Assembly (NCBI GenBank): GCA_026393535.1
Contig: JAPKZY010000107.1
Span: 781-64,780, forward strand
Origin: Actinomycetota bacterium
Lineage (GTDB): Bacteria; Actinomycetota; Acidimicrobiia; Acidimicrobiales; Ilumatobacteraceae
Direction: 5' to 3'
DNA: 64,000 nucleotides
The notes beneath the pieces are model-generated. The model had not been told where the DNA came from. It was given only the letters and a program-made list of their open reading frames with translations, and searched no databases. A program made the position numbers and the translations under genes. Positions 1-64,000 of this stretch are shown piece by piece (position 1 is the first letter of the stretch; each line of letters starts with the position of its first letter).

Positions 1-108
1 CTTGGAGTCTTCATCAAAGATTGTGGAACCGTGTGATGTCGCAAAGACCACGGGCCAGCGGCGACAGTAATAACGGACATTTGATTCGAGTTGTTCGAAG
101 GTATTCAT
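1..108 (-). CDS. Diaminobutyrate--2-oxoglutarate transaminase-like (EctB/DABA-AT family) aminotransferase, N-terminal fragment; the gene runs off the window edge
   Basis: Absent from the ORF track because it is short and open at the edge. The reverse strand from ATG at 108 reads MNTFEQLESNVRYYCRRWPVVFATSHGSTIFDEDSK. This resembles the conserved EctB-type N-terminus (LES.VR.Y.R.FPVVF...G..l.DE). A GAGAGGA Shine-Dalgarno sits 6 nt upstream of the ATG. Confidence 0.5.
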   Translation of the reverse strand, partial: MNTFEQLESNVRYYCRRWPVVFATSHGSTIFDEDSK

Positions 109-203
109 GGAAAATCCTCTCGGTTGTGTTGTGAACTGGTATCACCCTTTCGGGGTCGTTGTAGAAACGGAAAGATAACTCTAGAACACGCGAGAGGTGT
201 TTG

Positions 204-629
204 CTACTTCATTCGCTCTAAAGCTTCACCCATTTGTCTGTGAACGGCATTAATGGCTTGTAGTGGGCGCATCATGACTCGAAACTCAACGATTTTTCCT
301 TGGTCGTTGCACGTAATGATGTCAACACCATTGGCATATTTGCCTTCGATAGTGGTCTCAAACTCCAACACTGCGGTGTATCCATCGAGCACTTCTTTGG
401 TGTATCGAAACTTCTGTGAGTCGTCTTTCGTTTCACCAGAGTTTGATTTCTCGCCAGGAAGGGTTTGTCCGGCAGCCATGAGATACATCTTCGTGATCTC
501 TTTGCCCACTTGCGGGGTGAAGACAATGGGGGAGAAAAAGACACAATTATCGTCGAGCAAGATGTCGAGGCCGTTCTTCAGTTCCCCGCGCATGTGTGCG
601 TGCCATTGTTCAATTACTGCGTGAATCAT
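204..629 (-). CDS. SnoaL-like / NTF2-fold family protein
   Basis: Only the last 141 aa of the 368-aa track ORF are credible (MIHAVIEQWHAHMRGELKNGLDILLDDNCVFFSP...GVDIITCNDQGKIVEFRVMMRPLQA), a pattern typical of NTF2/SnoaL_2 proteins. The ATG at 629 was verified in the sequence. The upstream part of the ORF is antisense to the exonuclease gene. Confidence 0.6.
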   Translation of the reverse strand: MIHAVIEQWHAHMRGELKNGLDILLDDNCVFFSPIVFTPQVGKEITKMYLMAAGQTLPGEKSNSGETKDDSQKFRYTKEVLDGYTAVLEFETTIEGKYANGVDIITCNDQGKIVEFRVMMRPLQAINAVHRQMGEALERMK

Positions 630-665
630 GTTTGTCCCCTTGTGAAGTTGAACCAATCGTAGTGA

Positions 666-2294
666 ATGGAGGTGAAGCACCTGTCGTTTACAGTGATTGA
701 GGTGAAGAAGTCCTGGTCGTTTACCTCTGAGAGCACATTGCTCTCCCAGGTCACATTCTGTGTGGTCGACCTTGAAACCACTGGTAGTTCCAGCTCCGTG
801 GGTGGTATCACGGAAATTGGTGCAGTGAAGTACCGAGGGGGCGAGGAAGTGTCGCGGTTCAGTACTCTCATCAACCCGGGACAGCCGATTCCGGCGAACA
901 TTGTCATGTTGACTGGTATCTCGTCGTCCATGGTCGCTGATGCCCCTCGTGTTGAAGAGGTGCTCGACATATTTCTTGATTTCGTGCAGGGCACCGTGTT
1001 GGTGGCGCACAATGCTCGATTCGATGTGGGCTTTTTGAACGCAGCGCTTGAGCGTCATGGGTATGACCCGTTGTCGAATGCAGTTGTCGATACGGTCACA
1101 TTGGCGCGTCGCCTTGTACGTAGCGAAGTGCCGAACTGCAAGCTTTCTACGTTGGCTGCACATTTCAATTTCCCCCATCAACCCATTCACCGCGCGATGG
1201 ATGATGTGTTGGCAACAGGAGACTTGTTGCACTACCTCATTGAACGCGCCGCTGCATTTGGCGTTTTCGATATTGAAGATTTGGTTGCATTGCCTTCCAT
1301 TGGCTCTCACCCTGAATCGCGAAAACTGAAGATGACAGAAGATCTTCCGCGCGGACCAGGGGTGTACTTGTTTCTTGATCTCGCAGGTGAAGTGTTGTAT
1401 GTGGGGAAAGCAACCAATGTGCGAGCACGCGTGCGTAGTTATTTTAGTATTGGTGAATCACGCAAAAAAGTTGGGTCACTGCTGAAGTTGGTGCACAGTA
1501 TCCAGTGCATTGAGACCCCAGACCCTGTCACTGCCGAAGTGTTTGAATTGCGTATCATTCGGCGGTTACGACCTCGATACAACTACGCCGGAACGCGCAG
1601 TGAAAAGTATTGCTATGTTCGCTTCACAACAGAAGAAGAATGGCCACGTCTTGTTGTCACAAAGACAGCATCGTCCAAGGGAATCACTCTTGGTCCGATA
1701 CGGACAAGAGGCATGGCGCGCGATGTTGTTGACGCTATTGAGTCCGTGGTTGCGCTACGTCGGTGCACCGTGCGCATGGGCCGTAATTATGTTGCACCCA
1801 ACGACGCGCCCGTATGTTCTGCCGCTCGCTTGGGGTTGGCTGAGTGCCCATGTTCTGGCTCTGCCGATGCCAGTGCGTACGGCGCCATTGTTGACACTGT
1901 TGCGCGCACGCTGAATGGAGATGCCGAAGAAGTGGTTGATCTCCTCACCAAACGAATGAATGTGCATTCCCAGAATCAGCGATTTGAAGAAGCCGCTTTT
2001 GTTCGGGATCGCATCGATGCGCTCGGTACGGTTCTGCATCGCCAATCGCAGGCCAACGCATTACGTGATGGCGGGCTTCAAGACATCACACATGAGGGCA
2101 TTACCTACCGCATCGACCAGGGAGTCTTGATGGAGACTTTGAGTAGCGGGGAAGTCTGTACTGCGGTCACACTGGCACTGCCTACGACACTTGAACATTT
2201 GCGAGCCGTATTACAGGTACCGGTGGATGAGTCGCCCACAGATGTGCTTGATGAAGTGATGTGCATGGCGCGGCTCGTGTCTTCGTTAGGCTGA
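666..2294 (+). CDS. DEDDh 3'-5' exonuclease (DnaQ/epsilon-like) fused to a GIY-YIG (UvrC N-terminal-like) nuclease domain
   Basis: Exo motifs are VVDLETTG, VAHNARFDVGFL and HRAMDDVLAT. They are followed by a GIY-YIG core, GPGVYLFLDLAGEVLYVGKATNVRARVRSYF...PRYN. The exact start is uncertain. Confidence 0.75.
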   Translation: MEVKHLSFTVIEVKKSWSFTSESTLLSQVTFCVVDLETTGSSSSVGGITEIGAVKYRGGEEVSRFSTLINPGQPIPANIVMLTGISSSMVADAPRVEEVLDIFLDFVQGTVLVAHNARFDVGFLNAALERHGYDPLSNAVVDTVTLARRLVRSEVPNCKLSTLAAHFNFPHQPIHRAMDDVLATGDLLHYLIERAAAFGVFDIEDLVALPSIGSHPESRKLKMTEDLPRGPGVYLFLDLAGEVLYVGKATNVRARVRSYFSIGESRKKVGSLLKLVHSIQCIETPDPVTAEVFELRIIRRLRPRYNYAGTRSEKYCYVRFTTEEEWPRLVVTKTASSKGITLGPIRTRGMARDVVDAIESVVALRRCTVRMGRNYVAPNDAPVCSAARLGLAECPCSGSADASAYGAIVDTVARTLNGDAEEVVDLLTKRMNVHSQNQRFEEAAFVRDRIDALGTVLHRQSQANALRDGGLQDITHEGITYRIDQGVLMETLSSGEVCTAVTLALPTTLEHLRAVLQVPVDESPTDVLDEVMCMARLVSSLG

Positions 2295-2298
2295 TTGC

Positions 2299-2832
2299 AT
2301 GAAGTGGAGATTCGCCGCAGTCGCGATTGCAGTTCTTGGCCTATCAGCTTGTGGTGCAGATCCTTCGTCTAATACTGCAGTCGTGGCCACAGTAGCTACT
2401 TCTCCGCAGGGCACTGATTCTCAGCCGGCCGGGAACATTAATAATTTTGTTGCAAAGACAATAAGCGGTGAAACGTTCGAGTTATCGAACGCACTTGCGC
2501 AAAAGCCTGTGGTGTTGTGGTTCTGGGCGCCTGGTTGAGGCACTTGCAATGCTGAAGCCTCCTCGGTCGAGGAGACATGGAAAAAATTTGCAGAGTCGGT
2601 CACTGTTGTGGGCGTGGCATGGGCCGGCGACCAGTCGTCGTACCAGTCCTTTGTTGAACGCCACGGGTTGACATTTGCCAACCTAGATGACACGCCCGGT
2701 GAGATTTATTCCAAATATAAAGTTCCATATCAGCCTGCGTGGGTTTTTATAGCCAGAGACGGAACCGCCACCACACGCATTGGGGTGATCGGCGATTCTG
2801 AGTTATCGCAGTTAATTCAAAAAATGAATTAA
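2299..2832 (+). CDS. MPT53/DsbE/TlpA-like thiol:disulfide oxidoreductase lipoprotein, with an in-frame TGA at 2536-2538 read as candidate selenocysteine (UxxC)
   Basis: Track ORFs 2299..2538 and 2608..2832 are in the same frame and separated only by one TGA. The joined protein reads ...KPVVLWFWAPG-U-GTCNAEASSVEETWKKFAESVTVVGVAWAGDQSSYQSFVERHGLTFANLDDTPGEIYSKYKVPYQPAWVFIARDGT. This parallels the redoxin pattern WFW.PWC..CNAEAP...FV...NL.F.NL.D.DG.I...Y.VP.QPA.VF. The N-terminus carries a signal peptide with lipobox LSAC. Confidence 0.6.
2559..2574 (+). promoter_or_regulatory. SECIS-like hairpin downstream of the in-frame TGA
   Basis: CTCCTC (2559-2564) pairs perfectly with GAGGAG (2569-2574) around a GGTC loop (2565-2568). 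The loop begins 26 nt after the TGA. A possible lower stem pairs TGCAA (2545-2549) with TTGCA (2588-2592). Confidence 0.45.
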
Positions 2833-2853
2833 CCAATGAATTGACTATGGGTC

Positions 2854-4281
2854 TTAGAGTTGTAGGCTCTTGATCTCGAGGAATTCTTCAAAACCATGTT
2901 CACCGAGTTCGCGGCCAATACCTGATTGCTTGTAGCCACCGAATGGAGCGTTGGGGTTAAAAGCTCCGCCGTTAACTGTGACTTGGCCAGTACGGATGCG
3001 ACGTGCGATTGCGATTCCAGTTTCCTTGTCGGCGGCGAATACCGCACCAGCAAGGCCGTATGGAGAATCGTTTGCAATTTCCACTGCGTCATCGATGCCG
3101 TCGTAAGGAATAAGAACAAGAACAGGTCCGAAGATTTCTTCTTGGGCGATAGTCATCTTGTTGTTGACTTCAGAAAAGACGGTTGGCTTCACGTAGTAAC
3201 CCTTATCGAGACCTTCAGGAGCTCCAGGGCCGCCGGCAATGAGCTTTGCGCCTTCTTCGATTCCCTTGTTGATGTAACCGATTACGCGGTCACGCTGTGC
3301 TGCAGAAGCAAGTGGTCCAACGTTTGTACCTTCAGCAAATGGGTCTCCGACCTTCACGCCATTTGCAACTGATGCAGCAAGGCCTTCGGCTTCTGCAAGG
3401 CGTGAACGTGGCACGAGCATGCGGCTAAGAAGTGAACATGTTTGACCACTGTTAAGGAATGCTTGTCCAGTTCCACCCATGATTGCTTTTGCAAATGTTG
3501 CGTCATCAAGGCCTTCACCAATGATGTTGGCGCTTTTACCGCCAAGTTCAAGTGCAACTTTCTTGACAGTCTCTGAACCTGTTTGCATTACAAGCTTGCC
3601 GGCACGCGTTGAACCCGTGAACGAAATCATGTCGATGTCTGGGCTTGCAGAAATTGCTTCACCGACAACGGGGCCAGTTCCGGTGACGAGGTTGAAAACG
3701 CCTGCAGGAAGTTTTGCTTCGTGAATGATTTCAGCAAGCATGAAGGCATCAATTGGTGCAATTTCGCTTGGCTTCAATACGACGGTGCAACCTGAGGCCA
3801 TCGCGAATGCAACTTTCGCTGCGATTTGGTGCAATGGGTAGTTCCACGGAGTGATGCATCCGACAACGCCGATTGGCTCGCGAACGATTAATGAACTTCC
3901 GACTTCTTTTTCGAATTCAAATGATTCTGCAAGAGCAGCAGCTTGCTTGAACGAGTTGATGGGGAGTCCCACTTGAATCATGTTCGACAATGCTTTTGCC
4001 ATTCCGGTCTCGCGTGAAATCGCAGATGAAATTTCGTCCATGCGAGCAACGAGTGCATCACCAATTGCGTTCAGGTACTTGGCGCGGTCAGCCTTTGGTA
4101 ATGAGCTCCACGAGATGAAGGCGGCCTTTGCGGCTGCTGCAGCTTTCGTGACGTCTGAGGCGGTTCCCTCTGGAATGGTCGCCATGACCTCTTCGTTGGT
4201 TGAGTCAAAAACAGAAATTGTCTTTGAACCTTCAGAAGCGACCCATTGGCCATTGATATAGATCTTGTCGTAATTCTTCAT
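2854..4281 (-). CDS. NAD(P)+-dependent aldehyde dehydrogenase
   Basis: ALDH motifs are [35 protein letters not shown] (catalytic Cys) and EEIFGPVL. The full length is 475 aa. Confidence 0.9.
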
Positions 4282-4358
4282 GGTGCATACCCCTTAGTGA
4301 TGCCACGCTGTGTGGCTGATGCCTAGACGCTAGGGGGAACTGGGCCAAATGGGAAATA

Positions 4359-5060
4359 GTGGAGAGGTCGATCAGCGCACAATCAGCTGAAGCTGGCGAG
4401 GTCATCTTCGCGATGGCAAATTACGGCACGTTGCCACACGAATTTCTGGTGACAAAGACTTCCTACGACCCAGGCAAGATCCCCTTGGGATCTGACCTTC
4501 GATTTAACGAGGAAGACAAGGGCCTCTCGGTAGTCGATGAGATTCCTGAATGGGCAGTAAACGAGTCAAAGGTTCTGAAGGTCACCCTTGAAGCGGGAAC
4601 GTATGAGTTGCTGTGCAACATTGAAGGTCATTATGGAAACGGCATGCACACCAGTTTCACTGTTGTTCCCGCAAAAGTGAAGATCAGTGAGACAACTGTT
4701 CCCCCGGCAACAGTTGTCAGTAATGATATTTCAGGCAGCGTGAAAGAATGGGCAGTTGCTGTGAACGCCTCTGAAGCGAAAGCGGGTGACGTGACATTTA
4801 CGATCAAGAACGAGGGCTCAATCCCTCACGAGTTCATTATTGTGAAAACCGATTTCGCACCGGGCAAGATTCCGTTGGGTCCTGATAATCGTTTTGATGA
4901 AGAAGGTAAAGGGGTGTTCGTTCCAGGAGAGATTTCTGAGTGGAATCCTGGGACTACCGGAACTGTCACGCTGAAATTGGAACCTGGCAATTATCAGTTG
5001 TTGTGCAATATTGCTGGTCACTACGCCAATGGGATGTACACGCAACTCACCGTGTCATAA
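4359..5060 (+). CDS. Tandem-duplicated cupredoxin-like (type-1 copper site) protein with no recognisable signal peptide
   Basis: Two homologous halves each carry the ligand pattern PHEF...LLCNI(E/A)GHY(G/A)NGM (His, Cys, His, Met). The start is a GTG at 4359 immediately after an in-frame TAG. The first half lacks the leading strand present in the second half. Confidence 0.6.
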   Translation: MERSISAQSAEAGEVIFAMANYGTLPHEFLVTKTSYDPGKIPLGSDLRFNEEDKGLSVVDEIPEWAVNESKVLKVTLEAGTYELLCNIEGHYGNGMHTSFTVVPAKVKISETTVPPATVVSNDISGSVKEWAVAVNASEAKAGDVTFTIKNEGSIPHEFIIVKTDFAPGKIPLGPDNRFDEEGKGVFVPGEISEWNPGTTGTVTLKLEPGNYQLLCNIAGHYANGMYTQLTVS

Positions 5061-5067
5061 TCGGGGA

Positions 5068-5895
5068 ATGAAGTCTCATCCGTGGAATAGTTCGTTCGTG
5101 TGGGAAAGCCACACGGCACAGAGTGGGGCAGTGACACAGGCTCAAATTGATCAATTCGATGAGTTGGGTTTCTTTGTTCTGAACGACATATATAACTCTG
5201 AAGAGTTAGCTGAATTGACACGCATTACCGATGAATCAGAGGACGAAGCAATTGCCGAGCTGAAAAAGCAAGCTGATGAACGTTTTCTTATTTCGGAAAA
5301 CGGTGCAATAACTTTTGCTGCCCAGATCGTGCGACAAAAACCAGAGATTCGTCCATTCGTACGGAATGCAAAAATTCTTGGCGTCTGTGCTGACCTGATT
5401 GGTCCAAACGTGCGGATGTATCACGATCAAGCTGTGTACAAAATGACTGAAAAGCCGCGTCGGTTTCCGTGGCACCAAGACAATGGCTATTTATATGTTG
5501 AGCCACAGCATTACCTCACATGCTGGATAGCGCTGACTGATGCCACCATTCAGAACGGTTGCCCACAAGTGGTACCTGGTCTTCATAAAGACGGGACCCT
5601 TGCTCACTATTACGTCGACACTCTTGGTTTTGAATGTTTTGAAGAACCTCCAACAGCACCTGTCATTGCAGAAGTGAAAGCAGGGGGAGCAGTGTTCTTT
5701 TCTTCGTTGACGCCGCATCTCACTGGCCCGAACTTCACGGATAGCACACGAAAGGCATACATCGTGCAGTATGCAGCGTCAGATGCTCGGGTGCTGGAAG
5801 GAAACGCTGATGCTGGTGCCGCTACCGGTTCTCATGGCATCGACGGTGAACCGCGTGGAATCGCTGTGCTGGAAAATGGTGTGCCGGTCGCCTAG
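5068..5895 (+). CDS. Phytanoyl-CoA dioxygenase (PhyH) family Fe(II)/2-oxoglutarate oxygenase
   Basis: FPWHQDNGY (HxD) and WIALTDATIQNGCPQVVPGLHKDG are typical of the PhyH family. The internal ATG at 5068 was chosen because the track start at 5011 overlaps the cupredoxin gene. Confidence 0.8.
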   Translation: MKSHPWNSSFVWESHTAQSGAVTQAQIDQFDELGFFVLNDIYNSEELAELTRITDESEDEAIAELKKQADERFLISENGAITFAAQIVRQKPEIRPFVRNAKILGVCADLIGPNVRMYHDQAVYKMTEKPRRFPWHQDNGYLYVEPQHYLTCWIALTDATIQNGCPQVVPGLHKDGTLAHYYVDTLGFECFEEPPTAPVIAEVKAGGAVFFSSLTPHLTGPNFTDSTRKAYIVQYAASDARVLEGNADAGAATGSHGIDGEPRGIAVLENGVPVA

Positions 5896-7484
5896 ACCAG
5901 AACGAATCCCTCGTAGCCGTTAGCGGCAACTTCGGTGCACTTATCTGCATAGGTGGGGAAACCGAGTAACGGCATAAAGACGCGGGGCTTACCCGGAACG
6001 TTTGCGCCTAGGTACCAACTGTTGCACGACGGATACAGCGTCATGTCGGCAACAGCATTGACGAATGCCACCCATTCGGTTTGTTCCTTATCGGTGGTCT
6101 CAATAGTGGTCTTGCCAGAAGAGACAATGTGCGAGATGCAATCAGAGATCCACTCAACATGCTGCTCAATAGACATCATCATGTTGGTCAACACTGATGG
6201 GCTTCCAGGGCCAGACACCATGAACATGTTTGGAAAGCCAGCGGTACTGAGACCGAGGTACGTGACTGGGCCAGCGTCCCACGCTTCAGCAAGTGGTTGG
6301 TTGTTGCGGCCTCGAATATCAATCTTCAGAAGCGAACCGGTCATTGCGTCAAAACCTGTTGCGTACACCAGCACATCAAATGTGTGTTGATCTCCGCCAG
6401 CGACAAGCCCGTGTTCTGTGATGCGTTCAATTGGGTCAGAACCAACATCAACGAGTGACACGTTGGAGCGGTTAAAGGTCTCGTAGTAACCAGAATCAAG
6501 ACACAGGCGCTTGCAGCCGATGACCTGAGTCGGAAGGAGCTTCTTTGCAGTGTCGGGATCTTTGATGATTGAGTAAATCTTTTCGCGCACAAATTCGGCA
6601 ACGGTTTCATTGGCGTCATGGTTGAGAAGAAAGTCGTTGTAGGAGGACAAGAAAGCAAAGCCGCCTTCTTCCCATCGCAGTTCAAATTCCTGACGTCGTT
6701 CTGCCTCAGAGACTTCCAATGCAGCTTGTTCGCCTCGACGAATGTTCGAACCGAATGCACCCATTTGTTGTCGGTTAAGATCACGGAATTCGTTGTAGTT
6801 AGCCTTTACTTCCTTGACATATTCCTTGTCGATGGTGTCATTGCGAGCAGGAATTGAATAGGTGGCAGTGCGTTGAAACACGGTGAGGTGTTTTGATTGT
6901 TCAGCAATAATAGGAATGCTCTGGATGGCAGAAGATCCGGTGCCGATGAGTCCGACAGTTTTGCCGGTGAAGTCAACACCATCGTGTGGCCATTCGCCCG
7001 TGTGATACGTAGGGCCGGTAAATGAATCCGCGCCAATAAAATGAGGCACGTTCGTTGAAGACAAACAGCCAGTAGCGAACACAACGAATCGTGCAGTGAC
7101 AACATCATCTTTGTCTGTTGTGACTCGCCAATTGTTTGACTTCTCATTGAAGATGGCAGACGTCACGCGCGTTGAGAATTGGATATCGCGACGCAGGTCA
7201 AAACGGTCAGCAACGTGTTGTGCGTAGGTAAGAATTTCAGGCTGACCTGCGTATCGCTGGTTCCACTCCCACTCTTGTTGGAGGTCGTTGTCAAAGCTGT
7301 ACGAGTACTCGACACTTTCAATGTCGCAACGTGCGCCTGGGTATCTATTCCAATACCACGTGCCACCCACATCTGTGCCTGCTTCAAAGACTTGAACTGA
7401 CAGATTGGCAGCGCGTGCGCGATGCACCATATACATGCCAGCAAAACCAGCGCCGACTACGGCGATATCAACTGCACGTTCCAT
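5892..7484 (-). CDS. Baeyer-Villiger (type I flavin-dependent) monooxygenase
   Basis: It has the FAD motif VVGAGFAGM, the BVMO fingerprint FTGPTYHTGEWP (FxGxxxHxxxWP) and a second Rossmann motif, GLIGTGSSAIQ. The ATG at 7484 is preceded by AAGGGGGGA; the track start at 7508 is a TTG. Confidence 0.85.
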   Translation of the reverse strand: MERAVDIAVVGAGFAGMYMVHRARAANLSVQVFEAGTDVGGTWYWNRYPGARCDIESVEYSYSFDNDLQQEWEWNQRYAGQPEILTYAQHVADRFDLRRDIQFSTRVTSAIFNEKSNNWRVTTDKDDVVTARFVVFATGCLSSTNVPHFIGADSFTGPTYHTGEWPHDGVDFTGKTVGLIGTGSSAIQSIPIIAEQSKHLTVFQRTATYSIPARNDTIDKEYVKEVKANYNEFRDLNRQQMGAFGSNIRRGEQAALEVSEAERRQEFELRWEEGGFAFLSSYNDFLLNHDANETVAEFVREKIYSIIKDPDTAKKLLPTQVIGCKRLCLDSGYYETFNRSNVSLVDVGSDPIERITEHGLVAGGDQHTFDVLVYATGFDAMTGSLLKIDIRGRNNQPLAEAWDAGPVTYLGLSTAGFPNMFMVSGPGSPSVLTNMMMSIEQHVEWISDCISHIVSSGKTTIETTDKEQTEWVAFVNAVADMTLYPSCNSWYLGANVPGKPRVFMPLLGFPTYADKCTEVAANGYEGFVLV

Positions 7485-7534
7485 GGTTCCCCCCTTGGTG
7501 TTCGACAAACGAAACCTTAGTGGGGGCAGAAGGT

Positions 7535-7565
7535 GAGTGGTCTAGTGGATGAGACCAGACCACTC
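7535..7565 (-). terminator. Stem-loop downstream of the extended helicase tail reading frame
   Basis: GAGTGGTCT (7535-7543) pairs perfectly with AGACCACTC (7557-7565). An alternative inner pairing, TGGTCT/AGACCA, is also possible. There is no clear U-tract, so this is only terminator-like. Confidence 0.35.
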
Positions 7566-7574
7566 AGATCTGAA

Positions 7575-7905
7575 TTAGTAGCTGCGCGCTGGGCGTGAGC
7601 TGCTTGAGCGCTCACCGCGAGGTCCGCCTGGGCGTCCTCCACGTGAGTCAGGACGAGGTCCGCGAGGTGAATCACTGCGTGGGCCACGATCACGGAAATC
7701 ACGGTCGCCACGAGGTGCGTCACTGCGAGGAGCGCGGTCTTCGCGTGGACGGTCGTCGCGTGGACGATCATCACGAGGACGATCATCACGAGGGGCACGG
7801 TCTTCACGAGGACGGTCGTCGCGTGGACGATCATCACGAGGGCCACGGTCATCACGACGATCGCGTCCGCCGCCGTAGCCGCCTCCGCCACCGTATGACA
7901 CCTGA
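7575..7905 (-). CDS. Probable C-terminal RG/RD-rich extension of the DEAD-box helicase, encoded in the +1 frame relative to the helicase core
   Basis: Track ORF 7575..8093 reads ...SYGGGGGYGGGRDRRDDRGPRDDRPRDDRPREDRAPRDDRPRDDRPRDDRPREDRAPRSDAPRGDRDFRDRGPR.... This continues the theme of the helicase-frame tail ...RRGGGGGRNGGGGRDRDRSRSG. Without it about 340 nt would be non-coding in an otherwise tightly packed region. Confidence 0.4.
7690..7860. repeat. Intragenic tandem repeat of about 15 nt (pentapeptide PRDDR-like), including a longer internal duplication
   Basis: Units such as tcgcgtggacggtcg, tcgcgtggacgatca and tcacgaggacgatca recur. The block ggtcttc(g/a)cg(t/a)ggacggtcgtcgcgtggacgatcatcacgagg occurs twice, near 7737 and near 7799. 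Confidence 0.6.
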
Positions 7906-9162
7906 ACGTGAGCGATCGCGATCACGACCGCCTCCGCCATTGCGACCTCCGCCGCCACCGCGACGCTCTTCGATTGATGGCATCTCTTTGAATTCGCGCT
8001 CACCAGTAGCAACTTCTTCAAGGATGGCATCGCCCTTAGCAACATTGACTGAGATTGGGTCAATGCCTGCATCTTTTGCAAGACGCTTGACATGACGACG
8101 CATGTTCTCAGTCACCATGGTGATAACAGTGCCTTCTGCACCGGCGCGAGCCGTACGGCCCGAACGGTGAAGGAAAGCTTTGTGCTCTTCTGGTGGGTCT
8201 GCATGGATAACAAGTGCAATGTCGTCAACGTGGATACCGCGTGCTGCGATATCTGTTGCGACAAGCGTGTCTGCTTTTCCGCCAGAGAAGGCAGCTAAGT
8301 TACGTGCGCGAACATTTTGCGACAAGTCACCGTGCAATTCAACGCTAGGAACTCCAGCTTTGATGAGTGCTTCAGTCAGCTTGCGTGCGCCGTGCTTTGT
8401 GCGTGTGAAGACAAGTGAACGACCAGGTGCTGCACACAAATCTTGCAACACGTCAAAGCGATTCGCTTGCGACACGTTGAAGAAGTAATGAGTCATTGTC
8501 GCTTCATCTTCAAGATTTGATTCAACTTCGTGAGTAACTGGGTTGTTCAAGAACTTGCGGACAAGCTTGTCGATTCCGCGGTCAAGAGTTGCAGAGAACA
8601 ACATGCGCTGTCCGTCACGCGGAGTCTTTGACAAGATCTGTGTGACGTGCTCAAGGAATCCGAGTTCTGCCATGTGGTCTGCTTCGTCAAGAACAGTGAT
8701 CTCAATTGCATCGAGGTCGACGTGACCTGATTCCATGAGGTCAATGAATCGACCTGGGCATGCAACAACGATGTCAACACCATTGCGTAATGCTTCAATC
8801 TGCTTTGGATACCCAACGCCGCCGTAGACGGTTGTTGTGCGCATGCCAAGACGGCGTGCAAGTGGTGCCAATACGTCACACACTTGGTTTGCCAACTCGC
8901 GAGTTGGAACCAAGATCAGTGCACGTGGTGCATAGTTCTCGCGTGGCTTGTTGCTCTCGAGCAAACGAGCCAACAACGGCAATGTGAATGCAAGCGTCTT
9001 GCCTGATCCCGTGCGGCCGCGGCCGAGGGTGTCGCGACCAGCCAACGCGTCTGCGATGGTTGCTTGCTGGATAGGGAATGGTTCGATGAGACCTTGTGAG
9101 GTCAGTTCATCAACCAGGGGCGTGGGCAGACCAAGGTCAGCAAAAGTAGGACGGGTGTCCAT
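7852..9162 (-). CDS. DEAD-box ATP-dependent RNA helicase (core as read in frame)
   Basis: It has the Q-motif region FADLGLP...PFPIQ, AxxGxGKT (GRTGSGKT), DEAD (VLDEADHM), SAT and HRSGRTARAG. The ATG at 9162 is preceded by GGGAGA. The in-frame stop is at 7852. Confidence 0.9.
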   Translation of the reverse strand: MDTRPTFADLGLPTPLVDELTSQGLIEPFPIQQATIADALAGRDTLGRGRTGSGKTLAFTLPLLARLLESNKPRENYAPRALILVPTRELANQVCDVLAPLARRLGMRTTTVYGGVGYPKQIEALRNGVDIVVACPGRFIDLMESGHVDLDAIEITVLDEADHMAELGFLEHVTQILSKTPRDGQRMLFSATLDRGIDKLVRKFLNNPVTHEVESNLEDEATMTHYFFNVSQANRFDVLQDLCAAPGRSLVFTRTKHGARKLTEALIKAGVPSVELHGDLSQNVRARNLAAFSGGKADTLVATDIAARGIHVDDIALVIHADPPEEHKAFLHRSGRTARAGAEGTVITMVTENMRRHVKRLAKDAGIDPISVNVAKGDAILEEVATGEREFKEMPSIEERRGGGGGRNGGGGRDRDRSRSGVIRWRRRLRRRTRSS

Positions 9163-9273
9163 GGGGGTATCTCCCTTGTAAGGGCCATAGATACCGGTTT
9201 GTACCCATGGATGCACTCGAAGCGCTTGAGCAGACTAGCGGTACCCCTGTGGAAAACCTAGGGAAAACTCAAA

Positions 9274-9669
9274 TTATTTTGTCAGTGTGACTTTGATCGC
9301 AGTATCAGCTGCATGGGAGGCTTTGCCTGACATGCGCCTCAGCCACGATTGGGCGATGATGGCGAGGTACATGACTCGGTACTTTTTGCGCACCAAGTCA
9401 GCCACGCGCTTCGAATCGGGACCATCGAGAACGACTGCTGTTCCTTGATGGATTGTGGCGTCTGAAGAGACAATGCCTTTGAACGTTGAGACAGCCAACG
9501 TGGCTCGCGGGTCGCGACGAACGCGTTTTACTTTGAACGCATCATGGTCAGTGGTGAAGGCGTAGCCGTCGTCAAATGGCACAACCCACACGGGCAAAGA
9601 GACCGGGTCGCCATTCTTTTTGTATGTCGTAAACGAAACATATTTGGCGGCATCAAGGTCTGCAGGCAT
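9274..9669 (-). CDS. PPOX-class (pyridoxamine 5'-phosphate oxidase-like), probably F420-dependent, family protein
   Basis: MPADLDAAKYVSFTTYKKNGDPVSLPVWVVPFDDGYAFTTDHD...KKYRVMY is typical of the small split-barrel PPOX family. The ATG at 9669 is preceded by GAAGAGGA. Confidence 0.65.
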   Translation of the reverse strand: MPADLDAAKYVSFTTYKKNGDPVSLPVWVVPFDDGYAFTTDHDAFKVKRVRRDPRATLAVSTFKGIVSSDATIHQGTAVVLDGPDSKRVADLVRKKYRVMYLAIIAQSWLRRMSGKASHAADTAIKVTLTK

Positions 9670-9702
9670 ATGAATCCTCTTCAGAAAAGTATTGATCACT
9701 AA

Positions 9703-9778
9703 TGGTCGGGGAGGGGAGACTTGAACTCCCGGCCTCCTGGTCCCAAACCAGGCGCGCTACCAACTGCGCCACACCCCG
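9703..9778 (-). tRNA. tRNA-Pro (anticodon TGG)
   Basis: The reverse complement is CGGGGTGTGGCGCAGTTGGTAGCGCGCCTGGTTTGGGACCAGGAGGCCGGGAGTTCAAGTCTCCCCTCCCCGACCA. It folds as a cloverleaf with anticodon loop TTTGGGA, T-loop TTCAAGT and an encoded CCA. There is one U-U mismatch in the acceptor stem. Confidence 0.9.
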
Positions 9779-9808
9779 CGGTGTTTCCGATAATGCTATC
9801 GGGAGGTT

Positions 9809-10078
9809 TTAGCTGGCGCTCTTAGCGATACGAGCAAGCCGCTTCGCAGTGCGACCAATGGGCGCAAGGTGGCGATGATCGAGGTCGCCGATTTCGATGC
9901 CATTGGAAAAAAGCACGCGGTAGCGCAACCAATTGAATCCATTCGACAAGATGACTTTGCCCTCTGTCCCGGCAACAACTCCATCAAGATCAACCGTGGT
10001 GACGACCTTGTCGCCATTGCGCAAGTTGATTTGGCCCTTATGAGGGTTAGCGAGAGCGTGGGGCTTCCAAAGAGTCAT
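9809..10078 (-). CDS. Small hypothetical protein (89 aa)
   Basis: The ORF starting at ATG 10078 reads MTLWKPHALANPHKGQINLRNGDKVVTTVDLDGVVAGTEGKVILSNGFNWLRYRVLF... with a basic C-terminus. I recognise no family. It fills the gap between tRNA-Pro and tig. Confidence 0.4.
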   Translation of the reverse strand: MTLWKPHALANPHKGQINLRNGDKVVTTVDLDGVVAGTEGKVILSNGFNWLRYRVLFSNGIEIGDLDHRHLAPIGRTAKRLARIAKSAS

Positions 10079-10175
10079 GGCTCCATTATTGCCCGAAACG
10101 GCACCAGAAAAGCGAACCCGTGAATCAGTCGGCAAAAGAACAGTCAGTCAGGCGCGCCGATACACTTTTCAATCT

Positions 10176-11576
10176 GTGAAAAGCACTCTCGAAGCCCTAG
10201 AGGGCAATAAAGTCAAGCTGTCCATCGAAGTTGACGAGTCGGAATTCGACCGCAACTTAGATGCTGCATTCCGAAAGATCGCTCATGAAGTGCGTCTCCC
10301 TGGCTTTCGGCCGGGCAAAGCTCCCCGCCGTGTGCTTGAGGCACGTATCGGTATTGATGCTGCGCGAGGTCAAGCACTTCAAGATGCGATTCCTGAATAT
10401 CTCAGCAAAGCAGTGCGCGAGCATGATGTCGACATCATCTCAACACCTGATGTCACGTTGACAAACAACAACGATCCTGTTGATGCAGAAAATCCTGTTC
10501 CAGCAGAGTTCGTGTACCCAGTGATGTTCGAAGCAATTTGTGAGATCCGTCCTGAAGTCAGCGTTCCTGGTTACGGCGGACTGCGCATTGAATTGTCAAG
10601 CCCTGATCTCTCTGATGAAGAACTTGAAGAAGCAGTTGCCACAGAGCGTCGTCGTTTCGGTTCATTGGTTGATGTTGATCGTGCTGCAGAAACAGGCGAC
10701 AACGTAGTTATCGACCTTGAAGGACTTCGCGATGGAGAGCCTGTTGCCGGACTTAATGTTGATGAATGGACCTATGAAATCGGGCGCGCCTGGGTTGCTC
10801 CCGGATTCGATGAGCAGCTCACAGGTGCAAAGAAGGGTGATGTTCTTCGCTTCAACGCCATTCCGAATGGCACTGAAGAAGCAGCGGACTTTGTTGTCAC
10901 TGTCAATCGTGTTCAAACTTTGGAACTTCCAGAACTCACTGATGAATGGGTGGAAGCAAACATTGCAGACTCAGACACAGTTGTTGAATGGCGCCAGTCA
11001 CTTCGCGACCGTTACACCGAAATGCGTGTTAACCAAATGCGTCGCACCGTTGTAGATCGTCTTACAGACGAACTTGCTAAACTTGTCGAAATTGAAGCAC
11101 CAGAATCAATGGTTGGTGCAGATATGCAAGCGCGTGTTCAAAACACCATTCAGCAATTCCAGCAACAGGGCATTGCTCTTGACCAGTGGCTGTCTGCAAC
11201 AGGTCAAGACACAGAGTCATTTATTGCTGGCATGAAAGAGCAGTCAGAAAAGGCCGTCAAGGTTGATCTTGCATTGCGTGCTGTTGCTGCAGCTCAAGCC
11301 ATCACCGTCAGCGACGACGATCTTGAGGCGGAATTTGAAGCAATTGGGGTTCGCGTCAATGAAAAAACCGCCAAAGTCCGCAAGGCATATGAGCAGAATG
11401 ACGCCATTGCTGACCTCGTTGCCCAGATGCGTAAATCTCAAGCACTTGAGTGGTTGCTGCACAACTCGACCTTTGTAGACCAGAATGGAACTGTTCTTCC
11501 CACCGACACGGTGCTCGGAGATCACGACCACGACCATGACCACGACGATGAAGACGAAGCAGAGGATGCAGAATGA
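10176..11576 (+). CDS. tig: Trigger factor (ribosome-associated peptidyl-prolyl isomerase chaperone)
   Basis: A GTG start at 10176 gives [55 protein letters not shown], the canonical trigger-factor N-terminus containing the GFRPGKAP ribosome-binding signature. The gene is followed by clpP and clpX. Confidence 0.9.
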
Positions 11577-12199
11577 ACTTCCAGAATTACTACGTACCAA
11601 ACGTCACTGAACAGACAAGCAGGGGTGAACGTACCTCTGACCTGTTCTCGCGGTTGTTGAAAGAGAACATCATCTTTTTGGGTATGCCTATTGACGACAC
11701 CGTGGCAAACCTCATCTGTGCACAGCTCATTCACTTGGAGAGCGAAAACCCAGATCGCGACATCAACATCTACATCAACAGCCCTGGTGGAGACATCACG
11801 TCACTGTTTGCTATTTACGACACGATGCAGTTCATCAAGAACGACATTGCCACCATTTGCCTCGGTCAGGCTGCCTCGGCGGCAGCCGTCCTTTTGGCCG
11901 CTGGCACCAAGGGAAAGCGTCTTGCTTTGCCTCATAGCCGTGTCCTTCTCCATCAGCCATATGGCCAGGTCGGCTACGGCCAGGTGACCGATTTGGAGAT
12001 CGCAGCAAAGGAAATCCTTCGTATGCGTGACCTTCTGGAAGAGATTCTTGCCAAGCACACTGGCCAGAGCATGGAAAGAATTCATGCAGATACAGACCGT
12101 GACTTCGTAATTGAAGCCAATGAGGCCGTCGAGTATGGCATTATCGACAGTGTGATTTCATCACGCGAATTAACGGACCGTTCCGGTCCAATTCGTTAA
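11573..12199 (+). CDS. clpP: ATP-dependent Clp protease proteolytic subunit
   Basis: It contains [32 protein letters not shown] (Ser), LLHQP (His) and DTDRD (Asp). Its start overlaps the tig stop in an ATGA arrangement. Confidence 0.95.
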
Positions 12200-12222
12200 C
12201 ACATAGTTCGAGGAGGGCCTTC

Positions 12223-13506
12223 GTGGCCAAGTTTGGTGACACAGGAGAACTCTTGAAGTGCTCCTTTTGCGGCAAGTCCCAAAAGCAAGTCAAGAAACTC
12301 ATCGCAGGACCTGGTGTCTATGTCTGTGATGAATGCATCGAACTGTGCAATGAGATCATCGAAGAAGAAGTAGGCGAGCGCTCAGATGTGCGTCTTGATG
12401 TACTTCCGACTCCTATTGAGACTCGTACATTTCTTGATGAATACGTAGTTGGGCAAGAGCGCGCTAAGAAAGTTCTTTCCGTCGCCGTATTCCATCACTA
12501 TCGACGCCTGCAATACATGCAGCAGAACACCGGCATTCGTCGTGACGAAGTGGAATTGCAAAAGAGCAATATTCTCCTTCTTGGTCCAACTGGTTGCGGT
12601 AAAACACACCTGGCCCAAACTCTTGCTCGCATGTTGAATGTGCCATTCGCTGTTGCTGATGCAACGGCGCTCACTGAGGCCGGATATGTCGGTGAAGACG
12701 TTGAAAACATTTTGCTCAAACTTCTTCAAGCAGCAGATTTTGATGTGAAGCGTGCAGAACAAGGCATTGTGTACATCGACGAGATTGACAAGGTTGCTCG
12801 CAAGGCGGAGAACCCCAGCATTACGCGTGACGTCTCTGGTGAGGGTGTACAGCAAGCTCTGCTGAAAATCCTGGAAGGCACAGTTGCATCTGTGCCGCCA
12901 CAAGGTGGCCGCAAACACCCACATCAAGAATTCATTCAGATTGATACAACCAACGTGTTGTTCATTTGTGGTGGAGCGTTTTCAGGTCTCGAGCAGATTA
13001 TTGAACAACGCATCGGCCACAAGGGCATGGGCTTTCACGCAACAGTGACATCAAAAGCCGACAAAGACCCTGGCGAGTTATTCGAACAAGTTCTGCCTGA
13101 GGACTTGCTGAAGTTCGGAATGATTCCTGAGTTTATTGGTCGTTTACCCATGGTGGGTGCAGTGCATGCGCTCGACAAGCCAGCCCTAATGCAGATCCTC
13201 ACAGAGCCAAAAAATGCGCTCGTGAAGCAGTATGCGAAGTTGTTTGAGTTCGATGACATTGAATTAGACATCGAGCCAGAAGCGTTAGAAGCCATTGCAG
13301 AACTTGCAATGGCTCGTGGAACTGGTGCGCGCGGATTGCGTTCCATCCTTGAAGAGACACTGCTTGATGCAATGTATGAATTGCCTGGTCGTACAGACAT
13401 TGCCCGCGTTGTTGTTAATGCAGACTGTGTCAAGAATAAGGCAATGCCTGAACTTGTGACGAAGACTGCTGCACGAGCACCTCGTCAGCGCCGCGCAGCT
13501 TCCTAG
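12223..13506 (+). CDS. clpX: ATP-dependent Clp protease ATP-binding subunit ClpX
   Basis: It has a zinc-binding N-terminus (CSFCGK...CDECI), Walker A GPTGCGKT, Walker B YIDEIDK and the ClpX pore region. Confidence 0.95.
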
Positions 13507-13512
13507 GACCGC

Positions 13513-14808
13513 ATGAATTATCAAGAAGCGCTCGTGTATCTTGACGAGCACGCCTCGTATGAAAAGACGGGCCGCGTTGAGACTCCGTCAACCGCAACTA
13601 TTGAACGTCTTCTTGAAGTATTGGGCGATCCGCAGAACGACTTTCGCGTTATCCATGTAACAGGCACAAACGGAAAAGGTTCAACGTCGCAGATCATCAC
13701 ACGGTTGTTGATGGCTCACGGTCTCAAGGTGGGCACGTATTCGAGTCCCCATCTCGAGAATGTTCGAGAGCGTATTCAAGTCGATGGTGAACCGATTGCT
13801 GAGATTGATTTTGCTGATTCAGTAGCGGCAGTGGCAAATGCAGAAGGTATTGGCACGGTTCGTCCGTCATATTTTGAAATTATGACTGCAGCTGCGTTTC
13901 GTTGGTTCTCTGATGATGCAATTGAGGTCGCAGTTATCGAGGTTGGAATGTTGGGTCGTTGGGACGCAACAAACGTGGTGAAACCAGATGTCGCAGTGAT
14001 TACGAATATTGCACTCGATCACACTGAATTTGCTGGTCCAACGCTGGCACATATCGCCACGGAAAAAGCCGGCATCATCAAGCCTGGTTGCGTAGCGGTC
14101 ATTGGTGAGGTGAATGAAGATCTTCGTTCACTTTTTACTGCTGAACCATGTGAAGAAATGTTGGTGCGAGGCGAGCAGTTCGATGTTGTCGATAATCATC
14201 TTGCGTTGGGTGGTCGTTCAGTTCACATCAGTACACATCGTGCTGAATATCTCGATCTATTTATTCCACTTCATGGATGGCATCAAGGCGATAACACAGC
14301 GGTGGCAATTGCAGCCGTTGAAGCCTTCTTTGGGTCGGCACTTGATGCAGAGACCGTGCAAGAAGGTTTGGACGGGGTTCTCATGCCTGGTCGCTTTGAA
14401 GTTGTTGGTCACCAACCTCTCGTCATTCTTGATGGCGCACATAACCCAGCAGGCGCAGATGTGTGCTCCAGTGTGTTCTTTGAAGACTTTGATCCACACG
14501 GTCGTCGCATCCTGGTGGTCGGTGCCTTGGGCGGCAGAGATATCAGCGACACTTTGTCTGCCCTCAAGGTTGACGAGTACGAATTGGTGATCTGTTGTAC
14601 GGCACCTTCTCCCCGTGCCCGCCCTGGTCGCGAAATTGCCGATGTGGCACGTGGTATGGGATGTTCAGAGGTCGTGGTAGCTAACACAGTTGAAAAGGCC
14701 TGTGACATCGCTTTGGCAGATGCAACGAGCGACGATGCCATATTGGTGGCTGGCTCTCTGTATGTCGTTGGGGCTGCCAGAACCCATCTCCGTCGCGTTT
14801 TACCCTGA
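13513..14808 (+). CDS. folC: Folylpolyglutamate synthase / dihydrofolate synthase
   Basis: It has the Mur-ligase P-loop HVTGTNGKGST, and its position after clpX is conserved in actinobacteria. Confidence 0.9.
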   Translation: MNYQEALVYLDEHASYEKTGRVETPSTATIERLLEVLGDPQNDFRVIHVTGTNGKGSTSQIITRLLMAHGLKVGTYSSPHLENVRERIQVDGEPIAEIDFADSVAAVANAEGIGTVRPSYFEIMTAAAFRWFSDDAIEVAVIEVGMLGRWDATNVVKPDVAVITNIALDHTEFAGPTLAHIATEKAGIIKPGCVAVIGEVNEDLRSLFTAEPCEEMLVRGEQFDVVDNHLALGGRSVHISTHRAEYLDLFIPLHGWHQGDNTAVAIAAVEAFFGSALDAETVQEGLDGVLMPGRFEVVGHQPLVILDGAHNPAGADVCSSVFFEDFDPHGRRILVVGALGGRDISDTLSALKVDEYELVICCTAPSPRARPGREIADVARGMGCSEVVVANTVEKACDIALADATSDDAILVAGSLYVVGAARTHLRRVLP

Positions 14809-14859
14809 CAGGTCTTGGGTTCGGGGGCAATCGAACGCTCCTGGCGTAGCCTGTAGCGC

Positions 14860-15270
14860 ATGTCAGATCGCACACTTGTTTTGTTGAAGCCCGATGCCGT
14901 TGAACGCGGTCTTGTTGGGGCCATTTTGTCTCGTTTCGAGAACAAGGGACTGCGTATTGCTGCGATGGAATTACGCACTCTCGATGCCGCCATTCTTGCC
15001 CGTCATTACGAAGAGCATGTGGGCAAAGGGTTCTACGCAGAACTTGTTGCATTCATGGGCCGTGGCCCCGTTGTTGCTCTTGCCATCGAAGGTCCAGAAG
15101 ACACCTGGGAAATCGTTCGCACAATGATGGGCGCTACAAACCCACGCAAGGCAGACCTTGGCACCATTCGTGGTGACTACGGCACATTGTTCACTGAAAA
15201 CCTTGTCCATGGTTCCGATTCAGCCGAATCAGCCGCACGCGAGCTCGGAATCTTCTTTCCCGCCCTCTAA
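14860..15270 (+). CDS. ndk: Nucleoside diphosphate kinase
   Basis: It contains TLVLLKPDAVERGL and NLVHGSDS (active-site His); length is 136 aa. Confidence 0.95.
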   Translation: MSDRTLVLLKPDAVERGLVGAILSRFENKGLRIAAMELRTLDAAILARHYEEHVGKGFYAELVAFMGRGPVVALAIEGPEDTWEIVRTMMGATNPRKADLGTIRGDYGTLFTENLVHGSDSAESAARELGIFFPAL

Positions 15271-15333
15271 GGCGCGGGTAGTTAGCATTTCTGCAGAGTT
15301 GACGTTTCCACGCCAACTCAGGGAGATCTCTTT

Positions 15334-16374
15334 ATGAATCGGAATAATCCTTTGTCGATGGGGCGTGACATTGCAATCGACCTCGGCACTGCCAACACCT
15401 TGGTGTACGTGCGCGGTCAAGGAATTGTTTTGAATGAGCCCTCTGTGGTTGCTATCGATATGCGCGACGGAAAGCCTGTTGCAGTCGGTTGGGAAGCAAA
15501 GCGGATGCTTGGTCGTACTCCGAAACATATTGAAGTGATTCGTCCATTGAAAGATGGAGTCATTGCCGACTTCGACGTGTGCGAAAAAATGCTGCGCTAT
15601 TTCATTCAGCGAGTCACAACTAGTCGTTGGAGCAAACCACGAATGGTGATTTGTGTTCCATCTGGAATTACCGGAGTTGAACAACGCGCTGTGCAAGATG
15701 CTGCAGAATACGCAGGTGCTCGTCGTCCAGTGCACATCATTGAAGAACCTATGGCGGCTGCAATTGGTGCAGATCTTCCCGTTCATGAACCAAGCGGAAA
15801 TATGATTGTCGACATTGGTGGCGGAACTACAGAAGTGGCCGTTATCTCACTTGGTGGCATTGTCGTTGCCCAGAGCGTTCGTGTGGCAGGCGATGAACTT
15901 GACGAAGCAATCGTTGCCTACGTTCGCGCGGAATATTCCTTGGATATCGGAATCAACACGGCAGAAGAAATTAAGATTCAAATGGCCTCCGCATGGCCTC
16001 TTTCGCAAGAACTCACCGGAGACGTGGGTGGCCGAGACACGGTTTCTGGCTTGCCTCGCACTATTGAGATCACTTCGGCCAATGTTCGCGACGCCATCGC
16101 AGAGCCAATTGCTGCAATCATTGACGCTGTGAAGTCAACTCTCGATCGCACGCCGCCTGAATTGGCAGCAGACATCATGGACCGCGGTATTTATCTGTCT
16201 GGCGGGGGAGCATTGCTGTCCGGAATGCCACAACGCGTCACTCATGAAACAGGAATGCCGTGTTACATAGCCCCTGATCCGTTGTATGCGGTCGCTATTG
16301 GTTCAGGCCGTGCGCTTGAAAACATCGAAGCGATGCGCGGAATGATGTCCTTCCCAGGACTCGATCAGCTGTAG
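15334..16374 (+). CDS. mreB: Rod shape-determining actin homologue MreB
   Basis: It contains DLGTANTLVYV and DIGGGTTEVAV and is followed by mreC and mreD. Confidence 0.95.
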   Translation: MNRNNPLSMGRDIAIDLGTANTLVYVRGQGIVLNEPSVVAIDMRDGKPVAVGWEAKRMLGRTPKHIEVIRPLKDGVIADFDVCEKMLRYFIQRVTTSRWSKPRMVICVPSGITGVEQRAVQDAAEYAGARRPVHIIEEPMAAAIGADLPVHEPSGNMIVDIGGGTTEVAVISLGGIVVAQSVRVAGDELDEAIVAYVRAEYSLDIGINTAEEIKIQMASAWPLSQELTGDVGGRDTVSGLPRTIEITSANVRDAIAEPIAAIIDAVKSTLDRTPPELAADIMDRGIYLSGGGALLSGMPQRVTHETGMPCYIAPDPLYAVAIGSGRALENIEAMRGMMSFPGLDQL

Positions 16375-16384
16375 TACTAATCCC

Positions 16385-17509
16385 GTGGCGGACTTATCCT
16401 TCACGCGTCGTCGGGCGATTCTCCTGCTGTCGCTTACGTCTGTGATTCTGATCACAATGGACCTGCGCGGTAGCTCGGTCATTAATTTTGCTCGATCAAC
16501 ATTTGGTGTTGTGTTCCGCCCGATTGAAAGCGCAACAAAAGTTGTTACTCGTCCAATAGGTAACGCATGGAACGGCATGACTCATTACAACGATGTTGTG
16601 AAAGAAAATCATCGCCTCAATGACCTCGTTGCATTTAGCGAAGGCTCCACTATCTCTGCAATCGCAAGCGTGCGTGAAGCCCAAGAGCTGCTGTCATTGA
16701 ATGGGCTGCCCACACTGGCTGGGATTGCATCGTGTACTGCACAAGTGGTTGGGCAATCTCCATCAAACTTCACACAAACGGTTGAAATCAACCGTGGCTC
16801 AGAATGTGGTTTGAAAGTTGGAATGCCGGTTCTGAATGCTGCCGGAATGATCGGGAAAATCACCGATGTCTACAACAAGCGATCTGTTGTGATGTTGCTG
16901 ACAGATCCTGGTTATTCATTGGCCGTGAAAGTTGTGAATATCCCTGCACCCACAACAACAACTACGGCGGCTCCGGGAACGCCAGTAGGTGACATCACTA
17001 CGACGACTTCGACTACAACGACAACCACATTGCCGCGTGTTACAACTACAACTGGGATCCCGGGCTTTGTGCCAGGAGCCACCATCGCAACTTCATCAAC
17101 ACTCGCGCCGTTGCCAGGTGAGGTCACGGTTCCTGTTGGAGACGTGGGGCCTAATCAGCCAGGCAAATCAACCAGTTCAGAAATCACAGTGCCACCAGGC
17201 CTTGATGTTCCGTTGCGTGAGACAGGAGCTTTAGAAGGCAGAGGAATCTCACGTACCCCAATTGTTCGCTTTGTTGAAAATCAACCGAGATTCGGTGCGG
17301 TGCGTATTGGTTCTCCAATCATCTCTGCAGGTGGCGCAACATCTCTTGCGCCTCCTGACATTGTGATTGGATCTGTGAGTCGCATAGTGAACAGAACAGG
17401 AACGCTCGGACCCATTCTTGAAGTGACACTGGCGGCGAATTTGAAAAACCTGAACTTTGTCCGCATCTTGTTGTATCAACCATCCTCTGAACGAGTTGTC
17501 GCGCCATGA
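16385..17509 (+). CDS. mreC: Rod shape-determining protein MreC, with a Thr/Pro-rich low-complexity insertion
   Basis: The call rests on the N-terminal TM segment, the coiled region, the beta-domain (GMPVLNAAGMIGKITDV), and the position between mreB and mreD. The insertion reads PAPTTTTTAAPGTPVGDITTTTSTTTTTTLPRVTTTTGIPG. Confidence 0.8.
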   Translation: MADLSFTRRRAILLLSLTSVILITMDLRGSSVINFARSTFGVVFRPIESATKVVTRPIGNAWNGMTHYNDVVKENHRLNDLVAFSEGSTISAIASVREAQELLSLNGLPTLAGIASCTAQVVGQSPSNFTQTVEINRGSECGLKVGMPVLNAAGMIGKITDVYNKRSVVMLLTDPGYSLAVKVVNIPAPTTTTTAAPGTPVGDITTTTSTTTTTTLPRVTTTTGIPGFVPGATIATSSTLAPLPGEVTVPVGDVGPNQPGKSTSSEITVPPGLDVPLRETGALEGRGISRTPIVRFVENQPRFGAVRIGSPIISAGGATSLAPPDIVIGSVSRIVNRTGTLGPILEVTLAANLKNLNFVRILLYQPSSERVVAP

Positions 17510-18027
17510 TCCAGAGGGTGTTGTTGTTTGCAGAGAATCGTTATGCGCGTCTTGTTCTCGTTGGGCTGATGGTGTTGTCGTTGCAAACTACCGTGTTTAA
17601 CGACATGCGACCGTTTGGTGTATGTCTGCAGGTCATGGTGTTGCTTGCAGCATCTGCTGGCCTTGCGCGCGGGTCAGATGTTGGCGCTATCGCCGGATTC
17701 ATTATTGGCTTGTTGTATGACTTGGTTCTCACAACACCAATGGGCTTGTGTGCCGCAGTGTTTGCAATCGTTGGTTATCTCGCGGGTGTTGGTCAGTCAT
17801 TGGTGTACGAACCGACGTGGTGGACGCGAATGTTGCTTGGTTCTACTGCAAGCGCCATAGGCATGATCTTGCTGCCCATCGCTTCCACAGTTACTGGTGC
17901 TACGGGAATTCTGAACGTTCGCGTTTTATTTGTGGCACTCATTGTTGGGTTGTTCAACGCAGTGCTGAGTATTCCCGCTGAGAGATTGTGTCGATGGGCG
18001 CTGACTGAACCGGCGGCTGTTCGCTAA
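17506..18027 (+). CDS. mreD: Rod shape-determining protein MreD (polytopic membrane protein)
   Basis: It is a small hydrophobic protein, overlaps mreC by 4 nt and abuts pbp2. The call is positional. Confidence 0.65.
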   Translation: MIQRVLLFAENRYARLVLVGLMVLSLQTTVFNDMRPFGVCLQVMVLLAASAGLARGSDVGAIAGFIIGLLYDLVLTTPMGLCAAVFAIVGYLAGVGQSLVYEPTWWTRMLLGSTASAIGMILLPIASTVTGATGILNVRVLFVALIVGLFNAVLSIPAERLCRWALTEPAAVR

Positions 18028-20192
18028 TGCCGCTCGAAAGCCGAATGTCGCGCTTGGCAATTCTCGCGACCGTCGCGATGTTGCTTGGGTCATTGCTCAC
18101 TGTTCGATTGTGGTTCTTACAAGCCGTTGATGCGCCAGGTCTAGAACAGCGAGTACAAGAAGTACGAACACGAACTGTGAAATTGACATCAGAACGCGGA
18201 CGAATTTTTGACGTTAAGGGTCGAATCATGGCTGACAATGAACGACTGCTCACCATCACGCTTGATAGAGCGGTCATTGCTGGGCCGTTGGCGCGCCAGC
18301 AAATGTGGAATCGCCTGTCGGGTGCCCTCAACATGTCCGTGCAGGAATTGGAAGATCGATATGTGTCGAAGAGGTACAACCAGTTGCAACCTGTGCCATT
18401 GAAAGAAGATGTTTCCGAAGACCTAGCAATCTTCCTGCGGGAACGGTCCGAGGATTATCCGGGCATCGACATCGTGGAGAATTGGCGTCGTGAATATCCA
18501 TACGCACCGATGGCAAGTCATGTACTTGGGTTCCTCGGGGCAATACGTAAAAGCGAAACTACGTATTACAAGAATCTCGGTTATGACCCAGACGCACGTG
18601 TCGGGCAGTTTGGTGTCGAGCAAACATACGAGTCGGTGTTACGAGGTAAATCGGGATATGTGAAATACGAGGTGGATTCTCGCGGTCGAATACTTCGGTT
18701 GATTGAACGCAAAGAACCGATTCCAGGCAATGACTTGCAGTTATCAATCAACTTGGATATTCAACAATTTACAGAGCAAGCACTTCAGAATGAGTTGTTA
18801 GTGCGGCGCCGCACAGAAGCACCAACAGTGTTGTCGTTCGGACAACCAGACCCTGCGTATCCCGAAATCACGTATTACAAAGCCCCCGCTGGTTCAAGTG
18901 TTGTTCTGAATCATGAAACTGGCGAAGTTGTAGCAATGGCTAGTTATCCGAATTTCGATAACCGGTGGTTTAATGCGGGAATATCTTCGGACAAGTTTGC
19001 AGAATTGTTCCCGACAACAAAAGATCCAGACCAGTCAATCCTTGTGAATCGTGCAATTTCTGGGCGTTACAACTTGGGATCCGCTTTTAAACCTTTCGTA
19101 GCTTTTGCTGCGCTCAATAGCGGCCAATTAGCGGGTGGAACCAAATACACCCTGAAGGATGAAGGAACGTACAAACTGGAGAGCATTCCTAAAGAACGCT
19201 GCCAACTGAATGTGAAATGTATTTTCAAGAATGCTGTCTGTGGTAACGGTGCGCCATGTAAATATGGGCGCATCAATGTGGTTTCTGCACTTGCTATCTC
19301 GTCCGACGTGTTCTTCTATAAAATTGGTGAACAAATATTCACTCAACGTGGAAATAGGCCGGTGTTAGAAGAACAGGTGCGTTTGTTCGGATTTGGTTCT
19401 CCAACGGAAATAGATCTGCCATATGAATTTATAGGGACCATTCCGAGCAAGGCATTGAAACAACGTCTGGCAGCAAGTGGTGCCATCGCGAAAGATGAGG
19501 GAAAGGGTTTCTACGTCGGTGACAATGTGCAATTTGCTATTGGCCAAGGTCTCTTGTCTGCGACGCCGTTGCAATTAGCAGTGGCTTATGGCACTTTGGC
19601 AAACGGTGGGAAGGTCATGCGACCTCGCGTTGTGCATGCCATATGGGCCCCCGGTACTCCGAATGGTAAATCCGGCAGTGTAAACCTTGCTAGGGGCACT
19701 GTGTTGCAAAGTTTTGCTGAACCACAAGTAGTACGCGACCTTGATGCTCGACCTGAAATTCTAGACCCAATCGTCCGCGGGTTAACGAGAGTGGTGGAAG
19801 GTCCTGGTGTTCAATCAGACATTTATCACTCCACCACTGGGGAGAAACTTTTCCGTTCATACCCCAGCAGATCATTGCCGATAGCGGGCAAGACTGGCAC
19901 CGCACAGGGCGCGGGCAATCTTCCATGGAATGACTCATCGGTGTTCGGTGCTTTCAGCAAAGACCCAAAGCAGCCGTACTCCATCGTTGCGTACTTGGAA
20001 AAGAGCGGATACGGGTCGCGAGCAGCTGCGCCGGTCGTGAAGTGTGTGTTCACCGCGCTAGCGGGGAAAACAACAGTAACTAAAGCAGTTCCTGCAGATC
20101 CATTAGACACAGCAAGTTTTGCGGTGGCCTCGCCACAATTGCTGCCGAACCCACTGTGTTTGGTTGGCATCGGATCCTCGGTGCGTGACTAA
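18027..20192 (+). CDS. mrdA: Penicillin-binding protein 2 (elongasome transpeptidase)
   Basis: It has SxxK (GSAFKPF), an SxN-like motif (SSDVFFY) and KTGTA, with an N-terminal TM anchor. Confidence 0.9.
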   Translation: MPLESRMSRLAILATVAMLLGSLLTVRLWFLQAVDAPGLEQRVQEVRTRTVKLTSERGRIFDVKGRIMADNERLLTITLDRAVIAGPLARQQMWNRLSGALNMSVQELEDRYVSKRYNQLQPVPLKEDVSEDLAIFLRERSEDYPGIDIVENWRREYPYAPMASHVLGFLGAIRKSETTYYKNLGYDPDARVGQFGVEQTYESVLRGKSGYVKYEVDSRGRILRLIERKEPIPGNDLQLSINLDIQQFTEQALQNELLVRRRTEAPTVLSFGQPDPAYPEITYYKAPAGSSVVLNHETGEVVAMASYPNFDNRWFNAGISSDKFAELFPTTKDPDQSILVNRAISGRYNLGSAFKPFVAFAALNSGQLAGGTKYTLKDEGTYKLESIPKERCQLNVKCIFKNAVCGNGAPCKYGRINVVSALAISSDVFFYKIGEQIFTQRGNRPVLEEQVRLFGFGSPTEIDLPYEFIGTIPSKALKQRLAASGAIAKDEGKGFYVGDNVQFAIGQGLLSATPLQLAVAYGTLANGGKVMRPRVVHAIWAPGTPNGKSGSVNLARGTVLQSFAEPQVVRDLDARPEILDPIVRGLTRVVEGPGVQSDIYHSTTGEKLFRSYPSRSLPIAGKTGTAQGAGNLPWNDSSVFGAFSKDPKQPYSIVAYLEKSGYGSRAAAPVVKCVFTALAGKTTVTKAVPADPLDTASFAVASPQLLPNPLCLVGIGSSVRD

Positions 20193-21364
20193 TGAGCAGA
20201 ACAATGTTTGCACGTCGTCCTGACTCTGGTTTAGGAAACATCAAGAGAGGTTTTGCGGCACCAACTCGAAATATCGATTGGATTCTCATGTCCGCTGTTG
20301 GTGCCTTGACCATCATCGGATCTTTCATCATTTATTCAGCGACTCGAATGAAGTTAATGAATCGCGGAGTTGATCCGTATCAAGTTGTCCAACGACAAAT
20401 TGTATTTGTGATGATTGCCATCGTGGCGATGGTGGTCATTATGTGGATTGACTATGTGCAGTTGCGAGGCAATGCCGAGATGTTTTACGCCATCACCATG
20501 CTCTTATTGATTCTGGTGTTTGTTGCAGGCACGGTGAATGGTGGCGCCAGACTGTCATTCGATATCGGGCCTATCGCTGTTCAGCCGTCAGAGTTGGCAA
20601 AGGCAACGTCTCTATTATTTCTGTGTGGTTTTTTGTCTGAAGAAGATGGGGAAGATCTCGCATACGAGCGTTTCATACAAGCTCTGTTCATTATTGGTAT
20701 TCCAGTATTTCTGGTAGGTATCGAACCTGACCTCGGTTCAGCCTCGGTCTTGGTGGCAGCGGCGATGGGTGTGTTGCTTGTGGCCGGTGCGCGCATGAGA
20801 TACATCTTGTTGATTACTTCGATTGCAGTCGTCTCTGTCGTGGGTGGAGTGTTTTCTGGATTGGTCAAGGACTATCAATTACGCCGAATAACCGGTTTCC
20901 TGAACCAGAACTCTGATTCAGCCAGCTTGCAACAATTAATTTTGCAGGTGCGTTTTGCCAAGCGCGCGGTCTCCACTGGCGGATTCTTTGGCAAGGGGTA
21001 TCTGTCTGGGCCACTGACCAACGGATCATTTATCCCTGTTCAGTCGACCGACTTCATTTTTTCAGCGGTGGGAGAGCAGTTCGGGATGTTGGGTGGGGGC
21101 ATAGTACTTGGGTTATTTGGTGTAGTCCTGTGGCGGATATACCGCACAGCCCAACTCTGCCAGGACCGGCTTGGCACCTTGCTTTGCGCAGGTGTCTTCA
21201 CCATGATTTTGTGGCAAGGATTCCAGAACCTCGGTATGACAATGGGAATTACCCCCGTGTCTGGGGTCCCGTTACCATTTATGTCCTACGGTGGTTCCCA
21301 TACGGTGGCCTTTGCAATCATGATTGGCTTGGTTCAGAGCGTCCATATGCGGCGCTTCAGGTAA
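20192..21364 (+). CDS. rodA: SEDS-family peptidoglycan polymerase RodA (FtsW/RodA/SpoVE family)
   Basis: It is a polytopic membrane protein with the SEDS C-terminal signature (GVPLPFMSYGGS) and lies immediately after pbp2. Confidence 0.9.
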   Translation: MSRTMFARRPDSGLGNIKRGFAAPTRNIDWILMSAVGALTIIGSFIIYSATRMKLMNRGVDPYQVVQRQIVFVMIAIVAMVVIMWIDYVQLRGNAEMFYAITMLLLILVFVAGTVNGGARLSFDIGPIAVQPSELAKATSLLFLCGFLSEEDGEDLAYERFIQALFIIGIPVFLVGIEPDLGSASVLVAAAMGVLLVAGARMRYILLITSIAVVSVVGGVFSGLVKDYQLRRITGFLNQNSDSASLQQLILQVRFAKRAVSTGGFFGKGYLSGPLTNGSFIPVQSTDFIFSAVGEQFGMLGGGIVLGLFGVVLWRIYRTAQLCQDRLGTLLCAGVFTMILWQGFQNLGMTMGITPVSGVPLPFMSYGGSHTVAFAIMIGLVQSVHMRRFR

Positions 21365-21469
21365 CGAACGGGGCTATCCTGTTACTTGGCCGAGGATCGG
21401 TTGCGCCAGTAGTGGCAGCAGCCAGATCCGCATGGCGCGCTTGTTTGCGCGACGTGAGAAGGGAATTTC

Positions 21470-23149
21470 ATGGACACGAACGGTTCTGCCGATAAATCGA
21501 CAGACGATTACACAGATCAGCGAAGCACGCAAGGCGAGGGCCAATCAGGTCCAAAGAAACGCCGTCGTGGTTCTCGTGGCGGGAAAAATCGTACAAAGTC
21601 ACCAGATGGTGCTGCCGGCAGCGAATCTGAACCAAAGGGTCCGGGCGCGCGCCCAGCAGGCCAGATTGCTGACCCGAATCGCAAACCTCAAATTGGTGAC
21701 ACCCGTCCTTCTGCAGTGCAAGCGCCTGCTGCCAGTTCAAATGGCGAATCATCTGGCAATAAAAAGCGTCGTCGTGGCGGTCGTGGAAAATCACGGTCCG
21801 GTGGCGGACCCGTGTTGCGCGGACCAGAGGTAGACGCAGAAATCATCGAGCGTCGCAAAGGACGAGAGCGCAATGGTCGTCCCGTCGGTCGATACCAAAT
21901 GTGCGTGCAAGTTCGCGATGGAGTCACCCAGGTAGCGGTCATGGAAGGCCGCAGCCTGATGGAGCACTATGTCAGTCGCCCTGCCGATGACGTTGGCCAA
22001 ATTCACGGAAATATTTATCATGGCCGTGTACAAAACGTGTTGCCGGGTATGGAAGCAGCCTTTGTTGATATCTCAACGCCAAAGAATGCTGTTCTGTATC
22101 GCGGCGACGTGCAATACGACCCAGAAGATGTTGAAACAAAGGACACCGCTCGTATCGAGCACATCTTGCGTTCGCGTCAAATGATTTTGTGCCAAGTAAC
22201 TAAGAACCCCATTGGTGCAAAAGGCGCGCGCCTCACCCAGGAAGTGTCGCTGCCTGGTCGCTTCGTGGTGCTTATTCCTAATTCGAAGACGTACGGCATT
22301 TCAAAGCGTCTTGCTGATACAGAACGTCGTCGTCTGCGCCACATTCTTGATCGCGTGAAGCCTGCGCATCACGGCGTCATTGTGCGCACAGCCGCAGAAC
22401 ATGCAACAGAGCATGAACTCACTGCTGACATGACTCGTTTGTTGGAAGAGTGGACCAAGATTGAAGAGGCCGCTGCTAAATCAACCGGCCCGGAATTGTT
22501 GTATCGCGAACCAGAACTTGCAGTCCGAACAATTCGCGAAGAGTTCAACGCCGAATATCGCAGTGTTCTCATTGATGATTGGGCACTGTACGAAGAAGTG
22601 CACGGATATGTGTCTGCCTTTAACCCCGAACTTGCTGATCGAATTGAATTTTTCGATCGCGAAGTCGAACCCATCTCTTTGTTTGAAACGCAACATATTC
22701 ACGAGCAACTGCACAAGGCCTTAGATCGCAAGGTGTGGTTGCCATCTGGTGGTTCACTCATCATTGAGCACACAGAAGCTCTCACGGTCATCGACGTGAA
22801 CACCGGCAAAAACGTTGGTACTTCAAACCTCGAACAAACGGTATTCCAGAACAACTTGGAAGCAGCCGAAGAGGTGGCTCGTCAATTGCGTCTACGCGAC
22901 ATTGGTGGAATCATTGTTATCGACTTCATCGATATGGAGATCAAAGACAACCGCCGCAAGGTCATTGATTCGTTCCGTCAGGCCCTCAGCCGTGACAAGA
23001 CTCGTACCCAGGTGTTTGATATTTCAGAGCTGGGCCTCGTCGAAATGACTCGTAAACGAATCGGGGAGGGCCTGTCAACGGCCTTTGCCATCGAGTGTCC
23101 AGAATGTGCCGGCCTTGGCTTCAAGGTCGATTTCGGCCTTCTCGACTAA
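21470..23149 (+). CDS. rne: Ribonuclease E/G family endoribonuclease with an Arg/Lys/Gly-rich N-terminal extension
   Basis: The S1 domain is GNIYHGRVQNVLPGMEAAFVDI and the catalytic region is VIDVNTGK. The first ~130 aa are low-complexity (KKRRRGSRGGKNR, KKRRRGGRGKSRSGGG). It lies upstream of rplU-rpmA, as in actinobacteria. Confidence 0.9.
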   Translation: MDTNGSADKSTDDYTDQRSTQGEGQSGPKKRRRGSRGGKNRTKSPDGAAGSESEPKGPGARPAGQIADPNRKPQIGDTRPSAVQAPAASSNGESSGNKKRRRGGRGKSRSGGGPVLRGPEVDAEIIERRKGRERNGRPVGRYQMCVQVRDGVTQVAVMEGRSLMEHYVSRPADDVGQIHGNIYHGRVQNVLPGMEAAFVDISTPKNAVLYRGDVQYDPEDVETKDTARIEHILRSRQMILCQVTKNPIGAKGARLTQEVSLPGRFVVLIPNSKTYGISKRLADTERRRLRHILDRVKPAHHGVIVRTAAEHATEHELTADMTRLLEEWTKIEEAAAKSTGPELLYREPELAVRTIREEFNAEYRSVLIDDWALYEEVHGYVSAFNPELADRIEFFDREVEPISLFETQHIHEQLHKALDRKVWLPSGGSLIIEHTEALTVIDVNTGKNVGTSNLEQTVFQNNLEAAEEVARQLRLRDIGGIIVIDFIDMEIKDNRRKVIDSFRQALSRDKTRTQVFDISELGLVEMTRKRIGEGLSTAFAIECPECAGLGFKVDFGLLD

Positions 23150-23226
23150 GAAATTTCTCTAATCCCCCTAAAACATTGGTTCGGCGATTGTCGTAACCCC
23201 AACCCGCAGATAGGTTTAATCCCGCT

Positions 23227-23538
23227 ATGTACGCAGTAATCGCCTCAGGTGGCAAACAAGAAAAAGTCTCTCAGGGCCAAAAGGTCCAGCTTGAGCTCTT
23301 GCATGTCGAAGACGGTACCGAGGTCTCCCTCATACCCGTTCTCCTCGTTGATGGCACCACGGTGCTCTCGACTCCCGACCAGTTGAAGGGCGCATCTGTC
23401 AAAGGACGCGTCATCGGTACCGAAAAGGGAGTGAAGATCAACGGCTTCACATACAAAAAGCGCACCAACCAGCGTCGTCGCTTTGGTCACCGCCAGCAAT
23501 ATTCTCTTGTTGAAATCACATCCATCGCGAAAGGCTGA
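23227..23538 (+). CDS. rplU: 50S ribosomal protein L21
   Basis: MYAVIASGGKQEKVSQGQKV is the canonical L21 N-terminus. Confidence 0.95.
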   Translation: MYAVIASGGKQEKVSQGQKVQLELLHVEDGTEVSLIPVLLVDGTTVLSTPDQLKGASVKGRVIGTEKGVKINGFTYKKRTNQRRRFGHRQQYSLVEITSIAKG

Positions 23539-23544
23539 TCAACC

Positions 23545-23811
23545 ATGTCAAAGACTAAAGGCGGCGGTTCTACACGTAACGGCCGCGACTCAAATGCACA
23601 ACGACTTGGCGTAAAGGTGTTCGACGGAACACTCATTACAGCAGGCACAATTCTTATTCGTCAACGCGGCACTCGTACCCATCCAGGTAAGAACGTCGGC
23701 ATTGGTAAAGATGACACATTGTTCGCAATGGTGAACGGAAACGTAAAGTTCGGCGAGCGTAAAGGCCGCAAAATTGTTGACGTTCTTCCTATTGAGCCTG
23801 CTGTTGAATAA
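23545..23811 (+). CDS. rpmA: 50S ribosomal protein L27
   Basis: It contains [20 protein letters not shown]...[10 protein letters not shown]. Confidence 0.95.
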
Positions 23812-23831
23812 CTAAGAACTACATATTTTTC

Positions 23832-23860
23832 AAAAGGCGCACCTTCGGGTGTGCCTTTTG
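23832..23860. terminator. Intrinsic, probably bidirectional, terminator between rpmA and the convergent dGTPase-like gene
   Basis: AAAAGGCGCACC-TTCG-GGTGTGCCTTTT forms a 10-12 bp stem containing one G-U pair, a TTCG loop, a T-run on the plus strand and an A-run on the other side. Confidence 0.65.
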
Positions 23861-23872
23861 CGTTTATGGAAC

Positions 23873-24970
23873 TTAATAGTCGGACAAGAGGGTGTCGATG
23901 CCCTGTGGCAGTTTGTCAGCTGGGTAATCAAGAAGGGTGACGGCTTGGCGACATGCAAAGCGGTCGGTCATGCCGCCGACATACGTGACTGCTTCGGTAA
24001 TTGCAACGGCTGAACGAGGATCAAACGCGGTCTCTTGCCACGCTGGAAGCAACATTGGTGTCTCGATGTAGTGGTCGATGAGTGTGCGCAACATACTGAT
24101 GACGCTGTTGGCCTGTGCTTTTGATTCAGGTCGATCATAAATTCGTTCGTAATTGAATTGCCGAAAAAGCGACAACGCTTCAGCAACATCAGGAACCATT
24201 CCGATGCGACCTGTCTGTGCGGTTGCGTCGATCATGCCGGTGATGAAGGCACCCAGTTGTTCGCGCCGTGTACTGCCGCAACGTTCACGAACAAGTCGTG
24301 GTAATTGATCGGGGGTAACAATGCCTGCGTCTACTGCGTCTTCAAAGTCGTGGCACACATAGGCAATGCGATCAGCCCAACTGACGACTTCACCTTCTGC
24401 AGTTTGTGGAGCTGGTCGTGACCAACTGTGATTGCGAATTCCGTCGAGAGTTTCGACGCATAAGTTAAGAGGAACGAGAACTTTGTCTGCGCCCCATACC
24501 GCGTGGTCATAGCCGCCGTCGATGTATGGAGACAGTGCATCTTCGCTTGCGTGACCACCGGGACCGTGTCCGCAATCATGGCCAAGCGCCATTGCTTCAG
24601 TGAGCGCGACATTGAGCCGCAAGACACGCGCAACGGAAACAGCCACTTGCGCAACTTCGAGTGCATGAGTAAGTCGTGTGCGTTGATGGTCGTCTGGGAA
24701 AACAAAGACCTGAGTTTTTCCGGCAAGTCGGCGAAAGGAAGATGCGTGCAAGATGCGGTCACGGTCGCGTTCGAAACAGGTGCGGTACGGATCTGCATCT
24801 TCAGCAATTGCTCTGTGGCCAGGACCAACTGCGTGAGTAGCAAGTGGGGCAAGAGAGCCCGAGAGGGATGCTTCTCGAGTTGACCGATCAGCAATGTCTT
24901 TGGTGCCAATACCGGCCCAGGAGTCAGCGTGCGCCACGGTGATTCCCAAAGCGGCATCAAACCCCGACAT
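23873..24970 (-). CDS. Deoxyguanosinetriphosphate triphosphohydrolase-like HD-domain protein
   Basis: It contains PYRTCFERDRDRILHASSFRRLAGKTQVF, HD-domain residues (RLTHALEVAQV, GHDCGHGPGGH) and a dGTPase-like C-terminus. I chose ATG at 24970 as the start; the longer track ORF overlaps obg in antisense. The start remains uncertain because no good SD is present. Confidence 0.8.
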   Translation of the reverse strand: MSGFDAALGITVAHADSWAGIGTKDIADRSTREASLSGSLAPLATHAVGPGHRAIAEDADPYRTCFERDRDRILHASSFRRLAGKTQVFVFPDDHQRTRLTHALEVAQVAVSVARVLRLNVALTEAMALGHDCGHGPGGHASEDALSPYIDGGYDHAVWGADKVLVPLNLCVETLDGIRNHSWSRPAPQTAEGEVVSWADRIAYVCHDFEDAVDAGIVTPDQLPRLVRERCGSTRREQLGAFITGMIDATAQTGRIGMVPDVAEALSLFRQFNYERIYDRPESKAQANSVISMLRTLIDHYIETPMLLPAWQETAFDPRSAVAITEAVTYVGGMTDRFACRQAVTLLDYPADKLPQGIDTLLSDY

Positions 24971-25088
24971 GGTGGAGACCCAGGTCACGCCTCGGTCTGT
25001 TGTTGATTCTTTTTCCACGTCTCCACGATAGGTGGCTGGTGTGTCGCCGAGATGAACAACAATGCGCCAGTAGCCTTGAGACAGTCTT

Positions 25089-26339
25089 ATGAGTGTTTTT
25101 GTCGACGAAGCCCAACTGAATGTTAAAGGTGGCCAGGGCGGAGCTGGCTGTGTGGCCTTCCGTCGCGAGGGCCCAGAAGCAATGGGTGGTCCAAACGGCG
25201 GCGATGGCGGCAAGGGCGGCGATATCTGGCTTGTGGCAGATCGTAATGTTGCATCACTTTTGGCTTTTCGTGATCACCCGCATCGTCGCGCCAAAGACGG
25301 TGTCCACGGTAAGGGGAAGGACCTGCATGGTCGACGCGGTGAAGATTTGATCATTGCGGTACCCGAGGGGACTGTCGCGCGAGATATGTATACCGGTGAA
25401 GTCTTGGCAGACCTAGTGAATCACGGTGACAGGTGGATGGCGTCTCCTGGTGGTCGCGGCGGTCGCGGCAATGCAAAGTTCTTTAACAACCGTCGTCGTG
25501 AACCAACATTTGCTGAACAGGGTGAAGAAGCAACAGAGCGTTGGTTGAAGCTTGAACTGAAGTTGATGGCAGATGTTGCGTTAGTCGGTTTTCCGAATGC
25601 TGGCAAGAGCACATTCATCAGCACTGTGTCAGCTGCGAAACCAAAGATCGCTAACTACCCGTTCACCACTCTTGAACCGCATCTTGGTGTTGTCCGCATT
25701 GATGACACAACAGAGTTCATTATGGCTGATATTCCCGGCTTGATTGAGGGTGCAAGTGAAGGCCGTGGATTAGGTCATCAGTTCCTTCGACATATTGAGC
25801 GTGCGCGCGTCTTGTGTTATCTCATTGATCTTGTCGCACTTGACGGCATATCTCCCGATGAGCAACTGCGCATCCTGCAGCACGAAGTCGGGAATTATCG
25901 TCCTGACCTTCTCGAACGACCGTTCATCATTGTGGGTACAAAGACCGACAGTATTGACGCCGACACTCTTGCTGCGTGGCCACATCCGTCCATGTCTGCA
26001 ATCACCATGACTAACGTGCGAAGCATTATCGGCTCTCTCGCACAGCAAGTGAAATATGCACGTCAAGCAGAGCCCACTGTTGAAGCCACCATCATCATGC
26101 GTCCTGACACAGAACACGCATGGGTTGAGCAAATGGGGGAGAACGAATACCGCATTCATGGTCGCAATGCCGAGAGGGTTGTGGCGCTGAACGACGTGAC
26201 CACTCCAGTTGCCTTGAACTATATTGACGAAAAATTTGCCAAGCTCGGAATCCCCAAATTGCTGTCAAAAGCAGGGGTTCGAGAGGGTGACGTCGTCTGG
26301 GTTGCACAATTCAGTTTCGAATTCGTGCCAGAAGTGTGA
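25089..26339 (+). CDS. obg: GTPase Obg/CgtA
   Basis: It has the glycine-rich Obg fold (FVDEAQLNVKGGQGGAGCVAFRRE), G1 GFPNAGKST, DIPGLIEGA and a C-terminal OCT-like domain. Confidence 0.95.
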   Translation: MSVFVDEAQLNVKGGQGGAGCVAFRREGPEAMGGPNGGDGGKGGDIWLVADRNVASLLAFRDHPHRRAKDGVHGKGKDLHGRRGEDLIIAVPEGTVARDMYTGEVLADLVNHGDRWMASPGGRGGRGNAKFFNNRRREPTFAEQGEEATERWLKLELKLMADVALVGFPNAGKSTFISTVSAAKPKIANYPFTTLEPHLGVVRIDDTTEFIMADIPGLIEGASEGRGLGHQFLRHIERARVLCYLIDLVALDGISPDEQLRILQHEVGNYRPDLLERPFIIVGTKTDSIDADTLAAWPHPSMSAITMTNVRSIIGSLAQQVKYARQAEPTVEATIIMRPDTEHAWVEQMGENEYRIHGRNAERVVALNDVTTPVALNYIDEKFAKLGIPKLLSKAGVREGDVVWVAQFSFEFVPEV

Positions 26340-26349
26340 TGCTGTAGCG

Positions 26350-27441
26350 ATGCGCGTCGTCGTCAAAGTCGGAACTTCCTCCCTCACCAACACAGAGGGC
26401 CACATCAAGACTGAAGTAATTCAGCTGGTGTCACAGCAATTGGCTGCAGCGCGTGCACAGGGCCATGAGGTTCTTCTTGTTACATCAGGTGCAGTTGCGT
26501 CAGGAGTAGCCGGACTTGGTTTAGCGGAACGTCCGAACGATGTTCTTTCTCTTCAAGCTTTATCTGCAGTCGGTCAACCACAGTTGATGGCTGCATACAA
26601 CAACGCCCTTCGGGAGTTTTCGCTTGTTGGTGCACAAGTGCTTCTGGTGCCTCACGACTTTGTTGATCGTCAACAGTATTTGCACGCGCGTGACACGATT
26701 GGTCGACTTTTGGAGTTGGGTTGTATTCCCATCATCAATGAAAATGATGCAATCGCAAATAATGAAATTCGGTACGGCGATAATGATCATCTCGCAGCTC
26801 TTCTTGCCCACCTCGTGTCAGCAGACATGTTGGTGCTGCTAACGGATACCGCGGGTCTGTACACATCGGACCCACGAACAAATTCGGATGCAACAGTGAT
26901 TTCTGTAGTTGCTGCTGACGACCCTCTGCTGTCAGTGTCGGCATCGGGTGCTGGCTCTGACAGAGGTAGCGGCGGAATGGCCTCGAAGCTGGCTGCTGCG
27001 CGTATTGCATCATGGTCTGGTGTAACAGCCGTGATTGCTGCTGCCGAATCTGAATCAGCAGTTATGGCGGCGATTAATGGTGATGCAGTCGGCACACGAT
27101 TTTTACCACATGATCGTCAATTGTCTGCGCGGAAATTGTGGATTGCCTTTGCCGCAGAAGTTGAAGGTTCAATCGTTGTTGATACAGGCGCTCGTGATGC
27201 GTTGGTCTTGCGCGGTACCTCTCTGCTTCCTGCTGGAGTGACCGCAGTTACCGGCTCGTTTGACGTGGGCGCTGTTGTTGAGGTCGTTACTCAGTCGGGT
27301 GAATTACTAGCTCGTGGCCTAACGGCTATGTCGTCTGATGTTGTTGCAACAAGCATGGGCAAGCGCACAGCAGATCTTGTTGATCTTGCGGTCGTTGAAA
27401 CCGTGCATCGCGATGATCTCGTTATTCTCACCAACCAATAG
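26350..27441 (+). CDS. proB: Glutamate 5-kinase with a C-terminal PUA domain
   Basis: MRVVVKVGTSSLT from ATG 26350 is the canonical ProB start. The track start at 26224 overlaps the obg C-terminus. Confidence 0.9.
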   Translation: MRVVVKVGTSSLTNTEGHIKTEVIQLVSQQLAAARAQGHEVLLVTSGAVASGVAGLGLAERPNDVLSLQALSAVGQPQLMAAYNNALREFSLVGAQVLLVPHDFVDRQQYLHARDTIGRLLELGCIPIINENDAIANNEIRYGDNDHLAALLAHLVSADMLVLLTDTAGLYTSDPRTNSDATVISVVAADDPLLSVSASGAGSDRGSGGMASKLAAARIASWSGVTAVIAAAESESAVMAAINGDAVGTRFLPHDRQLSARKLWIAFAAEVEGSIVVDTGARDALVLRGTSLLPAGVTAVTGSFDVGAVVEVVTQSGELLARGLTAMSSDVVATSMGKRTADLVDLAVVETVHRDDLVILTNQ

Positions 27442-27445
27442 TTAG

Positions 27446-29029
27446 TTACAGCGTGGTCTCGTGGTCTGTACCCCGAGTAGGCATGACCGAGGCGAAGTTA
27501 TGCATTTCAGGTACTCGAAGTGCGTACAGAGCAACGATGTAGACGACGAGGCCTGCGCCTATGCAAAGGAACAACTCAGCAAGCTGCGACATTCCTGAAC
27601 GAGGATGCAGTACGTATTCAAGCGCCCACACGACTGCTCCCATCACCGCGCTACCAATGGTTGCGCGCCAAATAAGCGAAAGAAGACTCAGCCACTGAAC
27701 AGCCGCATACTTCTTATGCAATAACCACAGGACCAGAACAGACGAGACCATGTAGGCAATGCCGAAGGAGAGTCCTAATCCGAGAACTCCGTGACGCCTG
27801 ACTAAGAACAAAGCCAAGACGATGTTCAAAGTATTTTCAAACACATTGATATAGAACGGCGTGCGTGTGTCCTCGTGTGCATAGAAGCCACGGAGGCAAA
27901 AAATATAAACCGAGAACCCAGCTAAACCGATGGAGAAACCGGCCAGTGCACGAGCAGTGTTGTAGGAAGCGATTGAGTTGAAATGACCGTGTTCCAGAAT
28001 TGCACTGATGATGGGGTGGGCGAGAATGACGATTGCCACTGATGCTGGAATCGTCAAGATGCTGATCCATCGAACGCCCGATGTCAGCCATGATTTGAAT
28101 CCAGCAGTGTCTCCAGCCCGCACGCGCCGAACAAGTTCGGGAACAAATGTCGTAGCGATTGAAATTGCCAGAAGACCGTGAGGCAACATGAAGAAGGTAA
28201 ACGCCTTGCTATATGCGTCTTGGTTTCCACTACCGGGCTCCGCGAGATTCTTGATAACCACGAGTGCGACTTGATTTGTTACGACATATCCAAAAGTCCA
28301 CGATGAAAGCTTGATCATCGTACGCACTGCAGGATGGCTGAAATTGGGAGTGAAGCGAAGAGAGATGTTGGCACGTCGTAGTGCAGGGATAAGAACCAAT
28401 CCCATAGCCATGACGCCCGCAGTGGCGGACATGGTGAAGAGCCAGAAGAAGGTGTGATCAGTAAGTACGTCTTGAAGACCAGGAGTTCCATCGCGAGTGA
28501 ACGGAATGACGAGAAGCATCGTGATGGTGATGACATTCGACAACACAGGGCTCCAGGCAGCAGCAGCAAAATGGCGACGGGAGTTCAGGAGCGCTGAGCC
28601 GATTGCGGTGAGCCCGTAAAAGAAAATTTGAATGAGAAAAATTCGTGACATGACTGTGCCGACGTGGCGAAACTGTTCCGGATTGACAAGCGAGCTGACA
28701 TGAAGCGAAAACAGACGAAAGATCAGAGGAGCAGCGGCTATAGCAATGGCCGTAGCAATTGCAAGAACGATGAGCGAGACAGAGACCACAGCGTTCGTGG
28801 CTTCGTCATCGTCGTCTTCAGCAAAGCGTGTGAACAATGGCACGAGGCTTGCTGCAAGGAGTCCGCCGACTAGCAGTTCATAGATCGAGTTCGGTGAATT
28901 GTTGGCCCCATCAAAAGCGTCTGCAAGCGCAGTCTGTCCAATGATGATTCCAAACACCACGACCCGCAATAACCCCGTCAGGCGAGACATGGCAGTCCCG
29001 ATTGCGACAATAAGTGTGTCCTTGAACAT
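27446..29029 (-). CDS. murJ: Lipid II flippase MurJ (MviN family)
   Basis: From ATG 29029 it reads MFKDTLIVAIGTAMSRLTGLLRVVVFGIIIG..., and it is a polytopic protein of about 14 TM segments typical of MurJ. Confidence 0.85.
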   Translation of the reverse strand: MFKDTLIVAIGTAMSRLTGLLRVVVFGIIIGQTALADAFDGANNSPNSIYELLVGGLLAASLVPLFTRFAEDDDDEATNAVVSVSLIVLAIATAIAIAAAPLIFRLFSLHVSSLVNPEQFRHVGTVMSRIFLIQIFFYGLTAIGSALLNSRRHFAAAAWSPVLSNVITITMLLVIPFTRDGTPGLQDVLTDHTFFWLFTMSATAGVMAMGLVLIPALRRANISLRFTPNFSHPAVRTMIKLSSWTFGYVVTNQVALVVIKNLAEPGSGNQDAYSKAFTFFMLPHGLLAISIATTFVPELVRRVRAGDTAGFKSWLTSGVRWISILTIPASVAIVILAHPIISAILEHGHFNSIASYNTARALAGFSIGLAGFSVYIFCLRGFYAHEDTRTPFYINVFENTLNIVLALFLVRRHGVLGLGLSFGIAYMVSSVLVLWLLHKKYAAVQWLSLLSLIWRATIGSAVMGAVVWALEYVLHPRSGMSQLAELFLCIGAGLVVYIVALYALRVPEMHNFASVMPTRGTDHETTL

Positions 29030-29126
29030 GACTGGAAGGTTAGGTGCTGTGGCTGGGTGGAGTGGGGTACACGGGCCGTGGCCCAATGCTTTTAATTTGA
29101 GCACCCCCCACTAGATTGGAAGACTT

Positions 29127-29990
29127 ATGGATAACCGCTTCGAATCTGTTCAATCTGTCCGCGACGGCCTTAAGGACGTCAATTACCTCGCAGACGACGG
29201 GATTGCCGGAGTTGTATTCCTGGCTGATCGCCTCGGAAAGCCAATTCTTGTAGAAGGCCCTGCTGGTACCGGTAAGACCCAATTGGCAAAGAGTGTTGCA
29301 GAAATGATCGGCGCCAAGTTGATTCGTTTGCAGTGCTACGAGGGACTCGATGAATCGAAGGCGCTCTATGAGTGGAACTACAAGAAGCAGTTGTTGCGCA
29401 TTCAGGCCGACCGTAACTCTGACGCGTGGAGCGATATTCACGACGACATTTTTGGTTCCGAATTTCTTTTGACTCGTCCGCTGTTGGAAGCTATTACCTC
29501 AAAAGAACCAGTAGTTCTTTTAATTGACGAAGTTGACCGCGTAGAAGTTGAAACAGAAGCTTTATTGCTGGAAATTCTTTCGGAATACCAGGTGTCAATT
29601 CCTGAACTCGGAACAATTACTGCTACTCAGATTCCTTTGGTGTTCTTGACTTCAAACAACACCCGTGAATTGTCAGAAGCACTCAAGCGTCGTTGCTTGT
29701 TCCTTCATGTTGATTACCCACAAATGGATCGTGAAAAAGAGATTGTTCTTACGAAGGTTCCTGGAGTCACCGAGATGCTTGCAGATCAGATCGCACGCAT
29801 TGTTCGTAGTATTCGTCAGATTGACCTGAAGAAGGCTCCATCGGTTAGTGAAACTATTGACTGGGCACGCACATTGGTATTGCTTGGTATTGGCACCATC
29901 AATGCTGAGCAAGCCAAAGAAACTCTTCACGTGCTCTTGAAGTACCAATCAGATATCGCAAAGGCAGCCAAAGAGCTGTCTGACGACTGA
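29127..29990 (+). CDS. MoxR-family AAA+ ATPase (CoxD-like subgroup)
   Basis: It has Walker A GPAGTGKT, Walker B VLLIDEVDR, and LIRLQCYEGLDESKALYEWNYKKQLL, which is typical of the MoxR/CoxD-like clade. It is followed by a CoxE-like VWA gene. Confidence 0.85.
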   Translation: MDNRFESVQSVRDGLKDVNYLADDGIAGVVFLADRLGKPILVEGPAGTGKTQLAKSVAEMIGAKLIRLQCYEGLDESKALYEWNYKKQLLRIQADRNSDAWSDIHDDIFGSEFLLTRPLLEAITSKEPVVLLIDEVDRVEVETEALLLEILSEYQVSIPELGTITATQIPLVFLTSNNTRELSEALKRRCLFLHVDYPQMDREKEIVLTKVPGVTEMLADQIARIVRSIRQIDLKKAPSVSETIDWARTLVLLGIGTINAEQAKETLHVLLKYQSDIAKAAKELSDD

Positions 29991-30008
29991 ATCGATCGGC
30001 GCTGACGC

Positions 30009-31448
30009 ATGCTCGATCTTCTGTCCGGGTTCATCATTGAGTTGAGAAATGCTGGTTTGCCAGTAAGTCTCACGGAGAACCTGGATGCCATGCATGCCAT
30101 TTCGCATATTCCCCTAGAGGACCGCGAAGCATTTAAGTACGCACTCGGGGCAACCCTTGTGAAGAACAACGCTCACTGGCGTTCATTTGAGACTGTCTTT
30201 GAGGTGTACTTCAGTTTGCGCGGGCCAGAATATTCCATCACAGACGGTGACGGAGAAGGCAGCATCGACGATTTGTTGCAACAGATGCAAGAAGCCCAGA
30301 TGAAGGGCGAAGGCAATGGTGGCGCTGGCGGAATGGATTCGCTCACACCTGAAGAACTCATGAATATTCTTATGAATGCTCTGATGAACGGCGACCAAGC
30401 TCTCATGCGCGCGTTAGCCCGTCAAGCAGTGCAGCGTTTCGCCGGTATGGAACCAGGTCGCCCAGTAGGGGGCACGTATTACCTCTATCGCACACTACGT
30501 AATCTTGATCTTGACGGCATGCTCGACAAACTTATGGAGGCAAGTAAGAAAGAGGTGGGCGGCGAACTCACCAAGCTCGAAGAGCGTCTTGAAAAGGACG
30601 AATACAACGACCGAATTGAAAAGTTCAAACAAGAAGTTGAAGCTGAAATCCGTCGTCGGTTGGTAGCTGATCGCGGTGCAGAAGCAATGGCAAAGACATT
30701 GCGTAAGCCGCTTCCTGAAGATGTTGAGTTCATGCATGCAAGTCGTGATGAAATGCAAAACCTTAAGAAGTCACTGCAACCGTTGACTCGTAAACTCGCC
30801 GCTCGTTTAGCGCGCAAGCGTCGTCACGGCCGCAAGGGGCCTCTTGATTTTCGCAGCACAGTCCGCCACAGCCTTGCCTACGGCGGTGTGCCTGCTGAAC
30901 CGAAGTTCAAATACCCACGTCCTGCCAAACCAGAGTTGATAGTCATTGCAGATATCTCAGGTTCTGTTGCCGCGTTTGCCCGGTTCACATTGATGCTGGT
31001 GTACGCAATCTCGGGCCAATTCTCCAAAGTCCGCTCGTTTGTTTTCATCGACGGAATTGATGAAGTTACTGAATACTTCAAGAAGACCGAAGACATCTCA
31101 GAGGCGATTCATCGCATCAATACAGAAGCTGACGTGATTTGGGTTGATGGCCACTCTGACTACGGTCATGCCTTTGAAGTCTTTTGGGATAAGTACGGAA
31201 AAGAAATTAATCCAAAGTCAACAGTTCTGTTGCTTGGTGATGCTCGCAACAATTACCACGCGTCTCAAGCGTGGGTTATTAAAGAGATTCGCCAAAAAGC
31301 ACGCCATGTCTACTGGTTGAACCCGGAACCGCGTTCTTATTGGAATACCGGTGACTCAATTGTTGGTGAGTACGGCACTCATACCGATGGTGTCTATGAA
31401 TGTCGCAACCTGCGTCAATTAGAGGCATTTGTCGAGAAGTTGGCGTAA
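30009..31448 (+). CDS. VWA domain-containing CoxE-like protein
   Basis: The N-terminus FIIELRNAGLPVSLTENLDAMHAISHIPLEDREAFKYALGATLVKN is typical of the VWA_CoxE family. The C-terminal VWA domain carries DISGS (MIDAS). Confidence 0.8.
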   Translation: MLDLLSGFIIELRNAGLPVSLTENLDAMHAISHIPLEDREAFKYALGATLVKNNAHWRSFETVFEVYFSLRGPEYSITDGDGEGSIDDLLQQMQEAQMKGEGNGGAGGMDSLTPEELMNILMNALMNGDQALMRALARQAVQRFAGMEPGRPVGGTYYLYRTLRNLDLDGMLDKLMEASKKEVGGELTKLEERLEKDEYNDRIEKFKQEVEAEIRRRLVADRGAEAMAKTLRKPLPEDVEFMHASRDEMQNLKKSLQPLTRKLAARLARKRRHGRKGPLDFRSTVRHSLAYGGVPAEPKFKYPRPAKPELIVIADISGSVAAFARFTLMLVYAISGQFSKVRSFVFIDGIDEVTEYFKKTEDISEAIHRINTEADVIWVDGHSDYGHAFEVFWDKYGKEINPKSTVLLLGDARNNYHASQAWVIKEIRQKARHVYWLNPEPRSYWNTGDSIVGEYGTHTDGVYECRNLRQLEAFVEKLA

Positions 31449-31454
31449 GTCGCT

Positions 31455-32117
31455 GTGTCCAACACTCGACTCGTACTGATTCGCCATGGTGAATCACGAG
31501 CAACAGTTGAACGCTTTCTCGGGGGATCGCGTACTTGCACTGGCCTCACTGATTTTGGTCGGCTACAAGTACGAGCGTTGCGCGACCGTCTCATAACCGG
31601 GCGCGATGTTTCAGCAACTGTTTTAATATCTAGCAATTTTCCGCGAGCCGTTGAGACTGCTCAAATCCTGGCGCCAGCTCTTGGTTCGATGCCTATTCAA
31701 ATTGATGCTGGCTGGGGAGAACACGACCCAGGTCCCGAACTAGACGGAATGTCATGGGACGTCTACATAGGCAAGTTTGGTACACCAACATGGTCAGACC
31801 CTGATGAAGTGATGTTCCCAGGCGGAGAGACTGTTGGACAATTTCATACCAGGGTTGTACGCACGTTGCGCGAAACCGTTCGCAAACATGAAGGTGACAC
31901 GATTGTTGTCGCTTGCCATGGTGGAGTAGTTGACGCTGTCATGCGACATACTTTGCAGATGCATCAAACAGGCAAATTCGAACTCCATACTCTCAACACA
32001 TCGATTACTGAGATTGTTCATATAGAAGGAAGTAAGTGGAGGCTTGTTCGGTATAACGATGCAGCCCATCTAGCAGCCCTTCAGACTGTTACTTCGCCTG
32101 ATTCGTCGGCGTCGTAA
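31455..32117 (+). CDS. Histidine phosphatase (phosphoglycerate mutase-like) family protein
   Basis: It has the LIRHGES catalytic motif and a later CHGG motif, with a GTG start 6 nt after the VWA gene. Confidence 0.8.
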   Translation: MSNTRLVLIRHGESRATVERFLGGSRTCTGLTDFGRLQVRALRDRLITGRDVSATVLISSNFPRAVETAQILAPALGSMPIQIDAGWGEHDPGPELDGMSWDVYIGKFGTPTWSDPDEVMFPGGETVGQFHTRVVRTLRETVRKHEGDTIVVACHGGVVDAVMRHTLQMHQTGKFELHTLNTSITEIVHIEGSKWRLVRYNDAAHLAALQTVTSPDSSAS

Positions 32118-32119
32118 AT

Positions 32120-33364
32120 ATGACAACGCAATTACCAATTGTAGTTGTTGGTGGCGGAACGGCTGGGTGCACTGTTGTATCCACGCTTGCAGCGATGACC
32201 ACTCAGCCCATCGTTCTTATTGAACCTGGCACACCCAGTGTGCACGATGATGAATCAGCGTTCTTTACTGTTCTGTCCGATGAGGCATTGTCTCGTGAAG
32301 TGCAGACAACGTTGGTTGATGGTGGCATGGACATGCCGTATGTGCAGGCTCAGGTTCTCGGTGGAGGAAGTGCCATCAATGGATTGTTATTGACTGGTGA
32401 AGAGCCGTCTTTTTTGTCTGGTCTCACCCGAATGGCCACCGAAGCAGACTGTGGTCAAGTGGGTTCAGCGTTACTTGCAGAGAACGGACGATTCAGCAGA
32501 TTGTGGTGGAACGGTGGACGCTGGAACCCTGGTCGTGCCGTGCAGCATTTGGTCGAGGAAGGCAGGGTGACGGTTATTCCAGAATCAGTCACATATCTGG
32601 AACATGCTCAGCGAGTAATCAAAGTCGCTCACACCACAAACGAAGCTATTGAAGGGTCTCTGTTCGTGATGTGTGCAGGAGCTCTCACAACACCAGCGCT
32701 GTTGCTGCATTCTTCGCTTGAACGTGCAGTCTCCGGTATTGGTGACGGATTACAAAATCATCCCACCATTACGTTTACTCTTCTCTTGAAGGACACTGTG
32801 TCGCAACAATTTGATGCCTCGGTGGTACGTGAATCACGCTCATCGTCTGGCGCTGAATTACTGACTGTTGCCTACGAACGAACTAATGCAGATAATGCGA
32901 CAAACGGATTGATATCTGTATCTTTGATGAATCCGGAGTCACGCGGTGGTGTGTGGAGATCCAACACGGCGATGCAGCATGATTTCAATATGTTGGCAAC
33001 CATGCGCGACAGAGTGGCAATGCGCGAGGCTGTACGTGAATTAATTTCCACCGCGATGGGCTCTTCTTTTTCTACTATTTCACACCAGGTTCTAGTTGAT
33101 GCAGATGGAACCTCGGTGGAAGTGCTTGACGCAATGAAGAATGCTGAGTTGGATGAATGGATCGCAGACCATCTGACTGTTGTGTCGCATGCTGCGTCGT
33201 CCTGCCATGACATTGTTGACTCCGATGGCAAGGTGCGAGGCGTTGGAAATCTCTACATAGCCGATTCGTCTATATTGCACAGTGTGCCACCATGTTCGCC
33301 CGCCGGACCAGTGGTCATTGAGGCGGCGCGAATTGCGCGGGCAATAGGGGAGACATTGACATGA
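32120..33364 (+). CDS. GMC-family flavin oxidoreductase-like protein (short, 414 aa)
   Basis: It has the N-terminal FAD fold VVVGGGTAGCTV, a GGGSAINGLL motif, and a C-terminal GMC-like region (GKVRGVGNLYIADSSILHSVP). It is roughly 100 aa shorter than the typical GMC enzymes I know. Confidence 0.6.
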   Translation: MTTQLPIVVVGGGTAGCTVVSTLAAMTTQPIVLIEPGTPSVHDDESAFFTVLSDEALSREVQTTLVDGGMDMPYVQAQVLGGGSAINGLLLTGEEPSFLSGLTRMATEADCGQVGSALLAENGRFSRLWWNGGRWNPGRAVQHLVEEGRVTVIPESVTYLEHAQRVIKVAHTTNEAIEGSLFVMCAGALTTPALLLHSSLERAVSGIGDGLQNHPTITFTLLLKDTVSQQFDASVVRESRSSSGAELLTVAYERTNADNATNGLISVSLMNPESRGGVWRSNTAMQHDFNMLATMRDRVAMREAVRELISTAMGSSFSTISHQVLVDADGTSVEVLDAMKNAELDEWIADHLTVVSHAASSCHDIVDSDGKVRGVGNLYIADSSILHSVPPCSPAGPVVIEAARIARAIGETLT

Positions 33365-34290
33365 GCTACACGCTGGGACTGCACGAATTGGGCGATGGCT
33401 GTCACGCATATCTGCAGCCAGATGGTGGTTGGGGTTGGTCTAATGCTGGGCTAATTGTTGGCGATGGGGCTTCTTTGTTGGTCGACACTTTGTTTGATCT
33501 CAAGATCACCCAACGCATGCTCGACTCGATGGTCTCGGCGACTCGCGGAGCACCTATAACAACTGTTGTAAATACACATGCGAACGGAGACCACTGTTAC
33601 GGCAATGAGTTGGTTGTCGGAGCAAACATCATTGCTTCGCACGCTACTGCTCATGAGATGGCAGAAGTGCCCCCGGCGATGTTGGCGGCTTTGAATAGCG
33701 CACCAGGAGAAATAGGCGATTTGTTCCGACATTTTTTCGGTGAGTTTGATTTTGAAGGCATTACGCCTGTGCTGCCGACAACTACTTTCACTGGGAAATA
33801 CAGTTGTGAAGTTGGAGGGCGTGTAATCAAATTGGTTGAAGTCGGTCCTGCTCACACCCAGGGCGACACATTGGTTTTTGTTCCTGATGCAAAGACCGTG
33901 TACACAGGAGATATTTTGTTTATTGGTGGAACCCCAGTTGTATGGGTCGGGCCGCTAGAAAACTGGATCGCTGCGTGTGACCTTATTTGTGCCTCTGATG
34001 TTGACCACATTGTCCCTGGGCATGGTCCGCTAACTGACAAGGCGGGTGTCACGGCAATTCGTGACTATCTCTCATTTGTGCAGAGCGAAGCGACTGAGCG
34101 ATTTAATGGCGGCATGGATGCCTGGGATGCAGCGCGCGACATTGCTCTCAACGGGTTTGAAAAATGGGGAGAGTTTGGTCGGCTTGCGGTCAATGTTGAC
34201 ACCGTATATCGATCATTGAGCCCCGCACATAAGAGTCCAGATGTCGTCGAACAGTTCAGGCGGATGTTTGCGCTTGAACTGAAGCATTAA
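33361..34290 (+). CDS. MBL-fold metallo-hydrolase with a variant metal motif
   Basis: Its MBL-fold pattern has THANGDH in place of the canonical HxHxDH, so the second His is Asn. Later motifs are AHTQGD and VPGHG. It overlaps the GMC gene by 4 nt. Confidence 0.7.
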   Translation: MSYTLGLHELGDGCHAYLQPDGGWGWSNAGLIVGDGASLLVDTLFDLKITQRMLDSMVSATRGAPITTVVNTHANGDHCYGNELVVGANIIASHATAHEMAEVPPAMLAALNSAPGEIGDLFRHFFGEFDFEGITPVLPTTTFTGKYSCEVGGRVIKLVEVGPAHTQGDTLVFVPDAKTVYTGDILFIGGTPVVWVGPLENWIAACDLICASDVDHIVPGHGPLTDKAGVTAIRDYLSFVQSEATERFNGGMDAWDAARDIALNGFEKWGEFGRLAVNVDTVYRSLSPAHKSPDVVEQFRRMFALELKH

Positions 34291-35005
34291 CCTGCGAAAG
34301 TTTTCTTCGGACCACCACAACCCATGCGGCGAGTGCAACCATGCTGAAGAAGAACCATTGAAACGCGTATGACAAGTGTGGACCTTCGTCAAGTGGCGGA
34401 AGAGGAACTTTGGCAGGCCACTGTGAATTCGGCTTCGGTATCTCTGTAATAAGTTGCAAGAACATTGGTTCAACAGTTCCACCGACGTATGTAGAAATGA
34501 GCGGAACATCAAAACGCTGAAACTCAGTGTTGCCAGTATCTGTGGAATCAATCGGTCCGAGCGCCGATCGAGACTGAGACGCACGAAGATATCCGACAAT
34601 TTCTAATTGCCCAGTGGGGACAGAAGGAGTCGGCATAGCAAGTGGGACGAAGCCACGGTTTACAAGAATTGTCCGATTGTTGAGCGAGGTAAATGGCACT
34701 GTCGAGTCGTATCCGGCAGATCCGTCTTGTGAGCGATTGATGACAGTGACTGCCTTCGACGAATCGTATGAGCCAGTGATCCTGACTCGGACCCACTCGT
34801 TTGCCGCTTTGTTCCATTTAGTGGGAACGGCTTGATCAAGGGTTTGAAGTGGGGTTGATGTGTGTGCACGCAGAACAGAATTAAAACTCTTCTTTGCATC
34901 AAGACGGTGTAACTGCCAAAGACCAAGATTAAGCATCAACAATATAAGTGACGCAGCGCCGATATGAATCAGGATCCAACGAGGAGAAAGCAGTTTGCGC
35001 ACCAT
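34256..35005 (-). CDS. SURF1 family (cytochrome oxidase assembly) protein
   Basis: It has an N-terminal TM with LGLWQLHRL and a C-terminal PHLSYAFQWFFFSMVAL, the classic SURF1 topology and motifs. Confidence 0.8.
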   Translation of the reverse strand: MVRKLLSPRWILIHIGAASLILLMLNLGLWQLHRLDAKKSFNSVLRAHTSTPLQTLDQAVPTKWNKAANEWVRVRITGSYDSSKAVTVINRSQDGSAGYDSTVPFTSLNNRTILVNRGFVPLAMPTPSVPTGQLEIVGYLRASQSRSALGPIDSTDTGNTEFQRFDVPLISTYVGGTVEPMFLQLITEIPKPNSQWPAKVPLPPLDEGPHLSYAFQWFFFSMVALAAWVVVVRRKLSQVNASVQAQTSA

Positions 35006-35053
35006 GCGCTAGCAACACTATCGGCGTTGGATATAGCGACTACGGTAAGTTGC

Positions 35054-35952
35054 GTGGGGCACAGGGAATACACCGAAGACAGCATTGACTCTGAGTTTTG
35101 GCGGGAAGTGTTCGACGCAGATGTTTCGGCAAGCCCTCCTAAACGAATCGGCGAAGGTCAAGTCGGCATGAACTTACGGTATGTGCTGAAGTCGGATGAC
35201 TCGTCAGTACCGTCGTCTATATTGCAATCGTTCTGGAAGACATGTCGCCATCTGAGCAGGGTGACCAAATCAGAGGTTGTGGAATAGAAGAGGCTCGGCT
35301 TGCAGTCGCAGAACTGAGTCGTTTGCACGGCCCTCGCTGGAATGACCCGACATTGTTCAATATCGATTGGTTGCAACGTCGCGATCCAGAAGATGGTGCT
35401 CGCTTGCATGGTTTGTATTCGTTATTCAAGCCTGGGTTCCTAGGAATTTATAACGATGCCATTTTGTCTGAGACAGGCCAGGAAGGCCTGGACTTCGTGA
35501 ATCAACTGGAGAATTTGATTCCTGCTTATGTAGCGGCAAAAAATGAACCGTTCACTGTGACTCATGGTGACTATCGGCTCGACAACTTGCTGTTCGCTAC
35601 CACCGCAGATGGTGTGCCGTGTGCTGTTGTTGATTGGCAAACCCCAGGCCACGGTAACGGTGTTGGTGATCTTGCTTATTTCATTGGTGCGGGATTATTG
35701 CCACATGACAGACGAAAGTACGAGTGGGAACTTGTTGATTTATACATTGCCGGAATTGAATCGTACGGTCACCGCGTTGATCATGAATGGGTCAAAGACC
35801 ATTACCGCAAAGAAGCAATTTCAGGACTTGTAATGGCGGTTATTGCGTCGCAGATTGTTGGTCGCACAGATCGCGGCGACAAGATGTTCGAAGTAATGGC
35901 TACTCGACATATTGTTCAAGCACTTGAAAATGGAGCTCTGTCGCTTCTATAA
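35054..35952 (+). pseudogene. Phosphotransferase (APH / choline-kinase-like) family gene disrupted by a frameshift and an apparent internal deletion
   Basis: The N-lobe fragment in one frame (IGEGQVGMNLRYVLKSDDSSVPSS) ends at 35287. The C-lobe lies in another frame (IAIVLEDMSPSEQGDQ...HGDYRLDNLLF...VVDWQ) and has an in-frame stop just upstream at 35197-35199. The roughly 60-70 aa normally found between these segments are absent. Confidence 0.6.
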
Positions 35953-36207
35953 AGCGCGATGCTCAACAAGTTGTTTGACGAGGTTGTCCATCGCTGTGGT
36001 TTCCTGCTGGGCGAGTGAACTCAAAGAGGAGTATCGCAATGGCAGAAGAGTCATCATCGCTTCCCATGTGGGGCATTCAACCCCGAGCAGTGAACTAACG
36101 GCTGTACGCAGGCTATTAACAGGGTCCTGGTCATACGTGTCGAGAAGGGTTTCGACTTCCTTCTTGGTCAATGTGTGCACGCCAGAATCGTAGGCGTGAT
36201 AACCCAC
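35947..36207 (-). CDS. Hypothetical protein (86 aa)
   Basis: This ORF fills an otherwise empty gap. I recognise no family, and its stop is convergent with the phosphotransferase remnant. Confidence 0.35.
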   Translation of the reverse strand: MGYHAYDSGVHTLTKKEVETLLDTYDQDPVNSLRTAVSSLLGVECPTWEAMMTLLPLRYSSLSSLAQQETTAMDNLVKQLVEHRAL

Positions 36208-36272
36208 TCATAGGGATACCGAACAGACTTGCTACGGTTCTGTGAAGCAGATCGAACCTTGGGGGCAAAGAG

Positions 36273-37898
36273 ATGATTACTTGGAATTACGGAGTGATGT
36301 GGAAGGGGATTGCGAAAGCAGACCCGGCGCGTCCCGCACAGATGTTTGGTGATGCCGTGTATTCATGGGGCGACTTTTATCAGCGGTCCAACGCACTGGC
36401 CGCAGACATGTTGGTAGCGGGGCTCGGAAACCAAGCAAAGGTTGCTCATTATCTTTACAACTGTCCGGAATATCTTGAGGCAACATTTGCTTCGTACCTT
36501 GCCGGGTTTGTACCGGTCAATACGAACTATCGGTACGGCCCAGAAGAGATCACGTACCTGTTTGATAACTCTGACGCGGAAGCCGTGGTGTTTCATGCAG
36601 TCTTTGCAGATTTATGTGCGCAAGTTCGACCAGAGTTACCGAAAGTGAAGCGGTGGTACATGGTTCCAGATGAATCAGGAACAGCATTGCCATCGTGGGC
36701 GATTGATTACAACACGGTGGTCACTAAAACTGTTGCAGATATTGTTCCCCCAACACCATTGTCAGATGATGACATGCTCTTTTTGTATACGGGCGGCACC
36801 ACAGGTATGCCCAAAGGCGTTATGTGGCGTCAAGAAGATTTGCTTCAAGTACTTGGCCGAGGTGGCAATGCCATCACTGGTGTTGCTCCAGCAGATTCAA
36901 TGGATGAAGTCATCAGTCGTGTTCAGCCAGGAGGTGTCGGAATACGCACGCTCGTTGCTTGTCCACTCATGCACGGAACTGGACAATTTTCTGCGTTTAT
37001 CACCCTTGCAATGGGTGGATGCATCATCACAATGCCGAATCGAAATTTCGATCCAGCATTGCTGTGGCAAACAGTGCAAGATCGCGGCATCAACTCCATT
37101 GTGATTGTTGGTCAGGCTTTTGCTGGTCCGATGCTCGAGTCGCTTGATGCGAATCCCACACGGTGGAATCTTTCTAGCGTCGTACAGATGGGTTCATCTG
37201 GTGTTATGTGGAGCCAAGAGAATAAGAATGCTCTGCTTGAACACATTCCGCAAATGCTCATCACTGACAGCTTTGGCTCATCTGAAGCAGTTGGCATGGG
37301 AATGTCGGTAGCAGCCAAGGGTGCTGCGCCAAAGACTGCACAGTTTGCTCTTGGACCCAACTGTGTTGTGTTCACCGAAGACGGAAAGCGAGTGCAACCT
37401 GGATCTGGTGAAAGTGGATTAGTGGCTGTCGGTGGCGCCATTCCAGTCGGCTATTACAAAGATGAAGTTAAGACGGCTCAGACATTCCGTCAGTTCGAAG
37501 GCCGCCGTTGGACCGTGCCAGGCGACTGGGCAGAAGTTAATGAAGATGGCACTCTGCATCTCCTTGGTCGTGGTTCCGTTTGTATCAATACGGGCGGTGA
37601 AAAGGTATTCCCTGAAGAAGTGGAAGAAATGGTCAAAACCCATTCATCAGTTCGAGATGCAGTCGCAGTGGGCATTCCAGATACTCGATTCGGAGAAACT
37701 ATTTGTGTTGTCGTAGAAGCTGAGCCCGGAGAAACACCGACACTTGAAGTTCTGTCGGCGCACGTAAAGGCTCGACTCGCTGCGTATAAAGCACCGCGAA
37801 ATGTGGTTGTTGTGTCAACCATTGGTCGTGCACCAAACGGCAAGGTTGATTACAAGCGATTGAAGCAACACGCGATCGACACACTCGGCACAAAGTGA
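36273..37898 (+). CDS. Acyl-CoA synthetase (AMP-forming, ANL superfamily)
   Basis: It has the AMP-binding motif YTGGTTGMPKGV, and GDWAEVNEDGTLHLLGRGS...GGEKVFPEEVE. Confidence 0.9.
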   Translation: MITWNYGVMWKGIAKADPARPAQMFGDAVYSWGDFYQRSNALAADMLVAGLGNQAKVAHYLYNCPEYLEATFASYLAGFVPVNTNYRYGPEEITYLFDNSDAEAVVFHAVFADLCAQVRPELPKVKRWYMVPDESGTALPSWAIDYNTVVTKTVADIVPPTPLSDDDMLFLYTGGTTGMPKGVMWRQEDLLQVLGRGGNAITGVAPADSMDEVISRVQPGGVGIRTLVACPLMHGTGQFSAFITLAMGGCIITMPNRNFDPALLWQTVQDRGINSIVIVGQAFAGPMLESLDANPTRWNLSSVVQMGSSGVMWSQENKNALLEHIPQMLITDSFGSSEAVGMGMSVAAKGAAPKTAQFALGPNCVVFTEDGKRVQPGSGESGLVAVGGAIPVGYYKDEVKTAQTFRQFEGRRWTVPGDWAEVNEDGTLHLLGRGSVCINTGGEKVFPEEVEEMVKTHSSVRDAVAVGIPDTRFGETICVVVEAEPGETPTLEVLSAHVKARLAAYKAPRNVVVVSTIGRAPNGKVDYKRLKQHAIDTLGTK

Positions 37899-38755
37899 CT
37901 CACGCCGCCTCATTGCGTTCGCGCCTGTCTGGTGGCGAATCCGTATTGATGCCGGGCGTGTGGGATCCATTGTCTGCGCTTCTTGCAGAGCGCGCGGGTT
38001 TTCATACTGTATTTGTGTCGGGCTTTGCTGTTGCCGGAACGCTCTTGGGAGAACCAGATATCGGCATTGTTGATCAAGCGAATATGGCAGACGTTGCGAG
38101 GCGCGTATGTGCTGCGGTGCCCAACATGTGTGTAGTGGTGGATGCAGACACGGGGTACGGCGATGAGCGAGATGTTCAAATAACTACCGAGTTATGGGAA
38201 TCGGCTGGCGCGAGTGGAATGTTCTTGGAAGATCAAGTCTGGCCAAAGAAATGCGGTCACATGGATGGAAAGCAAGTAATTCCGACGCAAGAGTGGTTGG
38301 CAAAGTTGACAACCGTAATGCGAACCCGTTCGGATATTTTCGTCACGGCGCGTACAGATGCTCGCGCGGTGAACGGTGTAACTGACGCGTTAGAGCGTGG
38401 TCGCATGGCCCGCGACCTTGGAGTCGATGCCGTGTTCGTCGAGGCTCCACAATCGCTTTCTGAATTGGACGAGATCGCTGCGGCACTTCCTGATGTAGTC
38501 CTGGTGGCAAACATGGTGGAAAAGGGAAAGACGCCCCTGTTGACCCCATCTGAATTGGCTGACAGAGGGTTTACGCTCATCGTGTCCCCACTGTCGGGCC
38601 TTCTGTCTATGACCAAGGCTTTAGGTGATGCATACGGTCGACTGCAGTCATTTGGCACTTTGAGAGACCATCTCGGGACCATTACGGCATTCGATGAGTT
38701 CACCGACATTGTCGGTCTACCAAAACACCTCGCTAACGACGCCGAACACCGCTAG
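37895..38755 (+). CDS. Isocitrate lyase / PEP mutase superfamily enzyme (methylisocitrate lyase or carboxyvinyl-carboxyphosphonate phosphorylmutase-like)
   Basis: It contains MPGVWDPLSALLAERAGF, DADTGYG and EDQVWPKKCGH. It overlaps the acyl-CoA synthetase gene by 4 nt. Confidence 0.85.
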   Translation: MTHAASLRSRLSGGESVLMPGVWDPLSALLAERAGFHTVFVSGFAVAGTLLGEPDIGIVDQANMADVARRVCAAVPNMCVVVDADTGYGDERDVQITTELWESAGASGMFLEDQVWPKKCGHMDGKQVIPTQEWLAKLTTVMRTRSDIFVTARTDARAVNGVTDALERGRMARDLGVDAVFVEAPQSLSELDEIAAALPDVVLVANMVEKGKTPLLTPSELADRGFTLIVSPLSGLLSMTKALGDAYGRLQSFGTLRDHLGTITAFDEFTDIVGLPKHLANDAEHR

Positions 38756-38762
38756 TCTCAAT

Positions 38763-38845
38763 CTCACATTAAGAGAGACCAATTGGTCCGGCAACCGGGG
38801 TGACAAGCGCACGGTGCCTCCTCATCGAAAGGTGAGGGATGTGGT
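38763..38845 (+). promoter_or_regulatory. SAM-I-clan (SAM-I / SAM-IV / SAM-I/IV-like) riboswitch aptamer candidate in the metX leader
   Basis: P1 pairs CACAT (38765-69) with ATGTG (38839-43). The junction is AAGAGAG (38771-77). A short P2 pairs GACC with GGTC across an AATT loop (38777-88). The P3 signature has CGGCAACC (38789-96) and GGTGCC (38813-18). P4 pairs CCTCATC with GGTGAGG across a GAAA loop (38820-37). Confidence 0.55.
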
Positions 38846-38919
38846 TCCGCAATCCAGCGGAGCAACAGGTCAGAAGTCTTTCTTTCGTACACATATTTTG
38901 TACCAGCGAAAGGGGACAC

Positions 38920-40107
38920 ATGAACGAGCCATACCGTCATGACCCTGCGCCGTATCCAGCCTCTGGCGGATGGACTCCTGATCAACCTGCTGGTCATCGT
39001 CAGTTTCACCAGTTTGCGCAAACACGCCCTTTCTCTCTTGAAGGCGGTGGATCCTTGCGCGATGTCACGATTGCATACGAGACATGGGGCACTTTGAATG
39101 AGGACGCCTCTAATGCAATCCTCGTGTGTCATGCATGGACGGGCGATAGTCATGTAGCTGGTTCTGCTGGCAAAGGTCATGCAACACCCGGTTGGTGGGA
39201 AGGTGTCGTTGGTCCTGGGAATGCTATTGATACCAACAAATATTTCGTTGTGTGTTCGAACGTGCTGGGCGGATGTCAAGGTTCAACAGGTCCTGCATCG
39301 CCGCATCCTGACGATGGCGAACCGTACGGACTTCGCTTTCCTGTTGTCACAATTCGAGACATGGTGCGTGCGCAGGCTTCTCTTGCTGACGCACTCGGAG
39401 TTAACATTTGGCGAGCAGTTGTTGGTGGCTCCATGGGCGGCATGCAGGCTCTTGAGTGGGCAATTACGTTTCCTACTCGTGTGCGGGCGCTGATCGCAGT
39501 TGCCACGTGCGCCGAGGCTAGTGCGCAACAAATCGCATGGGGCTCTATTGGGCGTCGTGCATTGCTGATGGACCCGGCGTATCAGAACGGTGACTATTAC
39601 AACGCAGGACCAGACGGCGGCCCATGGAATGGCTTTTCGGTGGCGCGCATGATTGCCCAAGTGACTTTCAGAACAGATTCAAAATTCAATGAGAAGTTTG
39701 GTCGGCAATTGAAAGATCAGAATTTCAACTCCGACGGCATTGATCTATTCTCACGCTTTGAAGTAGAGGGGTATCTCGATCATCACGGTGACCGATTGGT
39801 GCGTCGATTTGACGCAAATAGCTATTTGTACATTGGTAAAGCCATGGACCTTCATGACATTGGTCGTGGCCGTGGCGGCCTCGAAGCTGCGTTGGCTCGG
39901 ATCAAGGCGCCCACTCTGACCGTCAGCATTGACTCAGATATCTTGTATCCCGCATACCAACAAGAACTGATTCAATCTCACTTGACGAATAACGATCCGC
40001 GCAATGCGCACAAAGAGATACAGAGCGTCGAAGGTCACGATGGCTTCCTCATCGAAGTTGTGGCTGTGGGCCGACATATTTCTGAATTTCTCACTGCCAC
40101 TCAATAA
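38920..40107 (+). CDS. metX: Homoserine O-acetyltransferase
   Basis: It contains CHAWTGDSHVAG, GPGNAIDTNKYFVVCSNVLGGCQGSTGP and GGSMGGMQALEW (nucleophile elbow). The ATG at 38920 is preceded by GAAAGGGGA. The track start at 38839 falls inside the riboswitch-like element. Confidence 0.9.
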   Translation: MNEPYRHDPAPYPASGGWTPDQPAGHRQFHQFAQTRPFSLEGGGSLRDVTIAYETWGTLNEDASNAILVCHAWTGDSHVAGSAGKGHATPGWWEGVVGPGNAIDTNKYFVVCSNVLGGCQGSTGPASPHPDDGEPYGLRFPVVTIRDMVRAQASLADALGVNIWRAVVGGSMGGMQALEWAITFPTRVRALIAVATCAEASAQQIAWGSIGRRALLMDPAYQNGDYYNAGPDGGPWNGFSVARMIAQVTFRTDSKFNEKFGRQLKDQNFNSDGIDLFSRFEVEGYLDHHGDRLVRRFDANSYLYIGKAMDLHDIGRGRGGLEAALARIKAPTLTVSIDSDILYPAYQQELIQSHLTNNDPRNAHKEIQSVEGHDGFLIEVVAVGRHISEFLTATQ

Positions 40108-40157
40108 TTTCTTCCTTTATACGTGGAGACGCGTATAAAGCACGAACGCGTGAAAGA

Positions 40158-40556
40158 ATGGGAACCGTGGCTATTGGACTACTTCTCGCATCGAAATTGT
40201 CGGTCAATCTGATCGGCGGGGGACTAGTCATCCTTGGCCTCACTCTCCTGGTTGCAACGTTGGCCTTCTGGCGATCAGCCATTGAAGATTCAGCTGTATT
40301 GGCACCTCTTGAGATCATGGCTGACAGATCCTTTGCGCGAGCTGATCAAGCAAAGAGAACAGAAATGCTGAATGACGTTCGAACAGATGGTGCTGAACCG
40401 ATCATCCATCACATTGCACCAGCCGTTCTGATGCGTGAGCCGATCTCGGAACCTCAAAAACCGTTCCATGATTCATACCCACACGAAGATGATGCAGTCG
40501 ATGTTCTGCCTTCCATCATTGACCCTCTTCTCATTCAACAAAAAAACAAGGAGTAA
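40158..40556 (+). CDS. Hypothetical membrane protein (132 aa)
   Basis: Two predicted N-terminal TM helices (VAIGLLLASKLSV..., GGLVILGLTLLVATLAFW) are followed by a polar tail. I recognise no family. Confidence 0.4.
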   Translation: MGTVAIGLLLASKLSVNLIGGGLVILGLTLLVATLAFWRSAIEDSAVLAPLEIMADRSFARADQAKRTEMLNDVRTDGAEPIIHHIAPAVLMREPISEPQKPFHDSYPHEDDAVDVLPSIIDPLLIQQKNKE

Positions 40557-40559
40557 GCC

Positions 40560-40781
40560 ATGGCTGCATTTGATCCAAACGAAATGATTACGCGTTTTCG
40601 CGACAGGGCAACGGCGGTGCGTAAACGCCCATTACCGCCAATTGCCGGTGAAGAACGTCAACTGTTCATCGCAAACTCTGAAACTGATTTCCGCGATTTT
40701 GCAATCATTGGCGATGCAGTTGCTTCGCTGGAAGATGGGATTCTTACTCTTCGTATTGATTTGAATCCACCTTCGAAGTGA
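40560..40781 (+). CDS. Hypothetical small protein (73 aa)
   Basis: The ORF starts 3 nt after the previous stop and overlaps the next gene by 4 nt, so it looks operon-embedded. I recognise no family. Confidence 0.4.
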   Translation: MAAFDPNEMITRFRDRATAVRKRPLPPIAGEERQLFIANSETDFRDFAIIGDAVASLEDGILTLRIDLNPPSK

Positions 40782-41707
40782 CCTCAATTGACGCTTCGGC
40801 GAAAAGTTCCTTTCGCAGTCGCGACGACATCCATGTTCTCGCTGCAATTCTTGCGGTGACGGCGTGGGGTATCGGCCCCATCTTCAATAAGGCACTTTCT
40901 GTCAGCACATCAAGCATTGTGTTCTACCGAATGCTGTTCGGTCTTCCCATCATGGTGGGAATGGCATATCTGAATGGTGGCAGTCTGAACAAACACGTGA
41001 TTCGAAAGGCTGCATTGCCCGGCTTTATGTTTGCGATGTCCTTCATCACAGGTTTCGCCACCGTCAAGATGACCTCGATAGCGAATGCCACAATGGTCGG
41101 GACTTTGCAGCCAGTACTTGTTTTATTTGTGGCTCCGAAATTATTCGGTGAAAAAATTACGAAGCGAAAACTTCTGTATTCGGTTAGTGCAATGGCTGGA
41201 GTTCTGGTGGTCGTGATGGCTGCAGCATCAACGAGTGGTGCTCATCTCAATGGCGACCTTCTGGCAGTACTCAATGTATTTATCTGGACCACATACTTCG
41301 TGATGTCAAAGAAGAGACGAGACGAAGGTATTCATTCTTGGTCGTTCATTGCGGCTGTGTTTTTTTGTGCGTCGATTATTGTTTTGCCATATGGCGCAAT
41401 CACCAGCAATGACCTCGGATCCATGCATGTCAGCGATTGGTGGTACATCATTGGAATGGCACTGGGACCAGGCGTCATTGGTCACGGAATGATGACATGG
41501 GCACAAGGGCACATCGATGTGTCGCTCGCCAGCCTGCTCGGACTCATTAGTCCGGTCATCTCATCAATTTTGGCGTGGTTTTTCTTTCAACAATCTCTCA
41601 CTCCGTTGCAATTGCTTGGCGGGGTCATTGTCCTTGCGTCCCTGACGGCTCTCGTGCGTTTGCAGGGCAAGATGAGCGCTGAAACGCTTGTGGTGCACGA
41701 GACGTAA
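40778..41707 (+). CDS. EamA/DMT-superfamily transporter
   Basis: It has about 10 TM segments in two EamA-like halves, the typical length and pattern. Confidence 0.75.
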   Translation: MTSIDASAKSSFRSRDDIHVLAAILAVTAWGIGPIFNKALSVSTSSIVFYRMLFGLPIMVGMAYLNGGSLNKHVIRKAALPGFMFAMSFITGFATVKMTSIANATMVGTLQPVLVLFVAPKLFGEKITKRKLLYSVSAMAGVLVVVMAAASTSGAHLNGDLLAVLNVFIWTTYFVMSKKRRDEGIHSWSFIAAVFFCASIIVLPYGAITSNDLGSMHVSDWWYIIGMALGPGVIGHGMMTWAQGHIDVSLASLLGLISPVISSILAWFFFQQSLTPLQLLGGVIVLASLTALVRLQGKMSAETLVVHET

Positions 41708-41751
41708 GGCAAGTGGCACCTCGGTTCAATCTCGCTATGCTGTAGTTCCAC

Positions 41752-41826
41752 GCGGATGTGGCTCAGTGGTAGAGCATCACCTTGCCAAGGTGAGGGTCGC
41801 GGGTTCGAATCCCGTCATCCGCTCCA
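41752..41826 (+). tRNA. tRNA-Gly (anticodon GCC)
   Basis: The sequence is GCGGATGTGGCTCAGTGGTAGAGCATCACCTTGCCAAGGTGAGGGTCGCGGGTTCGAATCCCGTCATCCGCTCCA. It has a perfect acceptor stem, anticodon loop TTGCCAA, T-loop TTCGAAT and an encoded CCA. Confidence 0.95.
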
Positions 41827-41834
41827 TAGATATG

Positions 41835-41855
41835 GGCCCCCTTCTTTTGGGGGCC
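41835..41855 (+). terminator. Terminator-like hairpin after tRNA-Gly
   Basis: GGCCCCC-TTCTTTT-GGGGGCC is followed by TTTG. Confidence 0.5.
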
Positions 41856-41880
41856 TTTGTCGTATCTGAAGGGGGTTCAG

Positions 41881-42816
41881 ATGATTCAGTTTGGTGTGCA
41901 CGTAGGGGCTCAGAATGCCACTGTTGATGAATTGCGTACATTGTGGAAGTGGCTAGATGAAGCTGGCAGCGATTGGATCTCGCTCTGGGATCACTTGTAC
42001 GAAGCGCCACCTGCTGGCGGCACTCAGCCCCATTTCGAAGCGTTTTCCATGTTGGGCGCATTGGCAGTGGACACCAGTCGCGCGCGCATTGGTTGCTTAG
42101 TGTTCTGTTCGCAGTATCGCAACATCGGCGTGTTGATGAAGGGTGCGATCTCTGTTGATCATTTATCTAACGGCCGATTCGAATTGGGTATGGGAAGCGG
42201 TTGGCACGACCAGGAGGCCACAGCGTTTGGAATCGATTTCCCTTCGCAAGGGCAACGCTTCAAAGTTCTTGAAGGACAATTGCAAGCAATCAATAAATGG
42301 AAAGCAGGCGAGCGCGTTACTCAGTCAACGCCTGGTGTTGAATTGCGCGATGCATCAATGGTGCCCGGAATTCGCGGCCGTATGCCATTGTGGATCGGCG
42401 GACTCGGACCAAAGCAAACGTTGCGAATGGCAGGTGCCTATGCAGATGGTTGGAATGCGGCGTATGCAAGCCCATCGCAATACAAGGAACTCAATGGAAT
42501 TCTTGATGACTGGTGCGCGACAGCAGGACGTGAGCCATCTGCAGTGGAACGCAGTATCAATTTGTCGTTCGGATTAAGTACAGAAGATGTGGGCGTTGTG
42601 AAAGATCAACTGCGTACACAATGGGGAGCTGCTGCTGACCGCATCATTGCCGGTTCCTTACTCGGGCGGCCTGAAGACGTTATGGAACAAATTGCGCCCT
42701 TTGTCGAAGCAGGTGCACAACTCATCAATATTGCAATTCGTCCGCCATGGGATCAAGATCTCCTTGCAGAATATTTTCGGACGATTGTTCCGATGATGAA
42801 GAAGGAATGGTCCTAG
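41881..42816 (+). CDS. LLM-class (luciferase-like) flavin/F420-dependent oxidoreductase
   Basis: MIQFGVHVG...SLWDHLY...GRFELGMGSGW is typical of LLM proteins. The ATG at 41881 is preceded by GAAGGGGG. Confidence 0.8.
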   Translation: MIQFGVHVGAQNATVDELRTLWKWLDEAGSDWISLWDHLYEAPPAGGTQPHFEAFSMLGALAVDTSRARIGCLVFCSQYRNIGVLMKGAISVDHLSNGRFELGMGSGWHDQEATAFGIDFPSQGQRFKVLEGQLQAINKWKAGERVTQSTPGVELRDASMVPGIRGRMPLWIGGLGPKQTLRMAGAYADGWNAAYASPSQYKELNGILDDWCATAGREPSAVERSINLSFGLSTEDVGVVKDQLRTQWGAAADRIIAGSLLGRPEDVMEQIAPFVEAGAQLINIAIRPPWDQDLLAEYFRTIVPMMKKEWS

Positions 42817-42825
42817 TATTCGCCT

Positions 42826-43575
42826 ATGAAAATAGGTGTACAACTTCATCCACAAGCAACCACAGTTAAGGCCATGCGCGAGTCGTGGCGCGCAGCAGAT
42901 GCAATGGGTGTTGACTCGCTGTGGGTGTGGGATCATTTCTACCCGCTCTACGGAGACCCAGAAGCACCTCACTTCGAGGCGTACACATTGCTTGCTGCAA
43001 TGGCGGCTGATACTTCACACGCAACCGTTGGTGCATTGGTCACATGTTTTACGTATCGCAATGCACAATTGCTTGCGGATATGTCTCGCACTATTGATCA
43101 CATTTCTGATGGTCGATTTATTCTCGGAATTGGTTCAGGCTGGTTCGAACGTGACTACACCGAGTACGGATACGAATTCGGTACAGCCCCAGAGCGCCTG
43201 AAACTTCTTGCTGCAGGTATCCCTGTCATTAAGGAACGCCTATCGAAGTTGACTCCTGGACCAGTGAACGGTCACATTCCATTGATGATTGGCGGAAGCG
43301 GAGAAAAGGTCACATTGAAATTGACCGCGCAACATGCAGATGCTCATAACGCCTTCGGACCTGTTGATAATTTCCGTCACAAGATGGAAGTACTCGATCA
43401 GTGGTGCGAGAAGCTGGGCCGCAACCCTCGTGAAATCGAGCGAACAGTCGGAATCAACGCCAAAGACCTGGTTGATGCAGCCGCCTACGAAGAAGCTGGC
43501 GCTGACCATCTCATTGTTATGACTGGGTCCCCCTTTGATCTGGAGCCAGTCGAAAAGTACTTGGCACAACGCTAA
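42826..43575 (+). CDS. LLM-class flavin/F420-dependent oxidoreductase (short form)
   Basis: It contains MKIGVQLHPQ...SLWVWDHFYP...GRFILGIGSGW and is a paralogue of the preceding gene. Confidence 0.75.
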   Translation: MKIGVQLHPQATTVKAMRESWRAADAMGVDSLWVWDHFYPLYGDPEAPHFEAYTLLAAMAADTSHATVGALVTCFTYRNAQLLADMSRTIDHISDGRFILGIGSGWFERDYTEYGYEFGTAPERLKLLAAGIPVIKERLSKLTPGPVNGHIPLMIGGSGEKVTLKLTAQHADAHNAFGPVDNFRHKMEVLDQWCEKLGRNPREIERTVGINAKDLVDAAAYEEAGADHLIVMTGSPFDLEPVEKYLAQR

Positions 43576-43646
43576 GAGACTCCGACATTCTGGGCATTCG
43601 TTTCTGCGACTACGGTTCGATGTAATCCGAATGTGCCGGGGGGCGT

Positions 43647-44450
43647 ATGAATTTAGAGACAGTGTTGTATGACGTTCGCGATGGTGTTGCCACCATTACG
43701 TTAAATCGTCCAGAGGCCATGAACGCATGGACACCACAACTCAGCGATGAGTTGTCATTAGCGATGGGTGCAGCCGACGCTGATGATGCCGTGCGTGTTG
43801 TCGTGTTAACGGGAGCAGGTAAAGCCTTTTGTGCTGGAGCCGATTTAAGTGCAGGCGAAAGCGGATTCCTTGCAGGTGGCCGAAGTGTCCAAGGTGGTCC
43901 ACGTCTCATGCCGTACAAAGTGCGCAAGCCCGTTATTGCAGCCATTAACGGACACGCTGTTGGTGTGGGTATCACGTATCCGATGTTGTGTGATATTCGC
44001 ATCGTGTCTGAGACCGCAAAGATTCAATATGCCATGGTGCGACGTGGAATCTTGCCAGAGCTTGGCTCGCACGTGTTGTTGCCACGAGTAATCGGGTTTT
44101 CTCGCGCAGCTGATTTGTTACTTACAGGTCGGCTCATCATGGGCACCGAGGCTGCGGAAATGGGGCTCGCATCTCGTGCAGTTCCGGCAGACCAAGTACT
44201 GGCAGTAGCAACAGAAATGGCACGAGATATTGCCATCAATGTGTCGCCCGTTTCAGCCGCACTAGCAAAACAGTTGATGTGGGACGGAATGAACACAAGC
44301 GTTGACAACATGATTGCGACTGAAGGCAAGTTACTGCCTGGTCTCGCTGCAGCCCCCGATTCCGCAGAAGGGGTGCGAGCATTTTTCGAAAAGCGTGTTC
44401 CGCTGTGGCGTTCTCGGGTCTCGTCTGACATTCCCGTTATCCCGAAGTAA
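43647..44450 (+). CDS. Enoyl-CoA hydratase/isomerase (crotonase) family protein
   Basis: It contains ITLNRPEAMNA, GAGKAFCAGADL and AAINGHAVGVG. Confidence 0.9.
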   Translation: MNLETVLYDVRDGVATITLNRPEAMNAWTPQLSDELSLAMGAADADDAVRVVVLTGAGKAFCAGADLSAGESGFLAGGRSVQGGPRLMPYKVRKPVIAAINGHAVGVGITYPMLCDIRIVSETAKIQYAMVRRGILPELGSHVLLPRVIGFSRAADLLLTGRLIMGTEAAEMGLASRAVPADQVLAVATEMARDIAINVSPVSAALAKQLMWDGMNTSVDNMIATEGKLLPGLAAAPDSAEGVRAFFEKRVPLWRSRVSSDIPVIPK

Positions 44451-44459
44451 GGTTCAGAT

Positions 44460-45236
44460 ATGCAAACAGCTCACATCAACGGTATCGATCTCGCTTTTCA
44501 AGATTCAGGCGGCAAAGGTCCAGTCGTCATTCTCAGCCATGGCTTCCTCATGGATCACACAATGTTCGATGCGCAAGTGGCTGCACTGAAATCGACACAT
44601 CGCGTGATCACGTGGGACGAACGTGGATTCGGCGGAACATTGGCTACCGGCGATTTCACTTACTGGGATTCTGCGAACGACGTTCTTGGCTTGATGGATC
44701 ATCTCGGCATTGAATCTGCGGTCATTGGCGGAATGTCGCAAGGTGGGTTCTTGTCGCTTCGTGTTGCACTTACTGCTCCGTCGAGAGTCAAGGCTTTGAT
44801 ACTTCTTGACACGCAAGCCGGCACAGAAGACCCTGCAACTGTCGAGCCATACAACCAATTGCACGCAGCATGGGTAGAACATGGTGCCGTTGCTGTGCAA
44901 GATGTCATTGCAAGTCTGATTCTCGGCCCTGGCGAGTGGCCCGAATGGTTTGCCAAATGGGGCGCTATGGTGCCAGACCAATTCACAAAGGCATTTAATT
45001 GTCTGATGCATCGTGATGACATCACTGAACGTCTGGGTGAGATTACGTGCCCCGCGCTCATCGTGCACGGAACTGCAGACGTGGCTATTTCGATGGAAAA
45101 AGCCGAGGTGCTACGCGACCGTATCGCCGGCCCCACCACATTGGTACCTATTGACGGCGGTCCTCATGCTGCAAACATGACCCATTCTGAGCCCGTGAAC
45201 AAGGCCATCGTCCAGTTCTTGGCGGCACTCGACTAA
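44460..45236 (+). CDS. Alpha/beta-fold hydrolase
   Basis: It contains HGFLMD, the nucleophile elbow GGMSQGG, and a C-terminal GPHAANMTH. Confidence 0.85.
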   Translation: MQTAHINGIDLAFQDSGGKGPVVILSHGFLMDHTMFDAQVAALKSTHRVITWDERGFGGTLATGDFTYWDSANDVLGLMDHLGIESAVIGGMSQGGFLSLRVALTAPSRVKALILLDTQAGTEDPATVEPYNQLHAAWVEHGAVAVQDVIASLILGPGEWPEWFAKWGAMVPDQFTKAFNCLMHRDDITERLGEITCPALIVHGTADVAISMEKAEVLRDRIAGPTTLVPIDGGPHAANMTHSEPVNKAIVQFLAALD

Positions 45237-45244
45237 CTGAAAGA

Positions 45245-46504
45245 ATGGCCTTTCAAAACCATGGGAGACACATGCCATTAGAACTAGATCTAGGACCTGC
45301 TGCACAAGCATTTCGTACTGAACTTCGTGAGTGGTTAAAGACCAACATTCCAAAGGAACTTATTGGTGTATCGGCCGATTCTCTTGCACGCGGCAATATG
45401 ACCGCAGCCGGAAAAGCATGGGTGAAGACACTCACTGATGCTGGATACATGTGTGTGTCATGGCCGAAGGAATACGGCGGTCGTGGACTCACTGGTATTG
45501 AAGTTGCTGTGATGAATGAGGAGTTCTCTCGCGCTGATGTTCCTCGTGTTACTCGTGGCATGGGTGAGTGGCTTGTTGGCCCGTCCATCATTGTGTGGGG
45601 AACCGATGAGCAGAAGAAAGAATTCTTGCCACGCATTATTGATGGCACACACCGATACTGCCAAGGTTTCTCAGAGCCCGATGCAGGTTCCGATCTTGCA
45701 AGTTTGAAAACTCGCGGAATCATCGACGGTGATGAAGTAGTTATCACTGGTCAAAAGGTGTGGACTTCAGGCGCAACCGAAGCAAACATGATGTTCTGCT
45801 TGTGCCGTACTGACCCTGACACTCCTAAGCATCAAGGCATTTCCTATGTTCTGTTGCCAATGTTTACGCCAGAAAAGAAGTCAAATGGCATCGAATTGCG
45901 TCCGATTCAACAGCCACACGGCGCATCGCATTTCACAGAGACGTTCATGACAGAGTCCCGTGCGCCCATCACCAACATCATTGGTGGCATGAACAATGGT
46001 TGGCGCGTCACCATGACAACACACGGAAACGAGCGCGGAGGAAATGCAACAACTCAGCACGTTGAATTCACTCGTCAGTTCTGGGACGGCGTCAAGCTTC
46101 TGAAAGAAAAGGGTCTCACTTCTGACCCTGTTGTTCGTCAAAACTTGGCATGGGCATTTTCACATGTTGAAATCATGCGTTTCCAAGGCCTGAAGTTGTT
46201 GTCCGAAGTCCTTGCACGTAAAGAGCCGGGACCTGCAGCATCAATCAACAAGATGTTTTGGTCAGAGTACGCACAGAAGTTCAGTACGTTCATGGTGAAT
46301 GCACGTGGAGCCGATTCCATGCTGATCGAGAACGACAAAGACGGTAAGTACGAAGTTGATCGCTGGATCGGTTCCATGTTCCAGCATCGTTCGTCCACCA
46401 TCTGGGGCGGAACTGCACAAGTGCAACGCAACATTGTGGGTGAACGAGTGTTGGGCCTGCCCAAAGAGCCAGACCCAACAAAACCTCGTCCGAACCCGAC
46501 CTAG
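45245..46504 (+). CDS. Acyl-CoA dehydrogenase family protein
   Basis: It contains YCQGFSEPDAGSDLASL, GQKVWTSGA and C-terminal IWGGTAQVQRNIVGERVLGLP. An alternative start is the ATG at 45272. Confidence 0.9.
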   Translation: MAFQNHGRHMPLELDLGPAAQAFRTELREWLKTNIPKELIGVSADSLARGNMTAAGKAWVKTLTDAGYMCVSWPKEYGGRGLTGIEVAVMNEEFSRADVPRVTRGMGEWLVGPSIIVWGTDEQKKEFLPRIIDGTHRYCQGFSEPDAGSDLASLKTRGIIDGDEVVITGQKVWTSGATEANMMFCLCRTDPDTPKHQGISYVLLPMFTPEKKSNGIELRPIQQPHGASHFTETFMTESRAPITNIIGGMNNGWRVTMTTHGNERGGNATTQHVEFTRQFWDGVKLLKEKGLTSDPVVRQNLAWAFSHVEIMRFQGLKLLSEVLARKEPGPAASINKMFWSEYAQKFSTFMVNARGADSMLIENDKDGKYEVDRWIGSMFQHRSSTIWGGTAQVQRNIVGERVLGLPKEPDPTKPRPNPT

Positions 46505-47178
46505 ACCTCGTCGTCTTCTTCGGCGTGTTTGCCGGTCTCAAACGCTGTTCCCCGAACAGTGTCTTCCTTGCGGCGCTTCTTCTCGCGCATATTGGAGACC
46601 GCGTCAGACGTGCTTGAGAACGCAAGACGAGCATTCTTGCCGTCTCGCTTCCACTGTTGTGTATCGCCGGAGTGAATGCCCATTTGTGCGGCATCGGCAT
46701 AGGCATCAATTCCAGCTGAAAGATAAATGAATGACCAACCGTCCTGGGTGCGCTTTTCGATCAGTTCCCGAATTTGCGCCAGATTGAATTCGCGGCTTTG
46801 ATTTTCTTCGCCGTCAGTGATGGTGACGAAGATGATGTCCTCGGCCTGTAATCCCGCAGCGATGCGAGCTGATTGATCGACCATGGTGCGCCCAATCAGT
46901 AGCCCAGTTGCGTCGAGAAGAGGCGTACCACCGCGGGGTTCAAACGTTTGTGAATCCAGGTGAGTGATCTCGGGAAGAGGGGCTCCCCAGATCGTGACAT
47001 CCTGCGGATCTTGCGAATCGAACTGCACGATGGTCATTCGTGCATCTGCTCCGTTACGAATCTGCTCGTCGATGAATGTGTTGAAGCCACCGATTACATC
47101 GTTAGCGATGGGAGCCATAGAGCCAGATCTGTCGATGAGGGTGACGAGGTGAGTTGAGTTCGGGGTAGTAGTGGACAC
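46501..47178 (-). CDS. Stand-alone von Willebrand factor type A (VWA) domain protein
   Basis: MIDAS elements are DRSGS, GGTPL and TDGEEN. The start is a GTG at 47178 preceded by AAGGAG. The C-terminus is charged. Confidence 0.75.
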   Translation of the reverse strand: MSTTTPNSTHLVTLIDRSGSMAPIANDVIGGFNTFIDEQIRNGADARMTIVQFDSQDPQDVTIWGAPLPEITHLDSQTFEPRGGTPLLDATGLLIGRTMVDQSARIAAGLQAEDIIFVTITDGEENQSREFNLAQIRELIEKRTQDGWSFIYLSAGIDAYADAAQMGIHSGDTQQWKRDGKNARLAFSSTSDAVSNMREKKRRKEDTVRGTAFETGKHAEEDDEV

Positions 47179-47190
47179 GGGATCTCCTTA

Positions 47191-47220
47191 TGTAGAGCCA
47201 CCATTAAGGTGGTATCTACA
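47191..47220. promoter_or_regulatory. 30-bp imperfect palindrome between the NrtR-like gene stop and the VWA ribosome-binding site
   Basis: In TGTAGAGCCACCATTAAGGTGGTATCTACA the outer arms are TGTAGA/TCTACA and the inner arms CCACC/GGTGG. It could be an operator or an RNA hairpin/terminator. Confidence 0.4.
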
Positions 47221-47239
47221 ATAATAGGGCAGGGGTGTG

Positions 47240-48043
47240 TCAGCGCTTTTTAGAGGTGCCAGCAGGGCGGACTTTGTCCAGATTCCGGCGAAATCGAATC
47301 TGCGTGGAGAGCTGATTGGTCTTGCCAGATTTATACATCTGTGCAGGGCGTCCTGGTGCGCTTCCGAAATCGGAAAATTCGTCTAGAGGCGTGATGAAAT
47401 CAGAAGTCAAAGCAACTTTTCTGCGGAAATTTGCTGGATCGACTTTGTACTGCAGGAAAGATTCGTACACCTTACGCAATTCGGTCATGGTGAATTTTGG
47501 TTTACAAAAGCTGAGAGCCACATTCGTATCTTCCAACATATTCCTCGCCACCTTTCGTGCCGCGTAAATAATGTTGCTGTGGTCGAACTCAAGAAGTCTG
47601 TTGTCACGTAAAGATCTGTATGAGACGAAGCTTGCAGCGTCTGAATATTTGATTGGTCGCAATTCAGACGGGTGGGGGACTAGCGCCATGTAGGCAATGG
47701 CAATGGCGCGGAATCTATTGTCTCTGTCTGGGTCACCATAGGTCCCGACTTGGTGTAAGTCGCGTGGTTTCAGAGTGAGTCCAGTTTCTTCTCTCACTTT
47801 GCGAATAGAAGTGTGTTCGAGTTTCTCGTTGTCATCCACCAGACCACCAGGCAATGCCCACTTCCCCTTGGAGCCACCTGGCCGTTTCATGACGAGAACT
47901 TCTAGTCGATCTTCTGGTTCAAGTAATCGGTCGGGATTTATCGTGAATACGACTGTGTCTACATAGACAAAAAAATCTAACTGTTTGGTTCGTTGCTGTT
48001 TATTCACAGATTCATCGTACTCAATTAGGTACTTATAACCCAT
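47240..48043 (-). CDS. NrtR-like protein: N-terminal Nudix domain plus C-terminal winged-helix DNA-binding domain
   Basis: The Nudix box is GGLVDDNEKLEHTSIRKVREETGL, which fits Gx5Ex7R(E->K)VxEETGL. The C-terminal FTMTELRKVYESFLQYKVDPANFRRKV is typical of NrtR wHTH domains. I chose ATG at 48043; the longer track ORF extends over the divergent gene. Confidence 0.65.
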   Translation of the reverse strand: MGYKYLIEYDESVNKQQRTKQLDFFVYVDTVVFTINPDRLLEPEDRLEVLVMKRPGGSKGKWALPGGLVDDNEKLEHTSIRKVREETGLTLKPRDLHQVGTYGDPDRDNRFRAIAIAYMALVPHPSELRPIKYSDAASFVSYRSLRDNRLLEFDHSNIIYAARKVARNMLEDTNVALSFCKPKFTMTELRKVYESFLQYKVDPANFRRKVALTSDFITPLDEFSDFGSAPGRPAQMYKSGKTNQLSTQIRFRRNLDKVRPAGTSKKR

Positions 48044-48091
48044 ACATTGCGATAGCGGGTGTGGCCGGCTTCGGTTAAGTAGGGTGTCTGT

Positions 48092-49837
48092 GTGGTCCTG
48101 ACAGCAATACAACAGCTCGACCAGCGGCTTCACAAGAATCGCGCTAGTGAACCGTCGTCTTTGCAGACGAGGATCGTTTTGTTTGTGGCTGTCGTCTGTG
48201 GAATCTTTATGGCCAGTGTTGCTCTGCGCCAGGCTGGCCCAACAGTTCATCCCGATGAATGGGGTTTCTTATCGAATGGTCAGGTATTGATTGGTCATAC
48301 TGAGGCACCCATTCCTACTGGCAGTTTTTATCCGGCTGGCTACGGATTAGTGACCGGACTTGGCGCGCTAGTCACAGGTTCTTTGCCCGGCGCATATCGG
48401 TTTGCCCTCCTGGCGAACGTCGTGCTGGCCATCCTTACTAGCTGGTTTGCCGGACGACTTGCTGTGCAGGGTTTTGGCGCATCGAAGCCAATGGGTCGTT
48501 TGGTTTCGGCTCTTGTATTTGTTTTGCCGGGAACCATTGTGACGGCGATGTTTGCATGGCCGGAGACTGCCTCTCGACTTGCGTTCTTGGTGTTCATTTC
48601 TCTCGTGATAACGGTTGCCAAGAATCGATCCACGATGCAAGTCGTCGGACTTGGCTTGTTTACGGGTCTCATGCCTGCGTTGCACGGCCGCTTTACATTG
48701 CTTATCCCTGTGGTCGGGTTGGTGTTCCTGTTGTGGGGGATACAACGACTGATCTCTCGACGTGTCGCACTGCTGGCGTTGTTCGTCACGGCTATCGGAT
48801 ACGAAGGCTCTCGTTTGTTGAATCAGTTCGTGAAGCGGTCGTTGTACGAGGCTTCATATAACCAAGAGAGCCGTCTCCTGCGTCGTCTGTTTAATCCCTC
48901 CGTGTGGCCGGCGCTGTTGCGCACGATGGCTGGTCAAACGTGGTACCTCACCGCAACATCATGTGGTTTAGTTGGTGTAGGTATTGCATTTGCAATGTGG
49001 CGTATTCGATCTGAAGGTGGTGTACGTACGGTGCATGCAGACCCACAACGCCTTGGGCTTCTTGTGTTGCTCGCGAGTTCACTTCTCGTGATCTTTACTG
49101 GCGGATTGCAATTGTTGTACGGCGCTCGTGGAGATCATTTGATTTACGGGCGCTATGTAGAAATTCTGGTTCCTGCACTTTTGGTAGTTGCATGCGTTGG
49201 GATTGAGAAATCTTTTGTGCTCGCTCAACGGGCGTGGTTGTTGACTGGATTATTCGTCGGTGCTTTATCACTCATCTATGTATTGATTGACAGGGGAGAT
49301 GGAGTCAAAGGCGGATACTCACGAAACGACATCGTGTTCCCCAACATCGTTGGTACGGATGTCGTGCGTTATTTGGTGACGCCTAGCCTTGTCAATTTTG
49401 GCGCAGTGTTTGTACTGGCCGCTTTAGTGTTGTGGACTGTGTCGCGCCGGCATGGAACGTGGTCTGTTGTCGTGCTCACTGTTGCATTGGCGGCGGGTTC
49501 TATGTATTCAGGATCCCGCAGTATTCTCAGTCGCACAGATGACTTGGTAGCTGTTAGTCAGACTTTGGCCAAGGTAAAGGATTCGGGTACTCAACTAGTC
49601 GGTTTTGACATGGGCGTTCGTAATGACAGGTCGTACTATTACTTGCGCTACAAACTGCATCCGATCAAAATTGTTCGTTTTGATATTTCGGGCCCAGATG
49701 CAGTGATTCCAGCCGAGTACAGATGCGTCTATGGCATGCCGAACAAGCCGCCAACTGATGGTCAATGGGCCATCGTCGCAGACGAGGTGGTGCTCCAACG
49801 GGTACTGTTTCAAAGGGTTGGAACGACCCAATGCTAA
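48092..49837 (+). CDS. GT-C-fold-like polytopic membrane glycosyltransferase candidate (ArnT/PMT-like architecture)
   Basis: It has more than 10 predicted TM helices, an acidic DE motif in the first extracytoplasmic loop (HPDEWGF) and a soluble C-terminal domain. It lies immediately upstream of a GtrB/DPM1-like GT2 gene. The call rests on architecture only. Confidence 0.5.
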   Translation: MVLTAIQQLDQRLHKNRASEPSSLQTRIVLFVAVVCGIFMASVALRQAGPTVHPDEWGFLSNGQVLIGHTEAPIPTGSFYPAGYGLVTGLGALVTGSLPGAYRFALLANVVLAILTSWFAGRLAVQGFGASKPMGRLVSALVFVLPGTIVTAMFAWPETASRLAFLVFISLVITVAKNRSTMQVVGLGLFTGLMPALHGRFTLLIPVVGLVFLLWGIQRLISRRVALLALFVTAIGYEGSRLLNQFVKRSLYEASYNQESRLLRRLFNPSVWPALLRTMAGQTWYLTATSCGLVGVGIAFAMWRIRSEGGVRTVHADPQRLGLLVLLASSLLVIFTGGLQLLYGARGDHLIYGRYVEILVPALLVVACVGIEKSFVLAQRAWLLTGLFVGALSLIYVLIDRGDGVKGGYSRNDIVFPNIVGTDVVRYLVTPSLVNFGAVFVLAALVLWTVSRRHGTWSVVVLTVALAAGSMYSGSRSILSRTDDLVAVSQTLAKVKDSGTQLVGFDMGVRNDRSYYYLRYKLHPIKIVRFDISGPDAVIPAEYRCVYGMPNKPPTDGQWAIVADEVVLQRVLFQRVGTTQC

Positions 49838-49856
49838 TGAGAGAGATGTCGACACA

Positions 49857-50759
49857 ATGACCTATAGCCCCGACCAATGCGACGTCAGCGTTGTTCTTCC
49901 TGTCTATAACGAAAAAGGCCACTTGCGTGCCGAGATTGACCGAGTACGAGCAGCACTGACTGCGTCACGCTTTAGTTTCGAGATCATTGTCGTTGACGAT
50001 GGTTCAAGTGATGGTTCTGAAAAAGAACTTCCCACAATTCCTGGCATCACATTGATTCGCCATCGCCAGAACCAGGGCAGTGGCTCTGCGCGTCGCACTG
50101 GCACTACAGCTGCACGCGGACGGATTATCGTGTGGACAGATGTCGATATGACCTATCCGAATGACCTGATACCAGAATTGGTCGAAGCGATGGATGGCTA
50201 CGACCACATCGTTGGCTGGCGCCAGTCTGAAGAGGGGACACTGAAGTTCCTGCGTACTCCCGCTAAGTGGATCATCCGTAAGTTGGCTAGTTATCTTTCA
50301 GAGACTGATATCAAAGATTTGAATTCCGGTTTACGGGCATTTCGACGTGATGTAGCGATGCAGTATGTGCATGAACTGCCCAAAGGTTTTTCATGTGTCA
50401 CGACCTTGACGATGTCGTTTCTTGGAAACGGTTACAAGATTGCGTTTTTCCCAATTCAATATTTCCCGCGCGCCGGAAGTTCGAAGTTCCATTGGTTGAA
50501 AGATACGCGACGGTACATTCTGCAGGTTGTCAGAATGACGTTGTCGTATAATCCACTCAAAGTGTTCTTGCCGCTCGGTCTTGCATTGCTTTCTCTCGGA
50601 TTTATCAAGCTCGGATTTGACTGGGCCGGACGCGATTTCAAGCTTGCTGCCAACACTCTCCTTGTCTTCTTTGCAGCTTTGCAAGTGATAACCGTCGGAC
50701 TACTGGCCGATCTTGTCGTGCGTGCCACCAAGGCGCCTACCTCTGTTCCTCCTGCGTAA
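49857..50759 (+). CDS. Family 2 glycosyltransferase, polyprenyl-phosphate sugar synthase type (GtrB/ArnC/DPM1-like)
   Basis: It contains VVLPVYNEKGHL, VDDGSSDGS and DVDMTY (DxD), plus two C-terminal TM helices. The ATG at 49857 was verified. Confidence 0.85.
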   Translation: MTYSPDQCDVSVVLPVYNEKGHLRAEIDRVRAALTASRFSFEIIVVDDGSSDGSEKELPTIPGITLIRHRQNQGSGSARRTGTTAARGRIIVWTDVDMTYPNDLIPELVEAMDGYDHIVGWRQSEEGTLKFLRTPAKWIIRKLASYLSETDIKDLNSGLRAFRRDVAMQYVHELPKGFSCVTTLTMSFLGNGYKIAFFPIQYFPRAGSSKFHWLKDTRRYILQVVRMTLSYNPLKVFLPLGLALLSLGFIKLGFDWAGRDFKLAANTLLVFFAALQVITVGLLADLVVRATKAPTSVPPA

Positions 50760-50771
50760 GCGATAACCGTT

Positions 50772-52007
50772 GTGCCTCAACCGGTTCGTATAGCAATAAT
50801 CGGTGCAGCGCTGTCTGCCAATAAGGGTGCAGCAGCAATGGTTGAGTCAGTGATGGCGCGGTTACCTAATGAGATGGGTGAGTGTCACTTTGACATTCTC
50901 ACTACGTACCCAGATGCTGATGCCTCGCGGTTGCCGGTAGGCGCAGACGCATCAATTGTGGGTCTTCAACCATTGCGGCTTGCCTTGGTGGAATTTCCCA
51001 TTGCATGTTTGGCTTTTCTGATGCGAAAGCTTCGACTGCCACTGTTCTTGGTTCGTTCACGGGGCTGCAAATCAATGTTGGATGCCGCAGTCGTTGTTGA
51101 CGTGGCGGGAATTAGTTTTGCTGATGGTCGTGGATTCGCAATTGTTGTCTACAACGCTTTGATGACTGGCGTTCCGCTCTTGCTTGGTGTACCCACGGTG
51201 AAAGCTGCACAGGCTCTTGGACCATTTCAGTCATTTCCCAATAAATTGCTAGCGCCATTGGTATTGCGTCGAGTTAATACCGTATGTGCGCGAGGGGCTC
51301 GCACACGTGAACATCTTGATTCATTGGGTGGCGTTAATACAGTTGACGTTGCAGATCTGGCATTTTCACTTGATGAGGCCGCGCGCTTTCCAGATGCTGT
51401 CTCTGCGGCGCTCGACACAATAGATATGAATTTTATTGTTGTCATGCCTAGTGCTGTAGTACGTGGCATATACGAATCCACTGGAGGGAATTATGTATCG
51501 GCGATGGCGGCTTTAGTGGCTGACATTCGACACAAGACTGGTTGCAGTGTTGTCATTGCTCCTCACTCGTATCGAGCAGGGCTACCTGAGGGCCGAATGA
51601 ATGATGGCCCGGTCTGTCGTGAAGTTGCCGAAGCATGTTCTGGAGATTCTCAGGTGCTTGGTCTTGATTTTGATCTCACCGCCGGTGAATTGCGACATCT
51701 GGTTGCTCATAGTTCTGTTCTAGTGACCTCGCGATTTCACGCCATGATCTCTGGGCTTGCCACGTCGACTCCGACAGTTGTTATCGGATGGAGCCATAAG
51801 TACAAGGAAGTTCTTGACGATTTCGGATTGTCTTCATTGGGTCTTGATTCATCGGCCTTAAGTGAACCATCTAAGATCGCTGACATCGTCACGAATGTGC
51901 TTGCATCAAGAGATGAAATGTCTCAACAAATTTCTGAGGCACTTCCAGCGGTGAAGATTCGCTCGCTCCGTAATTTTACCGCTATCGCAGAGGCGGCGGC
52001 CCGATGA
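50772..52007 (+). CDS. Polysaccharide pyruvyl transferase family protein (CsaB/WcaK-like)
   Basis: It has an N-terminal IAIIGAALSANKGAAAM and the C-terminal signature VTSRFHAMISGLATSTPTVVIGWSHKY. The start is a GTG. Confidence 0.75.
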   Translation: MPQPVRIAIIGAALSANKGAAAMVESVMARLPNEMGECHFDILTTYPDADASRLPVGADASIVGLQPLRLALVEFPIACLAFLMRKLRLPLFLVRSRGCKSMLDAAVVVDVAGISFADGRGFAIVVYNALMTGVPLLLGVPTVKAAQALGPFQSFPNKLLAPLVLRRVNTVCARGARTREHLDSLGGVNTVDVADLAFSLDEAARFPDAVSAALDTIDMNFIVVMPSAVVRGIYESTGGNYVSAMAALVADIRHKTGCSVVIAPHSYRAGLPEGRMNDGPVCREVAEACSGDSQVLGLDFDLTAGELRHLVAHSSVLVTSRFHAMISGLATSTPTVVIGWSHKYKEVLDDFGLSSLGLDSSALSEPSKIADIVTNVLASRDEMSQQISEALPAVKIRSLRNFTAIAEAAAR

Positions 52008-53359
52008 ATGTAACGACTGACCTATCTGGTGTCATTGCCTCTGGCATGTGCATTGGCTGTGGTGCCTGCGAGATGGCCGACTCGTCTGTTCGAGTGTCGC
52101 TGAATCCGAAGAAACTGATCTTTGAACCAGAAACTCCTGGGTCTCAGGCTGCAGCAGATGTATGTCCTGCTGTTGCGGTTGATTATGAGGGTCTACAGAA
52201 GTATCTGTTCCCTGATTCAGCAATTGGTGCATACGGCGTCGTTCGGTCCGTGCACTTGTCGCAAAGCACGAACAGCGCACGAAACATCGCGGCCAGTTCT
52301 GGTGGCCTGATTAAGGAAGTACTGCGCAATGTCTTGTCATCAGGGGATATAGACGGCGTGATTGCACTTGACCATGTGGCAGGAATTGATTTCGCAGCGC
52401 GTCTGGTTACTACGCCTGAAGATGTCGATACCTTGCCCGGTTCGATTTATCACAACCTCAAACAAACTCCTGCGTTACAGATTTTGCGAGACACGCCGGG
52501 ACGTTTTGCGTTAGTAGCCATACCGTGCCAGTTGGAAGGCATGTACTCGTGGATTCGCGCTCAGGCGCCTGAACTACGAGACAAGATTGTGCTGACTGTC
52601 GGACTGTTGTGCGGATGGCAGTATTCACACCACAGCATTAACGCAATGGGCGAGTATCTGGGTTACGACCCTGCAAACATTTCTGATATTTCATATCGTG
52701 GTGGCGGTCCAGTAGGGAAGCTAACTGTTACCACTACAGATGGTGAGGTCTACACCGCTAGTCGCCGTGTCGATTTCGGTTATCAAGTCGCTTTCGATAG
52801 GCACTTCAATACGAATCGCTGTCATGTGTGCATTAACCATTCGAACTTCCTTGCTGATCTGGTTGTGGGTGATGCTTGGTTGCCGAGCACCGTATTTACG
52901 AAAACCGGAGTGAGTCTTGTTGTGTGTCGCACGGAATTTGCAGAGACTGTGTTGAAGCGATTGGTTGACAGCGGATCATGTGTCTCAATTGAGGTCTGTG
53001 AAGACGAGATTCGCGAATCCCAAACCGACCGAGTCATCTTCGGTGAGTTCGCGTATGCATATGCAGCGTTCCTGCAGAACTTGGGTCTGCATACGCCCCA
53101 ACTTGTGGGCCCAAACCACGGCTTCGGCACCTTGAAGCCGGAACGTCAAGTTGCCTCGTTTCATCGCGAGTTGGTGCGTAAGCAAACGCTGATGGCTGCC
53201 AAGCGTTATCGCTACATGAAATGGCGCAAAGGTACCCGCGAGCTACGTAGTTACATCATGCGATACGTGCGTTGGTTCTTAGTGCGCATTCTGCGCGTGA
53301 AGAGTTTGAGTGGCCAACGTAAGGAAATAGCGAAGGATCGCTTTTCAGGATTTCGCTGA
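52004..53359 (+). CDS. Coenzyme F420 hydrogenase/dehydrogenase beta-subunit-like (FrhB family) Fe-S flavoprotein
   Basis: It has an N-terminal CIGCGACE cluster motif and the FrhB-like N and C regions. This is the family that commonly pairs with polysaccharide pyruvyl transferases. It overlaps the previous gene in an ATGA arrangement. Confidence 0.7.
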   Translation: MNVTTDLSGVIASGMCIGCGACEMADSSVRVSLNPKKLIFEPETPGSQAAADVCPAVAVDYEGLQKYLFPDSAIGAYGVVRSVHLSQSTNSARNIAASSGGLIKEVLRNVLSSGDIDGVIALDHVAGIDFAARLVTTPEDVDTLPGSIYHNLKQTPALQILRDTPGRFALVAIPCQLEGMYSWIRAQAPELRDKIVLTVGLLCGWQYSHHSINAMGEYLGYDPANISDISYRGGGPVGKLTVTTTDGEVYTASRRVDFGYQVAFDRHFNTNRCHVCINHSNFLADLVVGDAWLPSTVFTKTGVSLVVCRTEFAETVLKRLVDSGSCVSIEVCEDEIRESQTDRVIFGEFAYAYAAFLQNLGLHTPQLVGPNHGFGTLKPERQVASFHRELVRKQTLMAAKRYRYMKWRKGTRELRSYIMRYVRWFLVRILRVKSLSGQRKEIAKDRFSGFR

Positions 53360-54262
53360 ACTATTCAGTCGGGAAATTACGTTTGATATCAGTGCGCCGC
53401 TGAGATCGACGGCGATAAAAACAACTCGACTCATAAGTGCAAGTGACACTGCCATCGGAGTGCCAATGATGCCTCCCGCAAGAGATGTAAACACGGCTTC
53501 GCGAACGCCAATTCCTCCGGGTACGCCGACCACAACAAAGCCCGCGAGCCACGAAGTGGTGGTGATGAAGAGCATGTCGGCTATGCCGATGTTGGCACCA
53601 AAAGCTGTTGCCGTTACTGATGTCGAAAGTGACATCAATAACCAGGCCGGGATATGCAGCACGGTTAGTCGCACAAGCCGCTGTGGGTCTGTGAGTGATG
53701 ATGCTGAAGATGAGATTCGTGATGCGACACGAATAATTACGGCACGAAGAGACGGTTGCGAGAAAGATGCATATGCGGCCATGAGAGCAATAGCAATCAG
53801 AATTGCAATGAGTCGGTGACCTGTTGTTGCGGCTGCTCCAATTCCTATTGTCACGACAGCCGCTGCGTACGTTGTGACTAGAGAAAGTCCAGTTGAGGCA
53901 TACGCATCAATACGAGGAATTCCATTTCGTACAGCAAGCTCTGCGCGCCCAACGATGGGCCAGATTCCGCCTGGCACATACTTTCCCAATTGGCCGGTGA
54001 AATACCAGGACATGGCATTGCGATGACGCACATTGTGTGAGCGGGCAACGATCATCGTGACCCAGATCCATCCGATCGATGTCATGGCCGCAAGACCTAG
54101 GAGAAGGCTCAGAACCAGATTGATGGCATCTACTTGACTAAAAGCATCACTGACTTCGTCCCACTTGGATATCAAGGTTCGCGCGACAAAGGCAACGCCT
54201 GCAATTCCGATAGCAATACCTAACAGTGAACTGATGCGCGCAAGAACGGGTCGCGAAATCAT
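53345..54262 (-). CDS. UPF0104 / lysylphosphatidylglycerol-synthase TM-region (flippase-like) membrane protein
   Basis: It is polytopic and carries the signature GQLGKYVPGGIWPIVGRAE. It overlaps the upstream nitrilase-family gene (ATGA). Its 3' end overlaps the convergent FrhB-like gene by 15 nt. Confidence 0.7.
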   Translation of the reverse strand: MISRPVLARISSLLGIAIGIAGVAFVARTLISKWDEVSDAFSQVDAINLVLSLLLGLAAMTSIGWIWVTMIVARSHNVRHRNAMSWYFTGQLGKYVPGGIWPIVGRAELAVRNGIPRIDAYASTGLSLVTTYAAAVVTIGIGAAATTGHRLIAILIAIALMAAYASFSQPSLRAVIIRVASRISSSASSLTDPQRLVRLTVLHIPAWLLMSLSTSVTATAFGANIGIADMLFITTTSWLAGFVVVGVPGGIGVREAVFTSLAGGIIGTPMAVSLALMSRVVFIAVDLSGALISNVISRLNSSAKS

Positions 54263-55017
54263 CGGCGGTCTTGCATGAACGGAAATGTAGTGCGAACGGA
54301 CTGTACTTCTTCTGCGGAAATGTCGGCATACAAGATTGTTGGTAGGTCCTGTGCTTCAGCGATAACTTCCCCGAGTGGATTGATGACGCGGCTGTCGCCC
54401 GCATATGACAATCCACCTGCTGAGCCCACGCGGTTACAACCAATCACAAACGCCTGATTTTCAATGGCACGTGCACGCAAGAGCGACATCCAATGTTCCC
54501 GACGGCTTGCTGGCCAATTGCCTGGTACGAGATAGACATCTGTGTCTGCGGCGGTTTTCCAAAATTCATCTGCGAATCGAAGGTCGTAACACACAAAAAG
54601 GGTCACGCGTATTCCGTCAACGTTGACGGTTACAAAATCTTTGCCTGGGCGGAAATAAGTGTCTTCGCCTCCATAGGTAAATGGGTGAATCTTGTGATAC
54701 CGATGCTTTTCACCTTGTGGGTTAACAAGAACAAAAGAGTTGAAGGGTCGAGGATCATCTGAGGTCACCTCAGGACAACTGCCGCCAATCCATATGTTGT
54801 GTTGCTTCGCCATCTGTGTAAGAAATTGTGATGATGGGCCACCTTCAGGTTCGCCAATGTCACTGCGGTCAACAACAAACCCAGTAGAAAACATTTCTGT
54901 GAGCAAAACGAAAGTCGCGCCCTGTTCTGCAGCTGTCGAGACGAGCGGAGCAAGCTGGGTAAAGTTTGCATCCCTATCAACCCACACAGTGTCTGCCTGG
55001 ATTATTGCAACTTTCAT
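54259..55017 (-). CDS. Carbon-nitrogen hydrolase (nitrilase superfamily; omega-amidase/Nit-like)
   Basis: The Glu-Lys-Cys triad contexts are LTEMF, YHKIHPF and FVCYDLRF. The ATG at 55017 overlaps the stop of the aminotransferase gene (ATGA). Confidence 0.85.
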   Translation of the reverse strand: MKVAIIQADTVWVDRDANFTQLAPLVSTAAEQGATFVLLTEMFSTGFVVDRSDIGEPEGGPSSQFLTQMAKQHNIWIGGSCPEVTSDDPRPFNSFVLVNPQGEKHRYHKIHPFTYGGEDTYFRPGKDFVTVNVDGIRVTLFVCYDLRFADEFWKTAADTDVYLVPGNWPASRREHWMSLLRARAIENQAFVIGCNRVGSAGGLSYAGDSRVINPLGEVIAEAQDLPTILYADISAEEVQSVRTTFPFMQDRR

Positions 55018-56252
55018 GCCCACGCTCGCAGTTGCTCAGATGCGCGAGAAATAGTTGACAATTCCTTGCAGAAGGCAAAGCGAACTAGGTGGCGACCCTC
55101 TGATTGATGTCGTGGATCATAAAGAACTGCTGCAGGAATGGCGACGATGCCTGCTTGACCTGGGAGTTCGCGACAAAATGCGACGCCGTCTCCGTCAGGG
55201 CGCCGGCCGCGGATATCGGCAGTAATAAAGTACGTACCTTCAGGCGTGATGGGTTGCAGTCCACACTCTTCAAGTGCTTGCATCAAAACGTCGCGTTTGC
55301 GTTGCAGATCAGCGCTGAGTTCAGCAAAGTATGAATCAGGGAGACGTAAGCCAGCGGCTATTGCTGGCTGAAATGGTGACCCGCCAGCAAAGGTAAATAG
55401 TTGTTTAGCCATGCGAGTGGCATTGATAAGTGGAGCAGGAGCACAGGCCCAACCGATCTTCCAACCGGTCGTATTAAAAGATTTACCGCCTGAAGAAATA
55501 GTGATGGTGCGTTCGAACATTCCGGGCAGAGTTGCGATGGGGATATGTGTCTTATTGTCGAAAACCAGGTGCTCGTACACCTCGTCTGAAATAACTATGA
55601 GGTCGTGCTCAATGGCTATTCCTGCAATGGTCTGAAGTTCCTGCAAAGTAAATACAGAGCCAGTGGGGTTGTGCGGCGAGTTCAACAGAATCATTCGTGT
55701 GCGAGGTGTGATTGAGCGCCGCAACTCGTCAGTATCGAATTCGTAACGGCCAGACTGTTGCGGACGTAACGTAATGGGCACGCTAACCGCTCCTGCCAAC
55801 GCGATGCACCCTGCATACGTGTCAAACAATGGTTCGAACACAATTACTTCGTCACCGTCGTTCAAGATGCCGAGAAGTGCTCCAGCTAAAGCTTCGGTCG
55901 CGCCCATAGTGATGAGAATTTCTGTGGCGGGGTCGTACATGAGCCCCCAGAAACGATCTTCATGCCCGCTGACGGCAAGTCGAAGATCGGCCATTCCGAT
56001 ACCGGGTGGGTATTGATTATTCCCGGCAGCAATTTGGTCGCGTGCAATCTGTAGAACCTCTGCTGGTCCGTCATAATCCGGAAACCCCTGGCCAAGATTG
56101 ATGGAACCAGTCGAAACTGCAAGTGCAGTCATCTCAGCAAAGATCGAAGCGCCAAAACCTTGTAGGCGACTCGTTAATGGCGATTGAGCGTTCACTGCTT
56201 CAATCGTATGTGATGGAAGAGCGGGACTAGGCAGTCCAGCCAGCGAATGCAT
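55014..56252 (-). CDS. Class I/II PLP-dependent aminotransferase (YbdL / kynurenine-glutamine transaminase-like)
   Basis: It contains [21 protein letters not shown] and [16 protein letters not shown] (PLP Lys). The ATG at 56252 overlaps the upstream LLM gene by 26 nt. A GTG at 56195 is an alternative start. Confidence 0.85.
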
Positions 56253-57228
56253 CGATCATGGCTGTGACATCACCAAGTGGGTACAAGATGGGGCAGGTTG
56301 CGCCATCCTTCATGTATTCACGAACCTTTGCGCGTGCTTCATCTGGTGTTCCCGATGCAGTGAGCATCTGAACAATTTCATCTGGCACAAGCTTTGATGC
56401 AGCCTCGACTTGTTCATGGGTTGCGGGCCATGTCAGAACTTCTCCGACTTTGTCGAGCAATGATTGCGAAACGCCAGACGCCTTCATGATGTGTGGTTGT
56501 TGTCCGAGGTATTGGGTAACCATCATGCGTGCCATGTCAAGAGCAGTTTTGCGATCTTCATGCACGCTGCACACAACGAGTTGTGGTCTGTCGATTTTTT
56601 CCCATGACCGGCCAGCTTTGTCGGCGCCGATAGCAAGATGCTCAAGTGCCTTTTTGTTGTACTCAGGGGACACGAGGTAATTGAGGACAACCCCGTCAGC
56701 GATTTCACCTGCGAGTTCCATCATCTGCATACCGGTTGCGCCGAGATAGATGGGTACATCCTTTGGGCGACGCTCTTGGTACACGTAATCAAGTTCAACG
56801 CCATCGAGGTGAACAAATTCGCCGTTCATGGTGACGGTTTCGTTGGCAAGTAGGGCACGAACTGCAGTGATGATTTCTCGCATTGCGCGAAGTGGCTTAG
56901 CGCGCGAAATACCGACTTTTTCTGCAAGTGGATCCCACCATGCACCGATGCCGAGAATTACGCGACCCGGAGCTAAGTCATCAAGCGTTGAAAAGGTTGC
57001 AGCAAGGCGAGCAGGGTTGCGTGTCCAGCAATCAACAACGCCTGAACCAATCTTGATGGTGTCGGTGACAGCAGCAAACGCTGACATCGGAACTATGGCA
57101 TCACGAACAAGTCGACTATCTGCTTGCCATACGGCTTCGAACCCTTTTTGTTCTGCGTACTTTGTGTATTCCATTCCTTCAGCAATGGGGTGTGCATCTT
57201 GCAAGTAGAGGGCGGCGGGGCTTGTCAT
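56227..57228 (-). CDS. LLM-class F420/flavin-dependent oxidoreductase (methylene-H4MPT reductase-like)
   Basis: It has the LLM pattern ([39 protein letters not shown]). It overlaps the upstream molybdoenzyme gene by 4 nt. Confidence 0.8.
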
Positions 57229-59831
57229 GTTGGGTCCTCGGTTGCATCGGCATTTTTAGGTTTCATTGGAAGTCGGGTACGCCATATTCCGTCTGCTGCA
57301 TGTAATGCCGCGGCAACGGCTGGCGCTGTAGGAACAAGGCCGATCTCGCCGACGCCCTTAATGCCGTAGGGACTGCGTGGTTGCGGACATTCCACCATGA
57401 CAACGTCAACAGGCGGCATGTCTTTCGGGCGAATGATTCCGAGAGAGCGCAATGTCATATTCGTGGGGTAACCCATGTCATCGCTAGGGAAGTCTTCAGT
57501 CAATGCGTATCCAAGACCCATGTGCACTGATCCTTCGATTTGTCCTTCACACAGAGCTGGGTTTACAGCACGGCCAACATCGTGCACAGCGACTACTTTT
57601 TCAATCTTCTGAGTCTCAGGGTCCATAATCACCATCTGTGCCGCATATCCAAATGCAGAGTGAATAATTGGGTTCTCGACACCTGGTTCACCTAAGTGGT
57701 GTGTCCAGTCGATGACGTATTCACCGGTGTAGTCAATTCCGGTCTTGCAGCCATCTTCGAGAGCCGCTGCACATGCCCGTTGCACGCTGGCAGCTGCCAT
57801 GAGAGTGCCACGACTTCCCGTTGTTTGACCAAAACCTAATTGGCGAGTTGTGTCAACGAAGACGCGAATTGTTGACGCGTCGATGCCGAGTTCTTCCACG
57901 GCTACTTGAAGCGCAACAGTATGCACGCCTTGGCCCATCTCGGTCCATCCGTGGCGAACTTCTACGATGCCATCAGTACGGAAGTGCACGACCGCGCGCG
58001 TCACTTCACGGAATCCATTTCCTAGACCAGAGTTCTTCAGTCCAAGTCCAAGACCAACTGCACGTCCCGCGGTAACAGCGGCATCGTATGCAGGTTTAAT
58101 TTCATCAAGACACATATCTGCGCCCTTGCATCCATCATCCATGATTTGGCCTGGGCCCCACACTTGCCCCGGATGAATAACGTTCCGTTTGCGAATCTCC
58201 CAACCAGAAATACCAAGTTGTTCAGCAAGTCGGTCGAGACAGCCTTCCATAGCGAACTGAGCTTGGTTGGCACCGAAACCTCGAAAAGCCCCACAGATAG
58301 GGTTGTTCGTACGAACTGCCACAGAAGCAATATCAACGTTCGGTACAAAATACGGACCAGTTGCATGTCCGGCAGCCCGCTCGAGAACTTTCATGCCAAC
58401 TGATGCGTACGAGCCAGAGTCGCCGATCATCCGTGCATGCACGGCAGTTAGTTTTCCGTTTGCGTCACAGCCAACTGAATACTCCATGCGAATGGGGTGA
58501 CGTTTGGCGTGCATTAGCAAGCTTTCTTCACGCGACAACGTGCAATTGACTGGTTGCTGTAACAACCATGCCGCAAGAGCTGTCTGTCCTTGGTTCGACA
58601 TGTCTTCTTTGCCGCCAAATGCACCACCGTTAGACACCAGTTCAACGATTACTTTGTCTTTCGCAACATTCAAGATGTCGCAGATTTGGTCGCGGTCATC
58701 CCACACGCCTTGGCCACCCGAATACACATGCATTGTGCCATCTTTTGTATTTGGCACTGCAAGAGTTGATTCGGGTTCTAAGAAAGCATGTTCAATGCGT
58801 TGCGTCTGAAAAGTCTCGGTAACTGTGAATGAACTAGAGCTAAGTGCAGACGCAGTGTCACCACGTTGATACTCGCTACGCGACAACACATTGTTTTCAG
58901 TGCCCCACACGGCGATTTCTGTGTCGGTAATTGCTGCAACTGCATCAACGATGGGTCGCAGTGGTGCGTAGGAGACTTTTATCAACTCTGCAGCTGCACG
59001 TGCCTCACGACGAGTACGGGCAACCACTATGGCAAGAACATCGCCTGCATACGACGTACGTTCTCCAACGCCAATAAAGACTGGCCAATCTTTGTAGATA
59101 ATTCCGACACGAATATCCCCAGGAACATCTGCTGCGGTAAACACTGCCTCAACACCAGGTGCAGCGAGAGCAGCGGAAGTGTCAATTTCAAGTACGTCTG
59201 CGCGAACATGGGCGGTGAGGTGGAGCGCTGCGTGCAGCATCCCGGGCACTCTGATGTCGTCGACATATCCACGATCACCGAGAGCTAATTCGGCAGATTC
59301 ATATTTTGCGCCGCGTGAACCGATGCCACCAGGAAGTGAAACGGTGACCGGTGTTCCTTTGGCAACGACATCAATGGCATCGAGAATTTTTACGTATCCG
59401 GTGCAGCGACACAGATGTGCACCAAGGTGGCGCGCCATATCTTCTCGCTGTAGGTCTGCACCCTTTTTATCAATTTGTGACTTTGCACGCATGACAATGC
59501 CGGGAATACAAAAACCGCACTGCAAACCGCCGCACGCCGCGAACGCATCTGAAAAAGTTTGGCGTTCTGATTCGTCGACACCTTCCAATGTGATGATCGT
59601 GCGCCCTGCTGCTTTGGCAACGGGGTACTGGCACGAGACCAGTGCTTTGCCATCAATCATGATGGTGCAGCAGCCGCATTGACCAGTGGGCGAGCACCCG
59701 TCCTTTGGTGACGTGATATTCAGTTCGTCTCGTAAGGCTGCAAGCAGGTGCGGATGGTCGGAAGCGACTGATACGTCCTGGCCGTTGACCCGAAATGAGA
59801 CACGTGTGGATGAGTCGGCTAGATCAGTCAT
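57225..59831 (-). CDS. MOP-type molybdopterin aldehyde oxidoreductase: N-terminal double [2Fe-2S] domain fused to a xanthine-oxidase-family Mo-cofactor subunit, with no FAD domain
   Basis: The N-terminus has [35 protein letters not shown] and CRCTGY (two 2Fe-2S sites). An approximately 700-aa aldehyde-oxidase/xanthine-dehydrogenase a/b-hammerhead and Moco-binding region follows. The ATG is at 59831; the track start at 59840 is a TTG. Confidence 0.85.
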
Positions 59832-59918
59832 TGGAACCAACTTATACGAAAAGTAAAACTAAAAGCCATAAAGTTCTTGGGTTTCATGCAGTGGACGCGT
59901 GGCGAATAGGGTTCCCCT

Positions 59919-60926
59919 ATGAAATCCAGTTGGGTCCGCCGCCCCATCACAGGCATTGGTGTCTTTTTGATCGCCATTGTTCTCACGGTCACCCTGCCGT
60001 TATGGGCAGTGGTCACCATGACCGTTGATGCTGTACGTGGACGATGGAGATTTCCCATCTCGCGCCTCATTGGTTTTGCCACGTGCTGGGCATGGCTTGA
60101 AACATCTGGTCTTGTCGTGGCACTGTTCTTGTTCTTCACAGGGCGAGGACGAAGTGTGCCGGCACATTACGCACTGCAGACTTGGTGGTGCCGCAGTCTT
60201 ATTCAGGCACTCGGCTTCACGGTTGGACTACAGATAACTGTAGAAGGTGCAGAACATGTAGGCCCTGGACCGTTTGTTGCGCTTGGTCGTCACGCGAGTC
60301 TTGCTGACTCAATCATGAGTTCATGGGTTGTTGCTTCTCATATTGGACTGCGTCCACGATTCGTTCTGAAAAAGGAACTGAAGATAGATCCGTGTCTTGA
60401 CATTCTCGGACATCGTTTGCCGAATTATTTCGTTGATAGAGAATCTTCGAATATTGCTGGTGAGCTTCAAGGTATTGAACAGATGGCCGCTGGTTTAGGA
60501 GTGAAGGACTGTGCAGTGATCTTCCCTGAAGGAAGCCGTGCAAGTGCAAAGAAACGTGTTCGTGCGCTCGAACGGCTGCGTGAACGTTCACCTCAGCGCG
60601 CAGAGACTCTTGCTGGGCTGATGTATTTGATTCCTCCGAAGCCAGCAGGAGCCAGCGCGTTGCTATCAGCCGTCCCAGAAGCAAATGTTCTAGTCATGTG
60701 GCACAGCGGTTTCGACGGTCTCGATACCTTCTCTGGAATTCTGAGCCACTTGGGTCGCGCAAAGGCAAAAGTGCATGTTCATGTGGAAGAGATTTCGCGC
60801 GCCCTGATTCCGTCGGGTGAAGCCTTCGTGTCGTGGCTTGATGCAAAATGGGTCGAGATGGATAACGCAGTTCGTCGTCAATTAGACAGCGATGCAAACG
60901 GCAATCGGGGGGTTGTTCATGGGTAA
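59919..60926 (+). CDS. Lysophospholipid (1-acyl-sn-glycerol-3-phosphate) acyltransferase family protein
   Basis: It has N-terminal TM segments, the HxxxxD motif (GRHASLAD) and FPEGSR. Confidence 0.75.
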   Translation: MKSSWVRRPITGIGVFLIAIVLTVTLPLWAVVTMTVDAVRGRWRFPISRLIGFATCWAWLETSGLVVALFLFFTGRGRSVPAHYALQTWWCRSLIQALGFTVGLQITVEGAEHVGPGPFVALGRHASLADSIMSSWVVASHIGLRPRFVLKKELKIDPCLDILGHRLPNYFVDRESSNIAGELQGIEQMAAGLGVKDCAVIFPEGSRASAKKRVRALERLRERSPQRAETLAGLMYLIPPKPAGASALLSAVPEANVLVMWHSGFDGLDTFSGILSHLGRAKAKVHVHVEEISRALIPSGEAFVSWLDAKWVEMDNAVRRQLDSDANGNRGVVHG

Positions 60927-61695
60927 GGCAATGGCAGTATCAGCGATCACAATGGTGATCATCATGGTGGTCACATGGTTAATAAGTCTGGCTATCAAGA
61001 ATGCGTCGATTGTTGACATTACGTGGGGTCTTGGTTTTGCAATCACCTCGTGGGTGCTCGCGCTGACTATCGATGGTGATTCAACACGGCAGTCGTTGCT
61101 TGCGTTCATGGTTGGGCTATGGGGTCTTCGTCTCGGTACGTATTTGGCGAAACGCAACCTTGGTCACGGTGAAGACTGGCGCTACAAGTTAATGCGCAAG
61201 AAGAGAGGTCCAAAGTTTGGTCTTATCAGTCTTGCCACTGTGTTCGGATTACAGGGTGCGTTGATGTTTATCGTCTCGTTGCCCGTGATGTTTGGAAACT
61301 CAGATTCCACTCCTGGTGTTGGTCCAATCGCGGTTATCGGAATCATGGTGTGGGCTGTTGGGTTTTTGTTTGAAGCAATCGGCGATTGGCAATTGGCTCG
61401 CTTTATTCGGGACTCTTCTAACGCTGGCAAGGTGATGCAGACAGGCCTATGGAGCCTCACGCGTCATCCCAACTACTTCGGTAACGCACTGTTGTGGTGG
61501 GGGATTGGAATTGTCGCTGCTGAAACAGGCAGTGGAGCCATTGGTCTCATTGGTCCAGTTGTAATGACCTATCTCTTGCTCAAGGTCTCTGGGGTTCCTA
61601 TGTTGGAGCATTCAATGAACAAGCGCCGTGAAGGCTATGCAGAATACGCAACTCGTACCAGCATGTTTATTCCGCGTCTCCCGAAGAAGGCGTAA
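60919..61695 (+). CDS. DUF1295 / steroid 5-alpha-reductase-like membrane protein
   Basis: It contains GLWSLTRHPNYFGNALLWWG and C-terminal GYAEYATRTSMFIP. The ATG at 60919 overlaps the previous gene by 8 nt. Confidence 0.75.
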   Translation: MGKAMAVSAITMVIIMVVTWLISLAIKNASIVDITWGLGFAITSWVLALTIDGDSTRQSLLAFMVGLWGLRLGTYLAKRNLGHGEDWRYKLMRKKRGPKFGLISLATVFGLQGALMFIVSLPVMFGNSDSTPGVGPIAVIGIMVWAVGFLFEAIGDWQLARFIRDSSNAGKVMQTGLWSLTRHPNYFGNALLWWGIGIVAAETGSGAIGLIGPVVMTYLLLKVSGVPMLEHSMNKRREGYAEYATRTSMFIPRLPKKA

Positions 61696-61698
61696 AGG

Positions 61699-62898
61699 CT
61701 AAATCGCCGCTAGAGCGCGGTGAATGTCATCGACCAGGTCGTCTGCATCTTCAAGGCCAATTGAGAACCGCAGCAAACCTGCGGTGACGCCCATGGTTAC
61801 AAGATCTTCTTGTGAAAGTCCGACATGGGTACTTGTTGCAGGGTGACACACCAACGTTTCAGGTCCGCCGAACGAAGTAGCGATGTGTACAAGTTGCAGA
61901 TGCGAAACAATTGATTGACACGACTCGAATCCGCCGGTGACTTCGACAGCAATAACAGTTCCGCCCAGTCTCATTTGTTCGCGAGCTAATTCATGTTGTG
62001 GGTGAGACTCTAAGAACGGGTGTGATACAGAAAGAATCTTGGCATGACCCTCTAATGAGCGGGCAAGAATGAGGGCGGTTTGGTTTTGGCGCTCCGTACG
62101 AACTCCTAATGTACGTATTCCGCGTAAACCATTTGCGGCGTCATATGGCGAGGCAACTGCGCCGTGCATGACCGCATATCCCCACACCGAATCAATCAGG
62201 TCTTTCTCACCAGCAATCACTCCGAGAAGTGCGTCGTTGTGCCCGCCGATGCCCTTTGTAGCGGAATGCAACACGATGTCGATTCCGAAATCAAGAGGAC
62301 GTTGACCCATTGGTGTTGCAAGAGTTGAATCGACCACAGTGAAAGGTCCACGAATGGAGCCCAACTCAGCAAGATTGGTAATCGCCAGTCTCGGATTCGA
62401 TGGAGTCTCTGCAATCACCAACATTGTCTTGCCCGGAATTACTGCAGCTGCAAATGACCCGGGGACTGTTGGATCAACAAATGTTGTCTCTATTCCAAAG
62501 CGCGCACATGGTCCTTGCAAGAAAGACAAGGTGGCTCCGTACAGATTGTTCTGCGCAACGATGTGAGAGCCGTTTCCGCAGAACGACAAGATGACCGACG
62601 CAATTGCTCCCATGCCTGAGCCGAAGGCAAGTGCCGATTCAGCGCCCTCTAGTTGAGCAACGGCGTTTTCAAACTGAGTGACGGTTGGGTTGGAGAAACG
62701 AGAGTAAAAAGTCTCTGAACGAAGCCCTGTCGCACGTTTTGTGGCGTCGGCCAGGCTGTCAGACTCCCACACCGAATTTGGCCATATCGCAGGCGACAGG
62801 GACCGAGAACCATCTCGTCCCGCTGTAATTGCATTGGTGTCGGGCTTTTGGGGCACCTGACGATGATAACGAGCCTGTGACCCAAAATCGGGGGACAT
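61699..62898 (-). CDS. Cys/Met-metabolism PLP-dependent enzyme (cystathionine gamma-synthase / gamma-lyase / beta-lyase family)
   Basis: It contains YSRFSNPT, the PLP-lysine motif HSATKGIGGHND and C-terminal LLRFSIGLEDADDLVDD. Confidence 0.85.
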   Translation of the reverse strand: MSPDFGSQARYHRQVPQKPDTNAITAGRDGSRSLSPAIWPNSVWESDSLADATKRATGLRSETFYSRFSNPTVTQFENAVAQLEGAESALAFGSGMGAIASVILSFCGNGSHIVAQNNLYGATLSFLQGPCARFGIETTFVDPTVPGSFAAAVIPGKTMLVIAETPSNPRLAITNLAELGSIRGPFTVVDSTLATPMGQRPLDFGIDIVLHSATKGIGGHNDALLGVIAGEKDLIDSVWGYAVMHGAVASPYDAANGLRGIRTLGVRTERQNQTALILARSLEGHAKILSVSHPFLESHPQHELAREQMRLGGTVIAVEVTGGFESCQSIVSHLQLVHIATSFGGPETLVCHPATSTHVGLSQEDLVTMGVTAGLLRFSIGLEDADDLVDDIHRALAAI

Positions 62899-62945
62899 TG
62901 CGATGGTTCAGTCGGGAAGAGGGCCTGTGGGGTAGCCTTGAACCC

Positions 62946-63128
62946 ATGTTCTCTTACTTAGACGCCGCTACCGGCAGCATGATTATCACCGCCATCGCTG
63001 GTGGTGTGGCCGGACTTGGTGTCGCAGTCAAGATGTGGTCAGCTCGCATCAAGTCCAAAATCACGGGCAAGCCAATGCCTGATTTCGATTCCTCGGACGA
63101 GGACGACACCGCCTCAGCTCACGACTAA
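62946..63128 (+). CDS. Small single-pass membrane protein (60 aa), hypothetical
   Basis: MFSYLDAATGSMIITAIAGGVAGLGVAVKMW is a TM helix, followed by a basic then acidic tail. It lies 3 nt upstream of the next gene. This is a weak call. Confidence 0.3.
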   Translation: MFSYLDAATGSMIITAIAGGVAGLGVAVKMWSARIKSKITGKPMPDFDSSDEDDTASAHD

Positions 63129-63131
63129 CCC

Positions 63132-64000
63132 ATGGCGAGCATTCTTCAAGACCCAGGCTCTTTTCGTGACCCCTTAAGCAAGGTGTTTGTCGGCGACGGC
63201 ACAGTAGTCAGAGCGTTCACCGAGATGGGTGCCTCTGACATCGACAAGGTGTGGAAGAAGAAGTCAATTCAGCGTGCGCTTGAATCTGGCGATCTCATTT
63301 CTTCGACAATTGTTGAGCCAGCCTCGGTGGGTCTCGGCGCGCCGTGGGTCTCTGCGATGACACATCCTTTAGTGCCTTTTATTTCGTATCCGTATGAGTG
63401 GACATTTTCGATGTTGCAAGATGCAGCAATGTTGCAACTGAAGCTCACTCGCGCTGCCGTTGTTGATGGAGTGGGTGTCAAAGATGCAACTCCGTACAAC
63501 ATTCAGTTCATTGGTTCGCGTGCACAGTTTATTGATGCGGGCTCTTTTGAAGTTCGCAAAAAGGGTGACCCTTGGTACGGATATCAGCAATTCTGTGAAA
63601 TGTTTCTGTATCCACTGATGTTGCAGGGTTATCTGGGTGTTGGCTTTCAGCAGATGCTTCGAGGTTCTGTGAATGGCATCTCAATTGACACCATGCGCAA
63701 ATTGCTGCCTTCAAGCCTGCGACACCCGCGCAAGGGTCGTCTTACACATGTCGTGCTTCATGCTGCCGCGCAAAAGCGTTACGCCGATTCAAACGTTGAC
63801 ATGAAAAAGCAAGCCGCTAAATCTGGTCTAAACGCCCAGGTTCTCGATGCCACGATGAAGAAGTTGGAAAGCATTGTCTCCAGCATCAATCTCGGGGACA
63901 AGACGTCGACCTGGTCTGAATATTCAGAACGCGGTCACTACATCGAATCAAGCCTCGACGAGAAGCAGAAGTTTGTACGCGATGCTGTTGCTTCGGCTCC
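63132..64000 (+). CDS. Putative SAM-dependent methyltransferase of the NoeA-like type, N-terminal part (open to the window end)
   Basis: It is absent from the ORF track because it has no stop before the edge. I translated it by hand from ATG 63132: MASILQDPGSFRDPLSKVFVGDGTVVRAF...ISYPYEWTFSMLQDAAMLQLKLTRAAVVDGVGVKDATPYNIQFIGSRAQFIDAGSFE.... The frame stays open for 289 codons. The pattern resembles proteins I recall as annotated NoeA-like or class I methyltransferases. Confidence 0.45.
   Translation, partial: MASILQDPGSFRDPLSKVFVGDGTVVRAFTEMGASDIDKVWKKKSIQRALESGDLISSTIVEPASVGLGAPWVSAMTHPLVPFISYPYEWTFSMLQDAAMLQLKLTRAAVVDGVGVKDATPYNIQFIGSRAQFIDAGSFEVRKKGDPWYGYQQFCEMFLYPLMLQGYLGVGFQQMLRGSVNGISIDTMRKLLPSSLRHPRKGRLTHVVLHAAAQKRYADSNVDMKKQAAKSGLNAQVLDATMKKLESIVSSINLGDKTSTWSEYSERGHYIESSLDEKQKFVRDAVASA

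Follow-up and report, generated by a model that had tools for sequence, protein, structure and literature searches.

A probable selenocysteine-containing DsbE-like lipoprotein with a SECIS-type hairpin, annotated in fragments, in freshwater Ilumatobacteraceae

When a single TGA splits an otherwise continuous reading frame, is it a stop, a lesion or a codon that is read? The question is raised by positions 2299-2832 (+ strand, as for all features described below) of a 64,000-nucleotide stretch of an Ilumatobacteraceae genome, here called the window, where one frame is broken by a lone TGA at 2536-2538 and reads WFWAPG-TGA-GTCNAEA. The whole gene opens with ATG at 2299 and runs for 177 codons, the TGA being codon 80, up to what the sequence gives as the true stop, a TAA at 2830-2832. 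ORF callers return two separate halves for this region. GenBank lists it as a 'hypothetical protein' of 79 aa (MCX6516902.1, with MEI6298065.1 as the counterpart in the closest MAG), while its JGI/IMG entry consists of C-terminal halves of 72-78 aa labelled 'peroxiredoxin'. An earlier note on this DNA had joined the two halves (2299..2538 and 2608..2832) into one gene for a selenocysteine (Sec)-containing lipoprotein, and the elements that it described in the joined frame are all present where it placed them. We reach the same reading, with a probability of roughly 90%: 2299-2832 encodes one 177-residue selenoprotein, a lipid-tethered enzyme of the TlpA/DsbE/DsbF type with a SECIS-directed Sec80. 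On this reading, the gene for a Sec-containing DsbE-like lipoprotein is wrongly annotated in public records.

The joined 177-aa product matches the Pfam families AhpC-TSA (8.7e-16), Redoxin (1.3e-11) and Thioredoxin (2.2e-8). Its best PDB match by phmmer is MPT53/DsbE of M. tuberculosis (1LU4, E=1.4e-26, residues 49-159), and DsbF (3IOS) is matched at E=4.8e-19 over residues 49-173. For the structure we relied on the AF2 model of a natural Cys orthologue, P0001 (82% identical), not on a model of the window protein itself. Block-mean pLDDT in this model is at least 88 across residues 51-177, and Cys80 is placed between a strand (71-76) and a helix (81-96). The top Foldseek matches of the model are 1LU4 (TM 0.85, rmsd 1.7 A), 3IOS (TM 0.90, rmsd 1.3 A) and ResA, all with TM 0.85-0.90. 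From the phmmer matches, the model and Foldseek, the catalytic domain is delimited as a thioredoxin-fold (TlpA/DsbE/DsbF-like) domain of residues 48-177 (2440-2829), which, as modelled, has the redox pair at the N-terminus of helix alpha-1 and TlpA-type insertions. Sequence (1LU4) and fold (TM 0.85-0.90) agree on the MPT53/DsbE-like assignment proposed at the outset, and the MPT53 active-site motif quoted in the earlier note, WFWTPWCPFCNAEA, proved right on alignment with 1LU4.

Residues 1-18 (MKWRFAAVAIAVLGLSAC, 2299-2352) have the make-up of a lipoprotein signal peptide, as previously suggested, with a basic n-region (K2, R4), a hydrophobic core and a lipobox, L-S-A-C, ending in Cys18 (2350-2352). 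Cys18 is invariant in our alignment A2, and a lipobox-like motif was seen in 137 of 150 unique N-termini of relatives; in ten of the exceptions the motif is relaxed, with VFGC and GAGC as examples. In 23 unique N-termini among the relatives, a twin-arginine-like motif is present besides the lipobox-like motif. The signal is followed by a weakly conserved Ser/Thr/Pro/Ala-rich stretch (residues 19-47, 2353-2439) that probably tethers the catalytic domain to its lipid anchor. The pLDDT of the P0001 model is below 50 across most of residues 1-38, and the distance between the lipobox Cys and the Sec varies from 37 to 316 residues among relatives. The export signal is predicted to place the domain outside the cytoplasm, where the protein would be anchored by lipidation.

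Two further residues belong to the predicted active site. Cys83 (TGC, 2545-2547), the presumed resolving Cys of the UxxC motif, is invariant in alignment A2 and occupies columns 10-12 of an alignment of 113 unique sequences, in which its TG never varies and its third base is C or T. Pro146 (CCT, 2734-2736), part of a conserved Q-P-A-W-V-F motif, is invariant in alignments A1 and A2 and aligned with WQPAFVF of MPT53; it is expected to form the cis-proline loop facing the active site, a conformation that we assume from general knowledge of the thioredoxin fold.

The label 'peroxiredoxin' (AhpC/TSA) used by JGI was rejected: the active site, A-P-G-U-G-T-C, is of the UxxC type and has no peroxidatic PxxxT/SxxC, and the PF00578 match of the window protein reflects the common redoxin superfamily. 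Membership of the ResA or CcmG/DsbE equivalogs was rejected too, with scores of 55.5 against a cut-off of 170 for ResA (NF002854), 25.6 against 123 for dsbE (TIGR00385) and 21 against 359 for PRK15412; no NCBIfam model scored above its cut-off on this protein. Neighbourhood analysis revealed no ccdA, resB/resC or ccm genes adjoining the selenoprotein gene in any clade, nor any other adjoining redox partner of the kinds considered (CcdA, VKOR, ResB/C). The genes next to it are housekeeping genes, unlike from clade to clade.

The TGA at 2536-2538 lies exactly in the column of the first Cys of CxxC in the Cys homologues P0001-P0011, MPT53 and DsbF, i.e. at the first position of UxxC, which makes it the predicted codon for U80 and bears out the position assigned to it in the earlier note. 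We gathered 164 related loci, mostly from Ilumatobacteraceae/Acidimicrobiia MAGs and lake metagenomes, on contigs drawn from ENA, JGI, Logan and GenBank. The TGA was kept in 161 of the 164, down to about 35-40% protein identity (78/80 loci from GTDB species-representative genomes and 80/80 metagenome loci). The nearest full-length match in protein databases, P0001 (locus L004), has TGC at codon 80, as would be expected if the TGA of the window were a nonsense mutation, the mark of a decaying pseudogene or a sequencing error of the assembly. However, P0001 is a single Cys convert nested among 30-40 Sec forms, and the same TGA recurs on 161 contigs that are independent of one another, come from many samples and represent about 78 species-level genomes; the diversity of the contig sources also argues against an artefact of a single pipeline. 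Purifying selection is undiminished past the TGA, with no more stops or frameshifts, in agreement with the original view that this is not a decayed gene. The concern that relatives might carry TGC/TGT instead is answered by the same counts, the Cys forms being rare and nested inside Sec clades. A mutation, a pseudogene or an error is thus already refuted as an explanation, and we give it next to no weight.

Could the TGA be a genuine stop? NCBI (MCX6516902.1), JGI and the ORF callers all treat the halves separately, which would correspond to a 79-residue N-terminal lipopeptide and a separate 74-residue C-terminal fragment starting at GTG 2608. The entropies at the three codon positions are 0.95/0.80/1.52 bits upstream of the TGA and 1.00/0.82/1.59 bits downstream, i.e. 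coding constraint is alike on both sides, suggesting that the gene is translated through the TGA. Even in the 69 nt that separate the TGA from GTG 2608 the same frame is constrained (0.74/0.57/1.35 bits), and N-A-E-A, a motif that MPT53 also has, lies in this stretch together with the invariant resolving Cys. In two relatives (L002 and L003), moreover, the supposed second gene begins at the codon directly after the TGA. Neither half is predicted to make a folded thioredoxin domain, since strand 71-76 and helix 81-96 of the model flank the TGA. A genuine stop therefore seems to us hardly tenable. Elsewhere in the window TGA is an ordinary stop: it terminates 15 of the 47 long ORFs, among them the gene immediately upstream, and the 147 unique orthologues themselves end in TAA (72), TGA (59) or TAG (16). 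Genome-wide recoding of TGA can be dismissed on these grounds.

If the codon is read through in this gene and is a stop in others, what singles it out? A hairpin lies within the coding sequence at 2559-2574, with a 5' arm CTCCTC (2559-2564), a GGTC loop (2565-2568) and a 3' arm GAGGAG (2569-2574). The 6-bp stem is perfect and the loop starts 26 nt past the TGA, just as first described, and the local MFE is -9.7 kcal/mol. A 4-nt loop starting with GG, a 6-bp stem, a 26-nt spacing and this folding energy place the hairpin within all four published limits for bacterial SECIS elements (bSECIS; PMC13188914). Upon folding of 113 homologues, 92 were at or below -7.5 and 106 gave an MFE structure with a GGUC tetraloop. 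The hairpin core, C[C/T]TCGGTCGA at 2561-2570, is invariant: columns 26 and 28-35 do not change in the 113 unique sequences, while column 27, either C or T, covaries with column 36. The 27-36 pair (CG in 103 sequences, UA in 8 and UG in 2) is never broken, and pair 24-39 is found as six standard pair types. RNAalifold returned the 3 innermost pairs only from the 113-sequence alignment, and we therefore tested the 8-pair helix explicitly; 83% of helix cells were paired, compared to 35-54% in slid controls. Wherever the TGA is kept the hairpin is kept as well, and pairs 27-36 and 24-39 bear compensatory changes; the hairpin is lost in the older Cys lineages, as the Sec reading had demanded from the start.

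Not all measures single out this hairpin. Folded as a single sequence, the region does not outperform shuffled sequence (z = 0.26 and 0.11), and an alternative fold competes once the folded segment takes in the first few bases past the UGA; these z-scores are uninformative by themselves, and the comparative evidence is overwhelming. Rfam, which is without a good bacterial SECIS model, yielded no SECIS family at the gathering threshold across the whole window nor at E<=10 within 2480-2660, its weak matches being noise.

The hairpin codons encode a conserved P/S-S-V-E, and conservation could therefore partly act at the protein level. One could imagine that the gene does encode a selenoprotein, while the conservation of CCTCGGTCGAGG serves the S-V-E peptide, or an RNA function other than that of a SECIS; the peptide that this element encodes and its unremarkable thermodynamic stability would both be in line with this. 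Against it, the third bases of Ser89 (TCG) and Val90 (GTC) are frozen (entropy 0.00, 147/147 genes), whereas 12 equally conserved four-fold codons used as controls in the 147 genes vary by 1.47-1.97 bits. Protein-level constraint is thus unlikely to be the whole cause of the conservation. The stem pairs also covary through synonymous changes (CCC..GAG to CCT..GAA), and no rival conserved hairpin was found within the 16-37 nt spacing range. Finally, the Cys forms have T-I, M-V, A-I or D-V where the Sec forms have S-V, showing that S-V is not needed by the protein. We see very little chance that the element is anything other than the SECIS of this gene.

The Cys forms provide a further view of the hairpin. 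In the tree they arise at three separate places inside Sec clades, and the hairpin is destroyed in two of these three reverted lineages, P0011 and a Cys clade that reads CCGACGATCGAGG or CCGATGGTCGAGG at the site and has lost the structure for that reason; it is retained in the recent convert L004. The three independent Sec-to-Cys replacements amount to a natural experiment on SECIS decay, in which the conversion of L004 would be so recent that a useless SECIS remains intact.

Decoding of UGA as Sec requires a dedicated machinery, and selA, selB, selD and tRNA-Sec were not found within the 64-kb window; NCBIfam profiles likewise identified no sel or yqe genes among its 47 long ORFs. Searches of 1.49 Mb from the 164 loci for SelA (SGDK..GGPQ), SelB (GH[VI]DHGK[TS]) and SelD (G.G[CU]..K) motifs, and with ARAGORN for tRNA-Sec, gave none. 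Two scans for a second selenoprotein gene in the window or related loci were also negative. The first required an in-frame TGA flanked to either side by at least 40 open codons and followed, 14-35 nt further on, by a hairpin with a GGTC loop; it produced 15 candidates that all resembled off-frame noise. The second, for same-frame ORF pairs split by TGA in the window, left only 2299-2832, a pair at 23197-23811 being rplU plus rpmA. A near-threshold match to selenium-dependent xanthine dehydrogenase was also obtained within the window, where a TIGR03311-like gene at 57225-59840 may mark a second selenium trait.

The negative searches for Sec machinery, both in the window and across the 1.49 Mb from its relatives, would suit an alternative in which the UGA, aided by the hairpin or through near-cognate decoding, specifies a residue other than Sec (e.g. 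Cys brought by a SelB-like factor and a selC-like tRNA(Cys), or Trp or Cys by read-through), yielding a full-length, selenium-free protein. The comparative data indicate that the UGA is translated and the hairpin needed, not which residue enters, and SelB-dependent Cys recoding has been proposed. We nevertheless consider this improbable. The hairpin fits a standard SelB-type bSECIS with the GGUC loop of E. coli fdhF, and the site is where a redox motif has its nucleophilic Cys, which is the classic position for a Sec/Cys exchange. For Cys insertion, a TGC would suffice with no recoding apparatus, yet 161 of 164 loci keep the TGA. Besides the probable Se-dependent enzyme gene in the window, Sec machinery is reported for the related Actinomarinales (another order of the class Acidimicrobiia), a 2026 preprint describing selA/B/C/D in all Actinomarina genomes (bioRxiv 10.64898/2026.04.03.716425). 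We infer that selenocysteine is actually inserted at codon 80 and that selA, selB, selC and selD are present in this organism. The Actinomarina preprint was the only report that we found on selenoproteins of Ilumatobacter or Acidimicrobiia.

In this context two statements of the earlier note need to be toned down. Sec was said to be rare in actinobacteria and mostly limited to formate dehydrogenase, but its use is wider there, with 12 families (PMC1794560) in addition to the Actinomarina selA/B/C/D genes. The presumed rarity of an oxidoreductase of this kind was also overstated, as UxxC thioredoxin-fold and TlpA-like proteins rank with the most frequent families of predicted selenoproteins in bacteria (PMC1088965, PMC2398784, PMC13188914). 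Predicted Sec UxxC families of the thioredoxin fold, from genomes and from marine and other metagenomes, include the 'Prx-like thiol:disulfide oxidoreductase' or 'Prx-like 1' (PF00578), the 'Prx-like 3' or 'Redoxin family protein' (PF08534), 'Trx-like 1' (COG0526), the 'Thiol-disulfide isomerase-like' (cd02966, TlpA-like) and the 'Thiol:disulfide interchange protein' (PF13098) (PMC1794560, PMC1088965, PMC2398784, PMC13188914). These share with the window gene the UxxC motif, the Pfam families, the Sec/Cys pair and an intragenic SECIS; they are broad Pfam/COG bins, however, and the match to them (type sequences include WP_010940744.1, MGB1650493.1 and HEU0032618.1) is one of motif and Pfam/CDD class. 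No MPT53/DsbE-like Sec lipoprotein of freshwater Ilumatobacteraceae is described in the searchable literature on UxxC Sec families. Since UxxC thioredoxin-fold selenoproteins are well known, the gene is a new, unannotated member of this group rather than a new mechanism.

The closest solved relatives in both sequence and fold are MPT53/DsbE (Rv2878c, 1LU4) and DsbF (Rv1677, 3IOS). All three proteins are exported and actinobacterial (the window protein by its predicted signal), with a common active-site context of WFW-x-P-x-[C/U]-x-x-C-N-A-E-A and a common cis-Pro motif, Q-P-A. They differ in that MPT53 and DsbF have Cys (CPFC and CPTC) where the window protein has Sec (UGTC), with an identity of only about 40%, and in that MPT53 is secreted as a soluble protein whereas the window family bears a conserved lipobox; the in-vitro oxidase behaviour of MPT53 and DsbF is thus not simply transferable. 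Next in sequence and fold similarity come ResA, CcmG (DsbE) and TlpA, also membrane-tethered extracytoplasmic thioredoxin-fold proteins with a CxxC. This group comprises reductases of cytochrome maturation and of copper sites; the window protein is far below the NCBIfam cut-offs for ResA and DsbE and has no ccdA/resBC/ccm neighbours. Among the Foldseek matches are also Etrx1 and Etrx2 of S. pneumoniae (4HQS, 4HQZ), lipoprotein-anchored extracellular TlpA-like thioredoxins that may offer a functional analogy, namely repair of oxidative damage at the surface. They are Cys-based and only about 22-25% identical, and are encoded beside their partners, whereas the window gene has no adjoining partner.

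The archetype for the RNA element is the fdhF SECIS of E. coli, likewise a hairpin in coding sequence just past the UGA, in which the loop G and U contact SelB. Both hairpins have a GGUC apical tetraloop, an identity that the earlier note had stated correctly. The loop starts 26 nt after the UGA in the window gene and 18 nt after it in fdhF, and the stems are unrelated in sequence. The window hairpin also lacks a bulged U in the upper stem; in its place most orthologues carry a mismatch, C.A or the like, at pair 25.38.

We propose the following sequence of events. Translation would begin at ATG 2299 and reach the UGA at 2536-2538, where the hairpin at 2559-2574, 21 nt downstream and with its GGUC loop, would act as a bacterial SECIS and recruit SelB-GTP-Sec-tRNA(Sec). 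Selenocysteine would be inserted as residue 80 and translation would go on to the TAA at 2830. The precursor would then be exported and lipid-modified at Cys18, leaving the domain anchored on the outside of the cytoplasmic membrane. In the predicted U-G-T-C redox centre, Sec80 would be the attacking nucleophile and Cys83 the resolving residue, and the enzyme would carry out thiol-disulfide (selenylsulfide) exchange on exported proteins, its presumptive substrates, possibly as an oxidase or as a reductase. Because the loop is of the E. coli type, E. coli may be able to express the native gene.

For public annotation, the result turns fragments in GenBank and IMG into one predicted selenoprotein gene. 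For the lineage, Sec is the usual state: about 78 species-level Ilumatobacteraceae/Acidimicrobiia genomes have this form, as does every relative retrieved from lake metagenomes. It is conceivable that a site-specific UGA recoding that dispenses with selenium operates throughout the lineage by way of the SECIS-like hairpin, e.g. insertion of Cys by a SelB-like factor and a selC-like tRNA, but this strikes us as very improbable. A less exotic and more likely reading, which we put forward tentatively and at somewhat less than even odds, is that this exported Sec-lipoprotein is what maintains the Sec trait, and with it a need for selenium, throughout freshwater acIV/Ilumatobacteraceae, with at least three independent Sec-to-Cys reversions. 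Comparison of the Cys and Sec forms may tell what advantage an extracytoplasmic oxidoreductase gains from Sec in oxic water. The prevalence of the Sec form in genomes and lake metagenomes implies a selenium dependence of an abundant, hard-to-culture freshwater actinobacterial lineage which, if true, would be relevant for the design of cultivation media.

The reading frame at 2299-2832 (+ strand) is well supported, on comparative sequence grounds, as a genuine selenoprotein gene. It has 177 codons, ends in TAA and is interrupted only by the TGA at 2536-2538 (WFWAPG-TGA-GTCNAEA). The N-terminus, MKWRFAAVAIAVLGLSAC, consists of a basic n-region and a hydrophobic core followed by the lipobox L-S-A-C; the earlier note had described the frame, lipobox, TGA position and hairpin, and each of these elements is correct at the sequence level. 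Public annotation splits the gene into two (2299-2538 and 2608-2832): in GenBank, the N-terminal 79 aa are 'MAG: hypothetical protein NTZ62_09765' (MCX6516902.1; contig of 65,516 bp) and the N-terminal piece in the closest MAG, L005, is MEI6298065.1, while JGI/IMG labels C-terminal pieces of 72-78 aa 'peroxiredoxin'. The latter label is unfit, because the T/SxxC peroxidatic motif is absent.

When the TGA is read as Cys, the joined product gives matches to the Pfam family AhpC-TSA (8.7e-16), as well as to Redoxin and Thioredoxin. In sequence searches of solved structures, the top matches were M. tuberculosis MPT53/DsbE (1LU4, E=1.4e-26) and DsbF (3IOS, 4.8e-19), followed by ResA (about 1e-7); no NCBIfam model reached its cut-off for the joined product (ResA 55.5 vs 170, DsbE 25.6 vs 123). 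The alignment to MPT53 (1LU4) shows VLWFWTPWCPFCNAEAPS, in agreement with the MPT53 motif given in the earlier note. We also examined a structure model of P0001, a natural Cys orthologue 82% identical to the window protein. Block-mean pLDDT is 88 or higher over residues 51-177 of this model, which places residue 80 between strand 71-76 and helix 81-96, and Foldseek retrieved DsbE (TM 0.85, rmsd 1.7 Å) and DsbF (TM 0.90, rmsd 1.3 Å), then ResA. Together, the alignments to Cys homologues and the modelled fold indicate that the TGA corresponds to the first residue, the nucleophile, of a thioredoxin-type CxxC.

A protein-database search gave few matches, the full-length ones being Cys forms without exception; for three N-terminally 'truncated' matches, the DNA shows the same gene with TGA in the same column. 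Scans of GTDB species-representative genomes and JGI metagenomes yielded 160 further loci, nearly all belonging to Ilumatobacteraceae/Acidimicrobiia MAGs or lake metagenomes; L005 and L085 are the closest, at 95-96% identity. Relatives keep the TGA rather than a Cys codon, a point the earlier note had wanted checked: the first CxxC position is TGA in 161/164 loci and TGC in two (L004 and L027), the remaining locus being without that gene end. In loci from GTDB species-representative genomes, the count is 78/80. GenBank titles several lake MAGs with an Ilumatobacteraceae-type locus (L006, L013, L014, L021, L032, L036 and L039) as 'Bifidobacterium breve' or 'uncultured Bifidobacterium sp.', almost certainly wrong taxonomic labels.

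Codon-position entropies (positions 1/2/3), computed over 147 unique orthologues, were 0.95/0.80/1.52 in the 25 codons 5′ of the TGA, 0.74/0.57/1.35 in the seven codons directly 3′ of it and 1.00/0.82/1.59 in the remainder of the gene, with no additional stops or frameshifts. Judged by these patterns, translation continues across the TGA, and a decayed pseudogene and a sequencing error are excluded. Two separate genes, the second starting at the next possible start, GTG 2608, are likewise excluded, since the constrained stretch between TGA and GTG includes the resolving Cys83 (TG invariant, third base C or T). Nor is TGA reassigned in this genome: 15 of the window's 47 long ORFs end in it, among them the gene that stops 4 nt before 2299, and it is the true stop of 59/147 unique orthologues. 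Those 59 have, on one mRNA, a Sec-UGA with its SECIS and, about 98 codons further on, a UGA that terminates translation.

The hairpin downstream of the TGA has a perfect 6-bp stem (CTCCTC 2559-2564, GAGGAG 2569-2574, + strand) and a GGTC loop (2565-2568) that begins 26 nt past the TGA. We aligned 113 unique 60-nt segments without gaps, each starting at the TGA; columns 26 and 28-35 do not vary and column 27 is either C or T, giving the core C[C/T]TCGGTCGA. As a synonymous-site control, we took the 14 amino-acid columns conserved at ≥95% whose codons are four-fold or six-fold degenerate. At 12 of these the entropy of the third base was 1.47-1.97 bits, and it was 0.00 at exactly two, Ser89 (TCG 147/147) and Val90 (GTC 147/147), whose codons spell the GGUC loop; across the six hairpin codons it was 0.53 bits vs. 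1.35-1.59 elsewhere. Helix 22-29:34-41 is paired in 83% of cells, vs. 35-54% once the partner is displaced by 1-3 columns. No sequence breaks pair 27-36 (CG 103, UA 8, UG 2), where the change leaves both codons synonymous (CCC..GAG to CCT..GAA), and pair 24-39 varies as CG 66, AU 15, UG 7, UA 3, GC 2 and GU 2. Position 25.38 is mismatched in most sequences and is U-A in the window, hence the continuous 6-bp stem. The window hairpin, at -9.7 kcal/mol, fits the published bSECIS criteria (PMC13188914); 92/113 homologues fold at or below the energy limit of -7.5, and the tetraloop fold was found in 106/113; single-sequence folding of the region was not significant and no Rfam family matched it. 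The covariation and synonymous constraint indicate that the hairpin is under selection as RNA and is coupled to the TGA. As the earlier note stated, the E. coli fdhF SECIS has the same loop: its sequence, which occurs with 100% identity in at least 5,413/5,426 E. coli genomes, also folds with a GGUC tetraloop, there 18 nt after the UGA.

Conservation of the hairpin alongside the TGA, with compensatory pairs, contrasts with its fate in the Cys clade (L027, L165, L169; P0002-P0010). This clade is syntenic with the Sec forms (lpdA, 142-aa ORF, redoxin, OB-fold protein, two trkA genes), and its hairpin site has CCGACGATCGAGG or CCGATGGTCGAGG, which translate to P-T-I-E or P-M-V-E, with the 5′ arm and loop destroyed; P0011, another Cys form, has A-D-V-E. 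The L004 locus, which encodes P0001, has TGC yet an intact hairpin, and its domain is 95% identical to Sec forms. In a neighbour-joining tree rooted on MPT53/DsbF, which carries no support values, Cys forms occur at three separate places, each nested in Sec clades, suggesting that Sec is ancestral in this DsbE-like family, with at least three Sec-to-Cys reversions.

No tRNA-Sec, selA, selB or selD was found in the window, which was searched with ARAGORN and Rfam and, for each of its 47 long ORFs, with NCBIfam. None was found in 1.49 Mb of related loci, nor a second selenoprotein gene in either. selA/B/C/D are reported in all 84 complete genomes of Actinomarina, of the same class Acidimicrobiia (2026 preprint, bioRxiv 10.64898/2026.04.03.716425). 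An 871-aa molybdopterin/Fe-S protein at 57225-59840 (− strand) matches NCBIfam TIGR03311, 'selenium-dependent xanthine dehydrogenase' (E=1.6e-246), at 820.5 bits, slightly below the curated cut-off of 830.45. Should the protein truly belong to this family, its host would also have the labile-selenium molybdenum cofactor, needing SelD, YqeB and YqeC, none of which NCBIfam detected among the long ORFs of the window. The preprint and, if genuine, this gene lend indirect support to the presence of Sec machinery.

Elsewhere in the window, a SAM-I/IV riboswitch (38761-38879, + strand; Rfam RF01725, 46.4 bits vs. gathering score 41.1) lies directly 5′ of metX, homoserine O-acetyltransferase (38839-40107, + strand). 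The start as called, 38839, overlaps the riboswitch, and since the NCBIfam match covers the protein only from residue 54 onwards, the true start is probably further downstream. Adjoining genes for a MadB-family AAA ATPase (29127-29990, + strand; E=5.5e-95, 318 bits, under the cut-off of 475) and a MadC-family VWA-domain protein (30009-31448, + strand; E=2.6e-42, under cut-off) bear no relation to the selenoprotein.

As the most likely mechanism, to which we give a probability of roughly 0.9 from the sequence evidence, SelB with Sec-tRNA(Sec) would decode UGA 2536-2538, directed by hairpin 2559-2574. Export of the full-length precursor and its lipidation at Cys18 would follow; 137/150 unique N-termini of relatives carry a lipobox. 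In 23/150 it accompanies a twin-arginine-like motif (for example SRRALLRT in L002, 1437-1997; 22 other loci also combine the two), which suggests that some family members are exported as folded selenoproteins by the Tat pathway. Sec80 and Cys83 of the tethered DsbE/DsbF-like domain are predicted to perform thiol-disulfide exchange on exported proteins. No CcdA, VKOR or ResBC partner adjoins the gene in any clade examined. About 1.5 kb away, 4359-5060 (+ strand) encodes a 233-aa protein with two tandem cupredoxin-like domains, each ending ...CNI.GHY.NGM, and weak matches to EfeO, CopI and sulfocyanin; the pairing is kept in only about 10 loci. Linking the redoxin to the maturation of copper sites, by analogy with TlpA, is speculative.

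The earlier note called such a selenoprotein unusual, which was overstated, since selenoproteins with a thioredoxin fold and a UxxC motif have been known for a long time and abound in metagenomes, including Prx-like 1 (PF00578), Prx-like 3/Redoxin family (PF08534), Trx-like 1 (COG0526) and thiol-disulfide isomerase-like (cd02966, TlpA-like) families (PMC1794560, PMC1088965, PMC2398784, PMC13188914). What appears to be undescribed in the searchable literature is an MPT53/DsbE-like lipoprotein selenoprotein family, its strikingly invariant SECIS and the near-universal Sec form across freshwater Ilumatobacteraceae.
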